Of a stretch of 64,000 bases of DNA, positions 1 to 64,000 are shown piece by piece. Numbering within the stretch: the stretch's first letter is position 1; the number at the start of each line of letters is the position of its first letter. This DNA comes from a virus. A program made the translations under genes and the position numbers. The DNA is taken from positions 1 to 64,000 of the IMG/VR virus record IMGVR_UViG_3300022937_000008; one strand, written 5' to 3'. The notes under the pieces are model-generated. The model did not search any database, was not told the DNA's origin, and worked only from the letters and a program-made list of their open reading frames with translations.

Positions 1-1
1 T

Positions 2-178
2 GAGGCGACCTGCGAGGTAGCGAGGATGCGCCTGGCGGACTTGGACCAGCAGGCGGTGTGCATTCCCGCAGGCCAAACAGTTTCGGAATCAGATGCCATG
101 TTTGACAAGTTCTTCAACATGGTGGAAAAGATGCACAAATTGGAGCAGAACAAATCGGTTGACAAATTGGGCAACTGA
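2..178 (+). CDS. hypothetical protein, 5'-truncated by window edge
   Basis: Open frame EATCEVARMRLAD...VDKLGN ending TGA at 176-178; not in ORF track. Confidence 0.6.
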   Translation, partial: EATCEVARMRLADLDQQAVCIPAGQTVSESDAMFDKFFNMVEKMHKLEQNKSVDKLGN

Positions 179-187
179 CCCTATAAT
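159..187 (+). promoter_or_regulatory. early sigma70-type promoter
   Basis: Perfect TTGACA(159-164)-N17-TATAAT(182-187), followed by AAGGAG SD and ATG 219. Confidence 0.9.
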
Positions 188-218
188 ATACATATAACTT
201 AAACAAAAGGAGCGAACT

Positions 219-605
219 ATGTTAGCAGAAAAAACCATCACCAAGACCCTAGAAGGTGTTACCTTTGCATTCGTACACGCAGAGGCTGTTCAAGCCGCTA
301 AGAAGGCAGTGGCAGACCTGCTAGAGAAGTGGCGAGCACAGACAGGCGGCAATGAATATGGTGAGCCAATGTACTGTGGTTTTGCCTGGGTTGATGTACG
401 TGGCGTACGAAGCAACTCCAAGCTGGGAACTGCCATGCAGGCACAGGGTTTCCGTAAGAGCTACCAAAGTGGTGTTCTTCAGTTATGGGATCCAGCAGAG
501 CATCGTGGGCAGAGCATGGATTGCAAAGAAGCTGGTGCCCAAGCATATGCAGAGGTGCTACGTGGTTATGGCATCAACGCATATATGGGATCACGTGCAG
601 ACTAA
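219..605 (+). CDS. hypothetical early phage protein
   Basis: 128 aa, strong SD, own promoter and terminator; CGFAWV motif. Confidence 0.85.
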   Translation: MLAEKTITKTLEGVTFAFVHAEAVQAAKKAVADLLEKWRAQTGGNEYGEPMYCGFAWVDVRGVRSNSKLGTAMQAQGFRKSYQSGVLQLWDPAEHRGQSMDCKEAGAQAYAEVLRGYGINAYMGSRAD

Positions 606-615
606 CGGACACCAG

Positions 616-644
616 GAGTGTTGCAGAAATGCAACACTCTTTTT
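616..644 (+). terminator. rho-independent terminator
   Basis: GAGTGTTGCA-GAAA-TGCAACACTC followed by TTTTT. Confidence 0.85.
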
Positions 645-646
645 GG

Positions 647-674
647 TTGACTTATTTTCACAAGATGTTATTAT
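647..674 (+). promoter_or_regulatory. early sigma70-type promoter
   Basis: TTGACT(647-652)-N16-TATTAT(669-674) with extended -10 TG; leader nearly identical to that at 196-221. Confidence 0.7.
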
Positions 675-704
675 ATGAGTATGAACTTAACAAAAGGAGC
701 GACA

Positions 705-905
705 ATGAAAACGACAATGAATGTGATAGCAGGCTTATTGGTATTGGTGGGCATTATGATGGCCGCTGGTGCTGGCGGTGACTGTGATGGCAAGTGCATG
801 GAGTATGCGAACACACTGGGTGAGACACTCATGTATGGCTTTATTGGACTGTGCTTTATGGTAACAGGTGCGGCAATACTAATTGCAAACGAAAGCAGGT
901 CATAA
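705..905 (+). CDS. small two-TM membrane protein
   Basis: AAGGAG SD favours ATG 705; two hydrophobic segments flanking a CDGKC loop. Confidence 0.75.
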   Translation: MKTTMNVIAGLLVLVGIMMAAGAGGDCDGKCMEYANTLGETLMYGFIGLCFMVTGAAILIANESRS

Positions 906-1093
906 TGACCCTACAGAGATTCTTAATGCCCTTGGTATTGATAGCACTGGTGTGCCTTACAGCGTGTTCGAGTGTAAGCTCAAAGCAGGTGCTAAGGTCA
1001 ACACAGGATGTGGTGCAGACCGCTAAGATCTACAAGGGCACATCAGTCAAGGAAGAGGTAACGTGGAAGATAAGAAGCATATACGGACAGTAG
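905..1093 (+). CDS. putative lipoprotein
   Basis: Start overlaps upstream stop (TAATG); signal peptide with lipobox LTAC. Confidence 0.6.
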   Translation: MTLQRFLMPLVLIALVCLTACSSVSSKQVLRSTQDVVQTAKIYKGTSVKEEVTWKIRSIYGQ

Positions 1094-1281
1094 TTCTAGT
1101 GCTAGCCATCCTAGCAATGACAGGATGTAGCACACTGGACACACCATACGATCCAGATATACGCAGAGGCGAAACACTGTTCGATCAAATACCAAATCAA
1201 GAAAACAGGGAAGCTCTGGTGTGTGCAGGCAGCATACCGCAGCACAAGAGAAAGCCCTATCAAACAGGGAGGTGCGGCTAG
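1063..1281 (+). CDS. putative lipoprotein
   Basis: Basic N-terminus, hydrophobic core, lipobox MTGC; GAGG SD. Confidence 0.6.
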   Translation: MEDKKHIRTVVLVLAILAMTGCSTLDTPYDPDIRRGETLFDQIPNQENREALVCAGSIPQHKRKPYQTGRCG

Positions 1282-1466
1282 TGTATAGAGTATACTACTA
1301 CCAGGACAGTGTAGAACACTATGAAGGGTTCTACGAAACACAAGAAGAAGCAGAAGAAGTAGCAGAGGCAGTCGTGGACGACTACGAACCAGAGAGAGTT
1401 GAGGTTCGAGATCGATTCGACAACATCATCATCGCCTTCGGTGATGAGGTGGCGGTGGCCGGTTAG
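1281..1466 (+). CDS. small acidic hypothetical protein
   Basis: GGGAGG SD before GTG 1281, which overlaps the upstream stop. Confidence 0.65.
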   Translation: MYRVYYYQDSVEHYEGFYETQEEAEEVAEAVVDDYEPERVEVRDRFDNIIIAFGDEVAVAG

Positions 1467-1614
1467 ACCGACCGGTTATACAGTGCTGTGCTGTAGTGCT
1501 AGTTTTTAAGGCTAGTGGTCTAAAATCACCACCCAGAAAAGATAAGTACTTCACCTAAATTTTTTGCGCAGCAAATTTTTTTCCCTATAGACCCATTTGG
1601 GTGTAAATACTAGT

Positions 1615-1821
1615 ATGAAACAATACTGCGTATACACACCCGATATTACTCCCCAGTTTTTCAGAGATCTAGCCAGGCTAAACACACCCTTTGAAATACA
1701 TCTAAACCGTACTCGTTTTTGGCTAAACCGTATGCGTCCTTCACACTACTTGTTCTACTGCAAGTACTGTGTTCAAATGCACTGTGTAGAGCATGAAACC
1801 AATCACACCCTAGGCATCTAG
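1615..1821 (+). CDS. hypothetical protein
   Basis: ATG 5 nt after TAAATA (1604-1609). Confidence 0.55.
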   Translation: MKQYCVYTPDITPQFFRDLARLNTPFEIHLNRTRFWLNRMRPSHYLFYCKYCVQMHCVEHETNHTLGI

Positions 1822-2039
1822 TGTATACTATACAGCTAGACTATCCTGCGGATTGGGGCACACATCAATGTGATGCACAAACACACAGTTGCACTATAGA
1901 TCTACTAGTACAGCACTCAGTACACTGTAGTCAAAACGCACACAACACCATTATACTACACAACACACGTGATCTCACACTAGCACTTATAGCACTCAGC
2001 AAATACGGTGCCAAAATAGTTCAAAAACCCACCGTTTAA
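1821..2039 (+). CDS. hypothetical protein
   Basis: Coupled to upstream stop; very C/A-rich. Confidence 0.45.
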   Translation: MYTIQLDYPADWGTHQCDAQTHSCTIDLLVQHSVHCSQNAHNTIILHNTRDLTLALIALSKYGAKIVQKPTV

Positions 2040-2223
2040 CAGCATATATCGCTGTTGCTAGTAAATATTATTGTAAACAGTGCTTTGGCTGCTAACACGG
2101 ACTTTCAAAGTAATGACATATGCGTCGAAGAGTACGCTAGATAAACAAGTAGCCCAGGTGTTCACCCAATTCACTGTTTCATTTGATAAATATGTGTATA
2201 GAAAACTTTGGAGTATATACACT

Positions 2224-2451
2224 ATGGCCAGTTGGGAAAATCTACGTAACAAACACACAGGTGTGGGCAAAGACACACCCAAGTACAGAATACTAAACGA
2301 ATGGGGCAACCCAGTTGACAACGACCTATGGAGTCGTGAACGAGCAGAAGAACTAGTACGTTGGAAGTATGAGGGACGCAAGGACTACTCAATTCAAGAG
2401 TACTATGACGCACCACTTACACCTGACAACACTGGAAGAGTACAATCATAA
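2224..2451 (+). CDS. hypothetical protein
   Basis: GATAAATA promoter near 2186 and GGAG SD favour the MASWENL start. Confidence 0.65.
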   Translation: MASWENLRNKHTGVGKDTPKYRILNEWGNPVDNDLWSRERAEELVRWKYEGRKDYSIQEYYDAPLTPDNTGRVQS

Positions 2452-2669
2452 TGGCCACTTATCTATTACCCAAAGCACGTAGAACACTCACTGGACAAAC
2501 AGTCAAAACACAAGATCTAACAGGTGCACGATACACACTGCGTCAGCGAGCATTTGCAGAACAAGCAGCTGAACAACTGGCACTTAAAATGCAGGATCAA
2601 ACCAACGATGAGTGGACACCCATTGTTGTAGAATACACACCTTCTTTTCGTAGATCAGAACAAGACTAA
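2451..2669 (+). CDS. hypothetical protein
   Basis: TAATG coupling, 72 aa. Confidence 0.7.
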   Translation: MATYLLPKARRTLTGQTVKTQDLTGARYTLRQRAFAEQAAEQLALKMQDQTNDEWTPIVVEYTPSFRRSEQD

Positions 2670-2759
2670 TTTCTCACACTCTGTTACAAGGCTGAGCGGA
2701 CCCTAGTCCTACTCGGCCAGTCGGCATTTTCTCTTACCGTGATCTGCGCTAACCGCTGC

Positions 2760-2827
2760 GCTGCTTCGCAGCTCTTTACTATCGCGTACCGCTTCGCGGC
2801 TCGAAAAATCGCGGAGCGGCTTCGCCG
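2760..2827. repeat. three GC-TTC-GC / GC-GAA-GC mini-hairpins phased at 28 bp
   Basis: GCTGC-TTC-GCAGC 2760-2772, CCGC-TTC-GCGG 2789-2799, CGGC-TTC-GCCG 2817-2827. Confidence 0.8.
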
Positions 2828-3096
2828 GGATTGACTGCACTCCACTCAATATACTCCAATTCAACACGTTTGGCTTCCCATTCTCTATAGTGCCATTCAC
2901 GCCAGGATTTTGCACCCTGTCGTCCTGCTCTCTGCCATTGGCAGTCATGATACAGTTCGTGTACTAGAATGTGATCTCGCATTTGGTCAGGTCGCACATA
3001 CACTACGCCATCTAGAAAGAATGTGCTGTTGGAAGGGTTTATAACTGCTTGTGGAACACAGTTTACCAACGCTAAAAACGCTAGTATTTTTGCCAT
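2779..3096 (-). CDS. small HExxH zincin-like protein
   Basis: Hydrophobic N-terminus; ILVHELYHDCQ followed by REWEA. Confidence 0.55.
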   Translation of the reverse strand: MAKILAFLALVNCVPQAVINPSNSTFFLDGVVYVRPDQMRDHILVHELYHDCQWQRAGRQGAKSWREWHYREWEAKRVELEYIEWSAVNPGEAAPRFFEPRSGTR

Positions 3097-3128
3097 TGAG
3101 TATTTATTCTAGCGATAAATACTGTACT

Positions 3129-3698
3129 ATGAAGATATCTGAAATATTTACACAAGAAGCAAACATACCTTCAAGTTGGAACTACCAGCGATTAGATCCC
3201 AGTATTGAAAGTGCCATACAGGCTTTCAAGAACCTAAAGTGGCCCAAGTCACCCAACAATCCCAAAGCAATTGTTGTTCCTAGCAATTCAGAAGGAACAA
3301 GCAGCAGAGAATATCAACAGAAGAGCACCAACGAGCTTAAACAAATGATTGTGGACTTTGTTATGAATTTGAGATTTGGTAAAGTGAAAGGCGGTTTTTG
3401 GATTGGTCGTGCAGGCAAAGCGTGGATCGATGACAGTGCAGCTGAGTTGGCCAAAACCCTAGCATCAAAAACTGATCTAGGCAACAAAGATATAGAAGCA
3501 CTGGCCAAAAAACAAGGTATGCCTACTCCTGCTGAACAAGCAGCACAAGCTATTGCATCAATACCAAAAGATATCAGAGTAAAACTAATAGACTTTGACA
3601 CACCCTATTCAGAATTAAAAGATATCATAGGAGATCAAGGACTAAGCAAAGAAGATCTCAAATCTTCAAAGTTTCCAGACGGTAAAAGCTGGTTTTAA
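3129..3698 (+). CDS. hypothetical protein, possible head internal protein
   Basis: TAAATA 3116-3121 then ATG 3129; N-terminus MKISEIFTQE resembles T4 capsid-targeting sequences. Confidence 0.7.
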   Translation: MKISEIFTQEANIPSSWNYQRLDPSIESAIQAFKNLKWPKSPNNPKAIVVPSNSEGTSSREYQQKSTNELKQMIVDFVMNLRFGKVKGGFWIGRAGKAWIDDSAAELAKTLASKTDLGNKDIEALAKKQGMPTPAEQAAQAIASIPKDIRVKLIDFDTPYSELKDIIGDQGLSKEDLKSSKFPDGKSWF

Positions 3699-3748
3699 TA
3701 CACTTCCCTACTAAATAGCCTATAAAAAACCTTTAACCTTGGAGGGTT

Positions 3749-3895
3749 ATGGCTAAGTTAGCAAAGACGTATGTGCGTCACGTTAGAACACCTAAAAAGA
3801 CCAGCCAATCTAGCAAGAAACGATCTTGCAAGATGAGTTCTATGAACAAGCACAAAAAACGTTCTCACAAGTTCTATAGAGGACAGGGGAAGTAA
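3749..3895 (+). CDS. small basic protein ending YRGQGK (48 aa; not in ORF track)
   Basis: MAKLAKTYVRHVRTPKKTSQSSKKRSCKMSSMNKHKKRSHKFYRGQGK; GGAGG SD; CTAAATA promoter near 3711. Confidence 0.8.
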   Translation: MAKLAKTYVRHVRTPKKTSQSSKKRSCKMSSMNKHKKRSHKFYRGQGK

Positions 3896-4081
3896 ATGGC
3901 CGTAAAAAAGAACAAAGGCATCCAAACTGTACATATTCCAAGAACACATGATGGCAGAGAAATCAAACCTGTGCGTTATGTTCGTTTTGGAGGTGCCAGC
4001 ATAATGGCTGGTGCTTACAAAGATACTGGTGATATGATTCTAGATAGTAATGGTAAAGTTATACCATTTCACAACATCTAA
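3896..4081 (+). CDS. hypothetical protein
   Basis: 61 aa, starts immediately after previous stop. Confidence 0.7.
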   Translation: MAVKKNKGIQTVHIPRTHDGREIKPVRYVRFGGASIMAGAYKDTGDMILDSNGKVIPFHNI

Positions 4082-4193
4082 AAACACAGTTTAAACGTCT
4101 TTATATGCGCATATTATAGTTCTGGCATCAAGTACTGCTCTGACTCTGTGATCACCGCTGTATGACGCTTAAAATGCGTTTAAGACGGTGTTT
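4082..4193. ncRNA. long imperfect intergenic stem-loop, candidate structured RNA
   Basis: Nested complementary blocks AAACAC/GTGTTT, TTAAACG/CGTTTAA, GCG-CATA/TATG-ACGC. Confidence 0.35.
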
Positions 4194-4232
4194 AAGCAGC
4201 ATACTAGACTCTATATACTAAATAGTTTTATA

Positions 4233-4281
4233 ATCGTTCAGCCATAAGGGCCGGAAGTAGGTAATACCGAAGGAACGCACC
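4233..4281 (+). ncRNA. glnA-motif (class I glutamine) riboswitch
   Basis: P1 CGTTC(4235-39)/GAACG(4273-77); short P2 GCC..GGC; core CGGAAGTAG-GT AAT ACC-GAAG with E-loop AGUA/GAA; directly upstream of SD and ATG 4306. Confidence 0.8.
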
Positions 4282-4305
4282 TAACTTTTAACTAAGGAGG
4301 GTGAC

Positions 4306-4500
4306 ATGGATAGACACTCATTTATGCTCAAACAATATTCTGAGCAACAAACTCGTAAAAAGAAGGAAATGGAATTATGGAGAGCTCGTCAAGAGGTTGA
4401 AGTAAATGCCAATGGTACTTCTGGATACAAGATAAAAGAGGGTGCTAACAAGGATAGGATCCTTGCTCATAACAGCATCAAGTCAACAAATAATTGGTAA
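4306..4500 (+). CDS. riboswitch-controlled small basic protein
   Basis: AAGGAGG SD, 64 aa. Confidence 0.8.
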   Translation: MDRHSFMLKQYSEQQTRKKKEMELWRARQEVEVNANGTSGYKIKEGANKDRILAHNSIKSTNNW

Positions 4501-4686
4501 TTATTTGAACGCTAGGTATGCTAGTAATGGAACTAGCCAAGGATATACCAAGTGTTCTATCAATTCGTAAATTACTAACAGCGTAAGTGCTATTGCCCAT
4601 GCTCTACTAGATTTAGCTTTAGCACTTACGTAACCAAATGCTCTACTGTGTAGACTACCTATTTTTTGAATCAGTGTTTGTTTCAT
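4501..4686 (-). CDS. small membrane protein
   Basis: Hydrophobic C-terminal half with YELIEH. Confidence 0.65.
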   Translation of the reverse strand: MKQTLIQKIGSLHSRAFGYVSAKAKSSRAWAIALTLLVIYELIEHLVYPWLVPLLAYLAFK

Positions 4687-4981
4687 TTGGCTTTACTAGC
4701 GAGGATAATGCATCTGCTAGAGTTTGGAATAGATTGGAAACCTGTTCCTTGTTTTTGTTCAGTTGTGCCTTGCCGTCCGCCCAATTCTTTTCTTGAAATG
4801 TCTTGATATCATTCCACTCTGATTGAGCCCAATCCTGCAATTTAAAATGTAAGGGTTTTGGTTCCGGAATCGTTTGGTTAGTAGTTGCATCTGCCTTGCT
4901 CGCAGTTACTAGACCAAAAAACAGTCCCGCTAATAGTATTGTTATTACTATAACTGCTTTCTTGAATTGTTTTTCTATCAT
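4655..4981 (-). CDS. secreted or membrane-anchored hypothetical protein
   Basis: N-terminal signal/TM then amphipathic helix. Confidence 0.65.
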   Translation of the reverse strand: MIEKQFKKAVIVITILLAGLFFGLVTASKADATTNQTIPEPKPLHFKLQDWAQSEWNDIKTFQEKNWADGKAQLNKNKEQVSNLFQTLADALSSLVKPNETNTDSKNR

Positions 4982-5004
4982 TGTTGCCTTTTTGTTATTG
5001 TTAT

Positions 5005-5081
5005 TGGCCTGCTTGGAAGGATTCGAACCTCCGGCCTTCAGTTCCGCAAACTGACGCTCTATCCAACTGAGCTACAAGCAG
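5005..5081 (-). tRNA. tRNA-Arg(GCG)
   Basis: Acceptor CTGCTTG/CAAGCAG, discriminator G plus encoded CCA; D-loop AGTTGGATA (A20); anticodon arm TCAGT-TTGCGGA-ACTGA; T-arm GGAGG-TTCGAAT-CCTTC. Confidence 0.92.
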
Positions 5082-5191
5082 ATACTTTTTATATTATAAT
5101 AATCAAGTAATTAAGTCAAGTATTATTTTTCCAGTATTGCAGTTTTGAGCAATAATAAATCGTAAATATATTACAGGAATAGGAATTTTAT

Positions 5192-5545
5192 ATGACTCTA
5201 GAACAAATCGTTTTTGCCATTACTGGCTGGATAGTACTTACAAGTATAGTATACACGCACAGCGGATGGCGTAACATATTTAACTGTTATAAGATGTGGT
5301 TTACGAGAGAATATTGGACAGACTATAATATTATAGAAGCAGCAAGTTGGATAGCCAAAGCAATTATTATTATACCTGCATTAATCTTTGGTATTAATAT
5401 TTGGCAACTCTATTTTATTAGTCTTGCAACTTCGATGACATTGATTTGGGCTAGTAACAAAAAACTGCTGCCAACCCTAGTGGGATTTAACACACTTTGG
5501 ATTTGGTTGAGTTTGATGGTTATATCACAACACGTCATTAACTAG
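5192..5545 (+). CDS. multi-pass membrane protein
   Basis: About 4 hydrophobic segments; TAAATA and AGGA upstream. Confidence 0.75.
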   Translation: MTLEQIVFAITGWIVLTSIVYTHSGWRNIFNCYKMWFTREYWTDYNIIEAASWIAKAIIIIPALIFGINIWQLYFISLATSMTLIWASNKKLLPTLVGFNTLWIWLSLMVISQHVIN

Positions 5546-5989
5546 CCGATAAGCATAGTTAACTGAGTCTTCATTCACTCTATATGTAGTTGCACCATTG
5601 CGAAGATGGAAGCGTTCTGCTGTTCTTGTTTTAGGACTTAATGTTACAATATTTTTGATGTGTGGTTTTTCATCTTGAATATGAGCAGATGCTAGTTGTA
5701 CAAGATCTCTACCTGATCCTTTTACATAACTCCAAAGAGTATAGAACACAGCAGTATCTGCAGAGCTTGTAGAACGTTCTTGCATATCGCTGATATCTTC
5801 AGGTATACCTTGTGTGTATCTAACACAACAGACTGCACCTAGAGATTGTTCACTCCACAGTGCAAAAATTTCTGCACTTTTGTTTATTCGGAACTCTGCG
5901 GATAGGTTAGGTCTAATAGGATCGTCGTTGATAATTTCTTGGATCCAGGTGTCGATTTGATTATAAACTTGAAGCATTTGTGTTACCAC
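5525..5989 (-). CDS. hypothetical protein, possible GNAT-like fold
   Basis: AVFYTLWSYVKGSGRDLV...TLSP..AERFHLRNGA resembles GNAT motifs A and B. Confidence 0.5.
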   Translation of the reverse strand: MVTQMLQVYNQIDTWIQEIINDDPIRPNLSAEFRINKSAEIFALWSEQSLGAVCCVRYTQGIPEDISDMQERSTSSADTAVFYTLWSYVKGSGRDLVQLASAHIQDEKPHIKNIVTLSPKTRTAERFHLRNGATTYRVNEDSVNYAYRLVNDVL

Positions 5990-6000
5990 CTCTATAGTAT

Positions 6001-6609
6001 TTATTTGCCTTCATCTAGACTAGACCACATCTCGTGATCTATTATTTTAGGATTCCATGATGAGAACGCACCTGGAACAGTTTCTTGCCATACAAAATTT
6101 TGCCAACACTTTTGAACATTGTGTGGACATGATTGAATATAACCATTTCCTTTTGTCCATGCATTATTACTTGCCTCATTCATATAGTGTACCCATACGT
6201 CCCAGAAACCTCTAGATTTCTTTTTACGATTCTGCATGGTCATTATATAAACATCGTAATTATTAATTTCTTTTAACTTGTCAACTAGTATACATGATAC
6301 TGTGAAACCTTGTAGCATTTCAGAAGGTTTCATTCTAAACTCTGGAAAGGTATATATTCTATTAAAGTGACGTGCTACATTAGGAGGAAATCTTCCATCA
6401 TTAAAAACTCCTCCCATTATGATCGGTTGGCCTGTGCTTTTTTTAAACAACACACCATAACCTGAATGGTCTTCTATTACTAGATTTTCTTTGGTATAAT
6501 TTTCTTTAAGCCAGTTATCTTCTTTAAGACATTCGTGTCTGATCTCTTCGAATTCAGAATCAGATTCAAAAAATATTTTACATTCGATGTCGTTTAGATC
6601 ATATTTCAT
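6001..6609 (-). CDS. hypothetical protein
   Basis: 202 aa; TATAAATA upstream near 6629-6636. Confidence 0.7.
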   Translation of the reverse strand: MKYDLNDIECKIFFESDSEFEEIRHECLKEDNWLKENYTKENLVIEDHSGYGVLFKKSTGQPIIMGGVFNDGRFPPNVARHFNRIYTFPEFRMKPSEMLQGFTVSCILVDKLKEINNYDVYIMTMQNRKKKSRGFWDVWVHYMNEASNNAWTKGNGYIQSCPHNVQKCWQNFVWQETVPGAFSSWNPKIIDHEMWSSLDEGK

Positions 6610-6637
6610 AGCTGTTATATACAGCTATATTTATAGG

Positions 6638-7348
6638 CTAGTTTAGTACGGGAGCTTGTTCTAGGCTTAGTTCTTGGTCTTCAAGTTCTTTGATCTTTGA
6701 AGTTATCTTGTCGATAACACCTACATTTCTTAATAGTTTAAATGTAACATTTTCCGTAGACCATTCGCCTGCACGTTCTAATCCTGCTTTACGCATCTTT
6801 GTAATTTTTTCTTTTACTAATCTTAACTTAGTAACATCGTTAGAAAGTAAAGCAATTTCTATATCGTGCATAATACTATTTTTCTTTGCTCTAATAGCAG
6901 CGTCATCAATTGACGGTTTAACTTTTTTTGGTTTCTCTAACCATTGATCTGCTACTATAGAATATACTCCTGTTGAATGATGTTCTTCATCTTCTCCTTG
7001 AACATAACACTCTACAGGAAGTCCTTTGATTGTGATATTGTGTTCTTCTGCCCATAATGCTTTCTTAGCGTTGAATAGTTCACGCTCTTTGTCATCTGGA
7101 ATACCTTTAACAATAATATGAAGATCTAAATCAGAGTATTCAGTCCATGTGTAGTTTGCATTAGATCCTGTGATAGTATAATCTACTACATCAAGTTCGA
7201 TACCTATGAACTCTTCAAACTTTTCTGCTATCTTAATTAGAGATGCTTTTATTTCAGGTTTGAGAGCATCGTCTTTCCACAGTTTAGGATTTAATCTGCG
7301 ATTGATAGAGACGAATTTTGATCTTTCTGTGACTTGTTTAATGCGCAT
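6638..7348 (-). CDS. Pol-beta superfamily nucleotidyltransferase
   Basis: hGS..(x10)..SDLDLH signature (ITGSNANYTWTEYSDLDLHI) plus distal VECYVQ. Confidence 0.8.
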   Translation of the reverse strand: MRIKQVTERSKFVSINRRLNPKLWKDDALKPEIKASLIKIAEKFEEFIGIELDVVDYTITGSNANYTWTEYSDLDLHIIVKGIPDDKERELFNAKKALWAEEHNITIKGLPVECYVQGEDEEHHSTGVYSIVADQWLEKPKKVKPSIDDAAIRAKKNSIMHDIEIALLSNDVTKLRLVKEKITKMRKAGLERAGEWSTENVTFKLLRNVGVIDKITSKIKELEDQELSLEQAPVLN

Positions 7349-7360
7349 ACTATATTTATG

Positions 7361-7957
7361 CTATCTATTAGCAATATGCGAAAGTGTTAGATTAAGTGCA
7401 ATACTGTATCTATCTTGTGGTGTAGGCACCTGATCAATCCAGTGTAGTATCCAACTAGGAAATGCAATAAGTAAACCTGTTTTAGGATTAACAACCATGC
7501 GGTGCGAATTTAATATTGTATCGTGTGCAATTAAGTTAGAAGGAATTGCATATTCGATTATGCTGTTTGGATTCAACAAAACCAACGGAGCAGAATCTTC
7601 ATCTGCTTCGGGATAGAACACAAAACTAATCCAGTGATTAGCATGAAAGTGTGGTTCTGTGTTAAAAGCATTTTGTGGACCTTGACTATTTCTATTAATC
7701 CACATATCAGAAACAATAGGATCAGCATTTGTTTTTAAACCGTATGCTTCAGCAAAGTGAGGAATTTTGTTTCTAATATGATTAACTAATTCAGATAGTT
7801 CAGGTGTATTTAAATCTACACTCCCACTTTGCCATCCATTACTATGATATGACGGCCTTTGCTTTTCTAATTCTTTACAGTAGTCTACAATTTTTTTACA
7901 GTCTATGTCTACTATTTCTTCTGCTAAAAAATTAGGAAAAATAAATTGTATGTTCAT
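7361..7957 (-). CDS. 2OG-Fe(II) oxygenase (TIGR02466-like)
   Basis: MWIN, PHFHANHWISFVFY, FPSWILH, RYSIALN. Confidence 0.85.
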   Translation of the reverse strand: MNIQFIFPNFLAEEIVDIDCKKIVDYCKELEKQRPSYHSNGWQSGSVDLNTPELSELVNHIRNKIPHFAEAYGLKTNADPIVSDMWINRNSQGPQNAFNTEPHFHANHWISFVFYPEADEDSAPLVLLNPNSIIEYAIPSNLIAHDTILNSHRMVVNPKTGLLIAFPSWILHWIDQVPTPQDRYSIALNLTLSHIANR

Positions 7958-7958
7958 A

Positions 7959-8201
7959 CTACGACCACATCATTGCATATTTCTGTGCTATTCTACTATC
8001 ATAGAATTCTGCAACTAAACTTTTGTTTCCTTTTGTATCAATTTCTAAACACAACTGACCTTGTTCTCTAGGAAGTTCCCATAGCCATTGTATTTGATCT
8101 TTTCCTATAGTGCGTTGCACTTTAGGCCAATCTATATCTAAAAATTCAAAAACGTCTGAGTCTTTATCAAACTTGTAGAGTGTTACTTTAGTATTCTTCA
8201 T
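7959..8201 (-). CDS. hypothetical protein
   Basis: 80 aa in replication operon. Confidence 0.7.
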   Translation of the reverse strand: MKNTKVTLYKFDKDSDVFEFLDIDWPKVQRTIGKDQIQWLWELPREQGQLCLEIDTKGNKSLVAEFYDSRIAQKYAMMWS

Positions 8202-9615
8202 CGTTACCCATGTTATGCAAAATTTCTCTTAATTTTGTCGATTCGACTTTTCCTGCAACTTTTCCTACAGAAACTCCGTCAGTCGGATCATCACTGGGTT
8301 CACGTTGTACTTCAGTTTTTCTTTTGATAGAATCAATAATAGAACTAGATCCTCTATTAGATCCATTTGTTGATTCTTGTTCGTCTTCTGGTAAGTCTGT
8401 AATTCTTAAAGAATCTATATTAAATTCTAAATCTACTTTTTGTCCTACACCGCTCGAACTTCTTGTCTTCATTAACTGTATTTGATAACGTCCACGTTCA
8501 CGCATAGCACGACTTGTAAAAATACCAAACACATTATCTGCTGTTTGAATTTTACTTAATCCCCCTGAAATGTGTGAATGATCAAACTCGACTTCTTCAA
8601 CCGCACCTCTGTTTAACTGTGATGCAGTTACAAAAACACATTGTAATTCCATTGCAAGGTTTCTTAGTTCTTCAGAAACATATTTGTCTTTAATAAACAA
8701 ATCACTAGGAGCAATACGTCTACTAATTGGCATTAAAAGATCTAGATAGTCTACTAACAATACATCAACTCGACGTCCTGTTTTAACTTCATACTCTTTT
8801 AGATATGCTCTAATGTCGTTAGCAGTCTTACCACTTGGCATATACTTGACCTGCATAGCACCAGACTTTTTACCAATCATTCTAACTTTCATTTCTACAT
8901 CATCGATAGATTTGAAAATATCTCTAGTTGGCATTCCAGTTACCATACTATCTATACGCATACTAACCAATGCTTCTGAAAGTTCAAGTGTTAAGTAAAC
9001 TACATTCAATCCTTCTAATGCCCAGTTTACACCTAGGTTAGCAAGGAACAAAGATTTACCTGCACCTGATCCACCTGCAAAAATATTAAGTTCGCCTCTG
9101 TTCATGCCTCCAAATAGTTTTCTATCTAGCGTTGACCAGCCTGTGCTAATTTGTCCGTTGTTATCTTTTAATAATGTTAATCTGCCTCTTGGATCAGCAA
9201 AATAATCTGTACCCATATCTTTTGCTAATCCTATTTGTACTGCTTCTTTAACTAGTCTTTCAACTTGTCCATATTCGTTCTTTTCAAGTAAGTCTGCTGA
9301 ATTAATAATTGCTCTTTCTAATGCTTTATGTCTAGTAAAACTTTCAAATTCGTCCATTAACCATTCTAAGTGTCCATCTTTAAGTTCACCTGCAGGTTTT
9401 AAATCTGTTTTACAGTTTGCATTCACAGTATCAAAATCAGGAAGTACAGTATATTTTTTTGCATACTCGTTTACAAATTGAGCTGCGTCTTGCAACTTTC
9501 TGTCAAACAACGAATAGTCAAAAATACCTTGACATCTAACAAATGTCTCAGCATCACTTAGCATCATTTCTAGATACAGTTTTTGTACTTCATAATCATA
9601 ATTTTTAGACGACAT
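8188..9615 (-). CDS. gp41: DnaB/gp41-like replicative helicase
   Basis: Walker A GGSGAGKS, TLELSE, Walker B LLVDYLD, TASQLNR, MKTRS. Confidence 0.95.
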   Translation of the reverse strand: MSSKNYDYEVQKLYLEMMLSDAETFVRCQGIFDYSLFDRKLQDAAQFVNEYAKKYTVLPDFDTVNANCKTDLKPAGELKDGHLEWLMDEFESFTRHKALERAIINSADLLEKNEYGQVERLVKEAVQIGLAKDMGTDYFADPRGRLTLLKDNNGQISTGWSTLDRKLFGGMNRGELNIFAGGSGAGKSLFLANLGVNWALEGLNVVYLTLELSEALVSMRIDSMVTGMPTRDIFKSIDDVEMKVRMIGKKSGAMQVKYMPSGKTANDIRAYLKEYEVKTGRRVDVLLVDYLDLLMPISRRIAPSDLFIKDKYVSEELRNLAMELQCVFVTASQLNRGAVEEVEFDHSHISGGLSKIQTADNVFGIFTSRAMRERGRYQIQLMKTRSSSGVGQKVDLEFNIDSLRITDLPEDEQESTNGSNRGSSSIIDSIKRKTEVQREPSDDPTDGVSVGKVAGKVESTKLREILHNMGNDEEY

Positions 9616-9636
9616 TAATTCTTTCCTTTAATACTA

Positions 9637-11127
9637 TTAGTATACACTCACACCATACTTCCGAGCAAACTTTTCTGCATCCTTTTTGTCATTTACCATA
9701 GGTTTTCCTTTAATGTTCAAACTAGTGTTTAATAACATAGGACACCCTGTCTTTACATACCATCTTTCCAAAAGTTCTCTTAAACCTGAATTATCACTTT
9801 TACTTACTGTTTGTACACGAGAAGTCTTGTCAACGTGACTAATAGCAGGATATTCTTCGTGTCTTCTACAAATAGATGTATATTGCATATATGGTCCAAC
9901 TGGTCCATAGAAAAACTCTTCTGCGTGTTCAGCAAGTATTACAGGAGCAAAAGGTCTATATCGTTGTCTCTTTTTAATCTTATTAACCTTGTCTTTCATA
10001 TCCTTTCCTCTAGGATCTGCAAGTAAACTTCTGTTTCCTAATGCTCTAGGTCCAAATTCTGCTTTGCCATTTGCTACACCTACTATCTTATTTGTTTTTA
10101 ATTCTTTAAATAATTTGTCTACTGGATATTCTTGCTCTATGTCATATCCAAGATACGGCGTGTTCCAATCTATATGTGTTCTTTGTTTAGCAAGAACAGC
10201 ACCAATGCTTGACCCTGCATCTCCTGGATTAGGCATAATCCAAACTTTTTCGTAATGATTAAATGCACGACTATTTGCTTTGCAATTAAGAGCACACCCA
10301 CCCATTACAACTAAATTCTTACTCTTATATTTTTTATTACAATAATCAAGTATACCAGAAAACAATTCTTCGTATATTGTTTGAGTTGCGGCAGCGATAT
10401 GTATTTTGTCAGTCCATTTATTATGAGATTCTCTCCACCATTTACAACCTCTATGTAAATTGTGTTTGAATTTTATTTCAGGAAAAATCCAGTGACTATG
10501 AGGACCTAATTCAAAAAATTCTTCTCTCATTGAATCATAAAACTTTCTATAATCTCCATACGCTGACATACCCATTAAAATATATTCATCTTCGTTAGGA
10601 GTTAGTCCTATACGTTGTGTCATTGCACTATACCAAAGTCCTATGCTGTTAGGATACCCTTGAGAATATACTTTTGTAATTTCGTTTCCTTTACCTTCCC
10701 AAACAGTAAATGTTTCAAACTCTCCTATACTGTCGATACAAACTATAGTTGCATCTGAAAATCCGCTTGTGTAGTATCCTGCGGCTGCATGACTTTCATG
10801 ATGGCTACTGTAACTAATGGGTGCATTAATGCCATATTGCTTTAAGTAGGTTTTAATATTATTAATATTCCAATTCCAACCTTGTCCAGCATATAATTGT
10901 CTTAGTGTTTTCTTAAAAGGTTTTTCATACCAAACTACTTCGTCAGGTTCTCCCCATTGCCTTGCATAATCTAACAAAGATTTATTTAGGTGAGGATCAT
11001 TTTTCAATCCGCTGAATCTCTCAGAATGACTTGCAAACAGTAATTCTAGTTTTGAAAAAATACTGTCCTTTTGAAACACTGCCAAAGAAGCATCGTGGCT
11101 GTTGGCACTAATTCCCCAAATTATCAT
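9637..11127 (-). CDS. NodU/CmcH-family carbamoyltransferase
   Basis: HDAS, SHHESHAA, DSIGE, GGCALN, PGDAG, EFGPRALGNRS, RPFAP, LLNTSLN. Confidence 0.95.
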   Translation of the reverse strand: MIIWGISANSHDASLAVFQKDSIFSKLELLFASHSERFSGLKNDPHLNKSLLDYARQWGEPDEVVWYEKPFKKTLRQLYAGQGWNWNINNIKTYLKQYGINAPISYSSHHESHAAAGYYTSGFSDATIVCIDSIGEFETFTVWEGKGNEITKVYSQGYPNSIGLWYSAMTQRIGLTPNEDEYILMGMSAYGDYRKFYDSMREEFFELGPHSHWIFPEIKFKHNLHRGCKWWRESHNKWTDKIHIAAATQTIYEELFSGILDYCNKKYKSKNLVVMGGCALNCKANSRAFNHYEKVWIMPNPGDAGSSIGAVLAKQRTHIDWNTPYLGYDIEQEYPVDKLFKELKTNKIVGVANGKAEFGPRALGNRSLLADPRGKDMKDKVNKIKKRQRYRPFAPVILAEHAEEFFYGPVGPYMQYTSICRRHEEYPAISHVDKTSRVQTVSKSDNSGLRELLERWYVKTGCPMLLNTSLNIKGKPMVNDKKDAEKFARKYGVSVY

Positions 11128-11130
11128 ATA

Positions 11131-11367
11131 CTAAACTCTATTATAATTTTTCCATGTTGTATGCAATAAGTAAAACCAAACGCCGTTTATTATAGGTTCT
11201 ACAACTGCATCTATTGCGGCAAGATCCAAGTCAGCACCAGTTATTAATCTATTGCATAACATTGCAATTACAATATGACCTAGTGTATATATAACCGCTA
11301 AGGTTAGACTCGAACCACCTATAATTCTTTTTAATAAATTATAGATGCCGATTTTAAATTCACTCAT
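11131..11367 (-). CDS. small membrane protein (DUF2061-like)
   Basis: YTLGHI..A...VEPIINGVWFY. Confidence 0.6.
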   Translation of the reverse strand: MSEFKIGIYNLLKRIIGGSSLTLAVIYTLGHIVIAMLCNRLITGADLDLAAIDAVVEPIINGVWFYLLHTTWKNYNRV

Positions 11368-11375
11368 TATTCTTC

Positions 11376-11477
11376 CTACTTGTATATGAACGGATCTTGT
11401 TTTCTCATTTTCTTAAGCCTTCTTTTAGTTAAGAAAGCATAGTACTTTCTTTTAATCCATCCTATTAAACTACTCAT
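11376..11477 (-). CDS. small basic peptide ending DPFIYK
   Basis: MSSLIGWIKRKYY...KQDPFIYK; start overlaps primase end. Confidence 0.6.
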   Translation of the reverse strand: MSSLIGWIKRKYYAFLTKRRLKKMRKQDPFIYK

Positions 11478-12486
11478 TCTCAAGTACCTTCTTTTCAAAA
11501 TTCTTTTTAGCAACGCTGAGCTTAATGCTACCCGACATTGCTGTTTTAATTGCATCAACTGTTACAAAGAGCCTGCCGTATCTTTGAACAGCATCTGACA
11601 CGTCTTTTATATCGCTTTCCCAATTAGGAAATGCAACACTCCAACCAAACTCTTCTGCTTTTTTAATCAAGTTAACGCCTGCTATATCTTGATCAGGAAT
11701 AACAATAACTTCATGTCCCAACGATTGTATAATTCTATACTGTTGTTCTGCTATATTGTTGGTCAAAAGTGCAACACCGTTGATTGCTAGTGCATCGAAC
11801 GGTCCTTCTGTTACAAATATATATCTCTGATTTTCTTCCTGTTGATCAACGTTGAACACAAAATGTGAGTGATGATCTGATATATATTTTGGTCTTCCTT
11901 CTGTTACTTTTCTTGCAGTATTACCTACAATTCTACCTTTGTAATAAAAAGGAATAATAACTCTTTCAGCATAACCGTCACTAGGAGACCAAAAGAAGTT
12001 TTTAGATAATGGATCGTAGCCTCTAGTATAAATGTATTCTACTACTTGTGCTAACTTTTGTTCTAATGGCTTATTATCGTTAAAATCAACATCTAACCAT
12101 TCTGATATAGGTAAACTATGTTCCGGAAGTTTTTTATCTGTAAAAGATATTCTAACACTAGATTCTCTTGGTTTGTATTCTGGCGATTCAGTTTTTAATG
12201 CTTCAAAAATCATAGCATTAATTTCGTCTTCACTTCCACCTAACCATTTACATAAAGATTTAAATTTTTCGGAAAGTGGTCTACCAGGTTGCCAACTAGC
12301 TGTAAATTTACAGTTGAAGCAGTTATATATTACACCTGTATCAAAACGAATACCTGCACGTTTTCTTTTATCTTGATTATGACCTCGATGATGACAGCAA
12401 GGAGCATTAAATGAAGTCCAACCGCTAGGACTTGTTTTTGCTCGTGGCGGCAGTAGATTACGAAATTTATCTAGAACTAAAGTCAT
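11470..12486 (-). CDS. gp61: DNA primase (gp61-like)
   Basis: N-terminal Zn ribbon (PCC..YNCFNC); TOPRIM TEGPFDA and PDQD; KDVSD. Confidence 0.92.
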   Translation of the reverse strand: MTLVLDKFRNLLPPRAKTSPSGWTSFNAPCCHHRGHNQDKRKRAGIRFDTGVIYNCFNCKFTASWQPGRPLSEKFKSLCKWLGGSEDEINAMIFEALKTESPEYKPRESSVRISFTDKKLPEHSLPISEWLDVDFNDNKPLEQKLAQVVEYIYTRGYDPLSKNFFWSPSDGYAERVIIPFYYKGRIVGNTARKVTEGRPKYISDHHSHFVFNVDQQEENQRYIFVTEGPFDALAINGVALLTNNIAEQQYRIIQSLGHEVIVIPDQDIAGVNLIKKAEEFGWSVAFPNWESDIKDVSDAVQRYGRLFVTVDAIKTAMSGSIKLSVAKKNFEKKVLENE

Positions 12487-12492
12487 ACTAGC

Positions 12493-12521
12493 ATTATACT
12501 ATCTGTATAATACTTTGTCAA
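12493..12521 (-). promoter_or_regulatory. sigma70 promoter for primase/helicase operon (leaderless)
   Basis: TTGACA-N17-TATAAT, ATG only 6 nt downstream. Confidence 0.85.
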
Positions 12522-13395
12522 CTGTTCCTGTGTTATCTGTATCCGGAGTATGCTTGAATCTAAACCAATTAAATTTACCAATTTGATTGTAAAAGAAATC
12601 GGAATCAGAAGTTGAAAGTGTCCAAGATTGTAAGTCAGTCCAATTTTCTTCAATTGGAGCAGCGCCTTTATCTAAACTTCCTTGCAACACCAACTCTCCT
12701 GCATAACTGTTTAAATAGATTTGGAATGTATGTAAACTGTTTGGTGTTGTTAAATTTGGTCTACCATCAAACAATGAGCTTACATAAAACTCTTCATATC
12801 CTGTAGTAGGTGTGTGTCTTGCATAGTTTGGTCGAGGTGTATCAAATGGTGGTTCTGTGTTTGTATCAGTTCCACTATTAAAATTAATTACTTTGTTAAA
12901 ACTTGTTACTTCAACAGTATCGTATGCTTCGCCTTGTACATCGCCAAACACTTCAATAGTTCCTAAACTATCATATTGGCTATCTAAGTATGTGGTTGAT
13001 GATGCTGTTACAGTATATCCACCTGCTGCATCATTAGTTCTAGTTTCTTTGGTAATAGAGTAATCATATAACCCAGGCTCGAGATCAATAAGCTCTGATG
13101 CGGTAATTGTTACAAATGCTCTTCCAACTGTAGCGTCATCATAACTACAATCTTTCTGTAAAACAAGGTCTTTGTTTTCTCTAACTATTAAACGAAAAAC
13201 TAAAACAGTTCCTGTTGTATTAATGGGTTTTTGATCTCCGTTTCTTACCTGGAAATCTATTCTATTATCTACACCCCTGTAGATTTTAACATTACGAGCA
13301 TATACCATTCTTGATCTCTCCTCGGTCCAAGATGATACCACATTTGGGTACACCGTGACCATATTTGGATATAAATATATTGAGTTAATTTGCAT
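12499..13395 (-). CDS. hypothetical beta-rich protein, possibly structural
   Basis: GATAAATA promoter upstream favours the MQINSIY start; Ig-like/BppU-like character. Confidence 0.7.
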   Translation of the reverse strand: MQINSIYLYPNMVTVYPNVVSSWTEERSRMVYARNVKIYRGVDNRIDFQVRNGDQKPINTTGTVLVFRLIVRENKDLVLQKDCSYDDATVGRAFVTITASELIDLEPGLYDYSITKETRTNDAAGGYTVTASSTTYLDSQYDSLGTIEVFGDVQGEAYDTVEVTSFNKVINFNSGTDTNTEPPFDTPRPNYARHTPTTGYEEFYVSSLFDGRPNLTTPNSLHTFQIYLNSYAGELVLQGSLDKGAAPIEENWTDLQSWTLSTSDSDFFYNQIGKFNWFRFKHTPDTDNTGTVDKVLYR

Positions 13396-13425
13396 GACTA
13401 CAATTACCTTTATAATATTTATCAT

Positions 13426-13800
13426 ATGAGAATAACAGAGAATCTACAGCAGAACTTTCCATTTATAAGCATAATAGTGCATGGAGATAAAGAGTACGTG
13501 GGCATCATTATAAACCAAGATGCAAACGTTACCAGTTTCTATGATTATGAGCTTATACCTTCAGAAAAGGAAAGAAAACGCTTCTTAGATCTAGGCGATG
13601 TATGGTGGTGGGAAAGCAATAGACAAATACCTATTAATATTTTCCTAAAACCTGAGATTAATGACTTTAGATACGCTATACGTAACTATACCACAAAAGA
13701 CGTTAAAGTAACAATGGGTCCTGTGACCAGTCTTAACAATATCATTATGAAAAGAATCAAGCGTAAATCAATTACGCTTGTTAGAAAGCCGTCTAGTTAG
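13426..13800 (+). CDS. hypothetical protein
   Basis: FPF..EYVGII..WWWESNRQIPI; TATAAATA at 13370. Confidence 0.8.
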   Translation: MRITENLQQNFPFISIIVHGDKEYVGIIINQDANVTSFYDYELIPSEKERKRFLDLGDVWWWESNRQIPINIFLKPEINDFRYAIRNYTTKDVKVTMGPVTSLNNIIMKRIKRKSITLVRKPSS

Positions 13801-14336
13801 TAGACAAACCAGCCTGTCGCGATATATTTTTCGTGTGTAGGGCTTATCACACCCCTGTGTACCCAAGCAAAGTCCGCTGGCCAAATAACACTTAATCCTT
13901 TCTTTGCTTCAAGTGTAACTTCTTGATATTTCCATTCAGTGCCACCGTGCGGAACATCGTTAAGATATGTCATATAAACTAATTGTCTATTATCGTTTCC
14001 TCGATCACGTTCCCAATGCCAAACTTTAAATCCGCCGCCTGGTGGATAGTATTGGATCATGTTTACTTCATAAGTATTCAAAGGAAGATGACTAATCTGA
14101 TACCGTTCACAGTAGTCGTTGTAGCCTTTCTGCAAACAATCAAAATAATTTCGAATACGTGGATCTCTACTGCTGTTGAAAAAGTTAACATCAACTGACT
14201 GTTTAACGTTGTGGTCTACAGATCCACCATAACCTGCTGCGCCTTCAAACTTATATTCTTTTTCTTCTTTGTGATATTCGATAAGTGCGTCACACACATT
14301 ATCAGGCACAGTAAATGTATGAATAAAAGTTTCCAT
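13797..14336 (-). CDS. 2OG-Fe(II) oxygenase (prolyl-hydroxylase-like)
   Basis: WHWE, YLND..GGTE, WPA...HRG, KYIATGW. Confidence 0.9.
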   Translation of the reverse strand: METFIHTFTVPDNVCDALIEYHKEEKEYKFEGAAGYGGSVDHNVKQSVDVNFFNSSRDPRIRNYFDCLQKGYNDYCERYQISHLPLNTYEVNMIQYYPPGGGFKVWHWERDRGNDNRQLVYMTYLNDVPHGGTEWKYQEVTLEAKKGLSVIWPADFAWVHRGVISPTHEKYIATGWFVY

Positions 14337-14337
14337 G

Positions 14338-14565
14338 TTATCTCATTAACCTATACTGTCTATATACAACATAATCTATCAACAGAAAATTAAGAAGTAA
14401 TCCTAATGCTGTAAGTTTAAATCCTAAAACCGCAGGAATTAATAAAAGAAAAATTCCTAACTTAATTATATAATCAAGAATCAAAAAATTAGGAACAGTC
14501 CAGAAAGGAAAACCATAAACTAATGGAGGTCTGGGTTGTCTATAATCGTTAAACTCATGCACCAT
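14338..14565 (-). CDS. small membrane protein
   Basis: Two hydrophobic segments. Confidence 0.6.
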   Translation of the reverse strand: MVHEFNDYRQPRPPLVYGFPFWTVPNFLILDYIIKLGIFLLLIPAVLGFKLTALGLLLNFLLIDYVVYRQYRLMR

Positions 14566-15133
14566 TGCTTAGTTCCTCACATATCAAATTCATATGAACA
14601 ACAACACCAATAGCATATGCAGTTGCGTGTGATTTTTTAAAATAATATGATCCGTCTTCAGGTTTCGTCCACACTTGTGTCATCACCGTGTCCCATGACT
14701 GACCAATCAAATGTCTCTTCGCGGGTCTTATCATTGCTAGTACGGCTGCTAGTTGTTCTATGCTCTGAGGCTTCATCGTTTCTAGGACGGTAGAGTGACC
14801 TGCGACGTGAAATAATTTGTCGCTGAAGTCGCTGTGCGTGAGTAATTCCCATAGTGGCTCCTTTGTCATGAGTTGTTGTAGATGTTTTTCGTCTCTTACC
14901 CCTTGATACAGGGATACATTTAAGAAATCTATTTTAAAATACTTTTCAATATCTTCTGCTTCTTCGTAAGGTACCGCACATAAGTTTTCCTCAGCATTAA
15001 GAGGTACTTCGTGCATATACACACCTGTATTATGTTTAACAAGTTTATCGTCATCTATACGACTTGCTGTCACGTGCTTAAACAAATTTAATGCACGTTC
15101 TCTATCTGCAAAGTCTATATCTATATCAGGCAT
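14555..15133 (-). CDS. dnaE: miniature DNA polymerase III alpha (family C) catalytic core
   Basis: PDIDIDF, KHNTGV, FKIDFL, LAMIRP, YYFKKSHATAYA: DnaE palm and finger motifs in order within 192 aa. Confidence 0.85.
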   Translation of the reverse strand: MPDIDIDFADRERALNLFKHVTASRIDDDKLVKHNTGVYMHEVPLNAEENLCAVPYEEAEDIEKYFKIDFLNVSLYQGVRDEKHLQQLMTKEPLWELLTHSDFSDKLFHVAGHSTVLETMKPQSIEQLAAVLAMIRPAKRHLIGQSWDTVMTQVWTKPEDGSYYFKKSHATAYAIGVVVHMNLICEELSNGA

Positions 15134-15308
15134 TGACTACTAGTTTCCATTGTTTATAAAGTTCAAACGTTCCTGTTGAAACATATTCTTGACCTGTTTC
15201 CATATCTACTATTTTCCATTTCTCTGGACATTTAGTAATAATACTTAAATTTACAGGTTTGTCAAGTTCTTTTACAACCTTACCGTCTTTTAAAGTTCTC
15301 GTTTTCAT
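15126..15308 (-). CDS. hypothetical protein
   Basis: TKCPEKWKIVDMETG motif, 60 aa. Confidence 0.7.
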   Translation of the reverse strand: MKTRTLKDGKVVKELDKPVNLSIITKCPEKWKIVDMETGQEYVSTGTFELYKQWKLVVNA

Positions 15309-15309
15309 G

Positions 15310-15996
15310 TTAGTCTATCTTCGCTTCTTTAATTACTTCTTTTACAAGCTCAACATCTGCTGGATGAGTCTTGAAATGTTTAATCCAAAATGTAGGATTA
15401 ATAATCGGACTAACAATTTCTAATTGCTCATCATTCATATTTTTGAGCATATCTTTACCTGTAATACTGTTTAGTAAAACCCAAGGTGATATATGCCCTT
15501 CTTTTATATCGTGTGTTGCTCTATTTAAATTTACATATCTAAAATAGTGATTAAATTCTGCTTCTTTATCTTGAGCCCAATCCATCATTGTTTTTACTGT
15601 TCGTTGTATTGCACCATCAGCAGGTTCTATTTTGATCAATTCTTGCAGATATGTATCGTACAATTCATCTCTACACCAGTGATCTAATTTAACTCCGCTC
15701 TTAATAACAAAGTCAATAAATTTTTCTGGATATAACGGATTAGCATTTGACATGAAACTACCAAATTTAACAAATGCATTGTAGTAAGGGCTTGCCGCAA
15801 AGTCGTCAAATGTTTTTTTAGATTTATTTCCTTTTTGTTGGATATCATAAAAACGTTGATAGGTCATGAGAGCAAGTTGAACGTGCTTCTCAGTCTTTGA
15901 CATATGTCTACGCTTTTGCTCGCATACGTGAACAATCAAAGTCTTTTCTTTAGCAAAAGACTTGTTGCAGTATTCACATTTATAATTTAATTCCAT
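15310..15996 (-). CDS. N-terminal C2H2/C2HC zinc-finger protein
   Basis: YKCEYCNKSF....L..H.C. Confidence 0.75.
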   Translation of the reverse strand: MELNYKCEYCNKSFAKEKTLIVHVCEQKRRHMSKTEKHVQLALMTYQRFYDIQQKGNKSKKTFDDFAASPYYNAFVKFGSFMSNANPLYPEKFIDFVIKSGVKLDHWCRDELYDTYLQELIKIEPADGAIQRTVKTMMDWAQDKEAEFNHYFRYVNLNRATHDIKEGHISPWVLLNSITGKDMLKNMNDEQLEIVSPIINPTFWIKHFKTHPADVELVKEVIKEAKID

Positions 15997-16444
15997 CGAT
16001 CTGCTTTTTATCCCAACCTAGGTTTTTGCAATATTCTTTGACTTCTTTGTCTGTAGTAATATTTGCTAGTGTTTCAAGATCTGCTTTTTTCATATCAGGA
16101 AACAACTCGCCTAAAAATTCTTCTTTTTTGTTTTTGCTTTTATTAAGTTTTAACCACTCATGAAAATAAATCTTTTTAGATTCATGTCCGCAACTACAAG
16201 CAAGTTGCCATAGTAGTTTTGGGTGTTTGTTTAGTAACAAAAACAAATTCTTATTAAAACGTTCATTTCCATTTAGTAGGAAATGTTCTTTATCTTCTCT
16301 AGTTCCGCCTTTGATATTACTAATATATCTATTCAGTGTAAAGAAAACAACACTCTTCCTTTGCTCTTCGGTCAGTTCGTCCCATACCTGTTTTGCATTA
16401 AGATCGACTGCTCCTAGAATATCTTTAAGTGCCAATTTACTCAT
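15980..16444 (-). CDS. clamp-loader small subunit (gp62-like)
   Basis: LNRYIS...HPKLLW...FHEWLK pattern, size and context. Confidence 0.55.
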   Translation of the reverse strand: MSKLALKDILGAVDLNAKQVWDELTEEQRKSVVFFTLNRYISNIKGGTREDKEHFLLNGNERFNKNLFLLLNKHPKLLWQLACSCGHESKKIYFHEWLKLNKSKNKKEEFLGELFPDMKKADLETLANITTDKEVKEYCKNLGWDKKQIDGIKL

Positions 16445-16667
16445 TATCAGTTCCTTTACTCAGATGATATATTAGTTTAAGGCCTTTTAGTGATTTTTGC
16501 AAGCCTTTATTTCCCCGATTGGCTAAATGTTGTATTTCGGAAAAGTCATGATCGTCAATCCACCAATCTGGATATTCTTTCTTTAAAACAATAGTACGCT
16601 CACCAGTTTCCGTGTCTCTTTCAAAAACTGTTTCTCCTCCATCTGGTGACTCGTAAATCTTAACCAT
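16437..16667 (-). CDS. hypothetical protein
   Basis: IYESPDGGETVFER motif. Confidence 0.7.
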   Translation of the reverse strand: MVKIYESPDGGETVFERDTETGERTIVLKKEYPDWWIDDHDFSEIQHLANRGNKGLQKSLKGLKLIYHLSKGTDNE

Positions 16668-17214
16668 TCCTCTCCGCTAGTATTATAAGCTCTTTAACTG
16701 GCATTTCTTTTTTCAATTGTTTTGACCATTTTGTAAAATCCTTATAGTGATCAAATGTAATTTTAAATCCTGCTTTAGTGAATCTCTGTTTCCACCAATC
16801 TGGACTTTCTTGTATTAAATGAGCATTACGGCCGTCTGCCAATACTAGTTTTGCAGGCGCACAAGAAATTAAATGATACGTGTATCTACAGTGTTCGTAT
16901 ATTTCTTTTAGTGTTTCGTCAATGCAAGAAGGTTCAACGTGTTCTAGTACATCTGTAGAAAAGATTAGATCAACGTTTGGTAATGCAGTATTGAATTCGG
17001 GTACACATGGATCGTAACCGTGATATTTAATTTTTGGAAATACCTGTTGGAAAGTTTCTCGTAGACGTCCTTTTCCACAACCAAAATCTAAAACTGAAGT
17101 TGCTGATTTCTCTGCAATGTATTTGACCAGTTGCTTAGGTATCTTATTACGCTTACCGTAGTCGTCTACAGAATGAGCCAGGCTCATTATTTTTCTGTAG
17201 TTTTCGGTAATCAT
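16660..17214 (-). CDS. class I SAM-dependent methyltransferase
   Basis: VLDFGCGKG, YDP, STDVLEHV. Confidence 0.9.
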   Translation of the reverse strand: MITENYRKIMSLAHSVDDYGKRNKIPKQLVKYIAEKSATSVLDFGCGKGRLRETFQQVFPKIKYHGYDPCVPEFNTALPNVDLIFSTDVLEHVEPSCIDETLKEIYEHCRYTYHLISCAPAKLVLADGRNAHLIQESPDWWKQRFTKAGFKITFDHYKDFTKWSKQLKKEMPVKELIILAERNG

Positions 17215-17411
17215 TACTTTTCATCCTTGGCCTTCGGATAAGGGCTTTTATCCTGAGACACAAGATAACAGTCTGCTTGTATCTGTGCTATGAGGTTATC
17301 TATTTCTGCAAGAGAGCCTTTAGTATCGCCATATTTTATTTCACGAAGTTTATCAGCATCTTTTTTAATAGAATCGATCTTGTCACAGAACTGACTAATT
17401 TTATGTAACAT
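17214..17411 (-). CDS. hypothetical protein
   Basis: GAGGAG SD; TTGACT-N17-TACAAT promoter upstream. Confidence 0.75.
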   Translation of the reverse strand: MLHKISQFCDKIDSIKKDADKLREIKYGDTKGSLAEIDNLIAQIQADCYLVSQDKSPYPKAKDEK

Positions 17412-17474
17412 ATATTTCTCCTCTTTACTTCATAACTACTTTATTGTAAAGTAAAACTCAAGTAAAGTCAAGTA

Positions 17475-18446
17475 TTATTTAAAAAACTTTTTGACAAAGT
17501 TTTGAATAATATTTGATACAGCCCACTCAGCAACGTGACGTGAATCGGTTAACTTATTTCCCTTCTTATCGGGTTTTGGATCACCACCAAAAGACTTCAC
17601 ATCCATATGTGCTGGAACCCATTTTGCAAGTTCAAAACTTGGCCAATAATACCAATTGTTAAAGTTTAATTGATTGATCTGTTCTATAGCAACTCTTAAA
17701 ATACTTTTAGACACACAGTCACTAACTACACAAGGTCTACCGACAAATGTAGCATTAAGTGGCACTGGACTTAGAGTAAAGATAATTGGTTTATCTCCAC
17801 AATGTTCTCTAATTAATTCAATAATTCTTTTCATGTTGTCATAGTTTTCTTCTACAGTACTAATAACACACTCATGTTTTTCTACATCAAACATTCCGTC
17901 TGGGACGCCTCTCCAAAATACACCTTTAGTATTTTTATCTCTCCAAACTTCTGATAGTCCAAAAGTTATAACAAACCCGTCATATTGTTTAAATTTTTCT
18001 TTAATCTGTGATTGTTCTTCTTCGCTTTCCCACTTAAAAATTCCTTTGTCAGCAGCCTGATCGTACCAGTATGCATCACTACTTCTGTTACCAGTTAATG
18101 CCCATTCAATAAATTGCCTAACAGCAAAACTATTGTTTAATCCTTCCGGAACAAATACAGTATCACTAACTTGTTGGTTTCGTTGCATCCACTCTCTAAT
18201 TCTCATAGCGAAGCATGAACCCATTGTCATAATTCTTGATTGTTTTGTAAAGATAGGCTCTTTAGGACCAGATTGTTCGAATAGTTGTGTTACTACTCCA
18301 TTCAAATTATTTTGACTCATAGCAGCCGTTGGCCAAAAATCTAATGATTCGCCTGTGTGCCATTTCAAGTTTTTAAAGTTGCTGTTCGCAATACTTTCTT
18401 CTACGTGTTTGACAGTTTGTATTTCTATATTCTTTAGTTTAGCCAT
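17475..18446 (-). CDS. GSCFA-domain protein (SGNH-like)
   Basis: TMGSCFA, ITFGLSEVW, TLSPVPL, SKSILR, YWPSFE, RHV. Confidence 0.9.
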   Translation of the reverse strand: MAKLKNIEIQTVKHVEESIANSNFKNLKWHTGESLDFWPTAAMSQNNLNGVVTQLFEQSGPKEPIFTKQSRIMTMGSCFAMRIREWMQRNQQVSDTVFVPEGLNNSFAVRQFIEWALTGNRSSDAYWYDQAADKGIFKWESEEEQSQIKEKFKQYDGFVITFGLSEVWRDKNTKGVFWRGVPDGMFDVEKHECVISTVEENYDNMKRIIELIREHCGDKPIIFTLSPVPLNATFVGRPCVVSDCVSKSILRVAIEQINQLNFNNWYYWPSFELAKWVPAHMDVKSFGGDPKPDKKGNKLTDSRHVAEWAVSNIIQNFVKKFFK

Positions 18447-18448
18447 TG

Positions 18449-19108
18449 TTATCTCACAAATATAATATCTATTTTTGTTGCTTGTTCTACCTTTTTATAA
18501 CCTATAGATTCTAAAAATTCTACAGCGTCAGGCATATCTGTATTTTGCCTTTTTATGGTTTTTAGTTTATGTTCCATAACAATTACAGGATTGTTAGTTT
18601 CAAAGAACTTTTTAGATCCTTGTAACAAGTAACCTTCGTGGCTGTCGACGTCGATCTTGATAAAGTCAATATCTTGTAAATTAAAACTATCTAGTGTACG
18701 TGCTTCAACTTCTGCTTTAAAATGATGTTTAGGTTCATCATCTCTAGTATTGATCCACCCTGAAAAAGTTGACGGCCCGTTAAGTAAAATCTTTTTACCA
18801 TCTGTATTGCTAAGTGCATAATTTTCTAATTTTACATTAGTAATATTCTGTCGTTGTAGGTTATTAACACAACAATTGTATACATCGCTTCTAGCTTCAA
18901 ACGCATATACATTTTTAAATTTTTCAGCAATAACTTTAACGCTATCGCCAATCCATGTTCCTATATCGATAGCATTGTCATATTTCTTAACATACTTAAG
19001 AGCTTTTTCAATAGGCTCAATACAAGACCAAGATTCGTTTTCTACACGGGTAATCACTTCTGGAAAAGTTTCATAGTCCGGCAAAACCCAGTTACCAACA
19101 AGTTTCAT
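18449..19108 (-). CDS. FkbM-family methyltransferase
   Basis: IDIGTWIG, AFE, LDSF, FIKIDVD. Confidence 0.88.
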   Translation of the reverse strand: MKLVGNWVLPDYETFPEVITRVENESWSCIEPIEKALKYVKKYDNAIDIGTWIGDSVKVIAEKFKNVYAFEARSDVYNCCVNNLQRQNITNVKLENYALSNTDGKKILLNGPSTFSGWINTRDDEPKHHFKAEVEARTLDSFNLQDIDFIKIDVDSHEGYLLQGSKKFFETNNPVIVMEHKLKTIKRQNTDMPDAVEFLESIGYKKVEQATKIDIIFVR

Positions 19109-19160
19109 TAGTGTTCCTTTTCTCCATTAACACTCATATTTATGTGTTAAATACTAGGTC

Positions 19161-19952
19161 ATGAAAAAATATGCAATCTGCCCACAAGTAATAGAAAATA
19201 AGTCATCTAATTGGATACTGCAACCGTTTATCAGAGCCGGTGCTAAAACATTTAATACAGTACAAGAAATACCAAATGATTATATTCTAATATCTGTACA
19301 TCATCCTCCCTGGAGATCTCCATATAAAGAATGGATAGAAAAAGGTAATAAGCATATAGAAATTGATTATGGCTATTGGGGTCTAAATATTCCAAGACGC
19401 AATACTCGACGTGTAACGTTTGGTGGTTCTCATAATTTAAATATGAGAGATGTGCCATATTCTAGATTAAAAACACTTGATCCAAAAGTTGAAGATTGGA
19501 AACAAAAAAGAGGTAATCAAATACTAGTAATTGAACCTCAACAAGGTATTATCCTAGAAAGAACAGGAGTTCCATTAGAAACATGGAAGAAGAATATGCT
19601 AGATACTATTCAAGAATTTTGGGATGGTCCTGTAAAATTTAGAAGGAAAGCAGGTGGAAAGAATCCTGCTCGTTGGCCTACTTTTTTAGAAGATCTACAA
19701 GCATCGACAGGAGTTATCGGTGAAAGAACAATGGCCTGTGTTGAAGCAGTTATACTAGGATACCCTGCATATACTGTAGACTATAGTGCTGTAAGTTTAA
19801 TTATGGGAACTGATATAAAGAAGATTTTAAATCCTGAGTTTCCTGATCGTACTAAGTGGCTAGAGCATATTGCGTGGAGTCAGTTTACGCCTGAAGAGTT
19901 TGCTAACGGAACCTTTGTAGTTGACTGTTTAGAACAATATCAAATTATTTAA
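19161..19952 (+). CDS. GT-B-like capsular-polysaccharide-type glycosyltransferase, paralog 1
   Basis: IDYGY, RRK, VEAVILGYP, R.KW..IAWSQFTPEE shared with five paralogs. Confidence 0.6.
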   Translation: MKKYAICPQVIENKSSNWILQPFIRAGAKTFNTVQEIPNDYILISVHHPPWRSPYKEWIEKGNKHIEIDYGYWGLNIPRRNTRRVTFGGSHNLNMRDVPYSRLKTLDPKVEDWKQKRGNQILVIEPQQGIILERTGVPLETWKKNMLDTIQEFWDGPVKFRRKAGGKNPARWPTFLEDLQASTGVIGERTMACVEAVILGYPAYTVDYSAVSLIMGTDIKKILNPEFPDRTKWLEHIAWSQFTPEEFANGTFVVDCLEQYQII

Positions 19953-20697
19953 GAGATTGTTTTGTCTTAAACTTATTAATCTTATAAGTTTTATCTTTAC
20001 CCTTTGAATGATTAATATACGGTCCTACTAACGAAGCATGGATAGGATGTTTGCCTGATTGTCTAACATTTAAATCATAAAAAGATTTAGGATCATTAAA
20101 TTCGTTACGCATAAAATCAAATGTGTAACTATCATGAGTTTGCTTAAGATCAATAAACCTTCCGCTTACAAAAAGATCTTCCCATGCTTTTAAAAATTCA
20201 TGTGTTTTAGGATTATTTAAGTTAAAAGCCATAAAGCCACACTCACTATACTTGTGAGGTCTTCCTACATAGGCTGCAATAATATTAGGTTTAAAAACAG
20301 TATCAGAAAAGTTTTGATCAAACTGTTTGTAAAAAATCGAATCGGCATCAAGCCATATCAACCAATCTGTTTTTGTTTTCTTCCAGGCTTGCCATATAGC
20401 AAATGTTTTATGAGAAAACTTAATAGCGTCCCATTTAAATCCTTCTGCTCCGTTTGCTCGAGGATTATCCTTCCAACGCTCTTTGAATTGTATAATTGCC
20501 GGACAGTCTTTGTAAAGATCTATCCATTCAACTCTAGAAGAAAACTGTTTCTTTGCATTCTCTAGAGTTGTATCGGATAACTCGTGATAGAACAGAAGTT
20601 TACTATTAGGATGCCAATTAGTATCTAATTCTTTAGTTGTTGTCGAAGTAATGTCAGTCCAATACTTCTCGTTAAAACTTGTAACGGCAGTATACAT
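19945..20697 (-). CDS. GT-A glycosyltransferase
   Basis: VTSF, KFSHK, WLDAD, SECGF, HDSY, H.KG; paralog of 26217. Confidence 0.8.
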   Translation of the reverse strand: MYTAVTSFNEKYWTDITSTTTKELDTNWHPNSKLLFYHELSDTTLENAKKQFSSRVEWIDLYKDCPAIIQFKERWKDNPRANGAEGFKWDAIKFSHKTFAIWQAWKKTKTDWLIWLDADSIFYKQFDQNFSDTVFKPNIIAAYVGRPHKYSECGFMAFNLNNPKTHEFLKAWEDLFVSGRFIDLKQTHDSYTFDFMRNEFNDPKSFYDLNVRQSGKHPIHASLVGPYINHSKGKDKTYKINKFKTKQSLK

Positions 20698-21059
20698 TAT
20701 TTTTTAACTTTAGTACCAACAGTTCTTCTTACAATATCATCGTGGTTAAATTCAGCCCAGTATAGTTCAAATGCTACACCGTCTTCTACACCTTCGAACT
20801 GATGAATCTTTCCTGGTTTCACTTGTGTGAATTCGCCTGGACCGAGAATAGTTTCATCTACTAGTCCTTCTTGAGCACCATCTTGCCACACACGTACAAT
20901 CATTTTTCCTGACTCTACGAAGAAGCCATTCCATTTATATTGATGTTCGTGTTCGCTGCATTTGAATCCTGCTTTGAATTCAATGCGGTGAAATTCTAAC
21001 ACACCATTGGCATGAATCAGTTCTGTTTGTCCCCAGATCTTACCTGCTTTCATTGTCAT
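20697..21059 (-). CDS. cupin-domain protein
   Basis: KIWG, CSEHEH, ESG, PGKIHQF. Confidence 0.8.
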   Translation of the reverse strand: MTMKAGKIWGQTELIHANGVLEFHRIEFKAGFKCSEHEHQYKWNGFFVESGKMIVRVWQDGAQEGLVDETILGPGEFTQVKPGKIHQFEGVEDGVAFELYWAEFNHDDIVRRTVGTKVKK

Positions 21060-21095
21060 TCCTTTCTTTCCTCTTTGTCTTAATATACATAATTA

Positions 21096-21605
21096 TCACA
21101 TCAGCTTGGCTAATTCCAATACTTCTGATTGCCTACTAATTTCTTTTACAAAAAACGCACACGGTGGATTTTCCTCATCGTGTAACGGTATTGATAGTAG
21201 TTGTCCATTCTTCATTTTAGGAAAATACCATCTTACATCTTGATATATGTTTATAATTTCTACAGGAGCCCAATCGTATCGATATCCTTTAATTGGATTC
21301 ATAATAAATGCTTCAAATCCTCTTTCATTGATACTAGTTAATGGTAATACTTCTGGATCAGATAAACATTCACTATCCCCTACTAGCATCGACCAATCTA
21401 ACGGCATCTTTACTTCGTGTTCTCCTATTCTCATTAATATTGCTGGACTATTAAATGATTCTAAGAATATAAGCGGCATGAAGAAAAAGTCAGGTTCTTT
21501 AGGGTCACTGTTATCAAGTACACTGAATCTAGCATCCTCTTCTACTTCTTCCGGTAATTCATTTAAATCAAATGAATAGTTGTTTAGTGTTAAAATTTTT
21601 GTCAT
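21096..21605 (-). CDS. hypothetical protein
   Basis: 169 aa, beta-rich, downstream of UvsW. Confidence 0.75.
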   Translation of the reverse strand: MTKILTLNNYSFDLNELPEEVEEDARFSVLDNSDPKEPDFFFMPLIFLESFNSPAILMRIGEHEVKMPLDWSMLVGDSECLSDPEVLPLTSINERGFEAFIMNPIKGYRYDWAPVEIINIYQDVRWYFPKMKNGQLLSIPLHDEENPPCAFFVKEISRQSEVLELAKLM

Positions 21606-22258
21606 ACAATCTTCCTCATTACTACGTTACGTTGTAGATTATCCCACGCAGCAATTTCGTAGTTAAGTTCGTCTCGCAAGAAACTGATACCTGTTTCATC
21701 TCCGTTTTCAGCTTCTATGACTACTAGAGGAGAATATTTTCTAATTGTTTCTACACTACCTTCTAGTACTCTTCTTTCGAACCCGTCCACATCAATTTTA
21801 ATATAATCTATATTAGGTAGATTAAAGGAATCTAATGTATAGATAGTTTCCTCATACCAATCTTCCTTTTTACGTTTTCCTTCAGAGAACATACTTCCGC
21901 CACCACTAACTCTAATGACTTCGTGTTTGCTACCTAATCCACATCTAAAATGAGTCACTCTTTTTAAATCAACATTTCTAGTAAAAAGTTTTCTGAATCT
22001 ATAATCAAAACAGAATGTTCTAATAAAATGTTTGTGTAGATATCTAGTATATTCTCCGTCTCTACAACCAATGTCAATAGCATTTCTAAAACTATTAATA
22101 TAAGGTTTACTTGCTACCCATGTGATCTTACAATGATGATCGGGGAATTCTTTTCTGCCGTCTTTGGAAATGAAATAATCTCTATCATACCATTCCCATT
22201 GAAATCCTGTTGCAGGATTCACATTAAACTCAGTTGGATTAACTGGATATTTTTTCAT
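21602..22258 (-). CDS. FkbM-family methyltransferase
   Basis: IDIGCRDG, TLDSF, YIKIDVDGFE. Confidence 0.85.
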   Translation of the reverse strand: MKKYPVNPTEFNVNPATGFQWEWYDRDYFISKDGRKEFPDHHCKITWVASKPYINSFRNAIDIGCRDGEYTRYLHKHFIRTFCFDYRFRKLFTRNVDLKRVTHFRCGLGSKHEVIRVSGGGSMFSEGKRKKEDWYEETIYTLDSFNLPNIDYIKIDVDGFERRVLEGSVETIRKYSPLVVIEAENGDETGISFLRDELNYEIAAWDNLQRNVVMRKIV

Positions 22259-23721
22259 TATATGTCTACCTTTGTTACTGTGAAAGGATATCTTGCTTCC
22301 TTATAATACTTCTTACGCTCTGTCAGATGACGTTTAGCGTATTTGCAGGTAGATGTAATATCCCATATTTGTACGAAGTCTTTATCTTCAGCCTTACGAA
22401 TGCCTCTACCAATTGATTGAATTACTCTTACAAATGACTTGCCAGGCTCGATAAGGACGAGATTAAAAATCCTAGGAATATTGATACCAACAGCAGCCAC
22501 CCCATATGTTGCGATAATAATTTTTCCATCTGATGTTTTAATTTCATCGTACTGTTCTTTTCTTTCATCAAGTTTCACATCTCCCTTGATAAATGTAGCG
22601 TCTGGTAAGTTATCTAATAATTTCTTACCTGTGTCTATTCTGTTAACTAGTACAAGTGTATTTCCGTTTTTTGCAACTGTCTTAATATGATTACTGATGT
22701 AATTTAATCTATTAGAATTAGTTACTAACCAGGAATATTCTTCTTGATAATTTCTAAATTCTTCAACATCTTTGGTTTGTAAGATCTGTATATCTAATTT
22801 TGCTAATACGTTTTTTTCTTGTAAGTCATGTGCCGACACTTGATTAATTACTGGTCCTATACCAGCCAGGATACCTTGAAATTCCCATTTTTCTTTTGGA
22901 ACTGTTCCTGTTAATCCCCAACGTATTGGTGCGTTGCGGAAATTCTGTGTAAGTAATTTTTTAAGTACTTCTGCTTTTGCTTGATGTACTTCGTCAATAA
23001 TAACAGCATTTACACCTTCTGTAAATTCTGCAAGTGTTAATGTATCTCCATCATATTTTTTCTTATCTAATACATTTAAACTTTGCCAAGTGCATACTGT
23101 ATGTGTGTGATTTAATTCTTTACGATCACCAAAATAAACACCAACATCTAGTCCTAAATTTTTGTAATCTTCTTCAGTTTGTACAACAAGACTTTTGTTT
23201 GGAACAATGACCATTGTGCGGCCATAAGGCTCACATAAATGTGAAAGGGTAGCAGTTGTAATAGTTTTTCCTGCACCTGTTGCAACTTCCTGTAATGATT
23301 GTGGATGTTCTAAAAATTTGTTTACTACGTCATATTGATAATCACGTAGTACAATTGGCTGTCCTTCTAGTTGATGTCCCTTAGGCCAAGTCTTTCCTTT
23401 ATCCGCCCAATAATTTTCTGTAATTTGTTCAAAATTAAATCTATGATGTAGTCTTTGATCTTGTACTTCAATGTCGTAACCATCGTTTTCAATAATAGGT
23501 AAAATTGTTTCTAAATGTGCTAAAAAGCCAGTACCTCCAATACCAAAAAAACTAACAGTTCCATCCCATCTTCCTAATTTAAATGCCGGCATATGTCTTG
23601 CATACGGAAGATCAAATTTTAATTTGTTAGCGATCTTTCTTCTGGTTTCAACCGCAAGTCCTTCTACTTTAATATTGACTTCGTCTTTTATAACTAATTT
23701 ACAATTCGACAATTTTTTCAC
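22258..23721 (-). CDS. uvsW: UvsW-like SF2 DNA helicase
   Basis: LRDYQ, ATGAGKT, DEVH, GLTGT, QSIGRGIR. Confidence 0.92.
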   Translation of the reverse strand: MKKLSNCKLVIKDEVNIKVEGLAVETRRKIANKLKFDLPYARHMPAFKLGRWDGTVSFFGIGGTGFLAHLETILPIIENDGYDIEVQDQRLHHRFNFEQITENYWADKGKTWPKGHQLEGQPIVLRDYQYDVVNKFLEHPQSLQEVATGAGKTITTATLSHLCEPYGRTMVIVPNKSLVVQTEEDYKNLGLDVGVYFGDRKELNHTHTVCTWQSLNVLDKKKYDGDTLTLAEFTEGVNAVIIDEVHQAKAEVLKKLLTQNFRNAPIRWGLTGTVPKEKWEFQGILAGIGPVINQVSAHDLQEKNVLAKLDIQILQTKDVEEFRNYQEEYSWLVTNSNRLNYISNHIKTVAKNGNTLVLVNRIDTGKKLLDNLPDATFIKGDVKLDERKEQYDEIKTSDGKIIIATYGVAAVGINIPRIFNLVLIEPGKSFVRVIQSIGRGIRKAEDKDFVQIWDITSTCKYAKRHLTERKKYYKEARYPFTVTKVDI

Positions 23722-24892
23722 CTTTATTCACTGTTCTAGTCAACTCTGTAGGTCTTATATTACCCACATACAACACACAAGGATGATGATTAATCATGTT
23801 ACGTGTCATTGTCGTAGCAACAGGAGTTACGTAATTTGTAACTAACATTGTAACATCGTTTTCTTTTTTTAGCAACCACTTATGAGGTTTATGTTGGAAA
23901 ATCAAAAACTTAGCACTGTCAATTTTACCACCAAACCCATTTTCGCTAACCCATTCATTAAATTCTGGGTCGTCTTTGTTAGATGCTCTAAAACAAACCC
24001 GCCATAATGATTTGTCTTTTTTCATAATTTCTAATGTTTGATTAAGTTCTTGCACCCATTCAAAAACATCAGATGCTCTGTCTAATATTATAACAACTTT
24101 CTTAGGAGATTTTTCAACAAGAGAAACCATTTCGTGCATCTCTTTTACCCAAAATCTATTTGTTGTTTCTCTACATATCTTTTGTATACTGTTAGTAGGG
24201 TCGCCTGAATAGATATAGCCCATGTTCTTAGCCAGTATCAAGTTAGCATCATTATCATCTACAGCATTATTACTAAAATATTCTAAAGCACTATCCGATG
24301 CATTCTTTAATTTTACTTTGTTATCTTCGATAAACGAATACGGAATATATCTGTGTGCCTGATGCCATATTAATTCAATTTCATCTTTTGTTTCGATAAA
24401 TGATTTATCGATTTCAAAATTATGTGTTTTACAGAACTCGTAAATGTTCATGACATTCTGTTCGTGTAATGCCATGTACCTTACCTTTTTCTCTCTATCC
24501 CAATAGGTAAATTTACCATACTGACCGCTGAACGCTTCATCGTATGTGTCTTTGAAAGAATATGGAAATCTAAAACCAATCGCTATTATTCCGTCTAGGA
24601 TCTTTTCAATCCAAACTTGTTTCGATTGATCTAAAACTCTAAAAGGTTGTTTCCAAACAGGTAATTCGATAAGTGCTTCATAGTCAATATGAGGTTTACA
24701 AACGTTTCTATACTTGTTCAAAAGTTTTAGAACATAGGCACCTTGCTTTTCTGTAAAAGACCTGCCATCTAATATATTTTGATAGAAACTATAGGCAGCA
24801 CTCCTATCTTGATACTGCATACCAAGGTGGTTACTCTCTATGGTATCAACCATAGCAATGAAAATATCTTCGATGTATCTTGACGTAAGCAT
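23699..24892 (-). CDS. hypothetical protein, UvsW-associated
   Basis: 397 aa overlapping the uvsW start. Confidence 0.8.
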   Translation of the reverse strand: MLTSRYIEDIFIAMVDTIESNHLGMQYQDRSAAYSFYQNILDGRSFTEKQGAYVLKLLNKYRNVCKPHIDYEALIELPVWKQPFRVLDQSKQVWIEKILDGIIAIGFRFPYSFKDTYDEAFSGQYGKFTYWDREKKVRYMALHEQNVMNIYEFCKTHNFEIDKSFIETKDEIELIWHQAHRYIPYSFIEDNKVKLKNASDSALEYFSNNAVDDNDANLILAKNMGYIYSGDPTNSIQKICRETTNRFWVKEMHEMVSLVEKSPKKVVIILDRASDVFEWVQELNQTLEIMKKDKSLWRVCFRASNKDDPEFNEWVSENGFGGKIDSAKFLIFQHKPHKWLLKKENDVTMLVTNYVTPVATTMTRNMINHHPCVLYVGNIRPTELTRTVNKGEKIVEL

Positions 24893-24898
24893 AACTGT

Positions 24899-24927
24899 AT
24901 TATATTTTCTCTAGACAATAAAATCAA
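24899..24927 (-). promoter_or_regulatory. sigma70 promoter (leaderless)
   Basis: TTGATT-N17-TATAAT, ATG 6 nt downstream. Confidence 0.75.
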
Positions 24928-25781
24928 GAATTAATTTGCTTTAATATAATATTTTCTAACCTTTTGATAGGAATACCTTGAGCTATTTCTTCGACAGTCC
25001 ATTCGCAATGAGTTATTCTAGCAAACCATTCTTCCCTATCTGGAAGTTCAGGAGATTCAACTTTTTCAATTGTTGTCGATACAGGGTAAGCAAGACTTGA
25101 TGCATCTGTAATGACAGGAGTACCTTCAATTGCTGCCAATATTGGAGGTCCACTGTTATGATTAACTACACAATGATAGTTGTATGATATATTAAAATCG
25201 TCATAGGTGTTTAATACCCTTTGAGGATCCTGGCGTGTTACATTTTTAAATTCATGCTCTATACCTGGCATTGGTGATCTTGGATGAGGTCTTATATGAA
25301 TAGGCCTGTCAGTATATTTTCGTATTTCTTCAATCATCGATATGGTCCACGCCGACATAGATGGCATTCCTTCCCACTGTAAACTTTTTTGATGTTGGGT
25401 TGCAATTAAAATACTTTTATTTCTGTTATGATTAACTGGCTTTAGTTCAAGACCTAGTTTTTTAGGCCTATCATAATCTAAATCAACATCATTACCGAAC
25501 TCACCTAATCCATTAATATGATTAAGACATATTCTCCATGTCGAGTTACGCAATAGATTTCCTACTTCAATGATTATAATAGGTTTATTCTTGATTTTAC
25601 AGTTTTGATATATGGCTTTGTTTCCAGCCATACGTCCATTCCATAGCACTGACCATATCACTGCTACATCTTCGTTGTCATTGACTATTTCGTGTCCTAA
25701 CGCTTTTAAGCCTTGTTCGAAATAGTTAAATATTGGTGGGCTGTTAAGAGCTCCGTTTTCACGATGTAATTTAAAACGCAT
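24924..25781 (-). CDS. GT-B-like glycosyltransferase, paralog 2
   Basis: IEVG, ILIATQ, RPHP, NHNS, GTPV, REEW...CEWTVEEI..G. Confidence 0.65.
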   Translation of the reverse strand: MRFKLHRENGALNSPPIFNYFEQGLKALGHEIVNDNEDVAVIWSVLWNGRMAGNKAIYQNCKIKNKPIIIIEVGNLLRNSTWRICLNHINGLGEFGNDVDLDYDRPKKLGLELKPVNHNRNKSILIATQHQKSLQWEGMPSMSAWTISMIEEIRKYTDRPIHIRPHPRSPMPGIEHEFKNVTRQDPQRVLNTYDDFNISYNYHCVVNHNSGPPILAAIEGTPVITDASSLAYPVSTTIEKVESPELPDREEWFARITHCEWTVEEIAQGIPIKRLENIILKQINS

Positions 25782-25818
25782 ATTCTACCATAAATATAGT
25801 AGTATTTAACGGTTTTCC

Positions 25819-26220
25819 ATGAGTAAGATTAAAAAAAGAATTACCAAAATTTTAAGAAAAGAGCCCAAAGACGCTTTAGTGATCGGGAATGGCGATTACA
25901 TCTTACCAGTGTTGCTTGATATGTTCAACACTGTATTCATATGGAGCAAAACAACTGTTGATATTAAAGCACCTAACATAGTTATTAAGAAAGAATTAGA
26001 TACAACATTTCATATGCCTGATATAAATGCAGTCTTTATAGACAGAGATTATGTGAAGTCATTAGACTACATGAGTGCATTACTGGCCAAACCAAGTCCA
26101 GATGTTTTTATTGAAGGCAATGATGTAATTCCAAGGGAACAAACAACAAATCTATATAGACATAATTACAACTGTACTGCACAAGCAGGAAGTTTTCATA
26201 TTTGGACGAGAGTAAAATGA
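25819..26220 (+). CDS. hypothetical protein
   Basis: 133 aa; CATAAATA promoter near 25789. Confidence 0.7.
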   Translation: MSKIKKRITKILRKEPKDALVIGNGDYILPVLLDMFNTVFIWSKTTVDIKAPNIVIKKELDTTFHMPDINAVFIDRDYVKSLDYMSALLAKPSPDVFIEGNDVIPREQTTNLYRHNYNCTAQAGSFHIWTRVK

Positions 26221-27065
26221 CAATTAGCGTAGTGACAACATTTCATAAAAAAGGTTATGAAGATTATGGCAAAAGAATGATAAAAACATTCTTAGAAAAT
26301 TGGCCAAGTGAAATAAAGTTATATGTATATGCTGAAGATTGTGAAGTAACTGAAACAGCACCTAATCTTATTGTTAAAGATTTACATCAAGCCAGTCCAG
26401 ATCTAGTAAAATTTAAAACAAAATGGAAAAATGTACCAAAAGCAAACGGCGACGTTAGTGACGATCCAATAAGAAGTAAAAGAAGAGATAGCGGAAAAGG
26501 TTTTAAATGGCACGCCATACGTTTTGCACACAAAGTTTATTCAATTTTTGCCTGTGCAAAAGAATGTAATACAGATTATTTAATGTGGATGGATGCTGAC
26601 ACAGTTTGTCATTCACCGATTAGCAAAAAAGCGTTTAATACCTTGTTTCCAGTAGATGCTGAATTAATGTATCTTGGAAGAAAAGGCAAATATTCAGAGT
26701 GTGGATTGTATTCTATGAAACTAGGTGCAGAAAATGTTCAAAAATTTCTAAGTGAGTTTCAACGTGTATACGATGAAGCAGAGAATGGAATATTTTTAAT
26801 GGCTGAATGGCATGACAGTTTTGTTTTCGATGAAGTTAGACGTAAATTTCCTCATATGAGACAACATAACTGGGCTGGCCACTTAACTGACCTAAGACCG
26901 AGACCTGGATACTCATCTGGAGAGGGGCACCCTTTGATAAATTGTGAGTGGGGAGCATACCTTGATCACTTGAAAGGTGATAGAAAACGTGCAGGCGTTA
27001 GTAAGCGAGAAGATTTAAAGGTTATGAGAACCGAACCCTACTGGGTAAATCAACTAAAATCATAA
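26217..27065 (+). CDS. GT-A glycosyltransferase
   Basis: VVTTF, RFAHK, WMDAD, SECG, EWHDS, DHLKG. Confidence 0.82.
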   Translation: MTISVVTTFHKKGYEDYGKRMIKTFLENWPSEIKLYVYAEDCEVTETAPNLIVKDLHQASPDLVKFKTKWKNVPKANGDVSDDPIRSKRRDSGKGFKWHAIRFAHKVYSIFACAKECNTDYLMWMDADTVCHSPISKKAFNTLFPVDAELMYLGRKGKYSECGLYSMKLGAENVQKFLSEFQRVYDEAENGIFLMAEWHDSFVFDEVRRKFPHMRQHNWAGHLTDLRPRPGYSSGEGHPLINCEWGAYLDHLKGDRKRAGVSKREDLKVMRTEPYWVNQLKS

Positions 27066-28193
27066 AATTATATGACCAACGTCAAGTTTGTTAATAGCAG
27101 TTGGTCCTTTCCAGTCGTGTTTCCAATAAACAAAGTCACTATTTGATACTTCACGGTATTGATACCTAGTAGGACAATGATCTAACATAGGTAATCCGTT
27201 GTTAATGAACGCATCTCGAGTAATTGTTTGATGAACGAAGTTAGTTATAGGTCCATCATAGAACTGACACCACGGACCTGTGGCTAATTCTTCCATATCG
27301 ATATTTGTTTTATCGGGCCATTGAATTAAGCGAAGTACTATGTTGCCCCAAGACACCATAATATGATAAGGATTGTCATCTCCCCATACTAATTCGGAAT
27401 GAATTTTAATATCATCGCCTAAAATACTTTTTATTTTCTTAAATAACGCACTCAAGTAACTTCTATGCTTGTCTAAACTTCTACCAATGAAACTTCCGCA
27501 GCGTAATCTAAAATGATTTATGTGCTGGCTACTTAATCTTTGAATTTCTTCAAGAATAAATGGAACTTCATCTAAACTTTCCATTGTATATCCAACATAT
27601 GCGATATAATAGTCTTGTTCTTTTAAATTTTGTATTGCATCTAGCTGTTTGTTATGAACAATTTCGCCTTGATAGTTAGGATGATTAAGTCCAACGCATA
27701 AATGTCGCAATCCTGCCTCATAAACGTTTTTTGTAAATTGTTTTGATGCAAATCTAAGCCCATTAGTAAGCAAACTTATATTAGGATGTTGTAGTTCGCT
27801 TAGTTTAGCACAAAATTCTACAAAATCAGGTCGCAGTGTTGGCTCAGCTCCAGCAATCATAGGAGTACAATCAGCGGGAAATTGTTTTACTCGTTGTAGA
27901 ATCTCATCAATTGGTTTATCTTGAATTTTATTGTCTGGTAAATGGTAACAATGCGGACAATTCAACTGACATCTGTCAGATGCTTCAAACAATATATGTT
28001 TTAGTTCAGGAATGTATCTTCTATGTTCTAAAGAATAATAAAATTCAGGATCTATTTCAACAATACTGTGTTGTTCTCCGTGCTCATGGCATTTTTTATA
28101 CATTTTAATCATGCCTTCGTGTTCATATACTATTGCAGGTATATGTCTATAACACTCATCGCAAAGACTAACTGTATCGTGAATATGCAGCAT
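27060..28193 (-). CDS. radical SAM enzyme with Tes/MJ0619-like N-terminal metal domain
   Basis: TVSLCDEC...KKCHEHG then CQLNCPHC, GAEPT, TNG. Confidence 0.85.
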   Translation of the reverse strand: MLHIHDTVSLCDECYRHIPAIVYEHEGMIKMYKKCHEHGEQHSIVEIDPEFYYSLEHRRYIPELKHILFEASDRCQLNCPHCYHLPDNKIQDKPIDEILQRVKQFPADCTPMIAGAEPTLRPDFVEFCAKLSELQHPNISLLTNGLRFASKQFTKNVYEAGLRHLCVGLNHPNYQGEIVHNKQLDAIQNLKEQDYYIAYVGYTMESLDEVPFILEEIQRLSSQHINHFRLRCGSFIGRSLDKHRSYLSALFKKIKSILGDDIKIHSELVWGDDNPYHIMVSWGNIVLRLIQWPDKTNIDMEELATGPWCQFYDGPITNFVHQTITRDAFINNGLPMLDHCPTRYQYREVSNSDFVYWKHDWKGPTAINKLDVGHIIL

Positions 28194-28204
28194 ACTATTT
28201 TACC

Positions 28205-28951
28205 TTACCCGTGACGTTTTTTTGCAATTTCTTGTTTATCTTCTGGCAGTAAAGTGATATATGGTCCAGGTCCCAGTCTTCTGCCAAATGCTGATGATTT
28301 TTTAGGTGCATTTTTTCCTGATTTAGGAGCCATGATAAACATTCTTTTACTTTTAACATCTATCATATCATAATTTCTATCTTCTAAGAACTTAACTATA
28401 ACATCTACGTCAGCACTTACTTCAAATGCTATCCAAGGACTTTGATTTTCAATAATATTTTTCGCACCTTGTATAACTTGCCATTCATATCCTTGTACAT
28501 CAATTTTTATTAAACTACAATTAGTGATATCTTGATCATCTAGTTTAACAACGTCAACATTATACAAACCTGGAAGTTTTTCTTCACTCCATAACTTACT
28601 ATTTCCACAATTTTTTATTTCGTCATGAAATTCAGAAGTTCCATTAAAGTCACTACACGCATAAGGTCTAATTTCACCTCTACCATTTAGGTTTTTTTCT
28701 AAACATTCTCTATTTCTAATACTAGGTTCAAAAGATAAAACATTTTTAAAGTGAGGTAACATAGGAATGCTCCAAACTCCTACATTTGCACCAACGTCAA
28801 CAAATGTTTCTTTAGATGACATTTCTGATAGACATACATCTCTTTGTTTATTTTCGTATTGAGGATTTTCAGGTGACTTATCAACTTCGATATGCCTAGT
28901 CATTTTAGTATCACCTTCTGGTATGTACCATCCGTTATCTAGTTTTCTCAT
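28205..28951 (-). CDS. FkbM-family methyltransferase
   Basis: VDVGANVG, SFEP, LIKIDVQGYE. Confidence 0.9.
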   Translation of the reverse strand: MRKLDNGWYIPEGDTKMTRHIEVDKSPENPQYENKQRDVCLSEMSSKETFVDVGANVGVWSIPMLPHFKNVLSFEPSIRNRECLEKNLNGRGEIRPYACSDFNGTSEFHDEIKNCGNSKLWSEEKLPGLYNVDVVKLDDQDITNCSLIKIDVQGYEWQVIQGAKNIIENQSPWIAFEVSADVDVIVKFLEDRNYDMIDVKSKRMFIMAPKSGKNAPKKSSAFGRRLGPGPYITLLPEDKQEIAKKRHG

Positions 28952-29871
28952 ATGTATCTCCTAATGAACTGCCAAGCTTCTCCCGACCTTAATTCATCGA
29001 AGTTCCAGTGGCTCATAGATATTTTTTCGACCCAATGCTGTCTTTCAAACATCTTCGGATCTTCTATTCTTTTTAAATTTGTATTGCATACACCATTTAC
29101 TTGACTATATGAAGGATCAGGATCAGTTACAAAAACAGGTACGCCTTCAATTAGACTTGCCACACTAGGAGAACTATTAAAAACTACTGTAGCCCATGCT
29201 GTTGCTAAATCTATTTTAATATTTGGTGCATTAGATAGACTTACATTTTTATGATTTATTCTTAGATATTGTCTAACTTTTTTATCACCGGGATGCGCTC
29301 TAACTACTATAGGACGGTCGGTAAAATTTTTAATAGTTAAAATAGTTTTATCTAACCACTCTTGTACAGGCATTCCCTTCATACTCCAACCGCCATTACG
29401 CTGTAAACATAATAAAATATGTCGACCTGTTTTACGATAATCTTTTAAACTTAAATTTAAATTTTTACTAATTTTTTGCCAGCGTATTGGATCTATATCA
29501 GTATCAAAATAGAATCCTGTATTAGGAAACACTCCGTCAAAACTATATCTTAAATATCTTTTTGTGTTTCCTGGATCTGCATAAAGGAACAAATTACTAT
29601 CTACAATAAGACTACGTTTGCCGACAGCTTTTTGCTTTTCCACAGCATTCTTCCTCAACATTAAATGAGGCGCAGACTTTCCGTGTTCATGAACAAAACC
29701 TTGTATAAATGCAACATCGCAATCAAGCAACGACATTTCTTTATGAGCAATGCCTGTATCTCCAGAAGCATTTACACCTGCAATAAAGTTATCAAGAATT
29801 AGTGGTTTTTCTGGATTATTATTACTAGGCGGAATTCCCCTGTAGTATGCAACTGCTGTTAGATTAGACAT
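28948..29871 (-). CDS. GT-B-like glycosyltransferase, paralog 3
   Basis: VDSN, ILLCLQ, RAHP, VFNSS, GVPVF, R..W..SHWNFDEL.SG. Confidence 0.65.
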   Translation of the reverse strand: MSNLTAVAYYRGIPPSNNNPEKPLILDNFIAGVNASGDTGIAHKEMSLLDCDVAFIQGFVHEHGKSAPHLMLRKNAVEKQKAVGKRSLIVDSNLFLYADPGNTKRYLRYSFDGVFPNTGFYFDTDIDPIRWQKISKNLNLSLKDYRKTGRHILLCLQRNGGWSMKGMPVQEWLDKTILTIKNFTDRPIVVRAHPGDKKVRQYLRINHKNVSLSNAPNIKIDLATAWATVVFNSSPSVASLIEGVPVFVTDPDPSYSQVNGVCNTNLKRIEDPKMFERQHWVEKISMSHWNFDELRSGEAWQFIRRYI

Positions 29872-30967
29872 GATATTTCTTCACTAATTTAATTGCAGTT
29901 CCGCTAAGTAATTCTTCTTTTGTAAACTGAGAATAACTTAACATACATAACCAGCTTCCTAAGTTTCCGTAGAACAAGTCATTAACTTCAGAAAGTTTAC
30001 TTTTTGTTACAGGATTAGTTATATGTCTATCTAAAGTAATAGCAGGTATACCAGCCCATATTGATTCAGTTGCTGCATTAGAATTAATACTTACTACACA
30101 GTAATAATTGTCATCAAGCAATTCTTGATGTAAATTAGTTCTTTCACGTTTAGGTGCTTTTTCTCTAAATTTAATTTTTTTATCTGTATATTGTCTTAAT
30201 TCTTTTTCAACATCGTACTTCCATGTTTTAAGGTCACAATGAAATATACTTGCTGCAAAAGGACCGGGTTCGATAACATAAATTATGTCGCCATCTTTTC
30301 TCCATGGCTTAGGAAATTCTTTAAAATTTCCTAATCTATCTGCAGGTGCATCAAAAAACTTGCCGTAGTGTAAATGATTTCTAACTATTCTATGCCATTT
30401 TTTATTTGGTTCTGTAAAGTTTGTATAACCACTATCAATGAACCACATAGGATAGTTTTTATCGATCTTAGTAACTAGTAATTCTTCATTACCTACAGTA
30501 TTTCTAATTAAACAATCTTCTTCATAGTTATTGAATTCTTTTCTGCGAACCATTTGTGCAGAACGATCAATAGTTAGTCCGGTACCTTTTACAAAGTTTT
30601 TATATTTAGATTTTTTATATAAAGAAAGCAATTCATCTTTGCCTATCTTTTTTATAAAATATTCAATGTTTTTATGAATCTTATCAAAATATGCTGCATA
30701 TACATTATGCTTCTCTGCATTAATGATACTGATCCATTCATCTAAATCTCTTCTTACGGCTTTAAACAGTTTATCCTTAAATTTTTTCTTTTCTTCATCT
30801 TTAAGTTCTCTGTCAGGATCAGACCATTTAGATTTTTTACTTAACCAGTCGTTGACATACATCGCGAGCCACTTTTCATTAAAAGGAATTTCGTGTAGCT
30901 CTTTCGGAACAGGCATACAGGATAATAAAAAATTTGCAAGTTCCTTGTCATTGATTAATAATTTCAT
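29864..30967 (-). CDS. GT-B-like glycosyltransferase, paralog 4
   Basis: IDSGY, WHRIV, REK, INSNAA, GIPA, LSYSQFT.EEL.SG. Confidence 0.65.
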   Translation of the reverse strand: MKLLINDKELANFLLSCMPVPKELHEIPFNEKWLAMYVNDWLSKKSKWSDPDRELKDEEKKKFKDKLFKAVRRDLDEWISIINAEKHNVYAAYFDKIHKNIEYFIKKIGKDELLSLYKKSKYKNFVKGTGLTIDRSAQMVRRKEFNNYEEDCLIRNTVGNEELLVTKIDKNYPMWFIDSGYTNFTEPNKKWHRIVRNHLHYGKFFDAPADRLGNFKEFPKPWRKDGDIIYVIEPGPFAASIFHCDLKTWKYDVEKELRQYTDKKIKFREKAPKRERTNLHQELLDDNYYCVVSINSNAATESIWAGIPAITLDRHITNPVTKSKLSEVNDLFYGNLGSWLCMLSYSQFTKEELLSGTAIKLVKKYHV

Positions 30968-31746
30968 TGGTACCTCTCTACTAGTTTATATGCCTTGCCA
31001 TCTAGTATTTCAGGAACTGTAAATTGACTATATGCAAGTGAATGACAATGTGTAAGTATTGTATCTAAATTAGGTTTGTATGGATTAGAAAGTTGGCTTA
31101 AATCACTACTGGATAACGGGCCGCCTGCACTAGGAACTGATACAAATGCGGGAACACCGTACAATACAGATTCTAATGCTGCCATACTATTCATTGCCAC
31201 CGTAGCATAAACACCACTATCAAATGCATCATATATAGAATATTCTTTGTTTCGATATTGTCTACTACCTTTAATTCTAACTTCAATAGGTAAATCGCAA
31301 TATTTTTTAATTTGTTTTTTAGTTTTTTGTACCCATCCATTATAATCAATATTATACCAAATACACGCTTTAGGATTAGGCATTACTAATAGTATTTTTT
31401 TATCGTAGTTTTTCCAACCCTTCCATTCTAAGCGAGGATCATCTTTGACCATTTGATTCCATCTATCTGAAGGTACACCTGGAATAAGTTTTGAAAGTTG
31501 GTTTTCGTTTTTAACAACTCTATGCCATTTCTTTTGTCCTTTGCCATTGCCAGGACTAGGAAAGTTTCCAAAGTATCCTGTATCGATATACCAATAATCT
31601 CTACCTATAGCGATACAGCGATTAGCGTGATCTTTTTTGATTACTCCTCTAATAACTTGAGGCTTAGTTGTATCTTGGCTATCGAGAGTAAGCCTGCCTT
31701 TGCTTCCTCTAACAAGACACTCTTCTAATGAGATGTTTTCATCCAT
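30964..31746 (-). CDS. GT-B-like glycosyltransferase, paralog 5
   Basis: IDTGYF, WHRVVKN, NSMAA, GVPAF, LAYSQFT..EI..G. Confidence 0.65.
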   Translation of the reverse strand: MDENISLEECLVRGSKGRLTLDSQDTTKPQVIRGVIKKDHANRCIAIGRDYWYIDTGYFGNFPSPGNGKGQKKWHRVVKNENQLSKLIPGVPSDRWNQMVKDDPRLEWKGWKNYDKKILLVMPNPKACIWYNIDYNGWVQKTKKQIKKYCDLPIEVRIKGSRQYRNKEYSIYDAFDSGVYATVAMNSMAALESVLYGVPAFVSVPSAGGPLSSSDLSQLSNPYKPNLDTILTHCHSLAYSQFTVPEILDGKAYKLVERYQ

Positions 31747-32419
31747 TCATCATTTCCTGTAATTCAGTTTTCCATAAATCTGAAAATTCACAATATCTAT
31801 AGTTTTCAAACCAAGGACCGCCTTCTGTGTAGTGTATTAGTTTAGGAGTTTCAATATCATTGTATACGCCAACAAGATAATTCCATGTATGATTTAGTTC
31901 ACCAATTTCTTCATCTTTTAACCAACTAAATCTATGAAGATATTTTCCTGTTGTTTTTTCATCATTTACTAAATCTGTTGTTACTATCTTATTGCTTGGA
32001 TGTCCGCAGTTCCATAATACAACACTCGACCAGTTCTTTCGTGGATACACAGTTTGTTTTTGTCCATCCATCTTAAATCCTTCTTCAACTTTGTAATCGT
32101 GTTGTACACACATAACTGCATATTTGTCATCTGCTTGATCAAACAATTCTTTAATGTCTGTTGTAAGAATCATATCACAATCCATAAACAATGCCCACCC
32201 ATTAAAGTTAGCAAGTTCTGGAATAAGAAATCTAGTGAATGTAAATTCTGTTGATGCTAGTTTATCAACAGGGCGGGTATACCATCCTGCTTCTCTTAAT
32301 TCGTTTTGTTTTAGCGGGTGTACTTCCGCATTAGGTTGTCTGCTTACAATACTGTGTTTGCATACCTGGTACGCAATATCTTCTCTAGTATCGTAGCCGA
32401 CATATACTTTTAGTTCCAT
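31739..32419 (-). CDS. GT8-like glycosyltransferase (CDI-like)
   Basis: VYVGYD.RE, STEFTFTRF, FMDCDM, YPRKNWSS, WN.LVG, IHYTEGGPW; GGAGG SD gives start 32419. Confidence 0.85.
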   Translation of the reverse strand: MELKVYVGYDTREDIAYQVCKHSIVSRQPNAEVHPLKQNELREAGWYTRPVDKLASTEFTFTRFLIPELANFNGWALFMDCDMILTTDIKELFDQADDKYAVMCVQHDYKVEEGFKMDGQKQTVYPRKNWSSVVLWNCGHPSNKIVTTDLVNDEKTTGKYLHRFSWLKDEEIGELNHTWNYLVGVYNDIETPKLIHYTEGGPWFENYRYCEFSDLWKTELQEMMNG

Positions 32420-33216
32420 TGTTCCTCCAACATCCTTTTGGCTTTGCCGGTTCTTAGTTCGCTTACATGGTATTGACCATATGATAGATGGCAACCCCAT
32501 TTAAATACTTCATCCGTGTCCGGATAATATGGTGTTTCTATTTTAGTTATGTCATTACAACCGATCGCAGCAGCAGCACTAGTAGGTGCTAAAGGAAACA
32601 CCGGTATACCATGAAATACAGCTTCGACTGCTGCATTACTGTTATACGTAACTAAAGCAAATACATCCTTGTTTAATGCTTCTTCTAACGTATCAGTTAA
32701 ACGATTAATTCTTAACTTATCTCTTTGCCTAACTTCGATTGGTCTGTCTGTATAACTCTTTAATGTGTTAACAGTTTTTGAAATCCAATCATCTAAATCC
32801 TGTCCGTAAAATTTCATAGGCTTTTCGTCAGGTGCAGCAATTAAAATTTTTCTGCCTCCCTTTTTCATTTTATTAATCTTTTTGTTAAACTGTTTAAATC
32901 TATCACTCGGCCTATCAATAATTTTTGAATGTTGAAGATCATTCTTTACAATTCTGTGCCAGTATTTCCATCCGTTAGGATTAGTAACCGAAGGTTCATT
33001 TCCAAAATATCCTGTGTCCATAAAGTAAAAGTTTCGATTGTCTTCCCAGCATCGATGTATAACTTTTTTCTTTAAAATTCCTCTTAAAACAATAGGATCT
33101 TCAGAAGCATCGTAATCAAAATCTGCACTGTCGATAGGATCTACTTTACATCCTCTGGCAAATTCGTTAATGTACGGGTCTTCTAATCCTTTGCTTAAAA
33201 AAATCCAATTACTCAT
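32410..33216 (-). CDS. GT-B-like glycosyltransferase, paralog 6
   Basis: MDTGYF, WHRIVKN, YNSNAA, GIPVF, LSYGQY..EL..G. Confidence 0.65.
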   Translation of the reverse strand: MSNWIFLSKGLEDPYINEFARGCKVDPIDSADFDYDASEDPIVLRGILKKKVIHRCWEDNRNFYFMDTGYFGNEPSVTNPNGWKYWHRIVKNDLQHSKIIDRPSDRFKQFNKKINKMKKGGRKILIAAPDEKPMKFYGQDLDDWISKTVNTLKSYTDRPIEVRQRDKLRINRLTDTLEEALNKDVFALVTYNSNAAVEAVFHGIPVFPLAPTSAAAAIGCNDITKIETPYYPDTDEVFKWGCHLSYGQYHVSELRTGKAKRMLEEQWN

Positions 33217-33986
33217 TTTCTCTCAATATCTTCCTCGACACAATCTTCCCCGTATTGTATTTCAACAATACGTAATGGTGTATCGTGTTCGTTTGATAGT
33301 TGATGCCATTCGTTTACTGGAATATGTAAACTTTGGTGTTGTTCAAAAACACCTCTTAATTCATAATCGGTTGCTCGATTAATTGTGTAAACTGTTGCCG
33401 TTCCTTCCGCTACAAACCAGTGTTCACTACGCTTTTGATGTCTTTGCATAGATAACCTTTTACCTGGTTCTACAGTTAATTCTTTTACTTTGGTATGACT
33501 ACCGTACTCATGAATCACTCTATAGTAACCCCATTCTCTTTTTGTTTTTGGTGCTTTCCATTCTTCAAGTATCCAACTACTCGAATTCATTTTGTTCTCA
33601 CCACCAACACCAAATTTAAATCTTACATTTGGCTGGTCTTTGTAAAACTCCATTTCTGGAATATTTTCTGATGTTCGATCTCCACCGTTTGCAAAAATAA
33701 TTTGGGTATTTGAAGATGTTGTTGCCATTGTTTTGTATATAGCGCCAGTAGCACTACCGTCACTGTCGTCAAATGAAATAACTTTGTCTACTACACTTAA
33801 TTCTTTTATAATAGCGACTCTTTCTGCCATAGGCATAAAAGGACGACCTTTTTTATTAGTAAGCCATTCATCAGAATTTAAACCTACCCAAAGTTCGTCA
33901 CCTAGTTTCTTCGCTGCTTTAAAATATTCGATATGCCCTGAATGTAATGGATCAAAACCTCCAGTAACTAATACAATTGTTTTCAT
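33213..33986 (-). CDS. cytidylyltransferase / mannose-6-phosphate-isomerase-type cupin fusion
   Basis: TGGFDPLHSGH, NGGDR, SSS; then REWG, LSMQRH..RSEHW, EIQYG..EEDIER. Confidence 0.9.
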   Translation of the reverse strand: MKTIVLVTGGFDPLHSGHIEYFKAAKKLGDELWVGLNSDEWLTNKKGRPFMPMAERVAIIKELSVVDKVISFDDSDGSATGAIYKTMATTSSNTQIIFANGGDRTSENIPEMEFYKDQPNVRFKFGVGGENKMNSSSWILEEWKAPKTKREWGYYRVIHEYGSHTKVKELTVEPGKRLSMQRHQKRSEHWFVAEGTATVYTINRATDYELRGVFEQHQSLHIPVNEWHQLSNEHDTPLRIVEIQYGEDCVEEDIERK

Positions 33987-34063
33987 GTTATAACCTTTGA
34001 AATGCTAGTAATATTTATGTGCGTAGTTAATGCGATAAATATTAAAATGGCAGGAAATTTCAA

Positions 34064-34513
34064 ATGAAAATATTAATATGCGGGTTACCCGGAAGTGGAA
34101 AAACAACTTTGGCAAAACCATTTGCTGAATTAATAGGCGGAATACACATTAATGCTGATCAAGTTAGAGAGCATTATAAAGATTGGGATTTTAGTTTGGA
34201 AGGTAGAATTAGGCAAGCACAACGTATGCGTCATTTAGCAGATGGCATTGTTATGGCAGGTAAAATTGCTGTTGCAGATTTTGTTTGTCCTACGAAAGAT
34301 GCAAGATCAGAGTTTGATGCAGATTATACAATCTGGATGGATACTATCAAAGAAGGTCGATATGATGATACTAATAAAATGTTTGTTCCATTAGAGAAAG
34401 GTGAATACAACTATCATGTTTCTCAATGGTTCGATGATACTCATCAACAACTATTAAAAGTAGTAACTAACTACATTAATAACAAAAATGGAAAACATAC
34501 AGAGAGGTTATAA
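34064..34513 (+). CDS. cysC: adenylyl-sulfate kinase-like P-loop kinase
   Basis: GLPGSGKTT, NADQVR, DFS.EGR.RQ, DFVCP. Confidence 0.75.
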   Translation: MKILICGLPGSGKTTLAKPFAELIGGIHINADQVREHYKDWDFSLEGRIRQAQRMRHLADGIVMAGKIAVADFVCPTKDARSEFDADYTIWMDTIKEGRYDDTNKMFVPLEKGEYNYHVSQWFDDTHQQLLKVVTNYINNKNGKHTERL

Positions 34514-34902
34514 TGTTTGATTTAAAAAAGCCTACAGTGCAGTTATTAGGAAGATGGCAGCCTTGGCATAAAGGACACACTGAATTATTTAGAAAGGCTC
34601 TAGCAAAAACAGGCCAAGTTTGTGTAATGGTCAGAGATGTACACGGTGTTGATGCTGGTATGGGAAATGATGACAATCCGTTCGAACATACCGAAGTTGT
34701 AATTAATATTCAAGCCGCATTACTTGCAGAAGGATATACACACGGTGTAGAATATATTCTAGTTCAAGTACCAAATATAGTTGATATTAGTTATGGAAGA
34801 GGAGTAGGTTATACATTTACTCAACACGATTTAGGTGAAGACATACATAATATCAGCGCAACAGACATACGTGCAGAAATGAGGTCTCAAGGCAAACTTT
34901 AA
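34513..34902 (+). CDS. HxGH nucleotidyltransferase (cytidylyltransferase-like)
   Basis: GRWQPWHKGH, DNPF, ISATDIR. Confidence 0.8.
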   Translation: MFDLKKPTVQLLGRWQPWHKGHTELFRKALAKTGQVCVMVRDVHGVDAGMGNDDNPFEHTEVVINIQAALLAEGYTHGVEYILVQVPNIVDISYGRGVGYTFTQHDLGEDIHNISATDIRAEMRSQGKL

Positions 34903-35435
34903 TGGCAATACTTGTTAAAGAACCTAAAAGATTCACATACATACACATTCCTAAAACTGCTGGTACAAGTGTTACAAATGCGTTATTATCTATAGGTGGT
35001 GAACTAATTGGACGTAAACATTCTCCTAGATCTGTATTAAAAGAAGATTTAGGTTTTGTATTCACTATAGTTAGAAACCCGTGGGAAAGAATTGTTAGTG
35101 GTTGGACGCACGATAAAAAAGCATCATGGCGTAGCAAATATCCAATGCTAGAAAAAGAGTTTAACGATGGTATATATGAATATTTGGAAGTAAGAAAAAC
35201 TTTAAAACATTCACAATTAAATTATATCAATAAAGATGATATGATTTTAAGATACGAAAATCTAAATGAAGATTGGCATCATCTACGAAATATCTTATTT
35301 GTTGAGATGCCAGACCTTCCTAGATTAGAAGTAGGATCACATAATCATTATAGAGATTATTATAATCAAAAAACTAAAGATTATGTTTACCAAAAATATA
35401 AAATTGAAATTGATACTTTAGGGTATGAATTTTAA
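34902..35435 (+). CDS. sulfotransferase (Sulfotransfer_2 family)
   Basis: 5'PSB YIHIPKTAGTS, 3'PB VRNPWERIVS, RYENL, C-terminal GYEF. Confidence 0.88.
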   Translation: MAILVKEPKRFTYIHIPKTAGTSVTNALLSIGGELIGRKHSPRSVLKEDLGFVFTIVRNPWERIVSGWTHDKKASWRSKYPMLEKEFNDGIYEYLEVRKTLKHSQLNYINKDDMILRYENLNEDWHHLRNILFVEMPDLPRLEVGSHNHYRDYYNQKTKDYVYQKYKIEIDTLGYEF

Positions 35436-35896
35436 AGTGTTGCATCATCAAGGCCTGCTGTTCTTAACTTAACAATGTTTGATAACTGCCATTGTTTAAT
35501 GTCTAAGCCTTTAATAATACCTAACCACTTATTTCTTAACAAAGCAAATTCGTTGATAATTTTTTCAAAATCAACAACATCGGCTTCGCCGTCTACGAAC
35601 TTCTCAGCATCTCTAGAACTTAATGCACGTTGATAGTTTTCAACATACTTTCTAAAGTGAGTAGAACGTAGTCGACGTAGCTCAATATTTAAATATTCAA
35701 GAATTGCTTCTATTTCTTGTAGTTGATTAAAACGAGTTTCAACAATAGCAGGCATTGTTGCAGAAGCTGTTTCAATTCTGCCTTTGATGCCTGTTTCTTT
35801 TTTTGCTTCTAATAGTTCCGATTCGTAATAAGCTACTGCGTCAGGAATATTAGAAATGTTCTTAGATACTTTATCGTACCAATTCATTAGTCCCAC
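35432..35896 (-). CDS. uvsY: UvsY-like recombination mediator
   Basis: Helical ~150 aa, KFVDGE..V, KGLDIKQWQL; next to uvsX. Confidence 0.75.
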   Translation of the reverse strand: MGLMNWYDKVSKNISNIPDAVAYYESELLEAKKETGIKGRIETASATMPAIVETRFNQLQEIEAILEYLNIELRRLRSTHFRKYVENYQRALSSRDAEKFVDGEADVVDFEKIINEFALLRNKWLGIIKGLDIKQWQLSNIVKLRTAGLDDATL

Positions 35897-36123
35897 TCGT
35901 CATTATCATCAGGTTCATCATATGAGTCTTCATCGATAACATATTCAACTGCTTCGTCGAGATATGTGTCAATGCCAAATAACCCCTCAATAACTTGTTC
36001 GCTCACACCATAGTCTAACAGTGTATTAATATACTCTTTTGCTAAATCACGTTTTTTGTTTTCAGCAATATGTTCAGACATCATGTTCCAAATATCAGCG
36101 ATTAAATCTTGATTCATATTCAT
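35887..36123 (-). CDS. acidic hypothetical protein
   Basis: Lies between uvsX and uvsY. Confidence 0.7.
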   Translation of the reverse strand: MNMNQDLIADIWNMMSEHIAENKKRDLAKEYINTLLDYGVSEQVIEGLFGIDTYLDEAVEYVIDEDSYDEPDDNDEWD

Positions 36124-37206
36124 TTATTCTCCACTAGTTGCTACTTCAGCCTCCTTGCTAGTTTCCTCAACAACTTCTTCTTGATCAATGAGTTCTGGTT
36201 TAGCATTAAGGTCTGAGATTATCATATCTAATTTATCTCCAACCCACGCTTTACGATACTCAATATGGTCATTGCCTGCAAGGTCAGTGTATTTAAGTCT
36301 ATTGCCTTCTTTTTTCAAAATACCTTTACCTTCGAATAAATCAACCAGTCCTGAATAAGGATCCATTCCTGTTTCATATGGAATCTTAACCTGTACTGCT
36401 TCAAACGGTTTTGCGTAACGAGTTTTCATTACTTTACAAGCCGCTCTAATACCACGTACATCAGTTACTTTGTTACCGTCTTCATCTTCTTTCAGTTTCA
36501 ATTTACGCATTGCTACTACAATTGAACTTGCATAGATAAAGCCTTGACCACCTGAGATTTTATCATCTGGATCAAACATATCTTGTGATGCATAAGTGTG
36601 ATTAGTTGCTACAAGTCCTACATTATGTGAACCAAACATATTAACCGAATTACGAACAAGTGCTGTTAGTGCTTTAGGCTTACGACCCATATCACCTTTT
36701 AAATCACCCTTGTCAAACTGATCAACATCTGTTGGAGTCAGTAGCATACCTAGTGAATCAATTACAAACAATACTTTCGGACGATCTTCTTCTGCCATTT
36801 CTCTATACTCTTTCATAAATTCTGAAATAGTTTTAGCGACATCGTCGATCATACTCATGTTAAGTTTAAGTAATTTTTCTTCACTTGTATCAACATTAAG
36901 TGCCTGCAACCATTGTTCGTCAAGTGCGTTCTCTGAGTCAATAAGAACTACAAAGATACCTTGATCTTGTGCTGCTTTAACAATATTTGCTGAACAGAAG
37001 TATGATTTACCACTACCTGATTCACCTGCAAATACAGTTACCTTTCCTAACGGAACACCTTTGTGAAAATCTCCACTGATCAAATAATTGAGTGCATAGT
37101 TACCTGTGCTAACCCAATCAGTGGGATCATTAAAACCAATACCAAGTCCGTCAATACTTTTAGTAAGGCTTTTTCTAAATTTACTAATATCAAATGGTTT
37201 TGCCAT
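36124..37206 (-). CDS. uvsX: UvsX/RecA-like recombinase
   Basis: STGNYALN, GESGSGKS, DSENA, IDSLG, TNH, SGG; AAGGAG SD before MAKPFD. Confidence 0.95.
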   Translation of the reverse strand: MAKPFDISKFRKSLTKSIDGLGIGFNDPTDWVSTGNYALNYLISGDFHKGVPLGKVTVFAGESGSGKSYFCSANIVKAAQDQGIFVVLIDSENALDEQWLQALNVDTSEEKLLKLNMSMIDDVAKTISEFMKEYREMAEEDRPKVLFVIDSLGMLLTPTDVDQFDKGDLKGDMGRKPKALTALVRNSVNMFGSHNVGLVATNHTYASQDMFDPDDKISGGQGFIYASSIVVAMRKLKLKEDEDGNKVTDVRGIRAACKVMKTRYAKPFEAVQVKIPYETGMDPYSGLVDLFEGKGILKKEGNRLKYTDLAGNDHIEYRKAWVGDKLDMIISDLNAKPELIDQEEVVEETSKEAEVATSGE

Positions 37207-37227
37207 GTTTATCTCCTTCCATATACT

Positions 37228-37252
37228 ATAGGGAGTGACTAGCACTCCCTAT
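37228..37252. terminator. stem-loop between gp32 and uvsX
   Basis: ATAGGGAGTG-ACTAG-CACTCCCTAT; no U-tract on the minus strand, so possibly a processing or attenuation site. Confidence 0.5.
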
Positions 37253-37262
37253 GTATTTTTTA

Positions 37263-38246
37263 TTAGCCTTGTTGTCTGTTACGAATCATTGCAAGAATAT
37301 CTTGCGCTCTATTTGCGCTGTCATTACCTGCTGTAGATTCTTCAGCCGCTGGTGCTGCTGTTTCAGTTACTGGCTCTGCCGCTGGAGTTGGAGTTGCTGC
37401 TGCCGGTGCAGATGGTGCTGCCTTACTTGTTACATTCGGATCACCTGTCTGCTGTGACATACCTGCTGGACGGAAGTATTGTCCCCAACGTTCCATATCA
37501 TATGCTTCACCGTCTACTGACGCTTCAAACATTTCTTTCATTACTTTAAGTTCAACTTCAGTTGGCTTCTTAGGTAAGAAGTCTGATAAGTTAAACAATC
37601 CATGACTATCAACTGCTGCTTGTTCTTCATCAGTTAATGATCTTTCTCTACGTGACCATTGTGATGTTGAGTAATCAGCATAGCCGCCTTTAGAAGTTTT
37701 CTTAATTCTAAAGTCTACGCCTTTTAGATAATCTGTTGGAAGTTCTTCCAACTCAGGATCCATTAAAGCACTTTTAATAATTTGGAAAATTTGTGGTCCA
37801 ATAATAAAACGTCTAATTGGATTATCTGGGGTAGTTTCTTCGTTTAGTGGATCATCTGAAACAAAGCCTTGGAAAATGTATGAACGCTTTTTCCAATACT
37901 TACGGCCCATATCTTCTAGTGACTTGTCTTTAAACCAGCCACGTACTTCAGATAGGATCGGACAAGTAGTACCGTCATTGTACATTTCCACGCATGGAAC
38001 CTGAACAATTGTTTGACGATTGTCTGACTCGCCTTTAACTCCCGCAAATGGAAGTTTGATCATTGCACGTTCAACCCAAAAGAATGTGTTGGCTGAGTTA
38101 CCATCTGGTAAGAACCTTACCACGGCTTCTTTGCCTTCTTGCATATTCCAATGTGGGTAAACTGCGTTATCGCCGCCACCTGTGTTTCCAGATGTACGTG
38201 TTTGAGCTTCTTGAAGTTTAGCTCGGATTTCTGCTAATGTTGCCAT
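37263..38246 (-). CDS. gp32: gp32-like single-stranded DNA-binding protein
   Basis: VRFLP, PC..CP, YWKKRSY, G.DFRIKK..KGGYADYSTS; Ala/Pro linker. Confidence 0.9.
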   Translation of the reverse strand: MATLAEIRAKLQEAQTRTSGNTGGGDNAVYPHWNMQEGKEAVVRFLPDGNSANTFFWVERAMIKLPFAGVKGESDNRQTIVQVPCVEMYNDGTTCPILSEVRGWFKDKSLEDMGRKYWKKRSYIFQGFVSDDPLNEETTPDNPIRRFIIGPQIFQIIKSALMDPELEELPTDYLKGVDFRIKKTSKGGYADYSTSQWSRRERSLTDEEQAAVDSHGLFNLSDFLPKKPTEVELKVMKEMFEASVDGEAYDMERWGQYFRPAGMSQQTGDPNVTSKAAPSAPAAATPTPAAEPVTETAAPAAEESTAGNDSANRAQDILAMIRNRQQG

Positions 38247-38307
38247 TTTTGTAGCCTCCTTTGTTGCCTAATGTAAAAATGTCATTTATGCCTAATGCAC
38301 AATATGT

Positions 38308-38336
38308 ATTATGTGCTCTTTTATTTATCTTGTCAA
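38308..38336 (-). promoter_or_regulatory. nested early and late promoter of gp32
   Basis: TTGACA-N17-CATAAT with GATAAATA inside the spacer. Confidence 0.7.
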
Positions 38337-38368
38337 CAAGATTCTTAAATTTTTTTATTCCAAAGTTT

Positions 38369-38533
38369 TTAAGCGCAGCCGTTTTCTTCCATACAAGGCC
38401 AATCTGTGTCATCTGTGTCGACCTTACACGCTGCTAAAACTACAGGATCGTATGTTTCGCCTCTTTGCCATTCTATGTCATAACCTGCACAGCCTGACAT
38501 AAGTGCAGCAATAAACATCATTCTACCTGTCAT
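38369..38533 (-). CDS. small lipoprotein (54 aa; not in ORF track)
   Basis: MTGRMMFIAALMSGCAGYDIEWQRGETYDPVVLAACKVDTDDTDWPCMEENGCA; lipobox MSGC. Confidence 0.55.
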   Translation of the reverse strand: MTGRMMFIAALMSGCAGYDIEWQRGETYDPVVLAACKVDTDDTDWPCMEENGCA

Positions 38534-38747
38534 AGTCTGATCCTTTATTAAATGATTGTATGTCTATGCAGATTTCTAATTGTATGTTTGATAGTGTTTT
38601 AGGATCTTGATCGCAATGAATAGTACCGTGCTGTACACTTTCATGCATATCAGGTTCTTTACTTATAGGTCCATACCAAATTAAAAATGCAAATAAACCA
38701 ATGATTAACAATAAACCCCAACCGCTTGGGTTTGGTGCTTTATCCAT
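38523..38747 (-). CDS. small single-TM protein
   Basis: N-terminal TM, two Cys. Confidence 0.65.
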   Translation of the reverse strand: MDKAPNPSGWGLLLIIGLFAFLIWYGPISKEPDMHESVQHGTIHCDQDPKTLSNIQLEICIDIQSFNKGSDYDR

Positions 38748-38756
38748 TTTTACTTC

Positions 38757-38918
38757 CTAAACGCAGTCGCCTATATCTAATAGTCTTAGATAGACTCCGC
38801 GATCATATTCATCTTTAGATAACCAATTTCCTTTACTAAAGACAGCAAGGTTACCATTTTGATCTAGTGCTTGTTGTCCTTCGAAAGGTTCAGGTATCTC
38901 CCTTACAACAACTTTCAT
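38757..38918 (-). CDS. hypothetical protein (53 aa; not in ORF track)
   Basis: MKVVVREIPEPFEGQQALDQNG...LDIGDCV; AAGGA SD. Confidence 0.6.
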   Translation of the reverse strand: MKVVVREIPEPFEGQQALDQNGNLAVFSKGNWLSKDEYDRGVYLRLLDIGDCV

Positions 38919-38944
38919 AATAATTCCTTTTGAGAATGTTAACT

Positions 38945-38980
38945 AAAAATGCTCCGCTTTGTGAGCGGAGCATAGTTTTT
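38945..38980. terminator. bidirectional rho-independent terminator downstream of pqqA
   Basis: ATGCTCCGCT-TTGTG-AGCGGAGCAT with A-run and T-run flanks. Confidence 0.85.
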
Positions 38981-38992
38981 ACGCAAATAAAA

Positions 38993-39064
38993 TTACTTGT
39001 TCATGATGTACATAGTAACTTCAAATCCAAAGCGCATTTCTTCTGCTACTGGCTTAGTCCACAT
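38993..39064 (-). CDS. pqqA: pyrroloquinoline quinone precursor peptide PqqA (23 aa; not in ORF track)
   Basis: MWTKPVAEEMRFGFEVTMYIMNK: W.KP leader and GFEVTMY with the ExxxY core; AAGGAG SD; own terminator. Confidence 0.93.
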   Translation of the reverse strand: MWTKPVAEEMRFGFEVTMYIMNK

Positions 39065-39144
39065 AATGTGTCTCCTTTTCAGATTAAATTATGTAAACAG
39101 TTCATCGGAGATGCTGACCCAAAGTCCGATTTGAGTTCACCTAG

Positions 39145-39175
39145 AAAATAAAAGTGTAGTATTGCTACTACACTT
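39145..39175 (-). terminator. GNRA-loop hairpin / terminator upstream of pqqA
   Basis: AAGTGTAGTA-GCAA-TACTACACTT then TTATTTT. Confidence 0.65.
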
Positions 39176-39227
39176 CTATTTAACTCTATTATAAATGATT
39201 AATTAAAAAAATCAATAAAGAAAATCA

Positions 39228-41480
39228 TTAAAACTGTATAAGTGATTTAATACGTTCTAATTCTTCTAGTTCTTCTGCGCCTTGTTCTTGGTGTGGAGCC
39301 ATTCTTTCTACCATTTTACGAGCAATTGTTCCAGCCTGTTCACCAAACTTTTTGTCTACCATTACTGCAACGCCTTCTGGTCCTTTAGGGAATGTGCCTG
39401 AATTTGTATCATAAAACGAATGTACAAATTTTGCAACATCTTCTAGTGTATGTTCTTCACCGTCTGAAGTCTTAAACTTAGTGCCTTTCTTAGCACCCTG
39501 TGATTTTAGGTCCTGAACTTTTTTGCTAAATTCATTACCTTCGGGCATATCATCCTGTCCTACATACTTGTAGTTGCCTTTGTCATCAAAGTCGTTTTCA
39601 ATTGTATCGATGGCAAATTTGATCTCCATCGGATCCGCTTTCTCGCCCTTGATTGCATTAATGACTTCTTGCTTGGACATCTTAAGTCCACTTTCCTTGT
39701 CACCGTCGTTGGTATAGTCTGAAATTAATTCATCAACACCAATCATTATGTCTGACATTCCGCCTTCTTTAGTAACGCCTTCTTCTGCATATGATTCTGC
39801 TTGATAACCTGCTTGTTCTAGAGCATCTAAAATTTTCTCTCTAGGAGTCATTGTATGAATTATAACGCCGCCTTGTTTGGCTTCGTCTGGTTCACAAGCA
39901 GCCTTAATACCTTTGCTTTGTAATTCTTTTTCCATTGATGCACAAGCCTTTTCATCAATGCCTCTATCTTCGTCATAGTCTCCGTCAACATAAATTGCAT
40001 GAGCATATGGCTCTGATTGCCCTTCATATCCTGATGCTTCTTGTTGTGGTTCAACTTCATCTGCACCAACTGCTGGTTCATCAGTCATATCACCGAAATC
40101 TAATTCTTCAGCAACTTCAGGTGCATTTTCATCAATCCATGCTTTAACTAAAGATCTAATATCTGCGTTAGCATCTTCTGAAGCTTTCTTTTTAATGTCT
40201 TGCTCTAATTTTGGATCTTCAATAATGCCTTCTAAACTTTGAATAGCATTAGTACCATCTACGCCTGCTTGGAATTCTTGACCCACTAGTTCATTTAATT
40301 TTTTAATCATGTCAGCCTTTTCTTCATCGTCTGCCATTACTAATGGTGATTCTTCGCCTAGTGCAGTTGCCCAGTTTTCAAATTTATCAAAAATATCTGA
40401 TTTTAATTGTTCTTCTGTTTGAGGTGCTTCAACATCCTTTGTCATTTCGACTATGTCGTCGTAGCCTACTGTTTCTTCTTCTTTCATCAATCTATATAAA
40501 ACTGGAAAGACTTCTGCAATATCCTCTTTGAAATTTTTAACTGTAAATTTTTCTTTAAATTGTTCCATTACATCATCAGGTACTTCATAACCTTGTTGTG
40601 CTGCAAAGGATTCTCTATATGATTCGTAATGTGCCTGTTTCGCTAATTTAGCAACTGTTTCTCTTAGATTATCAAGTTGCATTTTACTACGCTCAACGAT
40701 TGAATTTGTGTCGGAGTTCATTAAATCGTTTCTTACTACGTAATTTGTAAAACTTTTTAGTTGAGCAATTTCTTCACTCATCTTGATAATACTTTCACCA
40801 ATTTCATCGTATGGTAATCCACCATTAGCAACGTGACGTTGCATAGCACGAGCTCCTGCTAAATGGATAAATGGATATTTAAATCTTTCACCTGATGAAT
40901 TTTCTACAAACAACGCAGCGATATTTCTTGATCTATCTCCTGGTCTTTGTTCATGATCATCAGCTAATGTTTTGCTGTGTTTAATAATTAATCTTGTATC
41001 TTCTAGTTTTTGGAAACTTTGCTTCTTCGTTCCATAAAGTGAGCTCTCATTCATTACGTTTTCTCCGACAGGCTTAGTAATTGTATCATTGTCTGCTTTA
41101 GGTGTTGCATACTGACTTAGGAAACTGTAGTCTCTTTTGTCTAGATTGTCTTTTGTAATATCTCTAGTATCAAATGCTAGTAATCTAAGTTTTGCAAATT
41201 GACGAAGTTCTCTTAAAAATTTATACCACCCTGTTTTTTGTTTATCGTCCATACCTTCAGTAATACCACTTGAAAAGTATACTTTCATTGAATTAGGCTC
41301 AGCTAGGCTAATGCTAACATGACCTAATCTTTTGTCATTTTCTACATAATCAAAGTCAAAAAATCTAGCGTCTTCAGGGTTAATTGTAATCGCGCCAGCT
41401 GCTTCACCTAACTTTAAGCCAGTGAATCTACTTCTAATTTTGTAGAACAAGTCTGTTGATATATTACCGGTTGCATCCAT
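39228..41480 (-). CDS. large acidic late protein, probably head-associated
   Basis: 750 aa directly downstream of terminase; GATAAATA promoter. Confidence 0.7.
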   Translation of the reverse strand: MDATGNISTDLFYKIRSRFTGLKLGEAAGAITINPEDARFFDFDYVENDKRLGHVSISLAEPNSMKVYFSSGITEGMDDKQKTGWYKFLRELRQFAKLRLLAFDTRDITKDNLDKRDYSFLSQYATPKADNDTITKPVGENVMNESSLYGTKKQSFQKLEDTRLIIKHSKTLADDHEQRPGDRSRNIAALFVENSSGERFKYPFIHLAGARAMQRHVANGGLPYDEIGESIIKMSEEIAQLKSFTNYVVRNDLMNSDTNSIVERSKMQLDNLRETVAKLAKQAHYESYRESFAAQQGYEVPDDVMEQFKEKFTVKNFKEDIAEVFPVLYRLMKEEETVGYDDIVEMTKDVEAPQTEEQLKSDIFDKFENWATALGEESPLVMADDEEKADMIKKLNELVGQEFQAGVDGTNAIQSLEGIIEDPKLEQDIKKKASEDANADIRSLVKAWIDENAPEVAEELDFGDMTDEPAVGADEVEPQQEASGYEGQSEPYAHAIYVDGDYDEDRGIDEKACASMEKELQSKGIKAACEPDEAKQGGVIIHTMTPREKILDALEQAGYQAESYAEEGVTKEGGMSDIMIGVDELISDYTNDGDKESGLKMSKQEVINAIKGEKADPMEIKFAIDTIENDFDDKGNYKYVGQDDMPEGNEFSKKVQDLKSQGAKKGTKFKTSDGEEHTLEDVAKFVHSFYDTNSGTFPKGPEGVAVMVDKKFGEQAGTIARKMVERMAPHQEQGAEELEELERIKSLIQF

Positions 41481-41493
41481 AGTAATGTATTTA

Positions 41494-43083
41494 TCAATAT
41501 CCTCCGCTAACGAAGATCGGCATTGGGAACTGATCTTCAGTCAATCTTTCAGTCAATCTTTCGTATATTTTTGGATCCCAATCTGCTAATAGATTAGCCA
41601 TTCGTACAATTAACAATACAGCTGACACTAAATCGTCGTGTTCACCGCTTTTGGCAGCATACCCTGTACCGTGCGATACAAATGTTTTAAGTTCTGATAT
41701 AAGCGGTTTGCTGTATATTGTAAGTTTATTCTTTTCAAGTAGATTTTTAAATGAACTACACGCTGTAATTTTTGTTTTATGTGTGGTGTTAAACCCTTTT
41801 CTATAACGTCTTACGTGTCCTTTTCTAATAGGCTCACTTAAAAACAATCCTGCGAAGTTTTCTTCACCAATATCTTTAATTACAACAAGTGCTGCTTCGC
41901 CTAGTGTATTGTTTTCAACACTATAGTAAATAACAGGATTGTCGTTGCCTTTTTCTCTCATTTGTTCAGAGATATATTGACAAAGATCTTTTAAAATTCT
42001 AATTTGTCCTTGTACAGGAGTTGTATTATGACGCCATTCTGCTACTTGAGTTAGACTAGGCATTTCAAATACTTGAATAGCAGCATAGTCACCACCTGTG
42101 CCTAAACTAGGATCTAAACTAATAAGATATGTTGCTCTTGGATTAATATCTTTATACCAACGTGTTTGACCCATCGACATTACAGGTTCAACACCTTCAA
42201 GCTCTGCTAGTTTAACTGAATTAATAAGTGTTTCATCAAAGATCAAGAACTCACAATCAAATTCTCGGCGGAATCTTTCTTCACCAATCTTGGCTTTTTC
42301 TTCTGCCGCCCATGCGTCATCTCTATCTGGATGTTCTTCCCAATGTGCAAAGTAAGGAAAGAAACCGTTAGTTCCTACCTTTTGATCGTTGCCATACTCG
42401 TCGAATTTTTTATTTGCTTCTGTCCATATCATAGCAAATTGATCTTCATCTGAGTTTGGTGTTGAAGTTACAATTGCCTTACCGCCTGTTGATAGTGTAG
42501 GTGAAAGCGCAGTCCAAAACTCTCGAGCTTTTTCAGGAGGTTGCACAAACGCAAACTCGTCACAGTATATTAATGAAAGTGATTTACCACGTCCAGTATC
42601 TTCTGTTGTAGTAGTTGCTTGTATTCTACTACCGTTATCAAATTCAATAGTGTTTCTGTTATAGGTATAGATACCTGCACGAATAAAGTCAGGTAAGTTT
42701 TCATAACCGAATCTATATCTGTTCATGATATCCTGCGCACCTGTATATTTGTGTGCAGCAATTAGTACTTGTGCTTCTGGTGTAAACATACAATACCATA
42801 ATAGATATGCCGCAGCACAAGTTGTTTTACCCATCTGTCTAGGTAACATTGCTACAGTATATCTGTAATCGTGATATGCTCTTAATAATTCTTCTTGATA
42901 ACCGTAAGGAGCAAATTTCATTGAACCTTTAGTTGGGTGCTGGATCTTAATAAAGTTTTTAGCAAAGTATAATGGACCGTCAACAGGATCCATACACTTT
43001 TCTAAGTGATTTAATTCATCAATTGTGTATTTTATCTTACTATGGGCCTTCTTAATTTGAACGCCGTCTAAACTCTTTGCCAT
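41494..43083 (-). CDS. gp17: terminase large subunit
   Basis: YQ, PRQMGKT, GRG, YCDEFAF, TSTPN, RREFDCEF, DPSLGTGGDY, HDDLV. Confidence 0.97.
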   Translation of the reverse strand: MAKSLDGVQIKKAHSKIKYTIDELNHLEKCMDPVDGPLYFAKNFIKIQHPTKGSMKFAPYGYQEELLRAYHDYRYTVAMLPRQMGKTTCAAAYLLWYCMFTPEAQVLIAAHKYTGAQDIMNRYRFGYENLPDFIRAGIYTYNRNTIEFDNGSRIQATTTTEDTGRGKSLSLIYCDEFAFVQPPEKAREFWTALSPTLSTGGKAIVTSTPNSDEDQFAMIWTEANKKFDEYGNDQKVGTNGFFPYFAHWEEHPDRDDAWAAEEKAKIGEERFRREFDCEFLIFDETLINSVKLAELEGVEPVMSMGQTRWYKDINPRATYLISLDPSLGTGGDYAAIQVFEMPSLTQVAEWRHNTTPVQGQIRILKDLCQYISEQMREKGNDNPVIYYSVENNTLGEAALVVIKDIGEENFAGLFLSEPIRKGHVRRYRKGFNTTHKTKITACSSFKNLLEKNKLTIYSKPLISELKTFVSHGTGYAAKSGEHDDLVSAVLLIVRMANLLADWDPKIYERLTERLTEDQFPMPIFVSGGY

Positions 43084-43097
43084 ACTAGTATTTACTC

Positions 43098-43124
43098 AAA
43101 AAAATAGGGCCTTGCGGCCCTATT
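43098..43124 (-). terminator. rho-independent terminator
   Basis: AATAGGGCC-GCAA-GGCCCTATT then T-run, directly followed by the gp17 late promoter. Confidence 0.85.
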
Positions 43125-43145
43125 GAATAACATAATGAAGCGTTA

Positions 43146-43574
43146 TTATGCTAATTGGAAAGTTGTTTTAACAGTACAAGTAACAGCAGTCATATCAAAG
43201 TTGTTGTTACCGTATGTAGCACCTAATGCTTGAATCTCGTCTTCAATTTGTTCAACAAGTGTTTCAGCGCCTGCTCCGTCCCAATCTAATGAATCGTTTG
43301 GAGTTTCAACTGCGAAACACATTTGAGTGTTTGTGTCAAATAAAGCACCACGAATAACAATAGTAGCATACTTGCCGATAATTTCAACCACTGCTTGAAT
43401 TGCTTCGTTAGCACCTGTTTCAGCATTTGCTGCTGCAACGAAGTCAACGGTAAACATTGTTAAATCTTTGTTACCCATGTAATCAACTGTTGTTACATCT
43501 TCAACACTATTACGATTTGCAGCAACTAGTACTGAGCTACCGCCACCGATTGTTGCTGTTAATAAGTCTGCCAT
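43146..43574 (-). CDS. putative virion structural protein
   Basis: Ala/Thr/Val-rich, strong SD, followed by terminator. Confidence 0.6.
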   Translation of the reverse strand: MADLLTATIGGGSSVLVAANRNSVEDVTTVDYMGNKDLTMFTVDFVAAANAETGANEAIQAVVEIIGKYATIVIRGALFDTNTQMCFAVETPNDSLDWDGAGAETLVEQIEDEIQALGATYGNNNFDMTAVTCTVKTTFQLA

Positions 43575-44320
43575 TATTTCGCTCCTTTAGTTTCTGCTAA
43601 TGCTTTTTGTAATTCTGATCTAATTTGATCAACTAGACTAACTTCTTCTTTTACTTTTTGCATTGGATTGTCAGCACCAGCGACTTTAGGATGTGTATCT
43701 TTACGTCTGTTCATACCGCCTGACATTTTGTTAACCATGTAGTCGATATCTTTTTCATCTTCATCTGGTTCGTTAGCCCATGCTTCGTCTTTTTCTTTTT
43801 CATCTTCATCATCTTTTTCCATGTCATGGTCATCCATGTCATGGTCACCGTCGTCATCTCTGTCAACAGTTTTATGAAGTTTTTCTTCTTCGTCGTGATC
43901 TTTTTCGTGAGCGTCTAACTTTCCGTCATCGTCGTAATCGTTATCATCTCCCTTATCACCAAGTGCTTTGATATCAATCATATCTTTTTCGCCACCTGGC
44001 ATATCATCATTATCGCCATCGAAGTCTGGAATTAATTTATTAATTGGTTTAATAGCGATTGGCATTGGCGCTGATGGCATTGGTTCTGGAACCTTTGGCA
44101 TCATGTCTGGATTTACTTTTTGAAAAAGTTTCATCGCATCTGCAATAGCATCACCTTCAGCAGAAATAGTTAAATTCATTCTTGGCTTTTCTTCTGGTTT
44201 AGGTGGCATAGTAGGTGCCATTGGTGCTGGCATTGGATCGCCGCAAGCCTCATCTGTTGGAACATCTACTCTTGCTGTGTCAAGTTCCTGCATTTTGGCC
44301 ACTAATTCTTGAAAGTTCAT
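43574..44320 (-). CDS. acidic Pro/Met-rich protein with DxDxDG and His-rich tract
   Basis: DFDGDND, DYDDDGKLD, DRDDDGDHDMDDHD. Confidence 0.7.
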   Translation of the reverse strand: MNFQELVAKMQELDTARVDVPTDEACGDPMPAPMAPTMPPKPEEKPRMNLTISAEGDAIADAMKLFQKVNPDMMPKVPEPMPSAPMPIAIKPINKLIPDFDGDNDDMPGGEKDMIDIKALGDKGDDNDYDDDGKLDAHEKDHDEEEKLHKTVDRDDDGDHDMDDHDMEKDDEDEKEKDEAWANEPDEDEKDIDYMVNKMSGGMNRRKDTHPKVAGADNPMQKVKEEVSLVDQIRSELQKALAETKGAK

Positions 44321-44321
44321 A

Positions 44322-44906
44322 TTAGTTACTCCCTACAGGACTTTTTACGCCTGCTTTATCTGCTTTAATCTTAGGAACATCTTGATAAACATCAGCTTTT
44401 AATTTGTCAGTCCCTAACTCTTTACGTCTTTCTTTTGATTCCTTAGAAAGACTCTTTAAAAAATCTTTGTTGAAGTCGTCACCGAAGTAATCTTTATGCT
44501 TAGGCTTTAATGCTTCTTTATATTGATTATCGTGTAAAAGAGCACCTGTCATTTTGCTATCACCAACTGCTTGATCTTCTTCGCTAGGACTTGCGCTATT
44601 ACGTACTTTGTAATAACCTGAATCGCAACATCCCATTTCGAAGATTTCTTTTTCAATTTCAGTTGTTGTTAATGGATACTCAGTTACAACATTAAAAGTA
44701 TGAACTTCCACATTTTTAAGCGTAGGAAATTCCATAGGTGATTCTGTAACTGGCGTTGTTTTCATTTTTTCAAAATTAACAACACTTCTGCTTTCCAGTC
44801 TTGCTTTTAATTCGTCAGCAAAACTTTCTGGCACGTCGCCAGCAATCTTCACATTAAAACTATATGTTTTCTTGCTTTCAGCTAGATATTCTTTAAACGT
44901 CTTCAT
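44322..44906 (-). CDS. putative head internal protein
   Basis: N-terminus MKTFKEYLAE matches the T4 capsid-targeting pattern. Confidence 0.7.
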   Translation of the reverse strand: MKTFKEYLAESKKTYSFNVKIAGDVPESFADELKARLESRSVVNFEKMKTTPVTESPMEFPTLKNVEVHTFNVVTEYPLTTTEIEKEIFEMGCCDSGYYKVRNSASPSEEDQAVGDSKMTGALLHDNQYKEALKPKHKDYFGDDFNKDFLKSLSKESKERRKELGTDKLKADVYQDVPKIKADKAGVKSPVGSN

Positions 44907-44914
44907 ATGTATAT

Positions 44915-45412
44915 TTATTCCTTTTCGCTCAATTTCTTGATTAATTCATTGCGATCAAGCATAACATACCCTTTTCCGTCCAAAATATCGTCTTGATCAC
45001 CGCTGTCTTTATCTATTTTAAGTTTTTTTAATTGTAAATCAACAGCTTTTAACTTCTTATCTACCTTAGCTGCTTTTGCTTCTATAGCATTTTTCATCAT
45101 ACTACTAGCAACTTCAAATATTCTACCACTGTATCTTACTTCTACGTTCATACCTAAATCCATTAAATCGTCATATGCTTTTTCTGCTTTTGTAGACAAA
45201 TGATCTAGCTCTTCTTCTCCTAAAGAATCAAGTTCTTTAACTTGTGGTAAATCTCTTGTAATTTCTGCAACTTTGTTATAACTGTCTTCGGCGTTTTTAA
45301 CAACTTTATGATTTTCTTCGACAGCCATAGGATCAACAACAATTTCAGTAGCTGTTTCTACTGCTTGTTCTTTATCTTCTAAATTAAACAGTTCTTCTAA
45401 TTTCTTTGTCAT
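44915..45412 (-). CDS. terminase small subunit (gp16-like)
   Basis: Helical, RIFEVASSMMK motif, near gp17. Confidence 0.55.
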   Translation of the reverse strand: MTKKLEELFNLEDKEQAVETATEIVVDPMAVEENHKVVKNAEDSYNKVAEITRDLPQVKELDSLGEEELDHLSTKAEKAYDDLMDLGMNVEVRYSGRIFEVASSMMKNAIEAKAAKVDKKLKAVDLQLKKLKIDKDSGDQDDILDGKGYVMLDRNELIKKLSEKE

Positions 45413-45420
45413 AATACTAC

Positions 45421-45861
45421 TTATCTACGTTTGGTACCTTGATAAAAAATATCTTCTTCACTAACAACTCTAAATCTAACACCTTGTTGTTTACACCATT
45501 TATTAGCAGCTTCCCACTTTGCCATATTTTTTACATATTGTTCTTGATTGTATCTGCTCTTTCCAACATTTTCTCTTAGTGTCTGATTCTTAGGTTTTAC
45601 TTCAACTACTTCTGCGTGTTTCTTTCCATTTTTATCATTATACACTATAAAGAAATCAGGAACATAAATTGTATACTTTCCTGTTAGCGGATCTCTGTAA
45701 GGAATCTTAATACTTTCACTAGCCCATTGAGAAACGCCAGGGTGCTCGTCTAGTAATCTCATAAAAACAGTTTCCCAACTTGATCTTGCAAGAGGTCTTC
45801 TAGTCCCGACATACTTCTCGGGGTTCTTCATGGTAAATCTTCCTTGTGCAAACTTTGGCAT
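45421..45861 (-). CDS. gp4: head completion nuclease (gp4-like, TnsA-type PD-(D/E)xK)
   Basis: NPEKY.G, RSSWE, WASE, YVPDF, EVKP, N.AKWEAA. Confidence 0.9.
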   Translation of the reverse strand: MPKFAQGRFTMKNPEKYVGTRRPLARSSWETVFMRLLDEHPGVSQWASESIKIPYRDPLTGKYTIYVPDFFIVYNDKNGKKHAEVVEVKPKNQTLRENVGKSRYNQEQYVKNMAKWEAANKWCKQQGVRFRVVSEEDIFYQGTKRR

Positions 45862-46238
45862 TACGCCCTCACGTTTCTTTGTTTGCTCACATCAGATAAG
45901 GCTTCTCTGAATCCTAAAGTAGAAATACTAGATCTATTATTGTTTAAAATTTCTGCAACCAAAGCACTTAAATTTAAATTGTCAAATCCTTTAATCTCAT
46001 CTAAGATTTTAAAGATAGGTACTTCTTCGTACTTTGCTTGTTTTAATAAAACTGATGCTGCTGTTGTTGCTGCTGCTCTTTGAAAACCATTCTTTTCAAA
46101 AAAGTTTACCGCTGCATCGACTTCAGTAGGATTATATGATATAGGATCTTCACCATATGTATCAAAAAATAATCTAGATCTTGCAGCACTGTCTTGTACT
46201 TGTTTAGCTGGAAGATTTGAAGTTGTGTTTACTGGCAT
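45861..46238 (-). CDS. hypothetical tail/baseplate-region protein
   Basis: 125 aa in structural operon. Confidence 0.7.
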   Translation of the reverse strand: MPVNTTSNLPAKQVQDSAARSRLFFDTYGEDPISYNPTEVDAAVNFFEKNGFQRAAATTAASVLLKQAKYEEVPIFKILDEIKGFDNLNLSALVAEILNNNRSSISTLGFREALSDVSKQRNVRA

Positions 46239-46241
46239 ATT

Positions 46242-47324
46242 TTATAATCCTTCTGGCACCATATTTTTCGGCGATGCATTTGTGCCTTCGTCGCCTGTAT
46301 TATTCTTAGGAGTAATAATACCTGCAATGCCGCTTACTGTATTAGCAATTTTTTGTGTACCTGCTGGACTTGTTAGAATATTAATTGCTTCTTGTTTAAG
46401 ACTTTCTTTCGATAGTCCTTTAATATTTCTTGCTGTATTAATTGCACCGATTGCTGTAGATAAAAATCCTGCTGGAGAATTAAATGCTGTTCCGTCACCA
46501 ATTGCACCAAACACCTGTTCTAATCCATCAAGCACACCACCTTCTCCAACGAGGTTACTCACGCCGCCACCCGCAACACTTAATGGTGAAGGTGTATTGT
46601 CGTAGTGTAGTGTAGCAAACCCTTTAGGATTGCCTTCGCTTACTGTTCCTGCTGTGTATTGAACTGCTTCATATTGCAATGTCATTTGACTTTCTGCTGG
46701 CTCACTTGATGCAGTATAATCCATACTACCGTGAGACCAAGAAGTAATTTTAGGATTAACTAAAGTATAACCTATAAATCTTCTTCTACCCATAGTATAA
46801 ATTGTTACGCTTTTAAACAACGGTGCAGTAACGTTATTGTCTAAGCCATATCTAAAATGTAAATTTTCTGTTGTTTGTCTGTATGCATTACTTTCCCATG
46901 CAGCATTAGGCAATGCTCTATCTTTAATATAGTATCCATAATATATTGCCCATAACGCTGACACTACACCTTGATTATCATCGTGGAATGTTAAGTTAAC
47001 AGGATCATAGCTAATCATTTTATAAAGAATACGTTTTCTGTTATACTGATTTAAAGTTTCAGTTTCAAATGTAAACTTAGGTAAGTCTGCGGTTTTAACT
47101 AGCAGGCCAAATTCTTCACTATGTTTTTGTGAAAAGTTTGCAGCACCGTGTGCTGACTTATCTATTTCAAATCTAACATAATAGTTAAATTTAGTTTTAG
47201 GGGCTAATCTATATCCGTCGTCAAGGAATAGTCTTGTAGCGTGTTGATAGTTCCCTACAAGTCCTTTAGGATTTGTTAACCCTGAAAAAACATCTGTTAA
47301 AAATCTTGTAAATTTGTTGGCCAT
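46242..47324 (-). CDS. tail-tube-like baseplate protein (gp48/gp54-like)
   Basis: LVKTADLP, NQYNR, YDPVNLTFHDD; adjacent to tube gene. Confidence 0.65.
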   Translation of the reverse strand: MANKFTRFLTDVFSGLTNPKGLVGNYQHATRLFLDDGYRLAPKTKFNYYVRFEIDKSAHGAANFSQKHSEEFGLLVKTADLPKFTFETETLNQYNRKRILYKMISYDPVNLTFHDDNQGVVSALWAIYYGYYIKDRALPNAAWESNAYRQTTENLHFRYGLDNNVTAPLFKSVTIYTMGRRRFIGYTLVNPKITSWSHGSMDYTASSEPAESQMTLQYEAVQYTAGTVSEGNPKGFATLHYDNTPSPLSVAGGGVSNLVGEGGVLDGLEQVFGAIGDGTAFNSPAGFLSTAIGAINTARNIKGLSKESLKQEAINILTSPAGTQKIANTVSGIAGIITPKNNTGDEGTNASPKNMVPEGL

Positions 47325-47340
47325 ACTATTATTTAGCCAT

Positions 47341-47371
47341 AAAAAAAGCCCGGAAAAAATCCGGGCTTTTT
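47341..47371. terminator. bidirectional rho-independent terminator after tail tube gene
   Basis: AAAAGCCCGGA-AAAAA-TCCGGGCTTTT. Confidence 0.85.
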
Positions 47372-47393
47372 AATTCTATTACTAGTACTAGTA

Positions 47394-48035
47394 TTAGCCT
47401 TGAGCAGCAGTAGCACCAGTTGTTGCTTCGCCGAGTGTTCTTTCGACAGCAGCACCAATACCAACTCCAACTCCTTGCTCTCCAGCACCCCATTGTACCA
47501 TGTTATCAAAGCGGATTGTTAGTGCAACCTGCATTGGTTCATTAGTACCATAGTTTGCATCTCCGTAATCAACGTTAGTTAGGAAACAACCGTACATTAC
47601 TTGAGTTTCAAGTACGTTTACACCTGATGGGTTGTTACCATTACCACCGTCTAATACTTCGATCTTAGTAGTAAATTTGTAGTCAATACCTGATCTTGCA
47701 GAAGCCTGTTCAACAAAGTCAAATTGTTTCTGTACCTGTTGACCTACAAGTTTCTGTACTTCTCCACTTGCATCGTCACGTAAGTTTAGAGCTAATGTCT
47801 CAAATGTATACTTACCTGCAAGGTATACACGTGAGTTGTAAATCTCTAACGGCATTTCTTCAAAACCAACTTTTGGTCTTGAAACATCAACAACTTGTTT
47901 TGTTAACTCAGTTGCAGCAGTAACTCCAAATCCTAATAAAGTAACGCGGAAGCGATACTTTAATTTAGGCATCAAGAGCACTTGGTTGCCTGCGTCTGTT
48001 GGTACTGAGAAGTTATTAAGTGATGTAATAGGCAT
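47394..48035 (-). CDS. gp19: tail tube protein
   Basis: YRFRV, SRPKV, YLAGK, LRDD, YGCF; directly after sheath. Confidence 0.88.
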   Translation of the reverse strand: MPITSLNNFSVPTDAGNQVLLMPKLKYRFRVTLLGFGVTAATELTKQVVDVSRPKVGFEEMPLEIYNSRVYLAGKYTFETLALNLRDDASGEVQKLVGQQVQKQFDFVEQASARSGIDYKFTTKIEVLDGGNGNNPSGVNVLETQVMYGCFLTNVDYGDANYGTNEPMQVALTIRFDNMVQWGAGEQGVGVGIGAAVERTLGEATTGATAAQG

Positions 48036-48037
48036 GA

Positions 48038-51000
48038 TTAAATTTCTCCTGTGTTCTTGACACGCAATGGAATGTAGATGAATTCAATCGCCTTAACTGG
48101 TTCAATCGCAATATCAACATATAGTTCGTTGCGGTCGATTCTAGCAGGAGTATTATTTGTTTCATCACACACTACCGCGAAATCATACAGAGCTCTCAAA
48201 CCAACCAACTCAAGTAGTAATGATTCTACCGCTTGTTTGATTTCGTCTCTTGTGATTTTATCATTTGGTTCAAAAATGTAAGGACGAGCCAATTTATTAA
48301 GCTGACTACGTAAGTACACTACCAAACGTGCTACGTTAATTCTATCTAGTGCAGAAGCATTTCTACCTCTAGTTTTCTGACCGTAGTTAACTAAACCAAC
48401 ACCATTAAAGAATGTAATTGGATTAATCTTTAGGTCATATAACGTATCTCTTTGTCCTTCATTAAGTGCAACAGTTTGGAATTCGCCAGTTGCAGCATCA
48501 ATGTATCCTACTGCTGTAGCGTTTGAAATTCCACCACGTCTTGTACCTGCTGGTGCAAACCATGGATAAGCAACTTGGTCACTTAGTGCAACTGTTCTCA
48601 TCATCATGTGTGTAGCAGGAACAACTGCGTTTGCTCCACCTAAATCAGTTGTAAATCCGTTTGGATAAAACACTGCCAAGTATTCGTCGAATGTAACAAG
48701 ACCATCGTCACTGTTATCTACAACAAGGTTAGCATTTGAACCGTAGTTGGTCAATGAAGTAGCATTTGCTGGAAGTCTTAAAGGTGTGTCACCTAATACA
48801 AATGCTGTTAAACCTCTGTCAATGTTTAGGTTAACAAGGTTTGACATTACTTCAGTGTATCCTGGAGCAGCAATAATGTTGAAGTTTCTACGTTCTTCAT
48901 CTCTAATCTGCTCACTTGTATCAATTACAGATTTCATAGCCTGTACTACAACCATACGCTGTGCTTTACGTCCGAAGCTACCTGAACCATCTTCTTGGTT
49001 GCCTGACTGTGTTACCCAACGATCAGTTGCATAACCACTCATTGCTTCGTCGCCGTTGCGTGGGTTGTCTGCTGTTACATCAATGTAGTTGTTAGCATAA
49101 CGTTTAACGTTACCGCCACTTCTACGTAAGTTCCATAACAACATTCCTTTCGGATATAGTGCTGGATCTGGAGCATCTGGGTCTAGGTAATTGTTTGTAA
49201 GCAAGTCTTTGATAGTTGCCTCTGTATTACCTGTTGCACCTGATAAACCATAACGTGCATCAGCAAAAAGAACGCCTTCTTCTGTTGTTTGATCAGTTTT
49301 ATCTAACTGTACCCATTCTAGTAATAAACCATTCCAACGATAAATTGTTGGGAAGTTTTCTAGATCAGCTGTTGAAATCCAAAGATCTCCATCAACTAGT
49401 GCAGTACCGTCGCTTTGTCCTGTTGTAGCACTTGGTGCTGTTGCAGAAACAATTGGACCTGCTGGACTTGCACTTGCGTAAACATTATGATATCCAACCC
49501 AATCACTGCCATTATGTACCATAATGTCAACTTCACTAAATTCTGGGTTGTACCATAATTGTCCATCAGCTGGTTCATTTTCTGGATTATTTGAACTTGC
49601 TTTAAAGTCTGCTGCTGCAAGTGGTTGCCAGTTAGAAGCAACATAATCTTCATCTGCACCTGATGGAGCAGTGTAGAAGTTAGATGTTCCAATTAAAGTA
49701 TTAATACTAAATGGTGTAAACACTCCACCGATTGGTGTGTTTGTACCGTCAGTAATTCTAAAGTCGCCGCCTAAGTTGTGTGAAATAACAACTTCGTTGT
49801 CAGCTGTAATAGAAGCTTGAATGTTTGTAAATCCTGCGGAGTTAACAGCATTTGCCATTAATTCAGCATCATCTGCATTACCAGCAGCAGTAAAGGATAC
49901 TTCAACACCTGCGTTTAGTGTTGCTGAAGTTTTTACTGATTCAGCAATTGTAAAAGTGTTTGATCCTACTGTAAATGAGCTACTTGTAATTTCATCTGAA
50001 GTAATTGATGTTGCTTCAGTTGCATTACGTCTCCACACTCTAAACGTTGCTGTTGCAGGAGTTGTATCATTGTTGCTGTTTTCGTTTGCATTTGATTGTA
50101 CAAACAATGTATCAGCTGCAATGTTAACACCGCCACCGCTTCTATCTAATGTGTAAGTTGCTGTGCTACCGTTAGCATAAATCGGAGCATCAACTGCGCC
50201 CCATGATTTAGTAGCACTTGACCACTGATATGCTCTCCATCTTGCACCATTGTTAGGTTCTGTAGTTTTAATCCATACAGAGCCTGTTGGGCGTGGTTCG
50301 CTATCATCTACTTTCCATTCTGGAACAGATGTGTGTGCTGACTGTTGCAATGCTGGACCATAGTATGTTGCTTTTGCAATACCTAGTGCATCAAAGTCCA
50401 TGTTTGGTAAAGTATTACCGTCACCAATAACAATTGCATTAGCAAGTGAACTATCACCTACTGCATCGTCTAATGTGCCATCGCTGTAAAGATAAAGTTT
50501 ACCGCTAACGTTTCTAGCAACAACACCTTGTGTTGCTGTAATAGCACCGTTAATTGCTGTAACTAAGTCATCTAATGTACCTGTTACTTCAAAGTCTGTT
50601 CCGTTAATTGTAAAGTGGCCTGATGTTGCTGTAAATGTTGAGCCTTGTACTGTTGGATTACTAGCAGTCCAATCGTTACTACCTACTAATACCCAACTTC
50701 CTGAAGTTACTGTTGAACCGTTACCAGATGATTTATAGTAAATTCTAGCTGTTTCTTTTGAAGCAGTAAATGATCCACTTCCGTCAACAGTTTCAAAAAC
50801 TACTGCATATTCGCCGATTGCACCAACTGACCCTTTTGGCACTCCGTTGTCAATTTTGGTTGTATCGTCATCTGTTAAAACTATTGGTGTTTTTGCAGCA
50901 AACTTTTGTCCACCGCTTGTTGTTACTGCTGCACCGTTCCATTCTTGAATACCGAATGTAGTGCCTCTAGTATCAATCCACCAAGTTCCATTGTCAGGAT

Positions 51001-51385
51001 CCGCTCCCGGAGCCTCTGATGTACCTGCTAGTTGTGATAAGTCTACATCGGCTCTAGTTACAAACGCTGCGTTAGAAACACCTAGCAAACTATATGCTGC
51101 TAGAAGTCCGTATTCATTTAATTCGCTACCGTGAATCGGTGTATTACTTGCTGTCTTTTCAAAGTTTGGTACTCCAAAAAGATCTACTAATTCTTTCTGT
51201 GAAGTTACTTTAAATGCTGATCCAGCATTTGCTTTAGTTGTTGCCGCTGCTGTGCCTGTGCCTGCGGCGTTTTGTTTATCTTGTGCAGTTGCTACAATAA
51301 TAAGTGGAGTTGTCCCTGGTTCTGCCGGGGTATAAAAACTCTCATCAATTACCGTAACTTCTACTCCTGGTGATTGTAGTGCCAT
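48038..51385 (-). CDS. gp18: contractile tail sheath protein, enlarged
   Basis: SPGVEVTVIDES, WFAPAG..RG, INPI, YGQKT, DRINVARL, FEPND, EFIYIP. Confidence 0.97.
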   Translation of the reverse strand: MALQSPGVEVTVIDESFYTPAEPGTTPLIIVATAQDKQNAAGTGTAAATTKANAGSAFKVTSQKELVDLFGVPNFEKTASNTPIHGSELNEYGLLAAYSLLGVSNAAFVTRADVDLSQLAGTSEAPGADPDNGTWWIDTRGTTFGIQEWNGAAVTTSGGQKFAAKTPIVLTDDDTTKIDNGVPKGSVGAIGEYAVVFETVDGSGSFTASKETARIYYKSSGNGSTVTSGSWVLVGSNDWTASNPTVQGSTFTATSGHFTINGTDFEVTGTLDDLVTAINGAITATQGVVARNVSGKLYLYSDGTLDDAVGDSSLANAIVIGDGNTLPNMDFDALGIAKATYYGPALQQSAHTSVPEWKVDDSEPRPTGSVWIKTTEPNNGARWRAYQWSSATKSWGAVDAPIYANGSTATYTLDRSGGGVNIAADTLFVQSNANENSNNDTTPATATFRVWRRNATEATSITSDEITSSSFTVGSNTFTIAESVKTSATLNAGVEVSFTAAGNADDAELMANAVNSAGFTNIQASITADNEVVISHNLGGDFRITDGTNTPIGGVFTPFSINTLIGTSNFYTAPSGADEDYVASNWQPLAAADFKASSNNPENEPADGQLWYNPEFSEVDIMVHNGSDWVGYHNVYASASPAGPIVSATAPSATTGQSDGTALVDGDLWISTADLENFPTIYRWNGLLLEWVQLDKTDQTTEEGVLFADARYGLSGATGNTEATIKDLLTNNYLDPDAPDPALYPKGMLLWNLRRSGGNVKRYANNYIDVTADNPRNGDEAMSGYATDRWVTQSGNQEDGSGSFGRKAQRMVVVQAMKSVIDTSEQIRDEERRNFNIIAAPGYTEVMSNLVNLNIDRGLTAFVLGDTPLRLPANATSLTNYGSNANLVVDNSDDGLVTFDEYLAVFYPNGFTTDLGGANAVVPATHMMMRTVALSDQVAYPWFAPAGTRRGGISNATAVGYIDAATGEFQTVALNEGQRDTLYDLKINPITFFNGVGLVNYGQKTRGRNASALDRINVARLVVYLRSQLNKLARPYIFEPNDKITRDEIKQAVESLLLELVGLRALYDFAVVCDETNNTPARIDRNELYVDIAIEPVKAIEFIYIPLRVKNTGEI

Positions 51386-51510
51386 TCTAATCTCTCCTGG
51401 TAATGTTAAAAGTTCATTACGTAACTTATGCTAATGTATTTAGCGTAATCTTTTAAAAATGGTGCTTTAAGGTGCATATATAAAGGGATTGAAAAGGTGT
51501 AAATAACATT

Positions 51511-51849
51511 ATGAGACCACTATGTAAAGGGTGCAATAAACGCCCACGTGCAGTTAATTATAAGAAAGGTACTAAAACGTACTATCGCAAACTATGCGAA
51601 GGATGTTTAAAGTACGGCACTAACTATGGTATCACTATGTGGGAACAGTCAGGGTACAAGAAGAAGAAATCTTGCGACAAGTGCGGTTTTAAATCAACAC
51701 ACGATGACATATTCAAGGTATTCCATGTAGATGGAAACTTGAACAATTGTAGACCAACTAATTTAAAAACAGTGTGCTCGAACTGTGCTGTAATAATATC
51801 AAAAGAAAATGTTACTTGGAAGCAAGGGGATCTTGTAGCAGATTTTTAA
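51511..51849 (+). CDS. HNH-like zinc-finger protein
   Basis: Multiple CxxC; HVDGNLNN...NLKTVCSNC. Confidence 0.75.
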   Translation: MRPLCKGCNKRPRAVNYKKGTKTYYRKLCEGCLKYGTNYGITMWEQSGYKKKKSCDKCGFKSTHDDIFKVFHVDGNLNNCRPTNLKTVCSNCAVIISKENVTWKQGDLVADF

Positions 51850-52444
51850 CCTTATCGTACATCTCTTGAATAGTTCCGTCATTGTCTATTTCATGATCAA
51901 ACTCAGTACCTACCCAAGCCCATTCTGAAGCATGGATTCCGAGTTGCTTCATAGCATTCATTGAAACATTAATACCAGCATTCGCTCTTTTAGCATCTTC
52001 GTACCAAGGAGGAAGATCACCTCTTTTAACCCAAATTATAGTGCCGCCGGCTTGTTTAATACTCTTAATTTCGTTAGGAAATCTACAGTCGGAGATTACA
52101 ATGTTATCTTCGCTTTTTCGTAATTTGTTTTCTAAACTAGCAATCCAAATATCATCATGAAAGTTTTTACGTGCTACTTCTGTACCCCAATACTGCAATA
52201 CCCATCTCGGTGTAAGTGTAGGCATATGTAATCTATCTGCCCACCATTTGTCTACCTTTTCACGCCAAGCTCTTGCTTCTTTTGAACGTCCTTCTAATAG
52301 ATCTCTATCCCAACCAAATACAGCCGCCACTGCATCTTTAAGAGTATTGGCATAGCTCTCTCGTCTAAACTCGTGGAAATTAACAAGATAGTCCGCAACT
52401 GTATCTTTGCCAGAACCGATAAATCCACAAACACCGATAATCAT
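51812..52444 (-). CDS. gp1: deoxynucleoside monophosphate kinase
   Basis: G..GSGKDT, PRWVLQ.WGTE, ISDCRF.NE, HASE. Confidence 0.92.
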   Translation of the reverse strand: MIIGVCGFIGSGKDTVADYLVNFHEFRRESYANTLKDAVAAVFGWDRDLLEGRSKEARAWREKVDKWWADRLHMPTLTPRWVLQYWGTEVARKNFHDDIWIASLENKLRKSEDNIVISDCRFPNEIKSIKQAGGTIIWVKRGDLPPWYEDAKRANAGINVSMNAMKQLGIHASEWAWVGTEFDHEIDNDGTIQEMYDKVKNLLQDPLASK

Positions 52445-52471
52445 AATAAAACTCTCCTTAGTATGAGTATT

Positions 52472-52500
52472 ATTATAACTGCTTATTTGCTAAATGTCAA
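52472..52500 (-). promoter_or_regulatory. sigma70 promoter of dNMP kinase
   Basis: TTGACA-N17-TATAAT with AAGGAG SD. Confidence 0.85.
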
Positions 52501-52503
52501 GTG

Positions 52504-52842
52504 TTAATAATAAGGTTTTGGCTGACCAGCTTTGCCCGTATTGAGTTTACGAGCCAATACACTTGCTGTATTGATTGCTTTTGTACGCTGTTGACGTCTT
52601 GCTTGTGTAGGTGCTGTTCTAGCACGAGTACGCTTCATACGTTGTGCTTTAGCAACATCGTATTGCTGTACACATTTGGAAGGATGACTTACTTGTCTAC
52701 CTGCTCTTGGTCCTGTTGAACAACGAAAACGCAGTTTGGTTTGTCCGCCACGCTGATTGTGTTTACCAACACCCCAAACCATTTTAGCGACTTCGGTGTA
52801 CATTTGTTCATGTTCTTCTGTGATGAAATCTGATGCTTTCAT
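52504..52842 (-). CDS. basic hypothetical protein, possible head internal protein
   Basis: MKASDFITEE start; FRCSTGPRAGR.V..P..C. Confidence 0.7.
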   Translation of the reverse strand: MKASDFITEEHEQMYTEVAKMVWGVGKHNQRGGQTKLRFRCSTGPRAGRQVSHPSKCVQQYDVAKAQRMKRTRARTAPTQARRQQRTKAINTASVLARKLNTGKAGQPKPYY

Positions 52843-53600
52843 TATCCAATAATCCAACTGTATCCTTGGCCGCCTGGAACTTGTGTTACCAATTCGGCTG
52901 TTAATCTATCAATATCTGCAAATCCTTCTTGTTTCATAGAAGCACCATTAAGAGCTGTGCCTCCTTGTGGACCTGCAATACTTGCAAACTTTTCTCTTGC
53001 TTGTCCTAACATAACTTTACAGTTTGCAAGAGTATAATCTCTAACCCACTGACTTGCATATACATCTTGTAAAATAACAAAGTCGGGTTTATTGTTGTAG
53101 CACCAAAGCAATACATTTTCATCTGCTCTCGGTCTCTGCATAATTGTTAATTTTTTGCTTTGCGGATGCCATGTAAAGTTGATAAATGAACCAAACATCT
53201 TTCCAACAAGTTCTTGATATTGTGCAAACAATTCATATGTTGCTAGTCCGCCCATATTAGTGGAACTTAACAAATAGGTATTTGTGTAAGCGAGGTTAAA
53301 TGGTTCAAACACTGTACCACCGGTTCCGCCGCCTGTGCGTGACCCTACAGATCTTCTATAAATCTGTCTAACTTGCTGTATTTCGTCTGGTAAGATATAT
53401 TCGTTTTTGTCTACTTCTAATGCAAGAGTAATATAACTTTCTTCGACAGCATTGTCGGATCTTTGCTTAAAAACTCCAAGTGCTTTAGATAATGCAGTTT
53501 CGTAGTGTATAGGATCGAGCTCAACGTCGATCATGCCATCGCCGAGAAACGCTTTACAATAATCAAAAACTTTCTGTTTTTCTTGTTCAATTTGGCTCAT
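52842..53600 (-). CDS. gp13: neck protein (gp13-like)
   Basis: LGDGMIDVELD, W..DY.LA..K..LG..R.KF, PQGG..LNG. Confidence 0.85.
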   Translation of the reverse strand: MSQIEQEKQKVFDYCKAFLGDGMIDVELDPIHYETALSKALGVFKQRSDNAVEESYITLALEVDKNEYILPDEIQQVRQIYRRSVGSRTGGGTGGTVFEPFNLAYTNTYLLSSTNMGGLATYELFAQYQELVGKMFGSFINFTWHPQSKKLTIMQRPRADENVLLWCYNNKPDFVILQDVYASQWVRDYTLANCKVMLGQAREKFASIAGPQGGTALNGASMKQEGFADIDRLTAELVTQVPGGQGYSWIIG

Positions 53601-53644
53601 ATAACTATTTATGCCTTAAGCTAGAAACGGTAAATAAGTATACT

Positions 53645-54964
53645 ATGCCAAGATTAAGTTTATATCGTCCAGAAAAGGGCAAAGATTACAGTTTCATTGA
53701 CAAAACTATTTGGGAAATGTTCCAGGTGGGTGGTACTGATATCTACCTACACAAATACCTAGGGTCAGGTGCTGCAATACAGGGTGATACACCTAGTACA
53801 CCTGCATATTCTACTTTAGATCCTACGAATATACAAGATATGCTATTTCTGGAAAACAGAGACAGAAAATATGACTCTGATGTCCATGTTATGCGTGGTG
53901 TTTACAATGTTCAAGATATAGATTTCAATCTTAGTCAATTTGGTTTATTTCTACAAAACGATGTATTGTTTATTACCTTTCATATTAACGATACTATTGA
54001 GCGTTTAGGAAGAAGAATTATATCAGGCGATGTTATAGAATTGCCTCACTTAAAAGATTACAATGCAACAAACAATTTACAATTTGCTTTAAAAAGATTT
54101 TATGTTGTAGAAGATGTTAACAGAGCAGCAGAAGGTTTTTCAGTAACTTGGTATCCTCATTTATATCGTGCAAAATGTAAACCACTAGTTGATTCACAAG
54201 AATTCAAAGATATACTTGATCAAATTGCTAATCAAGAAGGTTTCAAAGGCGAGTTCAATCAAGGCAACACATACTATCCGGGAGATGTTGTTTCATATAA
54301 CAATGAGAAGTACGAAGCAACTTGCGAGACAACAGATGCTCCTCCAGGAGAATGTTGGAAACTTGCTGACACACTTAAAGACATCATGTCTACATACGAA
54401 AAAGAAATGCAAATTACACAGGCAGTTCTTGATCAAGCAGAAGCCGATACACCTCAAAGTGGATATGATACAACTAAACTGTTTACGCTACAAAGAACAG
54501 AAGATGGCAAACCTGAATTAGTATCAGCAGATGATACTATTAATGATGCAGATATTGATACAATCACTGCTGATACGGTATATGCTAATGCTGAAGCTAA
54601 TGGATATGCAGGTTACATACTAGGCGACGGACTTCCACCTAATGGTGCTCCGTTTACACAAGGCATAGCGTTCCCATTGGGAGCATCAGAAGGGCAGTAT
54701 CATCTTAGAACTGATTATAAACCAACAAGATTGTTTATCTATAGAAAAAATAGATGGGCTAAAGTAGAGGATGATGTGAGAACAAATATTACAAATCTAA
54801 GTGACAACGATGTTGCAGTAGGTGCTGACTTCGCAGGAAAAGTTACTAGAGAAACACAAAAAACTTCGTTTATTAATAACAACAACGAACAGGTCATCGA
54901 CGGACAAACTGTTAAAGAAAAACAAAGTCTATCTAAAGCACTTAGACCGGAGGCAGATAATTAA
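53645..54964 (+). CDS. gp14: neck protein (gp14-like) with carbohydrate-binding-like insertion
   Basis: LSQFGL, GDVIELPH, FYVVEDV; divergent from gp13. Confidence 0.7.
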   Translation: MPRLSLYRPEKGKDYSFIDKTIWEMFQVGGTDIYLHKYLGSGAAIQGDTPSTPAYSTLDPTNIQDMLFLENRDRKYDSDVHVMRGVYNVQDIDFNLSQFGLFLQNDVLFITFHINDTIERLGRRIISGDVIELPHLKDYNATNNLQFALKRFYVVEDVNRAAEGFSVTWYPHLYRAKCKPLVDSQEFKDILDQIANQEGFKGEFNQGNTYYPGDVVSYNNEKYEATCETTDAPPGECWKLADTLKDIMSTYEKEMQITQAVLDQAEADTPQSGYDTTKLFTLQRTEDGKPELVSADDTINDADIDTITADTVYANAEANGYAGYILGDGLPPNGAPFTQGIAFPLGASEGQYHLRTDYKPTRLFIYRKNRWAKVEDDVRTNITNLSDNDVAVGADFAGKVTRETQKTSFINNNNEQVIDGQTVKEKQSLSKALRPEADN

Positions 54965-55143
54965 TGCGTATTGAAGAAATATTTGGTTTTACAACTAGTC
55001 GTCCAAAAAAAGTTTCGATAAAAAGACGTCCACAAAAAGACGATGACGAACCTCTTGCAATTAAATTACAGCAAAGAAGAGCCGCTGCGGCAAAAGGTGA
55101 TAAAACAGCGTTTACACACGATTTCAAAAAGGCAAGTAAGTAA
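54964..55143 (+). CDS. small basic protein (59 aa; not in ORF track)
   Basis: MRIEEIFGFTTSRPKK...FKKASK; coupled at both ends by TAATG. Confidence 0.7.
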   Translation: MRIEEIFGFTTSRPKKVSIKRRPQKDDDEPLAIKLQQRRAAAAKGDKTAFTHDFKKASK

Positions 55144-56606
55144 TGGATTTTTTCTACGACGGACAGCTTAGAAGATACGTAACACAGTTTATGAGAATAT
55201 TCATAGGCTTTAAGTATCAAGCCGGTAATGGTGATCAACAGACTATTCCTGTTATGTATGGTGATCTAACAAGACAGGTAGCAAATATTATCCGTGAAAA
55301 TTCAGAAAACAAAATGCCTACAGTTCCAAGAATGGCTTGTTATATTACAGGCCTAACTATGGACACAACAAGATTAACTGATCCCACTTTTGTTAGTAAG
55401 GTAAACATACGTGAAAGAAAATATACAGTAGACGAAAGTGGAAATAGAACTTATACAGGTGCACCAGGTAAAAACGTAACAGTTGAAAGATTGATGCCAA
55501 CACCATATAAGCTCACAGTAAGAGCTGATTTATGGACATCTAATACAGATCAAAAATTACAAATACTAGAACAAATTATGGTGTTGTTTAATCCTGCCTT
55601 TGAAATACAAACAAATGACAACTATATAGACTGGACTAGTTTGAGTGTTGTTTACCTAACAGGAACAAACTTTACATCTAGATCTATTCCAGCAGGAGCA
55701 GATTCAGATATTGATATTTGTAGTTTAGACTTTGAAATACCAGTATGGATTTCGCCTCCAGCTAAAGTTAAAAAATTAGGAATTGTAAGAAGTATTATTG
55801 CTAATATCTTTACTGAAGAAGGCAATGTAAAAGATCTTTCGCAATTAGTATTCAACAGTTCAAATCCAAATGCTGTTGCATACGTAAATGCAAGATATCC
55901 TGTGTTATTGTTCAAAGCAAATAATGGTCAAGATTATGATTATGAATTAACAATATTAGATCAAACTGCTGCTATACAATCATTAGGATTAGATGTTAAA
56001 GAATTTTCAGACGGTAAAAAACTTGACTGGAACGGTGTAACAGCTATGCTTGGCGGATTTACAACAGGCACAAGTATGGTACATTTCAGACAACCTAACG
56101 GAAATGAAATTTCAGGAACGTGTGCAATACACCCAACAGATCCTTTCATAATGTTAGTAAGTATGGACCAAGATTCATTACCTGCAAACACAGCAATAGC
56201 TTCATCGAATAGATCAGCAAGTAGTCTAACTACAATAGATGCTGTTATTGATCCTACTACATTTAATCCTATCGAAGCATGGGGAGGTTTAAGTAGTATT
56301 CCATTAGGAACTCGTTATCTATTACTAGAAGAAATTGGATACGAAGGAAATGTTGACGGAGCGGAAGCATGGAAGGGCAGTGATGGTTCTAGTCAAACAT
56401 CTTATAAATTAAAACAAAACAGCATTGTTGAATGGGACGGATCTTCGTGGGAAACTGTAATGGATCCTGATACTTCTGTTTCGATCATCTACATAACCAA
56501 TCTTAAAACTGGCATCCAATATAAATGGGATGGCATCCAATGGCTCAAATCATTCGAAGGAGAGTATGCCCCAGGTTTTTGGAGATTTGATCCAGAAGGC
56601 GCATAA
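55143..56606 (+). CDS. gp15: tail terminator / sheath stabiliser (gp15-like) with C-terminal extension
   Basis: FFYD..RRY..QF, PV.YG, PRM, PTPY, QILEQI..LFNP, WISPP. Confidence 0.88.
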   Translation: MDFFYDGQLRRYVTQFMRIFIGFKYQAGNGDQQTIPVMYGDLTRQVANIIRENSENKMPTVPRMACYITGLTMDTTRLTDPTFVSKVNIRERKYTVDESGNRTYTGAPGKNVTVERLMPTPYKLTVRADLWTSNTDQKLQILEQIMVLFNPAFEIQTNDNYIDWTSLSVVYLTGTNFTSRSIPAGADSDIDICSLDFEIPVWISPPAKVKKLGIVRSIIANIFTEEGNVKDLSQLVFNSSNPNAVAYVNARYPVLLFKANNGQDYDYELTILDQTAAIQSLGLDVKEFSDGKKLDWNGVTAMLGGFTTGTSMVHFRQPNGNEISGTCAIHPTDPFIMLVSMDQDSLPANTAIASSNRSASSLTTIDAVIDPTTFNPIEAWGGLSSIPLGTRYLLLEEIGYEGNVDGAEAWKGSDGSSQTSYKLKQNSIVEWDGSSWETVMDPDTSVSIIYITNLKTGIQYKWDGIQWLKSFEGEYAPGFWRFDPEGA

Positions 56607-56614
56607 GTAGTTTT

Positions 56615-57001
56615 ATGCAAAAACGTGCAGGTTTGTTATATCTATCAGCTGATACTCGACGAGTCCTTCTTATTTTAGAAAATGAGAAATGGACTGTTCC
56701 TACATTTGTCAGATCAGAAAATGTATTAGAAGATTCAAAAAATTTACAAGAATCTTTTGCAAAAGGTAAAATTCTTCCTATTGAATTATATCTATCCAAA
56801 GATCAAGGATTTGAATATAGCACCTATATTTGCTTAGTACACGAAGAATTTCTACCTACAGATGTTTATACATTTTGTTGGGCTACATTAGAATATCTAC
56901 CCAAGAATATTCATGTAGGTTTAAAGAACACATTAAATAATAATCTAATAAGAACAAAGATAGAAACAGTTTTGGAGTTAGAAAATGCATCGTTTACTTG
57001 A
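56615..57001 (+). CDS. hypothetical protein, degenerate NUDIX-like
   Basis: AGLLY...RVLL, FEYSTY, CWA; no intact Nudix box. Confidence 0.55.
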   Translation: MQKRAGLLYLSADTRRVLLILENEKWTVPTFVRSENVLEDSKNLQESFAKGKILPIELYLSKDQGFEYSTYICLVHEEFLPTDVYTFCWATLEYLPKNIHVGLKNTLNNNLIRTKIETVLELENASFT

Positions 57002-57263
57002 TCAACCAAGAGTTAAAGAAGAACTTGCTAGTTTTAGAGAAAGAATCGAAAACGTTAAGAGCGAGTCGTTAAAACAAGAATGTGGATCTTTATTAACACA
57101 ATTAGTCGGCGAGATTAAAAACCTCGATATGTATCATGATCAACTATTTGTAAATCCACAAAAAAAATTATCAGGAATGTCTAACGACAGTAGAGAAAAC
57201 GTTTCTATTTTACGTAGAAAATTAGAAAGTAAACTTAAAGATATTAAAAGAGCTAAACTATAA
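56985..57263 (+). CDS. hypothetical coiled-coil protein
   Basis: 92 aa, GGAG SD. Confidence 0.7.
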   Translation: MHRLLDQPRVKEELASFRERIENVKSESLKQECGSLLTQLVGEIKNLDMYHDQLFVNPQKKLSGMSNDSRENVSILRRKLESKLKDIKRAKL

Positions 57264-58139
57264 AGTTTGGAAACTTTTTACAGTTATACTGCCAACCATT
57301 GCGGCATGACTTGAACATTGATATCTGTAACCGCCTGATATAGACTCAGGAACCTTCCAGTATAAAACACCACCATAAGCAGCATTAGCAGAAGCACCTG
57401 TTGTTACAGTACCATTATCTAATACATGATACAAACCTTCATCATAGTTCGAACCTGCTGCTGTTTGTATCTGGAAAGGATGCGAAGCACTGACTCCAGA
57501 TAAATCAAAGGCTATAGTTGTTCCTGAAATACAGTAAACTGTAGGATTGTCATTTGCTGCACCATATTGATCGAATCTATATGCTACTGTTCCATTTACA
57601 CTAACGCTTAACATTGTAATTGCAGGTAGATAAACTTTGTCAATGGTTAAAGATGCATTGCCAGCATCTTGTAGTGTAGAAAAGTTTGCTGCGCCGCCGC
57701 TTTGTGTATTAGTGATTGTAACGGTATCAGTTCCAGGAGTAGTTGTAATTTGTATTCCTGTTCCTGCTGCAAGAGTTAAAGTATCAGTTGCAGAATCAGC
57801 AGTAACATCAGTTTGTCCGCTTACCGCTATAGTAGAAAAAGCATTCTGATTTGCTTCGCCACCACCTGCACCTACAGAGCTAATTGTAACTGTATCTGTT
57901 GTTGCATCTGTAGTGAGTGTTACATTAGAACCAGCAACTAATGTTAATGTGCCAGTTGGACTATCTGCAACTACATTGTCTTGTGTTGCTACAGCAATTA
58001 CTCCAAAACTACTAGCTTGTCCAGCACCTCCGCTGGTAAGAACGTTCCACACTCCGGCAGTGGCATCATATTGCCATGTGGTTCCGCTCTGTGAAAACTG
58101 TTGTCCGTTTGTTGGACTGTCTGGATAATTAATTGCCAT
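57258..58139 (-). CDS. tail-fibre-like protein with C-terminal cupredoxin domain
   Basis: Thr/Ala-rich repeats (AF.TIAV.GQ..V.ADS.T.TLTL.AG..I.TT) then HPF...YQCSSHAAMVG. Confidence 0.8.
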   Translation of the reverse strand: MAINYPDSPTNGQQFSQSGTTWQYDATAGVWNVLTSGGAGQASSFGVIAVATQDNVVADSPTGTLTLVAGSNVTLTTDATTDTVTISSVGAGGGEANQNAFSTIAVSGQTDVTADSATDTLTLAAGTGIQITTTPGTDTVTITNTQSGGAANFSTLQDAGNASLTIDKVYLPAITMLSVSVNGTVAYRFDQYGAANDNPTVYCISGTTIAFDLSGVSASHPFQIQTAAGSNYDEGLYHVLDNGTVTTGASANAAYGGVLYWKVPESISGGYRYQCSSHAAMVGSITVKSFQTL

Positions 58140-58158
58140 TTATGTACCTCAGTAGTAT

Positions 58159-60231
58159 TTAGTATTTCTTAACTCTTATATTTAAACCGTTTCTAGTGTT
58201 TAAATTTGACATAACTTTTCTAGGCCCGATCTTAAATCTCGCATCAACAGCACCCTGATATAGAACTCTTGGAGATCCACCTTCTAAACTTCGATAGTCA
58301 GTCCAATTCGCATCGTTAGGAGTGGTTGATTCAGTACCATAATAAAAGTCCGAACTGTCTTGGGCTGTAAGTCCAAGGCACCATTCTTTTAATTCTTTCC
58401 ATGTCCAGTCTCTGTTGTGTTCCATAATTGTTGCTAAAAATCCACAAGCAACAGGACAAGCAGCACTTGTTCCACTGAAAGCACAATCATATGCAGTTCC
58501 ACCGTTATATGTAAATCCACTGTATGTAGCAGGATACTGTCCTTGATTGGTATAAGCCTTGTTTGCTGCTAGTGTGCCATCAGCAGCAGCATACACATCT
58601 ATACCTTCACCTCTATCGCTATAACTTACTTTAGTTTCAAGACTACCATTATAATCATCATCTAATGCTCCGATGTTTATAGTTTTATAGTCAGTGGTTC
58701 CATCTTCTTTAATGTATCTTCCACCTTGTTGTGGAAATCCTGTTCTATTTGTTGTTCCGTATACAGCAACACCAAATTCAAACATTACTGAACCTTCTAA
58801 ACTTCCGCCGTCGGTTGTTGTAATGTAATTGTTGTAATCAGGATGACCTTCTTTAACTACCTTTTGGTTAGAATTTCCAGCTGCACCTATGAATATCACA
58901 CCTTCTTCTATCATCTCGTCCTCAGCAGTAGTCAGTGAATTATCAATCATTTGACTTTTCCAACGTCCGCCGTCCCCCTGTGTTCCCATATGACTTAACC
59001 AAGCAATTCCAGTTTCTGTTGTATAGGATACATTGGCAGTTGCACGGTGAGTATAATATAAGGTTGATGCATTAGAAACATTGGCATTGGATCCGCTTGG
59101 AGCCTTGTTTGATCGAAACCCCCAACTGTTAGAACTTAGTGTTGGATCTTTTGCACCAAAGAGAGGATTAACAGGTTTTAGTCTATGAAATAGTTTTTGT
59201 ATATCAAATCCTTCTTCAATACCTGAACCATAAGCTCCATAAAGATCAAGCATCCATTTATTAGCATTGTACGCCCAGCCCTGTGTTCTTCCGAATGTTA
59301 ATGCACCACAAGGTGTGCCGTGTTCTCCATCAGTGCCTGATGGTCTAATAGTATTATCGCCACTTGTATTTAATCTGGTATAAGTTGCGCTAACTGTTAC
59401 TGTTCCTTCGTTCGCAAACTTTGCGCTTCGCGCACCGGCATTCCCCCACCAATCTCTTGCCACACTCTCCACAGGAACAGTTGTACCGTCCCAGCGTGTG
59501 GTTAATCTTGTACCTGGATCAGCATCAAACCATTCTGGATCAATATAATAAGGTGCATCAAGAACAAGATCCAATACATCACAAGTACCGTTTCCTGGAA
59601 GTAAATTTCCGCCTGTATATCCTGTTGGCTTTTCAACTTCTGTTACTCCATCTGAAAGTAATACACAATTGTTTTGGAATTCGGGATGTCCTATCCACAT
59701 TCCTTCGTCACATACAATAACATCAATATTTTTTCCTGTTCCGTACTGAGTAGGATTTATTTCAGGGATAGCATTATCTGCTAGTGAATTATCTACCCAA
59801 GGATCTAAAAACTGTTGATGTCTATAAAGTGAATAACTTGCACGATTAGAATCTGCTGCTGTAGGTATTCCACCTGGCAATGTATTAGAAACTGAAAACT
59901 CTCTATAGTTTTTAATTGTTCCGGAATAACGAGCTACTAATTCTGGACGGACTGCTTGTAGTTCATCCTGTGGTGGTTTAAATTCTTCTGGATATTTAGA
60001 ATAATCGATATTAATAAATCTTATTCTAGGATCATTTTTAAGTTGATCTGCTTCTTCTTGTGTAAGTAGGTATGTACCGCGAGTTGAACTATGTAATTTA
60101 TCATCATCACATTCAATACAACGTTCCGGTACTTCGTCACAATTATGGCCATCGTGTACAAGTTCGTGATGTAGTTCGTCCCATTGTTCTTCGGTATACG
60201 TACCAAGTTGGTAATATTTTTCCTCAGCCAT
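58159..60231 (-). CDS. subtilisin-like serine protease (S8)
   Basis: VIVCDEG, HGTPC, SNSWG, AAGNS, FSGTSAACP. Confidence 0.9.
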   Translation of the reverse strand: MAEEKYYQLGTYTEEQWDELHHELVHDGHNCDEVPERCIECDDDKLHSSTRGTYLLTQEEADQLKNDPRIRFINIDYSKYPEEFKPPQDELQAVRPELVARYSGTIKNYREFSVSNTLPGGIPTAADSNRASYSLYRHQQFLDPWVDNSLADNAIPEINPTQYGTGKNIDVIVCDEGMWIGHPEFQNNCVLLSDGVTEVEKPTGYTGGNLLPGNGTCDVLDLVLDAPYYIDPEWFDADPGTRLTTRWDGTTVPVESVARDWWGNAGARSAKFANEGTVTVSATYTRLNTSGDNTIRPSGTDGEHGTPCGALTFGRTQGWAYNANKWMLDLYGAYGSGIEEGFDIQKLFHRLKPVNPLFGAKDPTLSSNSWGFRSNKAPSGSNANVSNASTLYYTHRATANVSYTTETGIAWLSHMGTQGDGGRWKSQMIDNSLTTAEDEMIEEGVIFIGAAGNSNQKVVKEGHPDYNNYITTTDGGSLEGSVMFEFGVAVYGTTNRTGFPQQGGRYIKEDGTTDYKTINIGALDDDYNGSLETKVSYSDRGEGIDVYAAADGTLAANKAYTNQGQYPATYSGFTYNGGTAYDCAFSGTSAACPVACGFLATIMEHNRDWTWKELKEWCLGLTAQDSSDFYYGTESTTPNDANWTDYRSLEGGSPRVLYQGAVDARFKIGPRKVMSNLNTRNGLNIRVKKY

Positions 60232-60239
60232 AGATCACC

Positions 60240-61778
60240 TTATACTAAGTTTACCCAAGAACCGTTTTCATAACCTTGAAATTTATTAGTTGTTGTATTG
60301 TAAATTAAATCACCGTTTTGTGCAGTTAATAGATCTCGTTGAGCGGTTGTAAATGAAGCCATCTTAATAGGAGATGATGTTACTTCTACTCTGGTTCCTG
60401 CTGTTAATTGTATTTCATTATCTGAAAATAGTTCAGGTACACCCGAACCTTGTGATATAACACTTCCTTGAACAGTAAGGTTATTGCTTACTGTTAAATC
60501 GTTGTTAACTGTTACATTGTTTTCAACAGTTAAATCACTGTTCATTATTACTGCTGGAGTAAAGGATATTGCCGAACTATCACCTGTATCGATTATGTTT
60601 CCTGTAAATGTAAAGTTACCTACAGAAGCAGCGGATGCTCCGCCAGTAAATACACCACCAGTTGTAAATGCAGTAAAGCCTGTTCCGTTTACAGGTGTAG
60701 TTAATGTTGAATCTGAATAAAGTGCAAATGTTCCACTTGTTAAAACATCTGCAAAATAATCATTACCGTTAAGTTCTGTCATACCACCGACAGATGAAAA
60801 TGTTACCGGTTGTCCTTCATATAATCCATGATCACCAAAGGAAGTAATTACTACCGGGTTGGCCTGTGTTGCACCATTGACCACTCCTGATACGCCTGCT
60901 ACTGAATCGTCTCCTGCAGACCATTGTGATCCATTCCATTTTAAAACTTGATTAAGTGCCGGCGACATTGCTGAATCAACATCTGATAAACTCTTAATGC
61001 TTTGAGAAGTTATAGCAGTTAAGTATCCTGACAACGCATGATTACCCCAACTGTATGCTGAATCCCATTGAGAAGAATTTGCTGTTGCAGTTGTTAGTGC
61101 TGTTGTTGTTGCGTAATCTGCTAGTGTAGTTGTTAGTGCTGTTGATGTAACGCCATCAGTAATTCCATATCCGCCTAGTGTTGTTGGTGTTCCTGTTAGT
61201 GATGAAAATGCACCATCAAATGTACTTGCATCAGTAATTCCATAACCTGCTAGTGTAGTCGGAGTGTTTGATAATGAACTCCATTCGCCATCAAATCCTT
61301 GTGGTGCGTCTTCAAATGTAAATGTTCCAGAACCGTTTGTAGTGAGTATCTGCCCATTTGTGCCATCACTGATACCTAAATCTAAAATCGAAGTAACTAA
61401 AGATTCTAATCCACTTACTGGCTGAACCCATTGATTAGAACTTCCATCACTAGTATAAACATACAGTCTGGCGTTAGATGTGTTAAACCAAATTGTACCT
61501 GTTTCAGGAGCACTTGGTGATGTATCACCTAATTCTATACTACCACTGCCGCCACCAACTCCTGCTAATTCTGCTTTTGCAAGAAATGCAGCATTTGAAA
61601 CGTTCGATAAATCCACTTTAACAAGCGGCATTCCTCCAACATCTTCGGCGTTAAAAACTCTTAGTGTATTATTTGTTTGATCGTAAAAAATCTCGCCTTT
61701 GGCGCCGGTTTTTCTGTCAAGAAAATCAGCATCTCTAGGCGATATTCGTAAGTTATTAATAATCGGTAATCTAGCCAT
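60240..61778 (-). CDS. tail fibre / virion structural protein
   Basis: GEIFYD, GTIWFN, TNGQILTTNGSG, two PTTL.GYGITD repeats, NGDLIYNTTTNKFQGY. Confidence 0.8.
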   Translation of the reverse strand: MARLPIINNLRISPRDADFLDRKTGAKGEIFYDQTNNTLRVFNAEDVGGMPLVKVDLSNVSNAAFLAKAELAGVGGGSGSIELGDTSPSAPETGTIWFNTSNARLYVYTSDGSSNQWVQPVSGLESLVTSILDLGISDGTNGQILTTNGSGTFTFEDAPQGFDGEWSSLSNTPTTLAGYGITDASTFDGAFSSLTGTPTTLGGYGITDGVTSTALTTTLADYATTTALTTATANSSQWDSAYSWGNHALSGYLTAITSQSIKSLSDVDSAMSPALNQVLKWNGSQWSAGDDSVAGVSGVVNGATQANPVVITSFGDHGLYEGQPVTFSSVGGMTELNGNDYFADVLTSGTFALYSDSTLTTPVNGTGFTAFTTGGVFTGGASAASVGNFTFTGNIIDTGDSSAISFTPAVIMNSDLTVENNVTVNNDLTVSNNLTVQGSVISQGSGVPELFSDNEIQLTAGTRVEVTSSPIKMASFTTAQRDLLTAQNGDLIYNTTTNKFQGYENGSWVNLV

Positions 61779-61864
61779 TCTGTATTTGCACCATATTTGT
61801 TACATAGTATTTATCTAATGCCATATCTTTCACTATCACGCTTACAGCGCCTATAAATATGCAT

Positions 61865-62443
61865 ATGAAACTCTTAAAAGACATTGGAATATTCGAGAGC
61901 GCAGTAACTGACGAAACCTGTGATAAATTGATTGAATATTATGATCAACTAACAGATTTAGGTATGTCACATACTAGAATTAGCACTAACGATTCTCCCG
62001 GGCACCTAAAAAAGGACTCTGCTGCATTTTTATTCGAACCTCCAGCACTTAATCTTTCCACAGAAAACCCTGCGGTTAGGGACAGTGTCCAGCAAATTAT
62101 TTATTGTTGGGAACAATATATAGATCATTACAGTGTATTATCATCTGTCGATCCACACAGAATTTACTATATGAAACTGCAAAAAACCCTACCAGGAGAA
62201 GGTTATCATGTATGGCATTACGAATCTGATAACCGAGAACGTTCAGGTAGAGTTGCTGCGTGGGGGTTATATCTTAACACTGTCGATGAGGGAGGAGAAA
62301 CCGAATGGCTTTATCAGTCTGTAAGGGTTCCTGCTACAAAAGGTACATTAGCAATTTGGCCAGCCGGTTATACTCATACACATAGAGGTAATCCACCTCT
62401 AAGTGGTGAAAAGTATTTGTTAACAGGTTGGATCGAATACTAA
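61865..62443 (+). CDS. 2OG-Fe(II) oxygenase
   Basis: QKTLPGEGYHVWHYE, YLN..EGGETE, HTHRGNPP, KY.LTGW. Confidence 0.92.
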   Translation: MKLLKDIGIFESAVTDETCDKLIEYYDQLTDLGMSHTRISTNDSPGHLKKDSAAFLFEPPALNLSTENPAVRDSVQQIIYCWEQYIDHYSVLSSVDPHRIYYMKLQKTLPGEGYHVWHYESDNRERSGRVAAWGLYLNTVDEGGETEWLYQSVRVPATKGTLAIWPAGYTHTHRGNPPLSGEKYLLTGWIEY

Positions 62444-63069
62444 TGAACAAAATTAAACTTTTTCCTATAGAATTATTCGAATTTAAAAAAGAATTTGATT
62501 TTGATCAAATTATAGTAGACTGCGAAAAATATGCTGATTTGATTAAACATTCTGATGTTATTTCATCAATGAGAAATCTACACGATAAGCCTGAATTGAA
62601 AGAATTATTTGATTGGTTTAGACAGTGTTTAGATGAAATTAGATTGAAGCAAAAATATGACTGCGATAGTTTTGAAATAACAAGTAGTTGGTTTAACAGA
62701 TCATTACCTCAATCTCAAATGTCATTGAATTTGCATAGACATAGTATGAGTTTCTTTAGTGCAGTTTTTTATCTTACTGAAGGATCTCCTACAGTGTTTG
62801 AAGATCCGGTAATACATCGTACACAAGCACAACTTGAAGTTTTAAGAGAACTAGATAAAGATTCAAGCCCGCATCAAAGTATAGAAGCAGAACCAGGAAA
62901 GTTAATTATTTTTCCTAGTTGGCTTTTTCACTTTAGTGCTCCACACATAGGCGATAAAGATCGTTACGTTATTAGTTTTAATACTATGCCGCAGGGGCTT
63001 GTAAATTATAAATTAGCAACAGATAGCGTTGCCTCTATTAAAATATTGAATAAGGATAAAGGATGGTAA
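62443..63069 (+). CDS. 2OG-Fe(II) oxygenase (TIGR02466-like)
   Basis: SWFN, HRH...SAVFY, FPSWL.H, RYVISFN. Confidence 0.9.
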   Translation: MNKIKLFPIELFEFKKEFDFDQIIVDCEKYADLIKHSDVISSMRNLHDKPELKELFDWFRQCLDEIRLKQKYDCDSFEITSSWFNRSLPQSQMSLNLHRHSMSFFSAVFYLTEGSPTVFEDPVIHRTQAQLEVLRELDKDSSPHQSIEAEPGKLIIFPSWLFHFSAPHIGDKDRYVISFNTMPQGLVNYKLATDSVASIKILNKDKGW

Positions 63070-64000
63070 AAGACCTAATTGTGTTAGGCGGCGGCAATGC
63101 TGGTCTTATGACAGCATTATACCTTAAAGAAAGTATTCCTAATCTTAACCTAACTGTAATTAAATCATCCAAGATTGGAACTATCGGTGTTGGCGAAGGA
63201 TCTACTGAACATTGGAAAATGTTTGCTTCTGCAACTAGAATTTCAATCGTAGATATGATAAGAGAGTGCGGTGCTACATTTAAGATAGGAATTAAGTTTG
63301 AAAATTGGCATGGTGATGGAACTAGTTACTATCATAGTTTGCCTGAAGCTCTAGTAGACACAGATAGTTATACAGGTATTCCGTATGCTATGCTTAAACT
63401 TATTGCAGATGGTACAGGCACAGAAAATCTGCACTGGCAATTGCCTATGGACGGATATATTAGAGAACCGTTAGATCAATACTATCAGTTTCATTTTGAC
63501 AGCGAAAAATTAAACACGTATCTTCTAAAAAAGTGTGATGAAAGAGATATTAAAGTTGTTGATGCTGAGATCAATAATTGTGTATTAGATAACGAAGGGT
63601 TTATTTCCTCTATAGTCGATGACAATGGGCTATCATATTCAGCAGATTTCTTTATAGACAGCAGTGGATTTAAAAGAGTACTTGCATCAAGACTTGGAGC
63701 AGAATGGGTTGATTGGTCAGAGTACTTACCTACAAACAGTGCGTTGGCTTTTCAAACACCATACGAAGAAAATATTCCTCCATATACACTATCTCGTTCT
63801 ATGAATGCTGGATGGATGTGGAGAGCTCCTGTACAGGATAGATTCGGTAACGGATATGTTTATGATGATAGATTTATTTCAGAAGAAAATGCATTAAAAG
63901 AAGTACAACAATACTTTGATTTTCCTTTAAACATAGGACGTAGAATCAAATACACTTCAGGAAAAGTAAACAAAGCATGGATTAAAAATTGTGTTTGTAT
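63063..64000 (+). CDS. flavin-dependent (tryptophan) halogenase-like protein, 3'-truncated; not in ORF track
   Basis: LGGGNAG, IGVGEGS, TFKIGI.F.NW, FHFD, FIDSSGF, GWMWRAP, RFGNGYVY. Confidence 0.92.
   Translation, partial: MVKDLIVLGGGNAGLMTALYLKESIPNLNLTVIKSSKIGTIGVGEGSTEHWKMFASATRISIVDMIRECGATFKIGIKFENWHGDGTSYYHSLPEALVDTDSYTGIPYAMLKLIADGTGTENLHWQLPMDGYIREPLDQYYQFHFDSEKLNTYLLKKCDERDIKVVDAEINNCVLDNEGFISSIVDDNGLSYSADFFIDSSGFKRVLASRLGAEWVDWSEYLPTNSALAFQTPYEENIPPYTLSRSMNAGWMWRAPVQDRFGNGYVYDDRFISEENALKEVQQYFDFPLNIGRRIKYTSGKVNKAWIKNCVC

Follow-up and report, generated by a model that had tools for sequence, protein, structure and literature searches.

A large uncultured marine phage was found to carry a glutamine-I riboswitch directly before a gene for a basic protein of 64 amino acids, and by its sequence this protein is a copy of a small, single-copy chromosomal gene present in most of the SAR11 genomes searched. 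Both the class of switch and its occurrence in marine phages have been published before; what is new is which protein is regulated, the context of that protein, and the shared anti-Shine-Dalgarno (anti-SD) platform. Taken as a whole, the model that we favour, in which a late transcript would carry a glutamine ON switch ahead of a SAR11-type protein acting on glutamine synthetase (GS) or nitrogen assimilation, is moderately probable. The DNA analysed, hereafter called the window, comprises positions 1 to 64,000 (64,000 nucleotides) of the IMG/VR virus record IMGVR_UViG_3300022937_000008, and coordinates refer to it unless a locus is named.

Identification of the riboswitch aptamer

A sequence-only reading of this DNA had proposed that a glnA-motif glutamine riboswitch controls the 64-amino-acid phage protein. 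When the sequence was re-read, all elements listed in that reading were present where it had placed them, and the Infernal search with the Rfam glnA model which it had suggested matched RF01739 at 4233-4281 (+) with 56.0 bits (E 1.2e-9, full model 1-53 of 53; cmscan, Rfam 15), compared with a gathering score of 35 bits. RF01739 occurred as a single copy on the whole 114-kb viral record. The unit consists of the following features:

4233 to 4281, + strand: glutamine-I (glnA motif) aptamer, by RF01739 match and covariation
4235-4239 with 4273-4277, + strand: aptamer helix P1
4241-4243 with 4249-4251, + strand: aptamer helix P2, GCC/GGC
4260-4262 with 4266-4268, + strand: aptamer helix P3
4252-4259, + strand: aptamer junction J2/3, CGGAAGUA
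4306 to 4500, + strand: gene for the 64-amino-acid basic protein (open reading frame with ATG at 4306; phrog_32989)

The aptamer reads CGUUC-A-GCC-AUAAG-GGC-CGGAAGUA-GGU-AAU-ACC-GAAG-GAACG, followed by CACCUAACUUUUAACUAAGGAGGGUGAC and the ATG at 4306, and lies 24 nt ahead of the gene. In the DNA, CGTTCA occupies 4235-4240 and CGGAAGTAGG-TAAT-ACCGAAGGAACG ends at 4277. By itself the folding energy was not exceptional (z = -0.19). The Rfam score and the covariation described below confirm the proposed assignment to the glnA-type (glutamine-I) class, of which the aptamer is a bona fide member, the RNA itself being ordinary.

Conservation of the aptamer in related viral loci

A protein-profile search found relatives of the 64-amino-acid protein at 340 viral loci (62 protein clusters), of which 80 were kept; upstream DNA was present in 76. 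The aptamer stood directly before the gene in 59 of these 76 loci, and the co-occurrence of aptamer and open reading frame exceeds chance. The strict core pattern was seen in 56 of the 59, two had a compensated P1 with C-G changed to U-A (L033 and L070; CGUUU/GAAAC... U-A), and one had GGUAGUA for GGAAGUA in the junction (L062). Only the 3' half of the aptamer was retained in three of the 76 loci (L021, L057 and L058), riboswitch remnants in which unrelated sequence replaces the 5' half and the anti-SD platform is kept. The switch was absent from 14, and in these the gene lies inside operons.

In 34 distinct leaders P1 was invariant, as was the conserved core CGGAAGUAGG ... GAAGGAACG of the three-stem junction, and all P2 and P3 pairs changed on both sides. 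Within P2 and P3 of these leaders 79 cells were changed on both sides, compared with 23 in shuffles, and 95 % of the cells were paired, compared with 83 % in shuffles; sliding the partner columns lowered pairing to 34-47 %. The double change from C-G to U-A in P1 of L033 and L070 keeps the pairing. Dozens of phage lineages have compensatory changes in P1, P2 and P3 and in the anti-SD helix, which shows that the structure is under purifying selection within phages. These changes, together with the intact core nucleotides and a score far above the cut-off, argue against the aptamer being a passenger that was captured with a host gene and lost its regulation in the phage; the remnant switches with a replaced 5' half and the 14 viral loci devoid of any switch favour such a history, which we nevertheless consider extremely improbable.

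Expression platform and direction of the switch

The sequence between the aptamer and the gene contains the putative expression platform:

4278 to 4303, + strand: anti-SD hairpin (expression platform), by minimum free energy and centroid folds and by covariation
4294 to 4300, + strand: Shine-Dalgarno (SD) AAGGAGG, read from the sequence, 5 nt before the ATG

In this hairpin CACCU (4278-4282) pairs with GGGUG (4299-4303), and CUU (4285-4287) forms an inner helix with AAG (4294-4296), the 3' strand of which is the start of the SD; the hairpin alone has a folding energy of -9.7 kcal/mol. That CACC (4278-4281) could pair with GGTG (4300-4303) beside the SD had been noted before, and the pairing was now recognised as a covarying anti-SD helix with compensatory changes among leaders. 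In the leaders of the 64-amino-acid family, column 83:104 changes from C-G to U-A in two sequences and column 84:103 from U-G to C-G or U-A. The GGAG of the SD is invariant in the 34 leaders, as is C4278, the base directly 3' of P1.

A scan of viral contigs with the aptamer core gave at least 120 further stretches. At least five contiguous pairs starting at the C right after P1 were found in 76 of 98 distinct phage leaders, which span several downstream gene families, compared with a mean of 48 and a maximum of 56 in 500 shuffles of the 98 leaders. The compensatory variants included CACUU/GAGUG, CACCC/GGGUG, CACCU/AGGUG, CAUCU../..AGAUG and CAAUCUU/GAGAUUG, and further matched variants were CACUUU/GAAGUG, CAUCUUU/GGAGAUG and CACUCUG/UGGAGUG. 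Given the excess of 76 leaders over the shuffled maximum, an anti-SD helix that starts at the C following P1 is a general feature of phage glutamine switches. Leaving Ames & Breaker 2011 and Ren et al. 2015 aside, no earlier description of an anti-SD helix at this position was found in the literature.

A review of the solved aptamer states that the junction G23 moves to the base of P1 upon glutamine binding and forms a pair with C60 there, and that this pair exists only with the ligand (PMC11477058). Mapped by position, C4278 would correspond to C60, the ligand-dependent 'linchpin' base. In Synechocystis the glnA-type gifB switch responds to a rise in glutamine with higher expression (PMC6212724), and a structure occluding the ribosome binding site has been proposed as the competitor in the related glutamine-II switch (PMC6698751). 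For these reasons, and because the first C of the anti-SD helix is expected to be paired within the glutamine-bound aptamer, the platform is likely to be a translational ON switch.

In the proposed mechanism, the late transcript probably starts just after a TAAATA box and opens with the glutamine-I riboswitch. CACCU, from C4278 onwards, and GGGUG would bury the ribosome binding site together with the inner helix. When glutamine is bound, the aptamer would draw C4278 into a pair with a G of the junction CGG, and the anti-SD hairpin, deprived of its closing pair and of its stacking on P1, would allow ribosomes to load. One and the same base would thus be the closing base of the anti-SD hairpin or of the aptamer, depending on the state.

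The opposite direction, in which glutamine would stabilise P1 and strengthen an anti-SD hairpin stacked on it, with the protein made only at low glutamine, was also considered. P1 and the hairpin are adjacent and could stack, and in the models the two coexist, the SD being mostly paired in each state; however, the first base of the hairpin is the linchpin base of the ligand-bound aptamer, and the glnA-type and DP-type switches that have been tested both raise expression with glutamine (PMC6212724), which makes an OFF switch distinctly unlikely. In nearest-neighbour folding the SD hairpin persisted with C4278 blocked and the SD was mostly paired in every modelled state, so the ON direction does not follow from secondary structure alone. 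The aptamer and the anti-SD hairpin are mutually compatible as secondary structures, which counts against the ON reading.

A scan for intrinsic terminators found none between the aptamer and the open reading frame and none after it, and a transcriptional (terminator) platform was rejected because of the former result. A second hairpin, CAUGGAU...AUUUAUG, is predicted at 4305-4326 and pairs the start codon (P(unpaired AUG) 0.04).

Promoter and transcription

A putative promoter element lies upstream of the aptamer:

4219 to 4224, + strand: TAAATA box, resembling a T4-type late promoter, conserved in the 34 leaders

The sequence (C/A)TAAATA was present 6-10 nt before P1 in 34 of 34 distinct leaders, in the window as CTAAATA. 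TAAATA is depleted in the window, with 63 occurrences seen and 107 expected, and 21 of the 63 boxes have a same-strand start of an open reading frame (at least 100 amino acids) 5-45 nt downstream, compared with 1.7 expected for random positions before such starts (maximum 8 of 1000). The box fits a putative T4-type late promoter (TATAAATA), from which the transcript would start a few bases before P1. A search for Sigma70_r2 in the viral record, which is 32 % complete by estimate, gave no match. A sigma-70 match, TAGACT-18-TATAAT at 4205-4234, was rejected as a promoter, since its -10 box runs into the beginning of the aptamer model and the transcript would begin inside P1.

Four salt-marsh metatranscriptomes contained contigs over the 3' half of the aptamer, the leader and the 5' part of the open reading frame at a word depth of 100-300, and the phage's own flanks were found in them at a word depth of 4 or less. 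These data are contigs and not reads and derive mostly from relatives, and the parts that they do not cover are uninformative. Because such contigs can include DNA, they give a weak hint that the 64-amino-acid gene family is transcribed.

The 64-amino-acid protein

The protein matched phrog_32989 (E 7.6e-12), residues 7-52 aligning with profile positions 6-52 of 54, and no Pfam family was found for it. R28 is invariant among its relatives, which also have the core NxNGTSGY in common. The AlphaFold2 model (pLDDT 67) has a confident helix at residues 3-27, followed by three short, less confident strands. With this model Foldseek found nothing below E 5 in the PDB, a PDB profile search with the protein gave no match, and the ESM Atlas returned viral hypothetical clusters only, at 0.83.

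A search for DUF4278 (PF14105), the domain of the cyanobacterial GS inactivating factors IF7 and IF17 (gifA/gifB), gave no match at E up to 10 in 29 family members or in the protein of the window; in the control, a YRG-repeat peptide encoded behind other viral glutamine riboswitches was recovered with E 9.8e-4 (19.9 bits, compared with a cut-off of 25.3). As none of the 29 members matched DUF4278, the 64-amino-acid protein is not a relative of IF7/IF17.

Among isolated phages the protein was found only in Pelagibacter phages (17 records), and at four isolated pelagiphage loci with a homologue there was no riboswitch. Copies in podophages lie inside operons of genes of unannotated function, without the switch. 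The likely host of the phage is SAR11 and not a cyanobacterium. Members at loci L218-L223 lie on short contigs binned to Chitinophagia, Actinomycetota, Verrucomicrobiota and archaeal metagenome-assembled genomes; they have no riboswitch, share another upstream motif, TATTGCTTT...GCAATAATATAAA, and are probably mis-binned freshwater phage fragments.

Homologues in SAR11 genomes

In species-representative genomes, 14 of 20 homologue matches belonged to Pelagibacteraceae, on contigs of up to 263 kb. Of 201 Pelagibacteraceae (SAR11) genomes searched with a profile, 149 gave a match, and all but one of these had a single copy. The protein ties the phage gene to a small gene that is unannotated or 'hypothetical' in these genomes. 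The genes around it are ordinary chromosomal ones: one SAR11 neighbourhood has purK, tauD, SRAP and flavodoxin on one side of the gene and rlmN and rmuC on the other; the alternative one has an MFS transporter, a dehydrogenase, RNA polymerase omega and a DEAD-box helicase.

Three contexts were distinguished. In context (a), the clade with Pelagibacter sp. IMCC9063 (WP_013695514.1), a version of 70 amino acids has RF01739 upstream (60 bits), with the CACCU...GGGUG platform of the phage, and the RF01739 copy before the small gene is the only one per genome. In context (b), the small gene comes after an iscA-like gene and lies tail-to-tail with glnA at a distance of 1-822 nt in 16 of the 21 genomes which have both on one contig; of the other five, one has it 2.9 kb from glnA and four have it at distant sites. 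The glnA-adjacent members are divergent and align with the family (alignment A6). In context (c), comprising other SAR11 clades, the gene stands behind a different structured leader, a double pseudoknot.

Many of the glnA loci (L271-L289) have only 1-25 nt between the convergent 3' ends of the small gene and glnA; the two transcripts probably overlap, so that antisense effects on glnA are possible. In a tree each host group formed its own clade; the phage sequences stood beside (a) and (c) without resolution, and the tree is silent on the gene donor. A match to alpha_tmRNA on a SAR11 locus (32 bits, compared with 50) was discarded as it consists of the open reading frame's own coding sequence and a terminator hairpin; ARAGORN finds no tmRNA there.

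The double-pseudoknot leader

The alternative SAR11 leader is represented by the following loci:

L213:3923-3978, + strand: double-pseudoknot leader; also at L207, L210-L217, L224, L225, L232, L237-L251 and L290-L319

It stands before the small gene in most of the SAR11 genomes devoid of the glutamine riboswitch, is about 56-75 nt long and consists of two tandem H-type pseudoknots, in some cases with an extra hairpin. In each pseudoknot a CAU/AUG-closed hairpin is followed by an A-rich linker and then by four bases that can pair with the loop of the hairpin. In 11 of these leaders 99.5 % of the cells were paired and 8 of 18 pairs changed on both sides, compared with less than 34 % pairing in slid controls. 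Rfam gave no match for the leader, also when it was searched alone. With a covariance model it was detected in 33 of 141 genomes, always as a single copy, and wherever coordinates were compared it stood immediately ahead of the small gene. One more clade has it in front of a different protein of 48 amino acids, which is 50 % identical (E 2e-14) to a 50-amino-acid open reading frame behind glutamine riboswitches of viral contigs. Because two protein families alternate between a glutamine-I switch and this leader, the double pseudoknot is a candidate glutamine or nitrogen-status sensor of a new riboswitch class.

Proposed function of the protein

SAR11 has no PII, GlnD or NtrBC, and its control of GS is unexplained (PMC3870248). 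In the favoured model the basic protein would be produced late in infection, in a glutamine-rich cell, as a functional analogue and not a relative of the cyanobacterial inactivating factors, and with it the phage would reset the nitrogen flow of its host. The SAR11 homologues beside glnA or behind their own glutamine riboswitch give circumstantial support to a role in nitrogen assimilation. Such a role would be the most economical one because of the two host contexts, the precedent of a GS inhibitor in cyanobacteria and the lack of PII, GlnD and NtrBC in SAR11; that the 64-amino-acid protein acts on GS or nitrogen assimilation is a serious possibility, if short of probable. Two observations count against GS: the glnA-adjacent members form a divergent clade of their own, apart from the phage sequences, and the glnA neighbourhood is convergent and not an operon. 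As SAR11 genomes are highly syntenic, the adjacency to glnA may be a single ancestral event. A complex prediction of SAR11 GlnA (A5) with the small protein (A6), run without controls, scored 0.00 and bears on binding in neither direction.

With the same riboswitch and platform, the protein could instead have a target unrelated to GS, for example ribosomes or translation, nucleic acids, late gene expression or lysis timing, glutamine serving as a nutritional read-out. The protein has neither homology to known GS factors nor a structural relative, is very basic and has a long N-terminal helix, all of which suit such a target, as do the many unrelated families of small basic open reading frames behind viral glutamine riboswitches and the switchless podophage copies in operons of unknown genes. 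The authors of the Melnitz phage paper had speculated on lysis control, and lysis timing had also been suggested in the sequence-only reading; no support for it was found in this analysis. The two independent host links, that is, an own single-copy glutamine riboswitch and conserved adjacency to glnA, speak against this alternative, as does the cyanobacterial precedent of a GS inhibitor under a switch of this class; a target unrelated to GS is possible but not favoured.

A broader proposal returns to nitrogen control and extends it to the host. SAR11, which is the ocean's most abundant heterotroph, would regulate GS or nitrogen assimilation through small basic proteins gated by glutamine-sensing leaders, glutamine-I in the IMCC9063 clade and the double pseudoknot, as a new glutamine or nitrogen-status riboswitch class, elsewhere; phages would have captured gene and switch to reset host nitrogen late in infection. 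This is speculative and, taken in full, somewhat unlikely to be correct. The present findings offer a concrete protein and two RNAs as candidates for the control of nitrogen in SAR11 in the absence of PII.

Comparison with known systems

The sequence-only reading had stated that cyanobacterial switches of this class control small regulators such as the GS inactivating factor and that such switches have been reported in marine phages, and both points agree with the literature (IF17, PMC6212724; marine phages, PMC9004378 and PMC9964418). The leader of gifB (IF17) of Synechocystis sp. PCC 6803 (Klahn et al. 2018, PMC6212724; RF01739) shares the aptamer family with the phage leader. In both cases the aptamer lies in the 5' UTR directly before a gene for a small basic protein, the proposed logic is that glutamine switches on a small regulator, and the SAR11 IMCC9063 clade has a single copy per genome, as do most cyanobacteria. 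The systems differ in that the protein regulated in phage and SAR11 belongs to an unrelated family without DUF4278, the switch is found in a phage and in alphaproteobacteria (SAR11) instead of cyanobacteria, the promoter is phage-late-like whereas that of gifB is NtcA-controlled, and the anti-SD helix at the linchpin C was derived here from covariation. IF7/IF17 and the 64-amino-acid protein are alike in being small and basic, with synthesis tied to glutamine and with the same suggested target enzyme; they have no sequence similarity, and the analogy is one of context only.

The phages Melnitz (OM43), the pelagimyophages and the cyanophage S-CREM1 (PMC9004378, PMC9964418) share the RNA class and the marine-phage setting, and the expression platform of Melnitz, CACUUAAC...GGGGAGAGUG, is of the same type. 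The published reports describe the RNA without a regulated small open reading frame, and the Melnitz switch was read as control of tmRNA, whereas here and, on inspection, in Melnitz a small open reading frame directly follows the switch.

Other glutamine riboswitches in phages

In Melnitz (L226:1200-1368, MZ577097.1 at about 46400-46570) the annotated SsrA has the riboswitch at its 3' end. Directly behind the riboswitch comes an open reading frame of 32 codons (L226 1270-1368, +) that is unannotated and has the same anti-SD platform; the record instead annotates an open reading frame of 33 amino acids on the opposite strand. The published riboswitch-controlled tmRNA of Melnitz is probably not right, which suggests that it is due a re-reading.

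In the viral scan, 13 of the 128 core matches listed preceded the 64-amino-acid family and the rest other small basic open reading frames. At the viral loci L086-L205, at least eight families of small basic open reading frames (26-65 amino acids) were found behind glutamine-riboswitch cores, several of them with tandem aptamers, and a subset of these loci uses a different platform, CACCAAUACC...GUAAAGGAGCA. The many glutamine riboswitches of ocean viromes would control a range of small-protein families by means of a common anti-SD platform.

The phage replicon

The IMG/VR record which holds the window is 114,291 bp long, with a CheckV completeness estimate of 32 %. The window encodes a tail-sheath protein of 1115 amino acids, a DnaB-type helicase, a carbamoyltransferase and helicases, one of which is about 51 % identical to jumbo-phage counterparts, e.g. 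those of PA5oct and Atu_ph07. The tail sheath, the DnaB, the jumbo-phage-like helicase and the estimated completeness of the record identify the replicon as a large uncultured phage, in agreement with the assignment to a phage made from the sequence. A nucleotide search of phage isolates with this DNA gave tRNA matches only.

The G+C content is 44 % in the first 4 kb of the window and 33-40 % over most of the rest. Positions 1-4000, possibly a mosaic or early region, contain many short plus-strand open reading frames for which no family was matched. An extremely basic open reading frame of 48 amino acids (phrog_17967, E 1.6e-12) lies at 3749-3895 (+), a short distance upstream of the riboswitch unit. 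Downstream of the unit one further structure was predicted:

4581 to 4630, strand not assigned: stem-loop of 11-12 bp, from RNAfold of 4495-4660

This stem-loop lies between the 64-amino-acid gene and a convergent minus-strand gene (4655-4981), has no U tract, and could mark the end of a transcript or contribute to RNA stability. A tRNA-Arg gene (anticodon GCG) is found close to the riboswitch unit, at 5005-5081 (-), and a tRNA (Met) gene is also present about 1 kb downstream of the small gene at the host locus of the IMCC9063 clade.

Follow-up and report, generated by a model that had tools for sequence, protein, structure and literature searches.

Sequence analysis has revealed, in group 2.2 jumbo phages, a split, minimal form of the DNA polymerase III (Pol III) alpha subunit, which accompanies a family-B polymerase there (Iyer, Anantharaman, Krishnan, Burroughs and Aravind 2021, Viruses 13:63, PMC7824862). 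PF07733 has been reported as the one gene that marks PGC_A, a largely metagenomic cluster that includes the marine jumbo phages placed there (Weinheimer and Aylward 2022, PMC9123017). Our literature searches turned up no biochemical characterisation of the family's members. We analysed a 64,000-nucleotide stretch of viral DNA (the window; positions 1 to 64,000 of IMG/VR record IMGVR_UViG_3300022937_000008), from an uncultured, probably aquatic jumbo phage, and found that a 192-amino-acid open reading frame (ORF) at 14555–15133 on the minus strand is an ortholog of the C-terminal unit described in 2021; the family and the split are therefore already known. We refer to this metal- and template-binding part of the split Pol III alpha as the C-unit and to the separately encoded N-terminal part as the N-unit. 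The window protein shares the family (phrog_11778, for example gp16 of phage 121Q, whose N-unit is gp56), the size, the start at the DxD strand and the invariant residues of the described C-units, its gene lies in the same block with a primase and a helicase, and its relatives carry a distant N-unit and a family-B polymerase. There is no difference in kind; the N-unit is not on the present fragment, and the window protein is 37–51% identical to cultured members.

Other known enzymes resemble this system in part. DnaE and PolC (PDB 2HNH, 2HPI, 3E0D and 3F2B) share with it homologous palm strands bearing the Asp triad and a Lys, homologous finger motifs and the order in which these elements occur, but in the C-unit the equivalent of E. 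coli DnaE residues 400–784 is condensed to 192 amino acids, the PHP, thumb, clamp-binding, HhH and OB regions are lacking and a separate polypeptide carries the first half of the palm. Intein-split cyanobacterial DnaE is likewise a C-family polymerase made from two distant genes; however, there the halves are full-length, carry split inteins and are spliced, whereas the phage units have no inteins, are split at another site and would assemble non-covalently. Pol-beta-like nucleotidyltransferases (Pol X, CCA-adding enzymes and CD-NTases) are of similar size, and an assembled palm of N-unit and C-unit would share their hG[GS]...DxD...D layout, but the window protein matches specifically C-family polymerases and keeps fingers of the DnaE type.

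The ORF runs from an ATG to a stop codon, and the motifs quoted in an earlier, sequence-only reading of this DNA are all present in it, on the minus strand, which that reading had not given. The protein begins with MPDIDIDF (residues 1–8) and contains KHNTGV (33–38), KIDFL (67–71), AMIRP (133–137) and YYFKKSHATAY (163–173). We aligned a profile of 55 family members to E. coli DnaE and obtained three blocks, in which DiDiD corresponds to PDFDVDF (400–406), KiD.L...A.iRP to KFDFLG (553–558)...LFRPG (637–641), and FkkSHA.aYA to FNKSHS (756–761). The DxD metal-binding pair (codons D3-I4-D5; 15119–15127, minus strand) is equivalent to D401/D403, and the third catalytic aspartate, together with the phosphate-contacting lysine (codons K67-I68-D69; 14927–14935, minus strand), is equivalent to K553/D555. 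The finger motifs AMIRP and YYFKKSHATAY (14615–14737, minus strand) align with LFRPG and FNKSHS, respectively. D401, D403 and D555 are the established catalytic triad of DnaE, and K553 is its phosphate-contacting lysine. The earlier claim that all three catalytic aspartates are retained was borne out by this alignment, with D3, D5 and D69 as the corresponding residues.

Database searches gave the same relationship. The protein matched phrog_11778 (annotated "DNA polymerase", 197 positions) with an E value of 2.6e-64, its residues 3–187 aligning to profile positions 8–194, and 96 cultured jumbo-phage records matched it at the identities given above. A sequence search of 1.84 billion cluster representatives returned 426 matches at E ≤ 1e-3 (252 at E ≤ 1e-10); among the best 150 of these 426, nearly all that covered the full query were ~185–215 amino acids long. 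At least 546 IMG/VR loci are related to the C-unit. A phmmer search of PDB sequences yielded two significant matches (E values of 0.00056 and 0.0011), both to Thermus Pol III alpha chains and collinear in three pieces (461–551, 656–701 and 810–823), which are the same three blocks that the family profile defined; at E values above 0.5 it listed mycobacterial Pol III alpha and an unrelated designed helix bundle. PF07733 scored 16 bits on the C-unit, below its gathering cut-off of 23.9, and a Pfam scan of the 192-amino-acid protein at E ≤ 0.1 returned neither this family nor PHP, thumb, clamp-binding/HhH or OB domains. Judged from these alignments, the likeness of the ORF to DnaE is far above chance.

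An AlphaFold2 model of the C-unit, built on the 55-sequence alignment, had a mean pLDDT of 95.9, and its first 18 Foldseek matches in the PDB were all C-family polymerases. VIA-align superposed 185–188 residues of the model on C-family polymerases with Z scores of 9.0–9.5 and an rmsd of 3.4–3.7 Å, spanning residues 461–839 of Taq Pol III alpha, 400–784 of E. coli DnaE, 419–811 of Mycobacterium tuberculosis DnaE1 and 971–1296 of PolC; the best unrelated chain reached a Z score of ~3. Given fold matches confined to C-family polymerases and the profile alignment described above, the modelled protein is best described as a ~380-residue stretch of DnaE in condensed form. The thumb insert and the PHP, clamp-binding and OB domains are missing from it, and the fingers are present only in part. 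The model spans only E. coli DnaE 400–784, in agreement with the earlier observation that PHP, thumb, most of the fingers, HhH and OB are absent. In terms of the Pol-beta-like palm, the ORF begins with strand two, and it lacks strand one and also the nucleotide-binding motif GRGS (E. coli 361–368). What had been called a minimal polymerase core is therefore half a catalytic core, the N-terminal palm half with GRGS being missing too.

The missing half is encoded elsewhere in relatives. In the full records of phages 121Q, Phosso and Atu_ph07, a separate small ORF scored above the PF07733 cut-off over profile positions ~16–98, and across the N-units of these three phages and of two IMG/VR relatives positions ~11–98 were matched above the cut-off. 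The N-units of 121Q, Phosso and Atu_ph07 are 177–180 amino acids long and have the C terminus ...GRGSSVASY...EFL. N-units end in ...GRGSS...EFL/EFF, equivalent to E. coli 361–393, and the first residue of the C-unit corresponds to E. coli 399–400; by alignment, the end of the one coincides exactly with the beginning of the other, in the DnaE loop that precedes PDFDVDF. In 121Q the N-unit (gp56) lies ~31 kb from the C-unit (gp16), and both are named "DNA polymerase" in RefSeq. Two IMG/VR relatives, G002 and G004, whose C-units are 63–66% identical to that of the window, encode an N-unit of 155–156 amino acids that is separated from the C-unit by 167–174 kb and lies ~23 kb away from a family-B polymerase ORF. 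The spacing of the two units is thus lineage-specific, at 167–174 kb in G002 and G004 versus ~31 kb in 121Q. The family-B polymerase ORF (~890 amino acids, PF00136) is present in G001, G002 and G004. No N-unit was found in the 280-kb G001, in which the family-B gene lies ~19 kb from the contig end; this fits an N-unit located just beyond that end. In metagenomes, the N-unit family amounts to no fewer than 7,984 clusters (90% identity), and the C-unit to 426 cluster representatives (50% identity). Among cultured phages, the counts of N-units and C-units per host genus were equal for the genera in which both were tabulated, bar one Klebsiella record.

The IMG/VR record from which the window is taken is 114 kb long and judged ~32% complete, so that the whole genome should be ~350 kb. 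We found no N-unit in this record with PF07733, two N-unit protein queries, a tblastn search with three N-units or a six-frame scan for G.G[RK]GS. A weak tblastn match at record positions 73984–74205 was rejected, as it falls in an unrelated ORF that lacks the G.G[RK]GS motif. The record also gave no match to family-B polymerase (PF00136) or to the gp59 C-domain (PF08994), which at ~32% completeness is uninformative. Thus a search for further DnaE fragments and for a family-B polymerase, which the sequence-only reading had put forward, returned neither from the 114-kb record and both from relatives. Given the distances in relatives, the N-unit and the family-B gene would be expected to lie off the record, so that their absence from it says nothing about the whole genome. 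Of the two explanations that had been offered, a split Pol III whose partner lies elsewhere is the one that agrees with these data: relatives encode the missing N-terminal palm half as a distant gene, and a fused form exists.

The fused form was found in three clusters (P0088, P0271 and P0272), all from short metagenome contigs, which encode proteins of 375–376 amino acids consisting of an N-unit and a C-unit joined by a short linker. A single PF07733 match crosses the fusion junction, residues 97–207 aligning to profile positions 12–121. In a FastTree phylogeny of 68 C-unit sequences, the fused proteins formed a clade (support of 1.0) that was nested, with support of 0.99, within a group of nine C-units encoded on their own. 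When the tree is rooted at its midpoint, the fusion appears to have arisen secondarily. The fused form is rare, and these three proteins would be convenient single-chain constructs for biochemistry.

We also predicted the structure of the natural pair of N-unit and C-unit from G002, using a separate alignment for each chain; the C-unit of this pair is 63% identical to that of the window. The ipSAE was 0.91 in all three runs, compared with 0.00 for the best of three controls, a mark that 58 of 80 solved complexes and 2 of 110 mismatched pairs attained. At least 91% of contacts were common to the runs, and the pLDDT of the partner was 76–86. The closest predicted contacts join residues 6–8 of the C-unit, in the DxD strand, to residues 118–119 of the N-unit, in the strand before GRGS, and the FKKSHA helix is predicted to contact the C-terminal helix of the N-unit. 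Because DnaE structures have been solved and the two units are halves of one domain, this score may merely echo likeness to solved DnaE.

Despite an average identity to the C-unit of ~40% (range of 31–56%), the 55 homologs share seven invariant columns, and these are only D3, D5, H34, K67, D69, A129 and P137. All 80 IMG/VR relatives that we fetched have an intact, uninterrupted ORF of 185–195 amino acids with the same start, which follows the pattern M/L-PD[IV]D[IL]DF (M-P-D in 78 and L-P-D in 2). The median dN/dS was 0.13 and the maximum 0.34 (Nei–Gojobori method; 132 pairs with 0.05 < dS < 1.5). Frameshift decay and loss of the catalytic aspartates, which had been named as the outcomes that would speak against a functional polymerase fragment, were sought in these sets and not found. 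The C-unit gene is real and under strong purifying selection.

The C-unit gene lies in a block that is conserved from uncultured relatives to Phosso, Atu_ph07 and 121Q, in the order 228-amino-acid zinc-finger protein, small ORF, C-unit, opposite-strand gene, virion structural protein, primase and DnaB-like helicase. Directly upstream of the C-unit in the window is a 60-amino-acid ORF (15126–15308, minus strand) that ends 8 nt inside the C-unit gene; in view of this overlap, the two are probably translationally coupled. This ORF matches only the last 53 of the 559 positions of phrog_4098 and has homologs at the equivalent position in two relatives; it may correspond to the C-terminal domain of a family of larger proteins, encoded here on its own. 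Downstream, the opposite-strand gene (phrog_11637; 13390–13800, plus strand) abuts the 3' end of the C-unit in 6 of the 7 relatives compared, and is followed by genes for the virion structural protein (12499–13425, minus strand), the DNA primase with a Toprim domain (11470–12486, minus strand) and the DnaB/gp41-like replicative helicase (8188–9615, minus strand). The window also encodes a second DNA helicase, which we read as UvsW-like. The block is interrupted twice in the window. Between the C-unit and the opposite-strand gene, a 179-amino-acid 2OG-Fe(II) oxygenase and a 75-amino-acid hydrophobic ORF occupy 13797–14565 (minus strand), which looks like an inserted accessory cassette because in 6 of the 7 relatives the opposite-strand gene directly abuts the C-unit; relative L023 has an insertion of ~1.3 kb at the same spot. 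Between the DnaB-like helicase and the primase lies a 496-amino-acid carbamoyltransferase (Carbam_trans_N and Carbam_trans_C; 9637–11127, minus strand). On the other side, the region 16660–20697 adjoining the replication genes encodes a Methyltransf_23 protein, a GSCFA family protein, an FkbM methyltransferase and a protein with a weak GT2-like match, and may be a sugar- or DNA-modification cluster.

The 228-amino-acid protein (phrog_11058; 15310–15996, minus strand) is encoded upstream of the C-unit in all seven relatives compared and is more conserved than the C-unit, with 74–83% identity among the best 120 of more than 6,000 clusters. Its only Pfam match is a weak, N-terminal one to C2H2, and its all-helical model (pLDDT of 80) consists of an N-terminal zinc finger and a helical body. 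Foldseek gave no PDB match for it at E ≤ 0.001, the best Z score in a wide VIA search was 4.5, and the ESM Atlas returned unnamed viral clusters only. The one lead was a faint resemblance to BFVD models of phage 'DNA helicase loader' proteins (probability of 0.94, E value of 0.027), and the protein, whose homolog in 121Q is gp14, may be a divergent gp59-type loader. The 154-amino-acid protein encoded at 15980–16444 matches only PHROG families of unknown function. The sequence-only reading had proposed both proteins as partners of the C-unit in a split Pol III; neither is DnaE-like in Pfam or PHROGs, and the former also lacks a match to any solved fold.

The ORF at 14555–15133 is almost certainly the C-unit of a split mini Pol III. 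Drawing on the observed homology, fold, conservation, split and junction, fused form and co-occurrence of the two units, we propose the following mechanism. The C-unit would supply two beta-strands with the Mg-binding aspartates D3, D5 and D69 and the lysine K67, as well as condensed finger helices with the IRP and FKKSHA motifs. In DnaE, the helices with these motifs line the site of the template and the incoming nucleotide. A separate N-unit of ~155–180 amino acids would supply the first strand and the GRGS nucleotide-binding motif, and the two units would dock through a shared beta-sheet, producing a Pol-beta-like nucleotidyltransferase palm with partial fingers, ~350 amino acids in all, without a thumb, a proofreading domain or a clamp-binding domain. 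The likeliest activity of this assembly would be short-patch, low-processivity, template-directed DNA synthesis accessory to the family-B replicase, with primer extension beside the primase and helicase or gap filling as possible roles. We give this overall explanation, a two-subunit miniature C-family polymerase, a probability of roughly 0.7. Within it, formation of a heterodimer by the C-unit and the N-unit is very probable; that the pair is a templated DNA polymerase we consider only slightly favoured, and any specific role is assigned with low confidence. The boldest form of the proposal is tentative, and we hold it at somewhat less than even odds: that the pair suffices by itself as a DNA polymerase of ~350 amino acids, the smallest C-family one known, dedicated to primer extension or gap filling beside the family-B replicase and preserving or mimicking the ancestral form of the catalytic core of the bacterial replicase. 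For the phage of the window, pairing is predicted from relatives, since its 114-kb record contains no N-unit. Against a polymerase, no thumb, clamp-binding or exonuclease module was found, and relatives already carry a full family-B polymerase, so that no replicative need is evident.

The same two points would suit an enzyme that is real but is not a templated polymerase, such as a terminal or untemplated nucleotidyltransferase, a modifier of RNA or primers, or a maker of nucleotide signals as in other families with the Pol-beta fold. The Pol-beta-like fold underlies many non-polymerase transferases, and the pair lacks thumb, clamp-binding and proofreading parts. However, the DnaE-specific IRP and FKKSHA motifs are nearly invariant and lie outside the minimal transferase fold, and in DnaE they are part of the fingers facing the template and the incoming dNTP; the C-unit gene moreover resides in a conserved block with a primase and a helicase. 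We therefore regard a non-polymerase enzyme as unlikely. That the 192-amino-acid protein acts alone, as the repurposed miniature nucleotidyltransferase that had been suggested from the letters of this DNA, is very improbable: it holds all three aspartates and has a confident fold by itself, but the hG[GS] motif and first strand of the nucleotidyltransferase fold are carried by the N-unit, the N-unit co-occurs with it and can be fused to it, and in the predicted complex the partner buries its N-terminal DxD strand.

The great reduction of the protein, and the absence of an N-unit from the 114-kb record, would also be compatible with a non-catalytic remnant of a decayed DnaE that is kept as a scaffold or regulator. 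Yet it is exactly the catalytic residues that are invariant at ~40% average identity, dN/dS is 0.13 and none of the 80 relatives is broken, which makes such a remnant highly unlikely. Rejoining by protein trans-splicing, as in cyanobacterial DnaE, might be suspected from halves encoded so far apart, but it is contradicted by the sequence at the break, where no split-intein sequences are present: the M-P-D (78 of 80) or L-P-D (2 of 80) start at the catalytic strand leaves no room for a C-intein, N-units stop at the EFL/EFF helix with no intein extension, and the total length is ~350 amino acids. We consider the chance of an intein split to be close to nil. A last alternative assigns the neighbours at 15310–15996 and 15980–16444 to the polymerase as further subunits, for example as a substitute thumb or DNA-binding part. 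In favour of this idea, the 228-amino-acid gene precedes the C-unit in relatives ranging from marine ones to 121Q, Phosso and Atu_ph07, and its product has a C2H2-like zinc finger at the N terminus; on the other hand, neither protein resembles DnaE in Pfam or PHROGs, the fold of the larger one is not polymerase-like (best solved-fold Z score of 4.5), and a conserved order within a core replication block is no proof of contact. Additional subunits of this kind thus seem improbable.

The idea of a minimal Pol III alpha and its split date from 2021. To these our analysis adds the exact split junction, the rare and apparently secondary fused form and a quantified purifying selection, together with a high-confidence fold of the C-unit, a predicted heterodimer and the metagenomic abundance of both units. 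Should the pair of N-unit and C-unit prove active, it would mark the smallest functional core of a bacterial-type replicative polymerase and would give engineers a very small polymerase in two pieces, and the phages that encode it would have a replisome that combines family-B and family-C enzymes.

Follow-up and report, generated by a model that had tools for sequence, protein, structure and literature searches.

The window analysed here is a stretch of 64,000 nucleotides from an IMG/VR virus record (IMGVR_UViG_3300022937_000008). It contains an operon of three plus-strand genes, identified by ORF inspection at positions 34064-34513, 34513-34902 and 34902-35435. The sequence at both junctions is TAATG (34511-34515 and 34900-34904), in which the stop codon of one gene and the start codon of the next share one base. 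GAGAGG is the Shine-Dalgarno sequence ahead of the second gene. Minus-strand genes flank the operon on both sides. Glycosyltransferase-like genes and a cytidylyltransferase-cupin gene occupy one side (29864-33986); the genes on the other side include a 154-aa gene, UvsX and gp32 (35432-38246). The glycan island adjoining the operon is approximately 17 kb long and holds another HxGH gene, of the cytidylyltransferase-cupin type. An earlier note on this DNA had described three coupled genes running opposite to their neighbours, and the reading frames, the TAATG overlaps and the minus-strand flanks confirm this layout. All three frames are real genes.

The late promoter which had been proposed for the operon is less secure. 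A late-promoter-like ATAAATA is present on the plus strand at 34035-34041, 22 nt ahead of the kinase ATG, and is followed by an AGGA ribosome-binding site (34052-34055, plus strand) ahead of the kinase gene. A mirror copy of ATAAATA on the minus strand (34012-34018) faces the divergent gene; the divergent spacer is 77 nt long and has one copy per strand. However, ATAAATA matches only seven of the eight bases of TATAAATA, and the full TATAAATA is not found in the 77-nt spacer. Both motifs are also rarer than expected in the window: there are 19 copies of the heptamer (31.7 expected) and three of the octamer TATAAATA (8.6 expected). It is therefore plausible, though not shown, that ATAAATA serves as a T4-type late promoter, and late timing of the operon is an inference.

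No match was found when the region was compared with phage records by megablast. The UvsX encoded in the window is closest to those of jumbo phages, for example Atu_ph07, Phosso and Vibrio 2.275.O, and CheckV gives the 114-kb record a completeness of 32%. The genome carrying the operon is therefore probably that of a marine jumbo myovirus.

The first gene (34064-34513) encodes an APS-kinase-like P-loop kinase of 149 aa with a shortened lid. The product scores 34.3 bits against PF01583 (APS_kinase; cut-off 21.1), although only model positions 5-91 of 152 are covered; its score against the NCBIfam equivalog TIGR00455 is 26.9 bits, under the cut-off of 138.7. A profile was built from 27 members of the kinase family and compared with the PDB. 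The top 25 matches are APS kinases, the best at 5.6e-18. Matches to APS kinases span 1e-18 to 1e-7; shikimate and adenylate kinases are far lower. Walker A, the Asp-x-x-Arg of DGDxxR, the Arg of F/Y-S-x-E-G-R and the Pro of F-x-x-P are invariant in the family. The corresponding motifs of the window kinase include GLPGSGKT, NADQVR (the second Asp and the Arg are kept, and the first Asp is replaced by Asn) and FVCP, which has the invariant Pro. The marinimicrobial orthologues have a canonical DGDDLR. The FISP-type loop is taken to be the APS-binding loop. Alignments to solved APS kinases extend only to about residue 85 of the 149, leaving a short and divergent tail. On sequence grounds, the protein belongs to the APS-kinase family.

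The third gene (34902-35435, plus strand) encodes a Sulfotransfer_2-type sulfotransferase of 177 aa. It matches PF03567 at 1.4e-8 (35.7 bits, cut-off 22) and phrog_3347 at 5e-14, and it has both PAPS-binding motifs: the 5'-phosphosulfate loop PKxxGT(S/T) is PKTAGTS, and the 3'-phosphate motif RxPxxRxxS is RNPWERIVS. The earlier note had called the first product APS-kinase-like and the third a sulfotransferase. Both identifications stand, with Pfam scores above cut-off supplemented in one case by the profile match to solved APS kinases and in the other by the two motifs.

The middle gene (34513-34902, plus strand) encodes a 129-aa HxGH/ISAT nucleotidyltransferase with a GRWQPWHKGH motif, which is the proposed minimal sulfate adenylyltransferase. 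It scores 18.9 bits against CTP_transf_like, under the cut-off of 21, and 28.3 and 24.7 bits against NMNAT models with cut-offs of 127 and 181, respectively. The protein had been said to look NadM-like. This impression is borne out by homology of the transferase profile to NadM and archaeal NMNAT (2qjt, 5e-9; 1f9a, 1e-8), but for the ATP-binding half only: residues 7-89 are matched, and the NMNAT alignments end at residues 75-89, short of the NMN-binding half. NMN adenylyltransferases are the sole significant relatives with a known function. GRWQPWHKGH and DNPF are NMNAT-type motifs; HKGH and ISATDIR are Sat-type fold features which are common to the whole superfamily. Members of the transferase family are 112-137 aa long, and their invariant positions are GRWQPWH-GH, R41, N55-P56, G95-R96 in the YGRGVGY loop, and ISAT..R. 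The ESM Atlas label for the 129-aa protein is 'putative cytidylyltransferase'.

A Pfam search finds no PF01747 (Sat) match in the 129-aa protein. Comparison with five Sat catalytic domains using hhalign gives a probability of 40%, which is off register and not significant, and the GRDHAG sulfate-binding loop and the Q-x-R-N-P motif of Sat are absent from the transferase family. The AF2 model (mean pLDDT 89) has a nucleotidylyltransferase fold. Its fold neighbours are NMNAT (Z 10.6), PPAT (Z 10.3) and the ATP sulfurylase 1v47 (Z 8.5; rmsd 3.5 with 118 residues aligned by VIA-align). With Foldseek and VIA-align the fold is placed as generic HxGH, and NMNAT, PPAT and ATP sulfurylase are not told apart. 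As far as its sequence can indicate, the transferase is NMNAT-like and not Sat-like; it belongs to the NMNAT side of the nucleotidylyltransferase superfamily, as a divergent offshoot.

The kinase-transferase pair abounds in SAR11, SAR86 and marine viruses, and it is also found in Marinimicrobia. Public data contain more than 7,900 protein clusters that match the transferase and resemble it in length. A further 4,908 or more matching clusters are longer; nearly all of these are 245-290 aa in length with PF01583, and are kinase-transferase fusions. A single profile, phrog_10255, covers both proteins. The examined set comprises 147 loci: 80 viral, 64 from bacterial or archaeal genomes, two from isolated phages, and the window. 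The kinase is directly upstream of the transferase, or fused to it, in 144 loci (141 found by phmmer and three by Pfam). Among the phmmer loci, 106 have overlapping genes, four have a gap of 10 nt or less, 24 have a gap of 11-350 nt, one has a larger gap and six are fusions; the 11-350 nt gaps are usually filled by an 80-aa DUF2061 ORF. The three loci found by Pfam are marinimicrobial and have a near-canonical APS kinase which phmmer missed. One of the 147 loci begins at the transferase, and its upstream flank is missing. In L140, the transferase is fused in reverse order to a canonical APS kinase (1.3e-39). In L083, cysQ (TIGR01331, 267.6 bits, cut-off 228.8) overlaps the transferase start by 8 nt, and a family-type kinase is located elsewhere in the genome. 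The earlier note had stated that its proposal would be refuted if the genes did not co-occur elsewhere; it survives this test, since the kinase gene adjoins or is fused to the HxGH gene in practically all loci whose flank is present. Complex prediction for the kinase and transferase gave a score of 0.00, which is not evidence either way.

Sulfotransferases of four Pfam families adjoin or neighbour the pair in unrelated lineages. Sulfotransfer_2 abuts the pair in the window and in L020, L061, L129 and L139, and lies 1.3-1.8 kb away in L030 and L077. Sulfotransfer_4 abuts it in the viral loci L015 and L017 (Pfam). Sulfotransfer_3 abuts it in the SAR86 locus L110 (Pfam) and, going by coordinates, in 17 of the 42 SAR86 carriers sampled. 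Sulfotransfer_5 is found approximately 3 kb upstream of the kinase in L141, a marinimicrobial capsule locus with Wzi and Wza. Regular expressions for the sulfotransferase motifs were too strict and found only the window and L061. An iterated HMM from the window sulfotransferase found seven loci and missed the Sulfotransfer_3, _4 and _5 neighbours, which only Pfam showed. Eight of 30 fragmentary viral records with the pair have Sulfotransfer_2 and three have a Sulfotransfer_3/4-like gene; there is no matched control for these counts. In Xylella and Stenotrophomonas phages the fusion is present, with no sulfotransferase nearby.

Other neighbours differ between lineages. In SAR11 the pair is convergent to aprA-aprB and an aprM-like gene, and it is often beside aprBA. 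Many SAR86 genomes have a 367-aa protein coupled upstream of the kinase, for which no family assignment was found. The links to aprBA, to cysQ and, by fusion, to canonical CysC place the HxGH protein in APS/PAPS metabolism.

Known enzymes of sulfate activation are scarce in genomes which carry the pair. Sat is found in none of 50 carrier genomes, and true CysD in only three of the 50. In five test genomes the kinase of the pair is the only APS-kinase match, and all five have sulfotransferases. AprB is absent from the SAR86 and Marinimicrobia carriers. Sulfotransferases are present in 25 of 37 further carriers, including every SAR86 genome among these 37. For 91 genomes of the SAR86 order, the contingency table of transferase against Sulfotransfer_3 is 41/2/8/40 (Fisher p 3e-15). 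For 121 genomes of the SAR11 order, the table of transferase against AprB is 95/4/4/18 (p 4e-14); this counts an unpublished genome, G126, which is positive for both, and the first cell is 94 without it. Sulfotransfer_3 does not track the pair in SAR11 (60/99 vs 13/22, odds ratio 1.07). It should be noted that the tables are uncorrected for shared ancestry and that the genomes are only 80% or more complete.

Pair-less SAR11 genomes differ in their APS kinases. Among the 13 with a sulfotransferase, five have CysNC-type APS kinases (frames of 613-639 aa) and two have stand-alone canonical ones; none of the nine without a sulfotransferase carries either type. The distributions of the pair and CysNC in SAR11 are complementary. 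Smith et al. 2016 (PMC5069961) report cysC from five of seven SAR11 strains, the same five that have aprA, and describe sat and cysDN as absent.

The favoured interpretation is that the HxGH protein and the kinase are a two-protein minimal PAPS synthase which feeds a glycan sulfotransferase, the three genes forming a self-contained sulfation operon. This is given a probability of roughly 0.6. The 129-aa protein is inferred to move AMP from ATP onto sulfate, which would yield APS and PPi. The 149-aa kinase would then phosphorylate the 3'-OH of APS to form PAPS, as inferred from its family and its conserved APS-binding residues. The 177-aa sulfotransferase would use this PAPS; the most likely acceptor, whose identity is inferred, is a sugar from the glycan that the neighbouring island makes. 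In SAR11 the pair may in addition run in reverse, converting APS from AprBA. ATP sulfurylation is thermodynamically uphill, and this would account for the near-absence of transferases without a kinase and for the many fusions of the two.

That the 129-aa protein adenylylates sulfate is itself an inference from context; there is no enzyme assay. The evidence for the PAPS reading is circumstantial but convergent, and the PAPS pathway put forward in the earlier note is supported by comparative genomics and not by biochemistry. A broader proposal has odds only slightly better than even. It holds that NMNAT-derived proteins of approximately 130 aa are a third, minimal class of sulfate adenylyltransferase; that in SAR11, SAR86, Marinimicrobia and many marine phages they form the PAPS synthase together with the lid-less APS kinase; and that in SAR11 they are the 'missing Sat' with which the oxidation of sulfite through AprBA is completed. 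The literature covered, which was partial, includes no paper that proposes such an enzyme, and this is only weak evidence of novelty.

The strongest alternative to a minimal PAPS synthase is an external supply of APS. The kinase would still be an APS kinase and the sulfotransferase would still use PAPS, but the HxGH protein would not activate sulfate; APS would come from host CysDN, from Sat or from AprBA acting on sulfite, and the transferase would perform another step, for example APS:phosphate adenylyl transfer or the handling of APS or PAP. SAR11 carriers do have AprBA, which is able to make APS from sulfite and AMP. Two SAR11 genomes (G160 and G163) combine a canonical APS kinase with AprB in the absence of the transferase, so that AprBA could be their source of APS. 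Of the pair, Ralstonia phage RsoM2USA has only the kinase, followed by a gene which is not a transferase, and the coupling to cysQ in L083 is also compatible with a role on the product side. However, AprB, Sat and CysD are missing from the SAR86 and Marinimicrobia carriers, which have no other source of APS for the kinase and their one to four sulfotransferases. HxGH enzymes typically use an NTP to donate a nucleotidyl group to an acceptor, and strict pairing with the kinase, together with fusion in both orders, is as expected of consecutive steps. External supply fits SAR11 and the Ralstonia phage and does not fit SAR86 or Marinimicrobia; it is considered unlikely.

Two further explanations change the product of the pair, and both are rated well below external supply. 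One is that the pair makes some other 3'-phospho-adenylylated or nucleotide-activated compound for the glycan island, such as one derived from another oxyanion or from a sugar or alcohol phosphate. The operon abuts an island which already holds an HxGH cytidylyltransferase-cupin gene, a CTP_transf_3 gene is near the pair in viral loci of the L024 type, and the family-specific residues of the transferase have no known counterpart. The APS-binding residues kept by the kinase, the repeated association with sulfotransferases, aprBA and cysQ, and the distribution complementary to CysNC in SAR11 make such a compound improbable. The other, which is the least credible of all, is a split NadR-like salvage pair: a nicotinamide riboside kinase and a small NMN adenylyltransferase would restore NAD during infection, and the sulfotransferase would be an unrelated neighbour. 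Phages are known to carry NAD salvage genes, the transferase is closest in sequence and fold to NadM and archaeal NMNAT, and JGI labels some members of its family NMNAT. Against this, the kinase profile compared with the PDB matches APS kinases, as described above, and NadR is not among its matches; the AAA_28 score of the kinase is under its cut-off. The NMNAT match of the transferase ends at residue 89, ahead of the NMN-binding half, and the fusion partner in L140 is a canonical CysC. No NAD salvage genes were seen among the examined neighbours in SAR11, SAR86, Marinimicrobia and viral loci, where the genes that recur beside the pair are sulfotransferases, aprBA, cysQ and capsule genes. The kinase profile and the gene contexts are the grounds on which the NadR-like explanation is set aside.

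SAR11 and SAR86 are among the most abundant bacteria of the ocean, and their genomes and the phages surrounding them encode many sulfotransferases. They have been described as being without sulfate activation, sat and cysDN being absent (PMC5069961). Were the HxGH protein an ATP sulfurylase, the sulfate of seawater would be open to these cells and to their viruses for making PAPS. Sulfated glycans at the cell surface would then be a likely point of conflict between phage and host, sulfite oxidation through AprBA in SAR11 would acquire its final step, and the textbook pathway would gain a new minimal enzyme class.

The closest functional parallel is the PAPS synthase, known from metazoan PAPSS1/2 and from bacterial and fungal fusions of Sat and APS kinase such as that of Aquifex (2gks). 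Like the pair as proposed here, it combines two sulfate-activation activities in one chain or operon. PAPSS has the same order as the natural fusions described here, with the kinase N-terminal and the transferase C-terminal; the Aquifex protein has the reverse order, which is that of the L140 fusion. Unlike the kinase of a PAPS synthase, the kinase here is missing most of the lid, and no activity has been shown for the pair. Sat itself has an HxxH/HxGH nucleotidylyltransferase fold and an IS(G/A)T..R motif, both of which are common to it and the transferase. However, Sat is approximately 350-400 aa long, whereas the transferase is 112-137 aa long and lacks a PUA-like domain, the GRDHAG loop and any match to PF01747.

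In NadM and archaeal NMNAT (1f9a and 2qjt) the ATP-binding half is shared with the transferase, including GR(F/W)QP(F/W)HxGH, the NPF motif and the S-x-T-x-I-R helix. The second half is unaligned, the transferase is approximately 40 residues shorter, and its NCBIfam scores are far under the cut-offs; it also has invariant arginines of its own (R41 and R96), and its context is sulfur and sulfation, not NAD. CysC (PF01583, TIGR00455) shares with the kinase the P-loop, the Asp-x-x-Arg of DGDxxR, F/Y-S-x-E-x-R and a loop resembling F-I-S-P. The kinase differs in its shortened C-terminal lid and, in the window, in the Asn which replaces the first Asp of DGD; the marinimicrobial members are near canonical. 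The GTP-coupled ATP sulfurylase CysDN has the same position in the pathway as that proposed for the pair, and its distribution in SAR11 is complementary. Its folds are unrelated, being those of a PAPS-reductase-like ATP pyrophosphatase and a GTPase, whereas the pair has no GTPase.

The three-gene operon has a second HxGH enzyme less than 100 nt away. Its minus-strand gene (33213-33986) diverges from the operon and joins an RfaE-domain-II-like cytidylyl/adenylyltransferase to a cupin of the mannose-6-phosphate-isomerase type.

In viral locus L006 and about 15 others, a gene for an 80-aa predicted membrane protein of the DUF2061 family (L006:4766-5005) is inserted between the kinase and transferase genes. 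About 25 loci on small marine phage contigs resemble L024, where the pair lies in a conserved block (L024:2772-6434) with a CTP_transf_3 cytidylyltransferase, a peptide deformylase, a helicase and a primase; the block also encodes three conserved proteins, of 155, 249 and 186 aa, that match no known family.

In SAR86, the kinase starts exactly where the gene for a 367-aa protein ends (L107:4495-5595 and 16 other loci). This protein has no match in Pfam, NCBIfam or the PDB; its gene occupies the slot beside the kinase which is held by the Sulfotransfer_3 gene in other SAR86 genomes. SAR86 genome G298 retains only 27 residues of the transferase (contig C1:33747-33827), and a Sulfotransfer_3 gene (C1:93035-93668) is interrupted by in-frame stops; supplier and user may be decaying jointly.

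In a SAR11 single-cell genome (L088:6393-9885), a conserved 116-aa protein without any family match is encoded between the transferase and aprA, followed by aprB (aprA and aprB being the APS reductase genes) and an aprM-like (QmoC-like) membrane protein gene. The aprA, aprB and aprM-like genes are all convergent to the pair, and the whole arrangement is repeated in L085-L101. SAR11 genomes G163 and G160 contain AprB and lack the transferase. Each also has a stand-alone canonical APS kinase (L156 and L157, respectively), located among glycosyltransferase and ABC-transporter genes. In a MarineAlpha5 MAG, overlapping cysQ and transferase genes lie just downstream of genes for a betaine-homocysteine-methyltransferase-like protein and a 679-aa flavin oxidoreductase (L083:1743-6036).

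Kinase and transferase are fused in two isolated phages of plant-associated gammaproteobacteria, Xylella phage Salvo (gp32; L001:4593-5339) and Stenotrophomonas phage DLP_6 (L002:5599-6330). In both, the fusion gene is surrounded by early or DNA-metabolism genes, and no sulfotransferase is found near it; in DLP_6, a sulfotransferase is annotated approximately 90 kb away.

Follow-up and report, generated by a model that had tools for sequence, protein, structure and literature searches.

The minus-strand open reading frame (ORF) at 39064-38993 of the DNA analysed here is a genuine, intact pqqA gene, carried by a jumbo T4-like myovirus and flanked by viral genes on both sides. It probably serves the phage as a host-derived auxiliary metabolic gene that supplies the PQQ precursor, so that PQQ synthesis and methanol oxidation by the host continue during infection. 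The DNA, called the window below, is a 64,000-nt stretch from the start of an IMG/VR virus record that is linear, 114,291 bp long and, by the CheckV estimate, 32% complete.

A genuine pqqA gene in the window

The gene and the signals immediately around it are as follows.

38993..39064, minus strand: pqqA, 23 codons plus stop (72 nt), ATG start, intact ORF
39072..39077, minus strand: Shine-Dalgarno sequence AAGGAG, 7 nt 5' of the pqqA ATG
38949..38973, minus strand: intrinsic terminator hairpin, 10-11 pairs of which 6 are G-C, with a T run to about 38944
39146..39181, minus strand: hairpin and U run, 3' of the upstream structural gene and 5' of the leader
39188..39215, minus strand: sigma-70-like candidate promoter TTGATT-16-TATAAT, 10 of 12 matches, directly after the upstream stop codon

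The first-pass annotation of this DNA had described a 72-nt minus-strand ORF with an AAGGAG Shine-Dalgarno sequence and a strong terminator of its own, and all three were located. Chance ORFs are common here, with 81 of at least 20 aa in 6 kb, and the length of the pqqA ORF is therefore no proof by itself. Its identity as PqqA, for which the same annotation had named an HMM search as a check, was confirmed by two curated models that the translation, MWTKPVAEEMRFGFEVTMYIMNK, passes over their full length: PF08042 (E 1.4e-9, 38.1 bits against a cut-off of 21.1, model positions 1-19 of 19) and TIGR02107 (E 5e-9, 35.8 bits against a cut-off of 20, model positions 1-21 of 21). Even at E ≤ 1, the locus is the sole match to a PqqA model in the 114-kb record. 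The peptide also contains the Glu15-x3-Tyr19 pair (E15-V-T-M-Y19), the two residues that, as is established for the pathway, are cross-linked into the PQQ skeleton. This E-x-x-x-Y pair is invariant in ten phage copies that were collected without a motif filter; the remaining pqqA copies were picked by a pattern that includes the motif. Residues W2-P5 and E9-Y19 are identical to those of the common Methylophilaceae peptide, so that W2-T-K-P5, in the region that PqqD would recognise, is the same as in host peptides, and the phage has V6, E8 and I20 where the host peptide has A6, T8 and V20. The exact peptide is absent from a collection of 15 billion proteins.

Several of the expression signals are shared with other copies of the gene. 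AAGGAG or AGGAG stands at the equal position in phage and host pqqA copies. The terminator hairpin has a fold z-score of -5.2, and its stem has compensating substitutions in two relatives of this phage (L251 and L257). Among the matches listed, a terminator-like hairpin lies 3' of pqqA at 64 of the 110 loci from viruses and at 105 of the 123 from bacteria, compared with 39 of 375 control windows. The hairpin at 39181-39146 (-18.2 kcal/mol, z -6.5) has a counterpart with another stem sequence at the equivalent position in relatives, and its U run is absent in L251 and L257; it may terminate transcription of the gene upstream or, as a (protective) stem, form the 5' end of the pqqA transcript. 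TTGATT-16-TATAAT is a putative promoter, recognised by its match to the consensus. L251 and L257 retain both hexamers and the 16-nt spacing, with a different spacer sequence, and promoter-like sites in the 1-kb region are not commoner than in shuffled sequence.

The phage record and the PQQ genes not found in it

The following neighbours of pqqA, all on its strand, were assigned to PHROGs families.

39228..41480, minus strand: 750-aa virion structural protein (PHROG 13484), the upstream neighbour of pqqA and our synteny anchor
41494..43083, minus strand: terminase large subunit (PHROG 36964, E 1e-121)
37263-38246, minus strand: gp32-like single-strand DNA-binding protein (PHROG 1192, E 8e-65), on the downstream side
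36124-37245, minus strand: UvsX-like recombinase (PHROG 97, E 2e-70), on the downstream side

Genes for a tail sheath and a tail tube lie further upstream. The GenBank phages nearest to this one by terminase are jumbo myoviruses, those of the PA5oct group at 54.6% followed by Phosso, CBB and GAP32, a kinship in keeping with a genome size near 350 kb. The pqqA locus is uniform in GC content, and there is no integrase among the ten large ORFs profiled. Three small ORFs (53, 74 and 64 aa) on the minus strand at 38218-38918 of the window, between pqqA and the gp32-like gene, have no match in Pfam or PHROGs. The only glutamine riboswitch aptamer found in the window (RF01739; 4233-4281, plus strand; 56 bits, gathering score 35) is 35 kb from pqqA and therefore no part of this locus; it is adjoined by a tRNA-Arg gene (anticodon GCG; 5008-5081, minus strand).

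The gene had been described as standing alone, with no pqqBCDE in the window. This holds in what is a real phage genome, and it extends beyond the window, since pqqB, C, D and E were not found in the remainder of the 114-kb record either. A PqqC family search was silent in all control genomes, and the absence test was therefore redone by tblastn with the PqqB-E proteins of Ca. Methylopumilus universalis as queries, each verified against NCBIfam. These queries gave 0 hits in the 114-kb record and in 126 viral loci (120 IMG/VR loci among the matches listed, plus six GenBank phage loci), and as a positive control they gave matches at 35 of the 120 bacterial pqqA loci among the matches listed. Likewise, no PQQ-dependent alcohol dehydrogenase was found in the 114-kb record. 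As some two thirds of the genome lie outside the record, the absence is shown for the record and not for the phage as a whole. Linkage to pqqBCDE does not define PqqA in the host family either. In the Ca. Methylopumilus universalis genome searched, the pqqBCDE set (L249:2984-6128) has no pqqA in front, and the three copies of that genome lie hundreds of kilobases off.

Conservation of pqqA in relatives of this phage

Relatives of the 750-aa anchor protein occur in 12 IMG/VR contigs from different metagenomes, at 60-79% identity. Ten of these contigs have sequence downstream of the anchor gene, and in nine of the ten pqqA follows directly, on the same strand; the recurrence of this arrangement in different metagenomes rules out an assembly chimera. 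The tenth, L250, is the most distant relative (60% identity) and has no pqqA within 6 kb downstream, which means that pqqA was either acquired later than the L250 branch or lost on it, and that it is dispensable for some members of the lineage.

Every relative's copy of pqqA is intact. For a test of selection we used ten phage genes, none of them picked by the core motif, made up of the relatives' copies and five GenBank phage copies. Over codons 9-19, pS was 0.73 with zero amino-acid replacements (pN/pS 0.027), and amino-acid changes were restricted to positions 6-8 and 20-23. The phage gene is thus under purifying selection at the amino-acid level. Compared with the 120 bacterial loci among the matches listed, its DNA is at best 84% identical to any copy (over 95 nt), and no exact word in common exceeds 18 nt, from which we conclude that the gene has not been captured recently and is not an attachment site.

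pqqA in other phages and its absence from annotations

A tblastn search with the peptide against 50,697 GenBank phage records, the other check named in the first-pass annotation, showed that the gene is by no means confined to this lineage. All ten cultured Methylophilales/Methylophilaceae phage records that the search returned contain pqqA, at 82-87% identity, and the carriers (Venkman, four Melnitz variants, P19250A, MEP301, MEP401 and MEP402) include siphoviruses, podoviruses and myoviruses of 35-142 kb. The gene was also found in a podovirus from spring water (Manatee Spring). In Venkman, MEP301 and the Manatee Spring podovirus, pqqA opposes its neighbours and forms a unit of its own. Weak PqqA-like matches were returned from Acinetobacter phage MD-2021a (CAKLQF020000010.1, 108210-108263, and CAKLQH020000055.1, 419-472), with 66.7% identity over 18 residues and E 0.3; they may be due to chance or represent a more distant phage pqqA.

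None of the GenBank phage records annotates the gene as PqqA; it is either unannotated or called hypothetical. In the Melnitz record MZ577097.1 (L001), for example, pqqA lies at 6001-6066 on the plus strand, where the annotation shows an overlapping ORF of the other strand, MelnitzEXVC044M_152. The PqqA peptide is not represented by any PHROGs family.

We also scanned IMG/VR and bacterial contigs with a degenerate DNA pattern for M-R-F-G-F-E-V-T-M-Y, and found this core motif in at least 120 contigs of each of the two kinds. Among the matches listed, no viral pqqA locus has a stretch as long as 500 nt in common with any bacterial one, and the viral loci are therefore not host fragments.

A structured leader RNA and its origin

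The sequence between the upstream hairpin and the Shine-Dalgarno sequence contains a two-stem element with the following parts.

39093..39140, minus strand: two-stem 5' leader, consisting of P0, an internal loop, P1 and a variable tip
39140-39135 with 39098-39093, minus strand: outer stem P0, GUGAAC with GUUUAC
39130-39125 with 39109-39104, minus strand: inner 6-bp stem P1, AUCGGA with UCCGAU

Comparison of upstream regions placed this element 64-88 nt 5' of the ATG in the window, in several viral contigs and in two bacterial contigs, with an invariant internal loop whose 5' strand reads UCAA and whose 3' strand reads GA-N-N-U. The minimum free energy fold of the window sequence yields both P0 and P1; the folding energy is unremarkable (z -0.19), so that energy by itself does not single out the leader. 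The support comes from covariation. When candidates were selected by their 5' flank only, 24 were obtained, 17 of which lie at 64-88 nt upstream, and all 17 have a perfect P1 complement; under this selection no member was dropped for failing to pair. Column-wise counts over 21 distinct leader sequences gave 100% pairing in P1, with four of six pairs changed on both sides, and 82.5% pairing in P0, with five of six pairs changed on both sides. The cells changed on both sides numbered 49, versus 13.4 in shuffles, and sliding the stem partners lowered pairing to 33-46%. We relied on these slid controls, as a 'foreign stem' control, in which 43% pairing arose by chance, told us nothing. A covariance model of the leader, run over both strands of about 2.07 Mb of loci, matches solely directly 5' of pqqA. 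Rfam 15 has nothing at gathering score at the leader locus, a permissive Rfam scan of 38700-39400 gave chance-level matches only, and a literature search on pqqA and riboswitches returned nothing relevant by title or abstract.

The same covariance model was used to scan 151 Methylophilaceae genomes, and gave 11 hits, one per genome, all in genomes of 1.2-1.4 Mb. The leader stands 5' of the first gene of a tandem pqqA pair in all ten readable hits. It was not found in that scan in Ca. Methylopumilus universalis or in larger Methylophilaceae genomes. In the host genomes concerned (L263-L273), the tandem pqqA genes are about 200 nt apart and have the leader at the first gene only, and the tip of P1 forms an extra inner hairpin. 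The two bacterial contexts from the upstream comparison are ordinary chromosome, with genes for GlnRS, BirA, pseudouridine synthase, SoxYZ and GlmM.

One viral contig illustrates how the element may have reached phages. L119 shares a 173-nt patch (9645-9817) of 98.3% identity with a bacterial chromosome (L180) and nothing else, and the limits of the patch are exactly those of the leader and the first pqqA gene; transfer of the whole cassette from host to phage, which looks very recent, is thereby directly visible. Judged by their sequences, the gene and its leader are of host origin. In the cultured phages pqqA is present and the P0/P1 leader was not found with the covariance model. It is missing as well from a sub-lineage of relatives of this phage (L253, L255, L256, L259 and L260), in which pqqA directly follows the upstream hairpin. 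The peptide of this leaderless sub-lineage terminates in ...YVANR, a tail that no sampled bacterial copy has. Since both relatives and cultured phages have the gene without the leader, it is the peptide, and not the leader, that is the constant.

Conceivably, streamlined marine-type Methylophilaceae have in this leader a cis-regulatory RNA not described before, one that links pqqA translation or mRNA stability to a host signal, in which case the copy in the phage would plug into this control or escape from it. The signal may be a protein, a small RNA or a metabolite tied to PQQ, lanthanide or methanol status.

The likely host

Bacterial records with readable titles, among the matches listed, were sorted by the tail of the peptide and fall into four types.

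Tail ...YVMNK: Methylophilaceae in every record titled with a taxon below order (Methylotenera, Methylophilus, Methylopumilus, other Methylophilaceae)
Tail ...YICNR: Methylophaga
Tail ...YIYNR: Methylococcaceae
Tail ...YVCNR: Methylobacillus, Methylovorus

The tail in the window, ...YIMNK, groups with ...YVMNK. The first-pass annotation was correct in likening the EMRFGFEVTMY.MNK form to Methylophilaceae PqqA, in that all MNK-tail records naming a taxon below order, among the matches listed, belong to that family. Three host genomes that we searched have a single pqqBCDE set and dispersed pqqA copies, numbering 3, 4 and 7, and 3-12 copies have been reported for Methylophilaceae of Lake Washington (Beck et al., 2014; PMC4109929). 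Given this dispersal, a stand-alone pqqA with a terminator is the normal arrangement in hosts.

The phage gene resembles the orphan pqqA genes of Methylophilaceae in its 23 residues with identical W2-P5 and E9-Y19, its MNK tail, the spacing of its ribosome-binding site, its adjacent terminator, the lack of linkage to pqqBCDE, and the two-stem leader with the UCAA / GA-N-N-U loop. It differs from the tandem pqqA of hosts in being single and phage-encoded, and in having the leader stem ATCGGA, as opposed to GTTGAA or GTTGGA in hosts. On the basis of the 23-residue peptide and the 48-nt leader, the host most likely is, or once was, a streamlined OM43-like member of the Methylophilaceae. Of the OM43/Methylopumilus-like host proposed in the first-pass annotation, the assignment to Methylophilaceae of an OM43-like type is thus retained, on the strength of the peptide and the host-type leader, and the Methylopumilus-like part fits less well, because the single M. 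universalis genome searched has no leader.

Discussion

PqqA is consumed in the making of PQQ, at one peptide per molecule, and the enzymes of the pathway turn over catalytically. As the sole component that is consumed, PqqA would be the first to run short when a phage takes over host expression. We propose that the phage carries its own small transcription unit for the peptide, consisting of the promoter-like site, the host-type leader, a ribosome-binding site, 23 codons and the terminator. The peptide would be bound by PqqD of the host and cross-linked between Glu15 and Tyr19 by host PqqE, then trimmed by host peptidases and converted to PQQ via host PqqB and PqqC; a phage that lacks the maturation enzymes would depend on those of the host for this processing. 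PQQ would then serve as the cofactor of the periplasmic methanol dehydrogenases XoxF/MxaF, and the phage copy would sustain the supply of cofactor, and hence the energy gained from methanol, until lysis. The presence of several pqqA copies per single pqqBCDE set in host genomes is taken as a host precedent for such an effect of dosage. Expression of the gene, processing of its product by host enzymes and benefit to the phage are the parts of this proposal that we infer from sequence.

A point against precursor supply is that PQQ is a stable, non-covalently bound cofactor, so that the need for new PQQ within one infection cycle is not obvious. The peptide could also be a PQQ precursor of benefit in some way other than methanol oxidation, through another quinoprotein, as an antioxidant or as a released growth factor: nothing in the record ties the gene to a methanol dehydrogenase, no PQQ-dependent alcohol dehydrogenase was found in it, and PQQ, present at 1 nM in the published OM43 medium, is a required supplement there (PMC9004378), which suggests a value beyond one enzyme. 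We nonetheless regard this as unlikely, for peptide and leader alike are of the type found in obligate methylotrophs, and a viral population of Lake Baikal has pqqA together with a methanol dehydrogenase gene (PMC7678222). Somewhat more improbable in our judgement is a decoy or regulator, whereby the peptide or the leader RNA would titrate PqqD/PqqE or a leader-binding factor and so rewire or stop PQQ synthesis in the host. Such a role would suit the retention of a host-type leader whose conserved internal loop resembles a recognition site for a host factor, but every residue needed in a substrate has been kept and amino acids are under selection while synonymous sites are free, which is not what an RNA decoy predicts; moreover, L253 and L255 kept the gene but lost the leader, and the cultured phages have the gene without it.

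The conservation pattern also contradicts the notion that the locus is passenger DNA, a recently acquired piece of host sequence that does nothing for the phage. Transfer of exactly a leader-pqqA cassette does occur, as the 173-nt patch in L119 attests, but in the lineage described here the gene is syntenic among relatives whose flanking protein is just 60-79% identical, it is intact in every copy, its core has many synonymous and zero replacement changes, and 84% over 95 nt as the best bacterial DNA identity among the matches listed does not fit a recent capture; we give this reading very little credence. Least credible of all is an attachment site or homology patch for integration into, or recombination with, host pqqA. 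Integration into small conserved genes is frequent among phages, which then carry a duplicate of the gene's end, and the hosts in question have many pqqA copies, yet no core of DNA identical to the host was found (18 nt is the longest exact shared word, and the peptide differs at 3-4 residues, for the 120 bacterial loci among the matches listed). What the phage has, in addition, is an entire gene, complete with a ribosome-binding site and a terminator of its own, rather than a 3' end, in a genome with the architecture of a lytic T4-like jumbo myovirus and with no integrase among the ten large ORFs profiled. No rival fits the combination of amino-acid-level selection and synteny as well as precursor supply does.

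The first-pass annotation overrated the novelty of a viral pqqA as such. PqqA was described in a Methylophilaceae-infecting virus population of Lake Baikal that also has methanol dehydrogenase (Coutinho et al., 2020; PMC7678222), and viral pqqA, pqqD and pqqE were listed for viruses of reservoir sediment in 2026 (PMC13188868). In both cases the gene is on a viral contig and was read, as here, as an auxiliary metabolic gene for PQQ-dependent metabolism. The Baikal contig also encodes a methanol dehydrogenase, and none was found in the present 114-kb record; the phage studied here differs from both in belonging to a jumbo myovirus lineage with a syntenic pqqA. The accessible text of PMC7678222 and PMC13188868 mentions no leader RNA for viral pqqA. 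The cultured Methylophilales phages have in common with this phage a peptide that is 82-87% identical, encoded by an intact ORF with a ribosome-binding site and often in a small unit of its own; they are unrelated to the jumbo lineage, whose terminase is PA5oct-like, and they lack the P0/P1 leader. The Melnitz paper does not include pqqA among the auxiliary genes of that phage, and the medium of its host was supplemented with PQQ (PMC9004378). Three things are specific to the present locus: the retention of pqqA in synteny across a lineage of jumbo phages, a leader supported by covariation, and the confinement of that leader, among the 151 genomes scanned, to small-genome hosts.

By analogy, the gene may be likened to psbA (D1) of cyanophages, where the phage encodes the host component that is used fastest, so that energy lasts through infection. 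The likeness goes no further than analogy: psbA encodes a 360-aa membrane protein and its role has experimental support, whereas here we have a 23-aa peptide substrate known from sequence.

Two practical consequences follow. A 23-codon gene that is left unannotated and has no PHROGs family will be missed by surveys of viral metabolic genes, and in uncultured phages the combination of peptide type and leader may help to indicate the host. Methylotrophs of the OM43 type, which are numerous among coastal bacteria, convert phytoplankton-derived methanol to CO2 and biomass. If phages sustain the supply of the methanol-oxidising cofactor, infected cells would keep processing one-carbon compounds, and viral lysis and carbon flux would then be linked more tightly than has been assumed.
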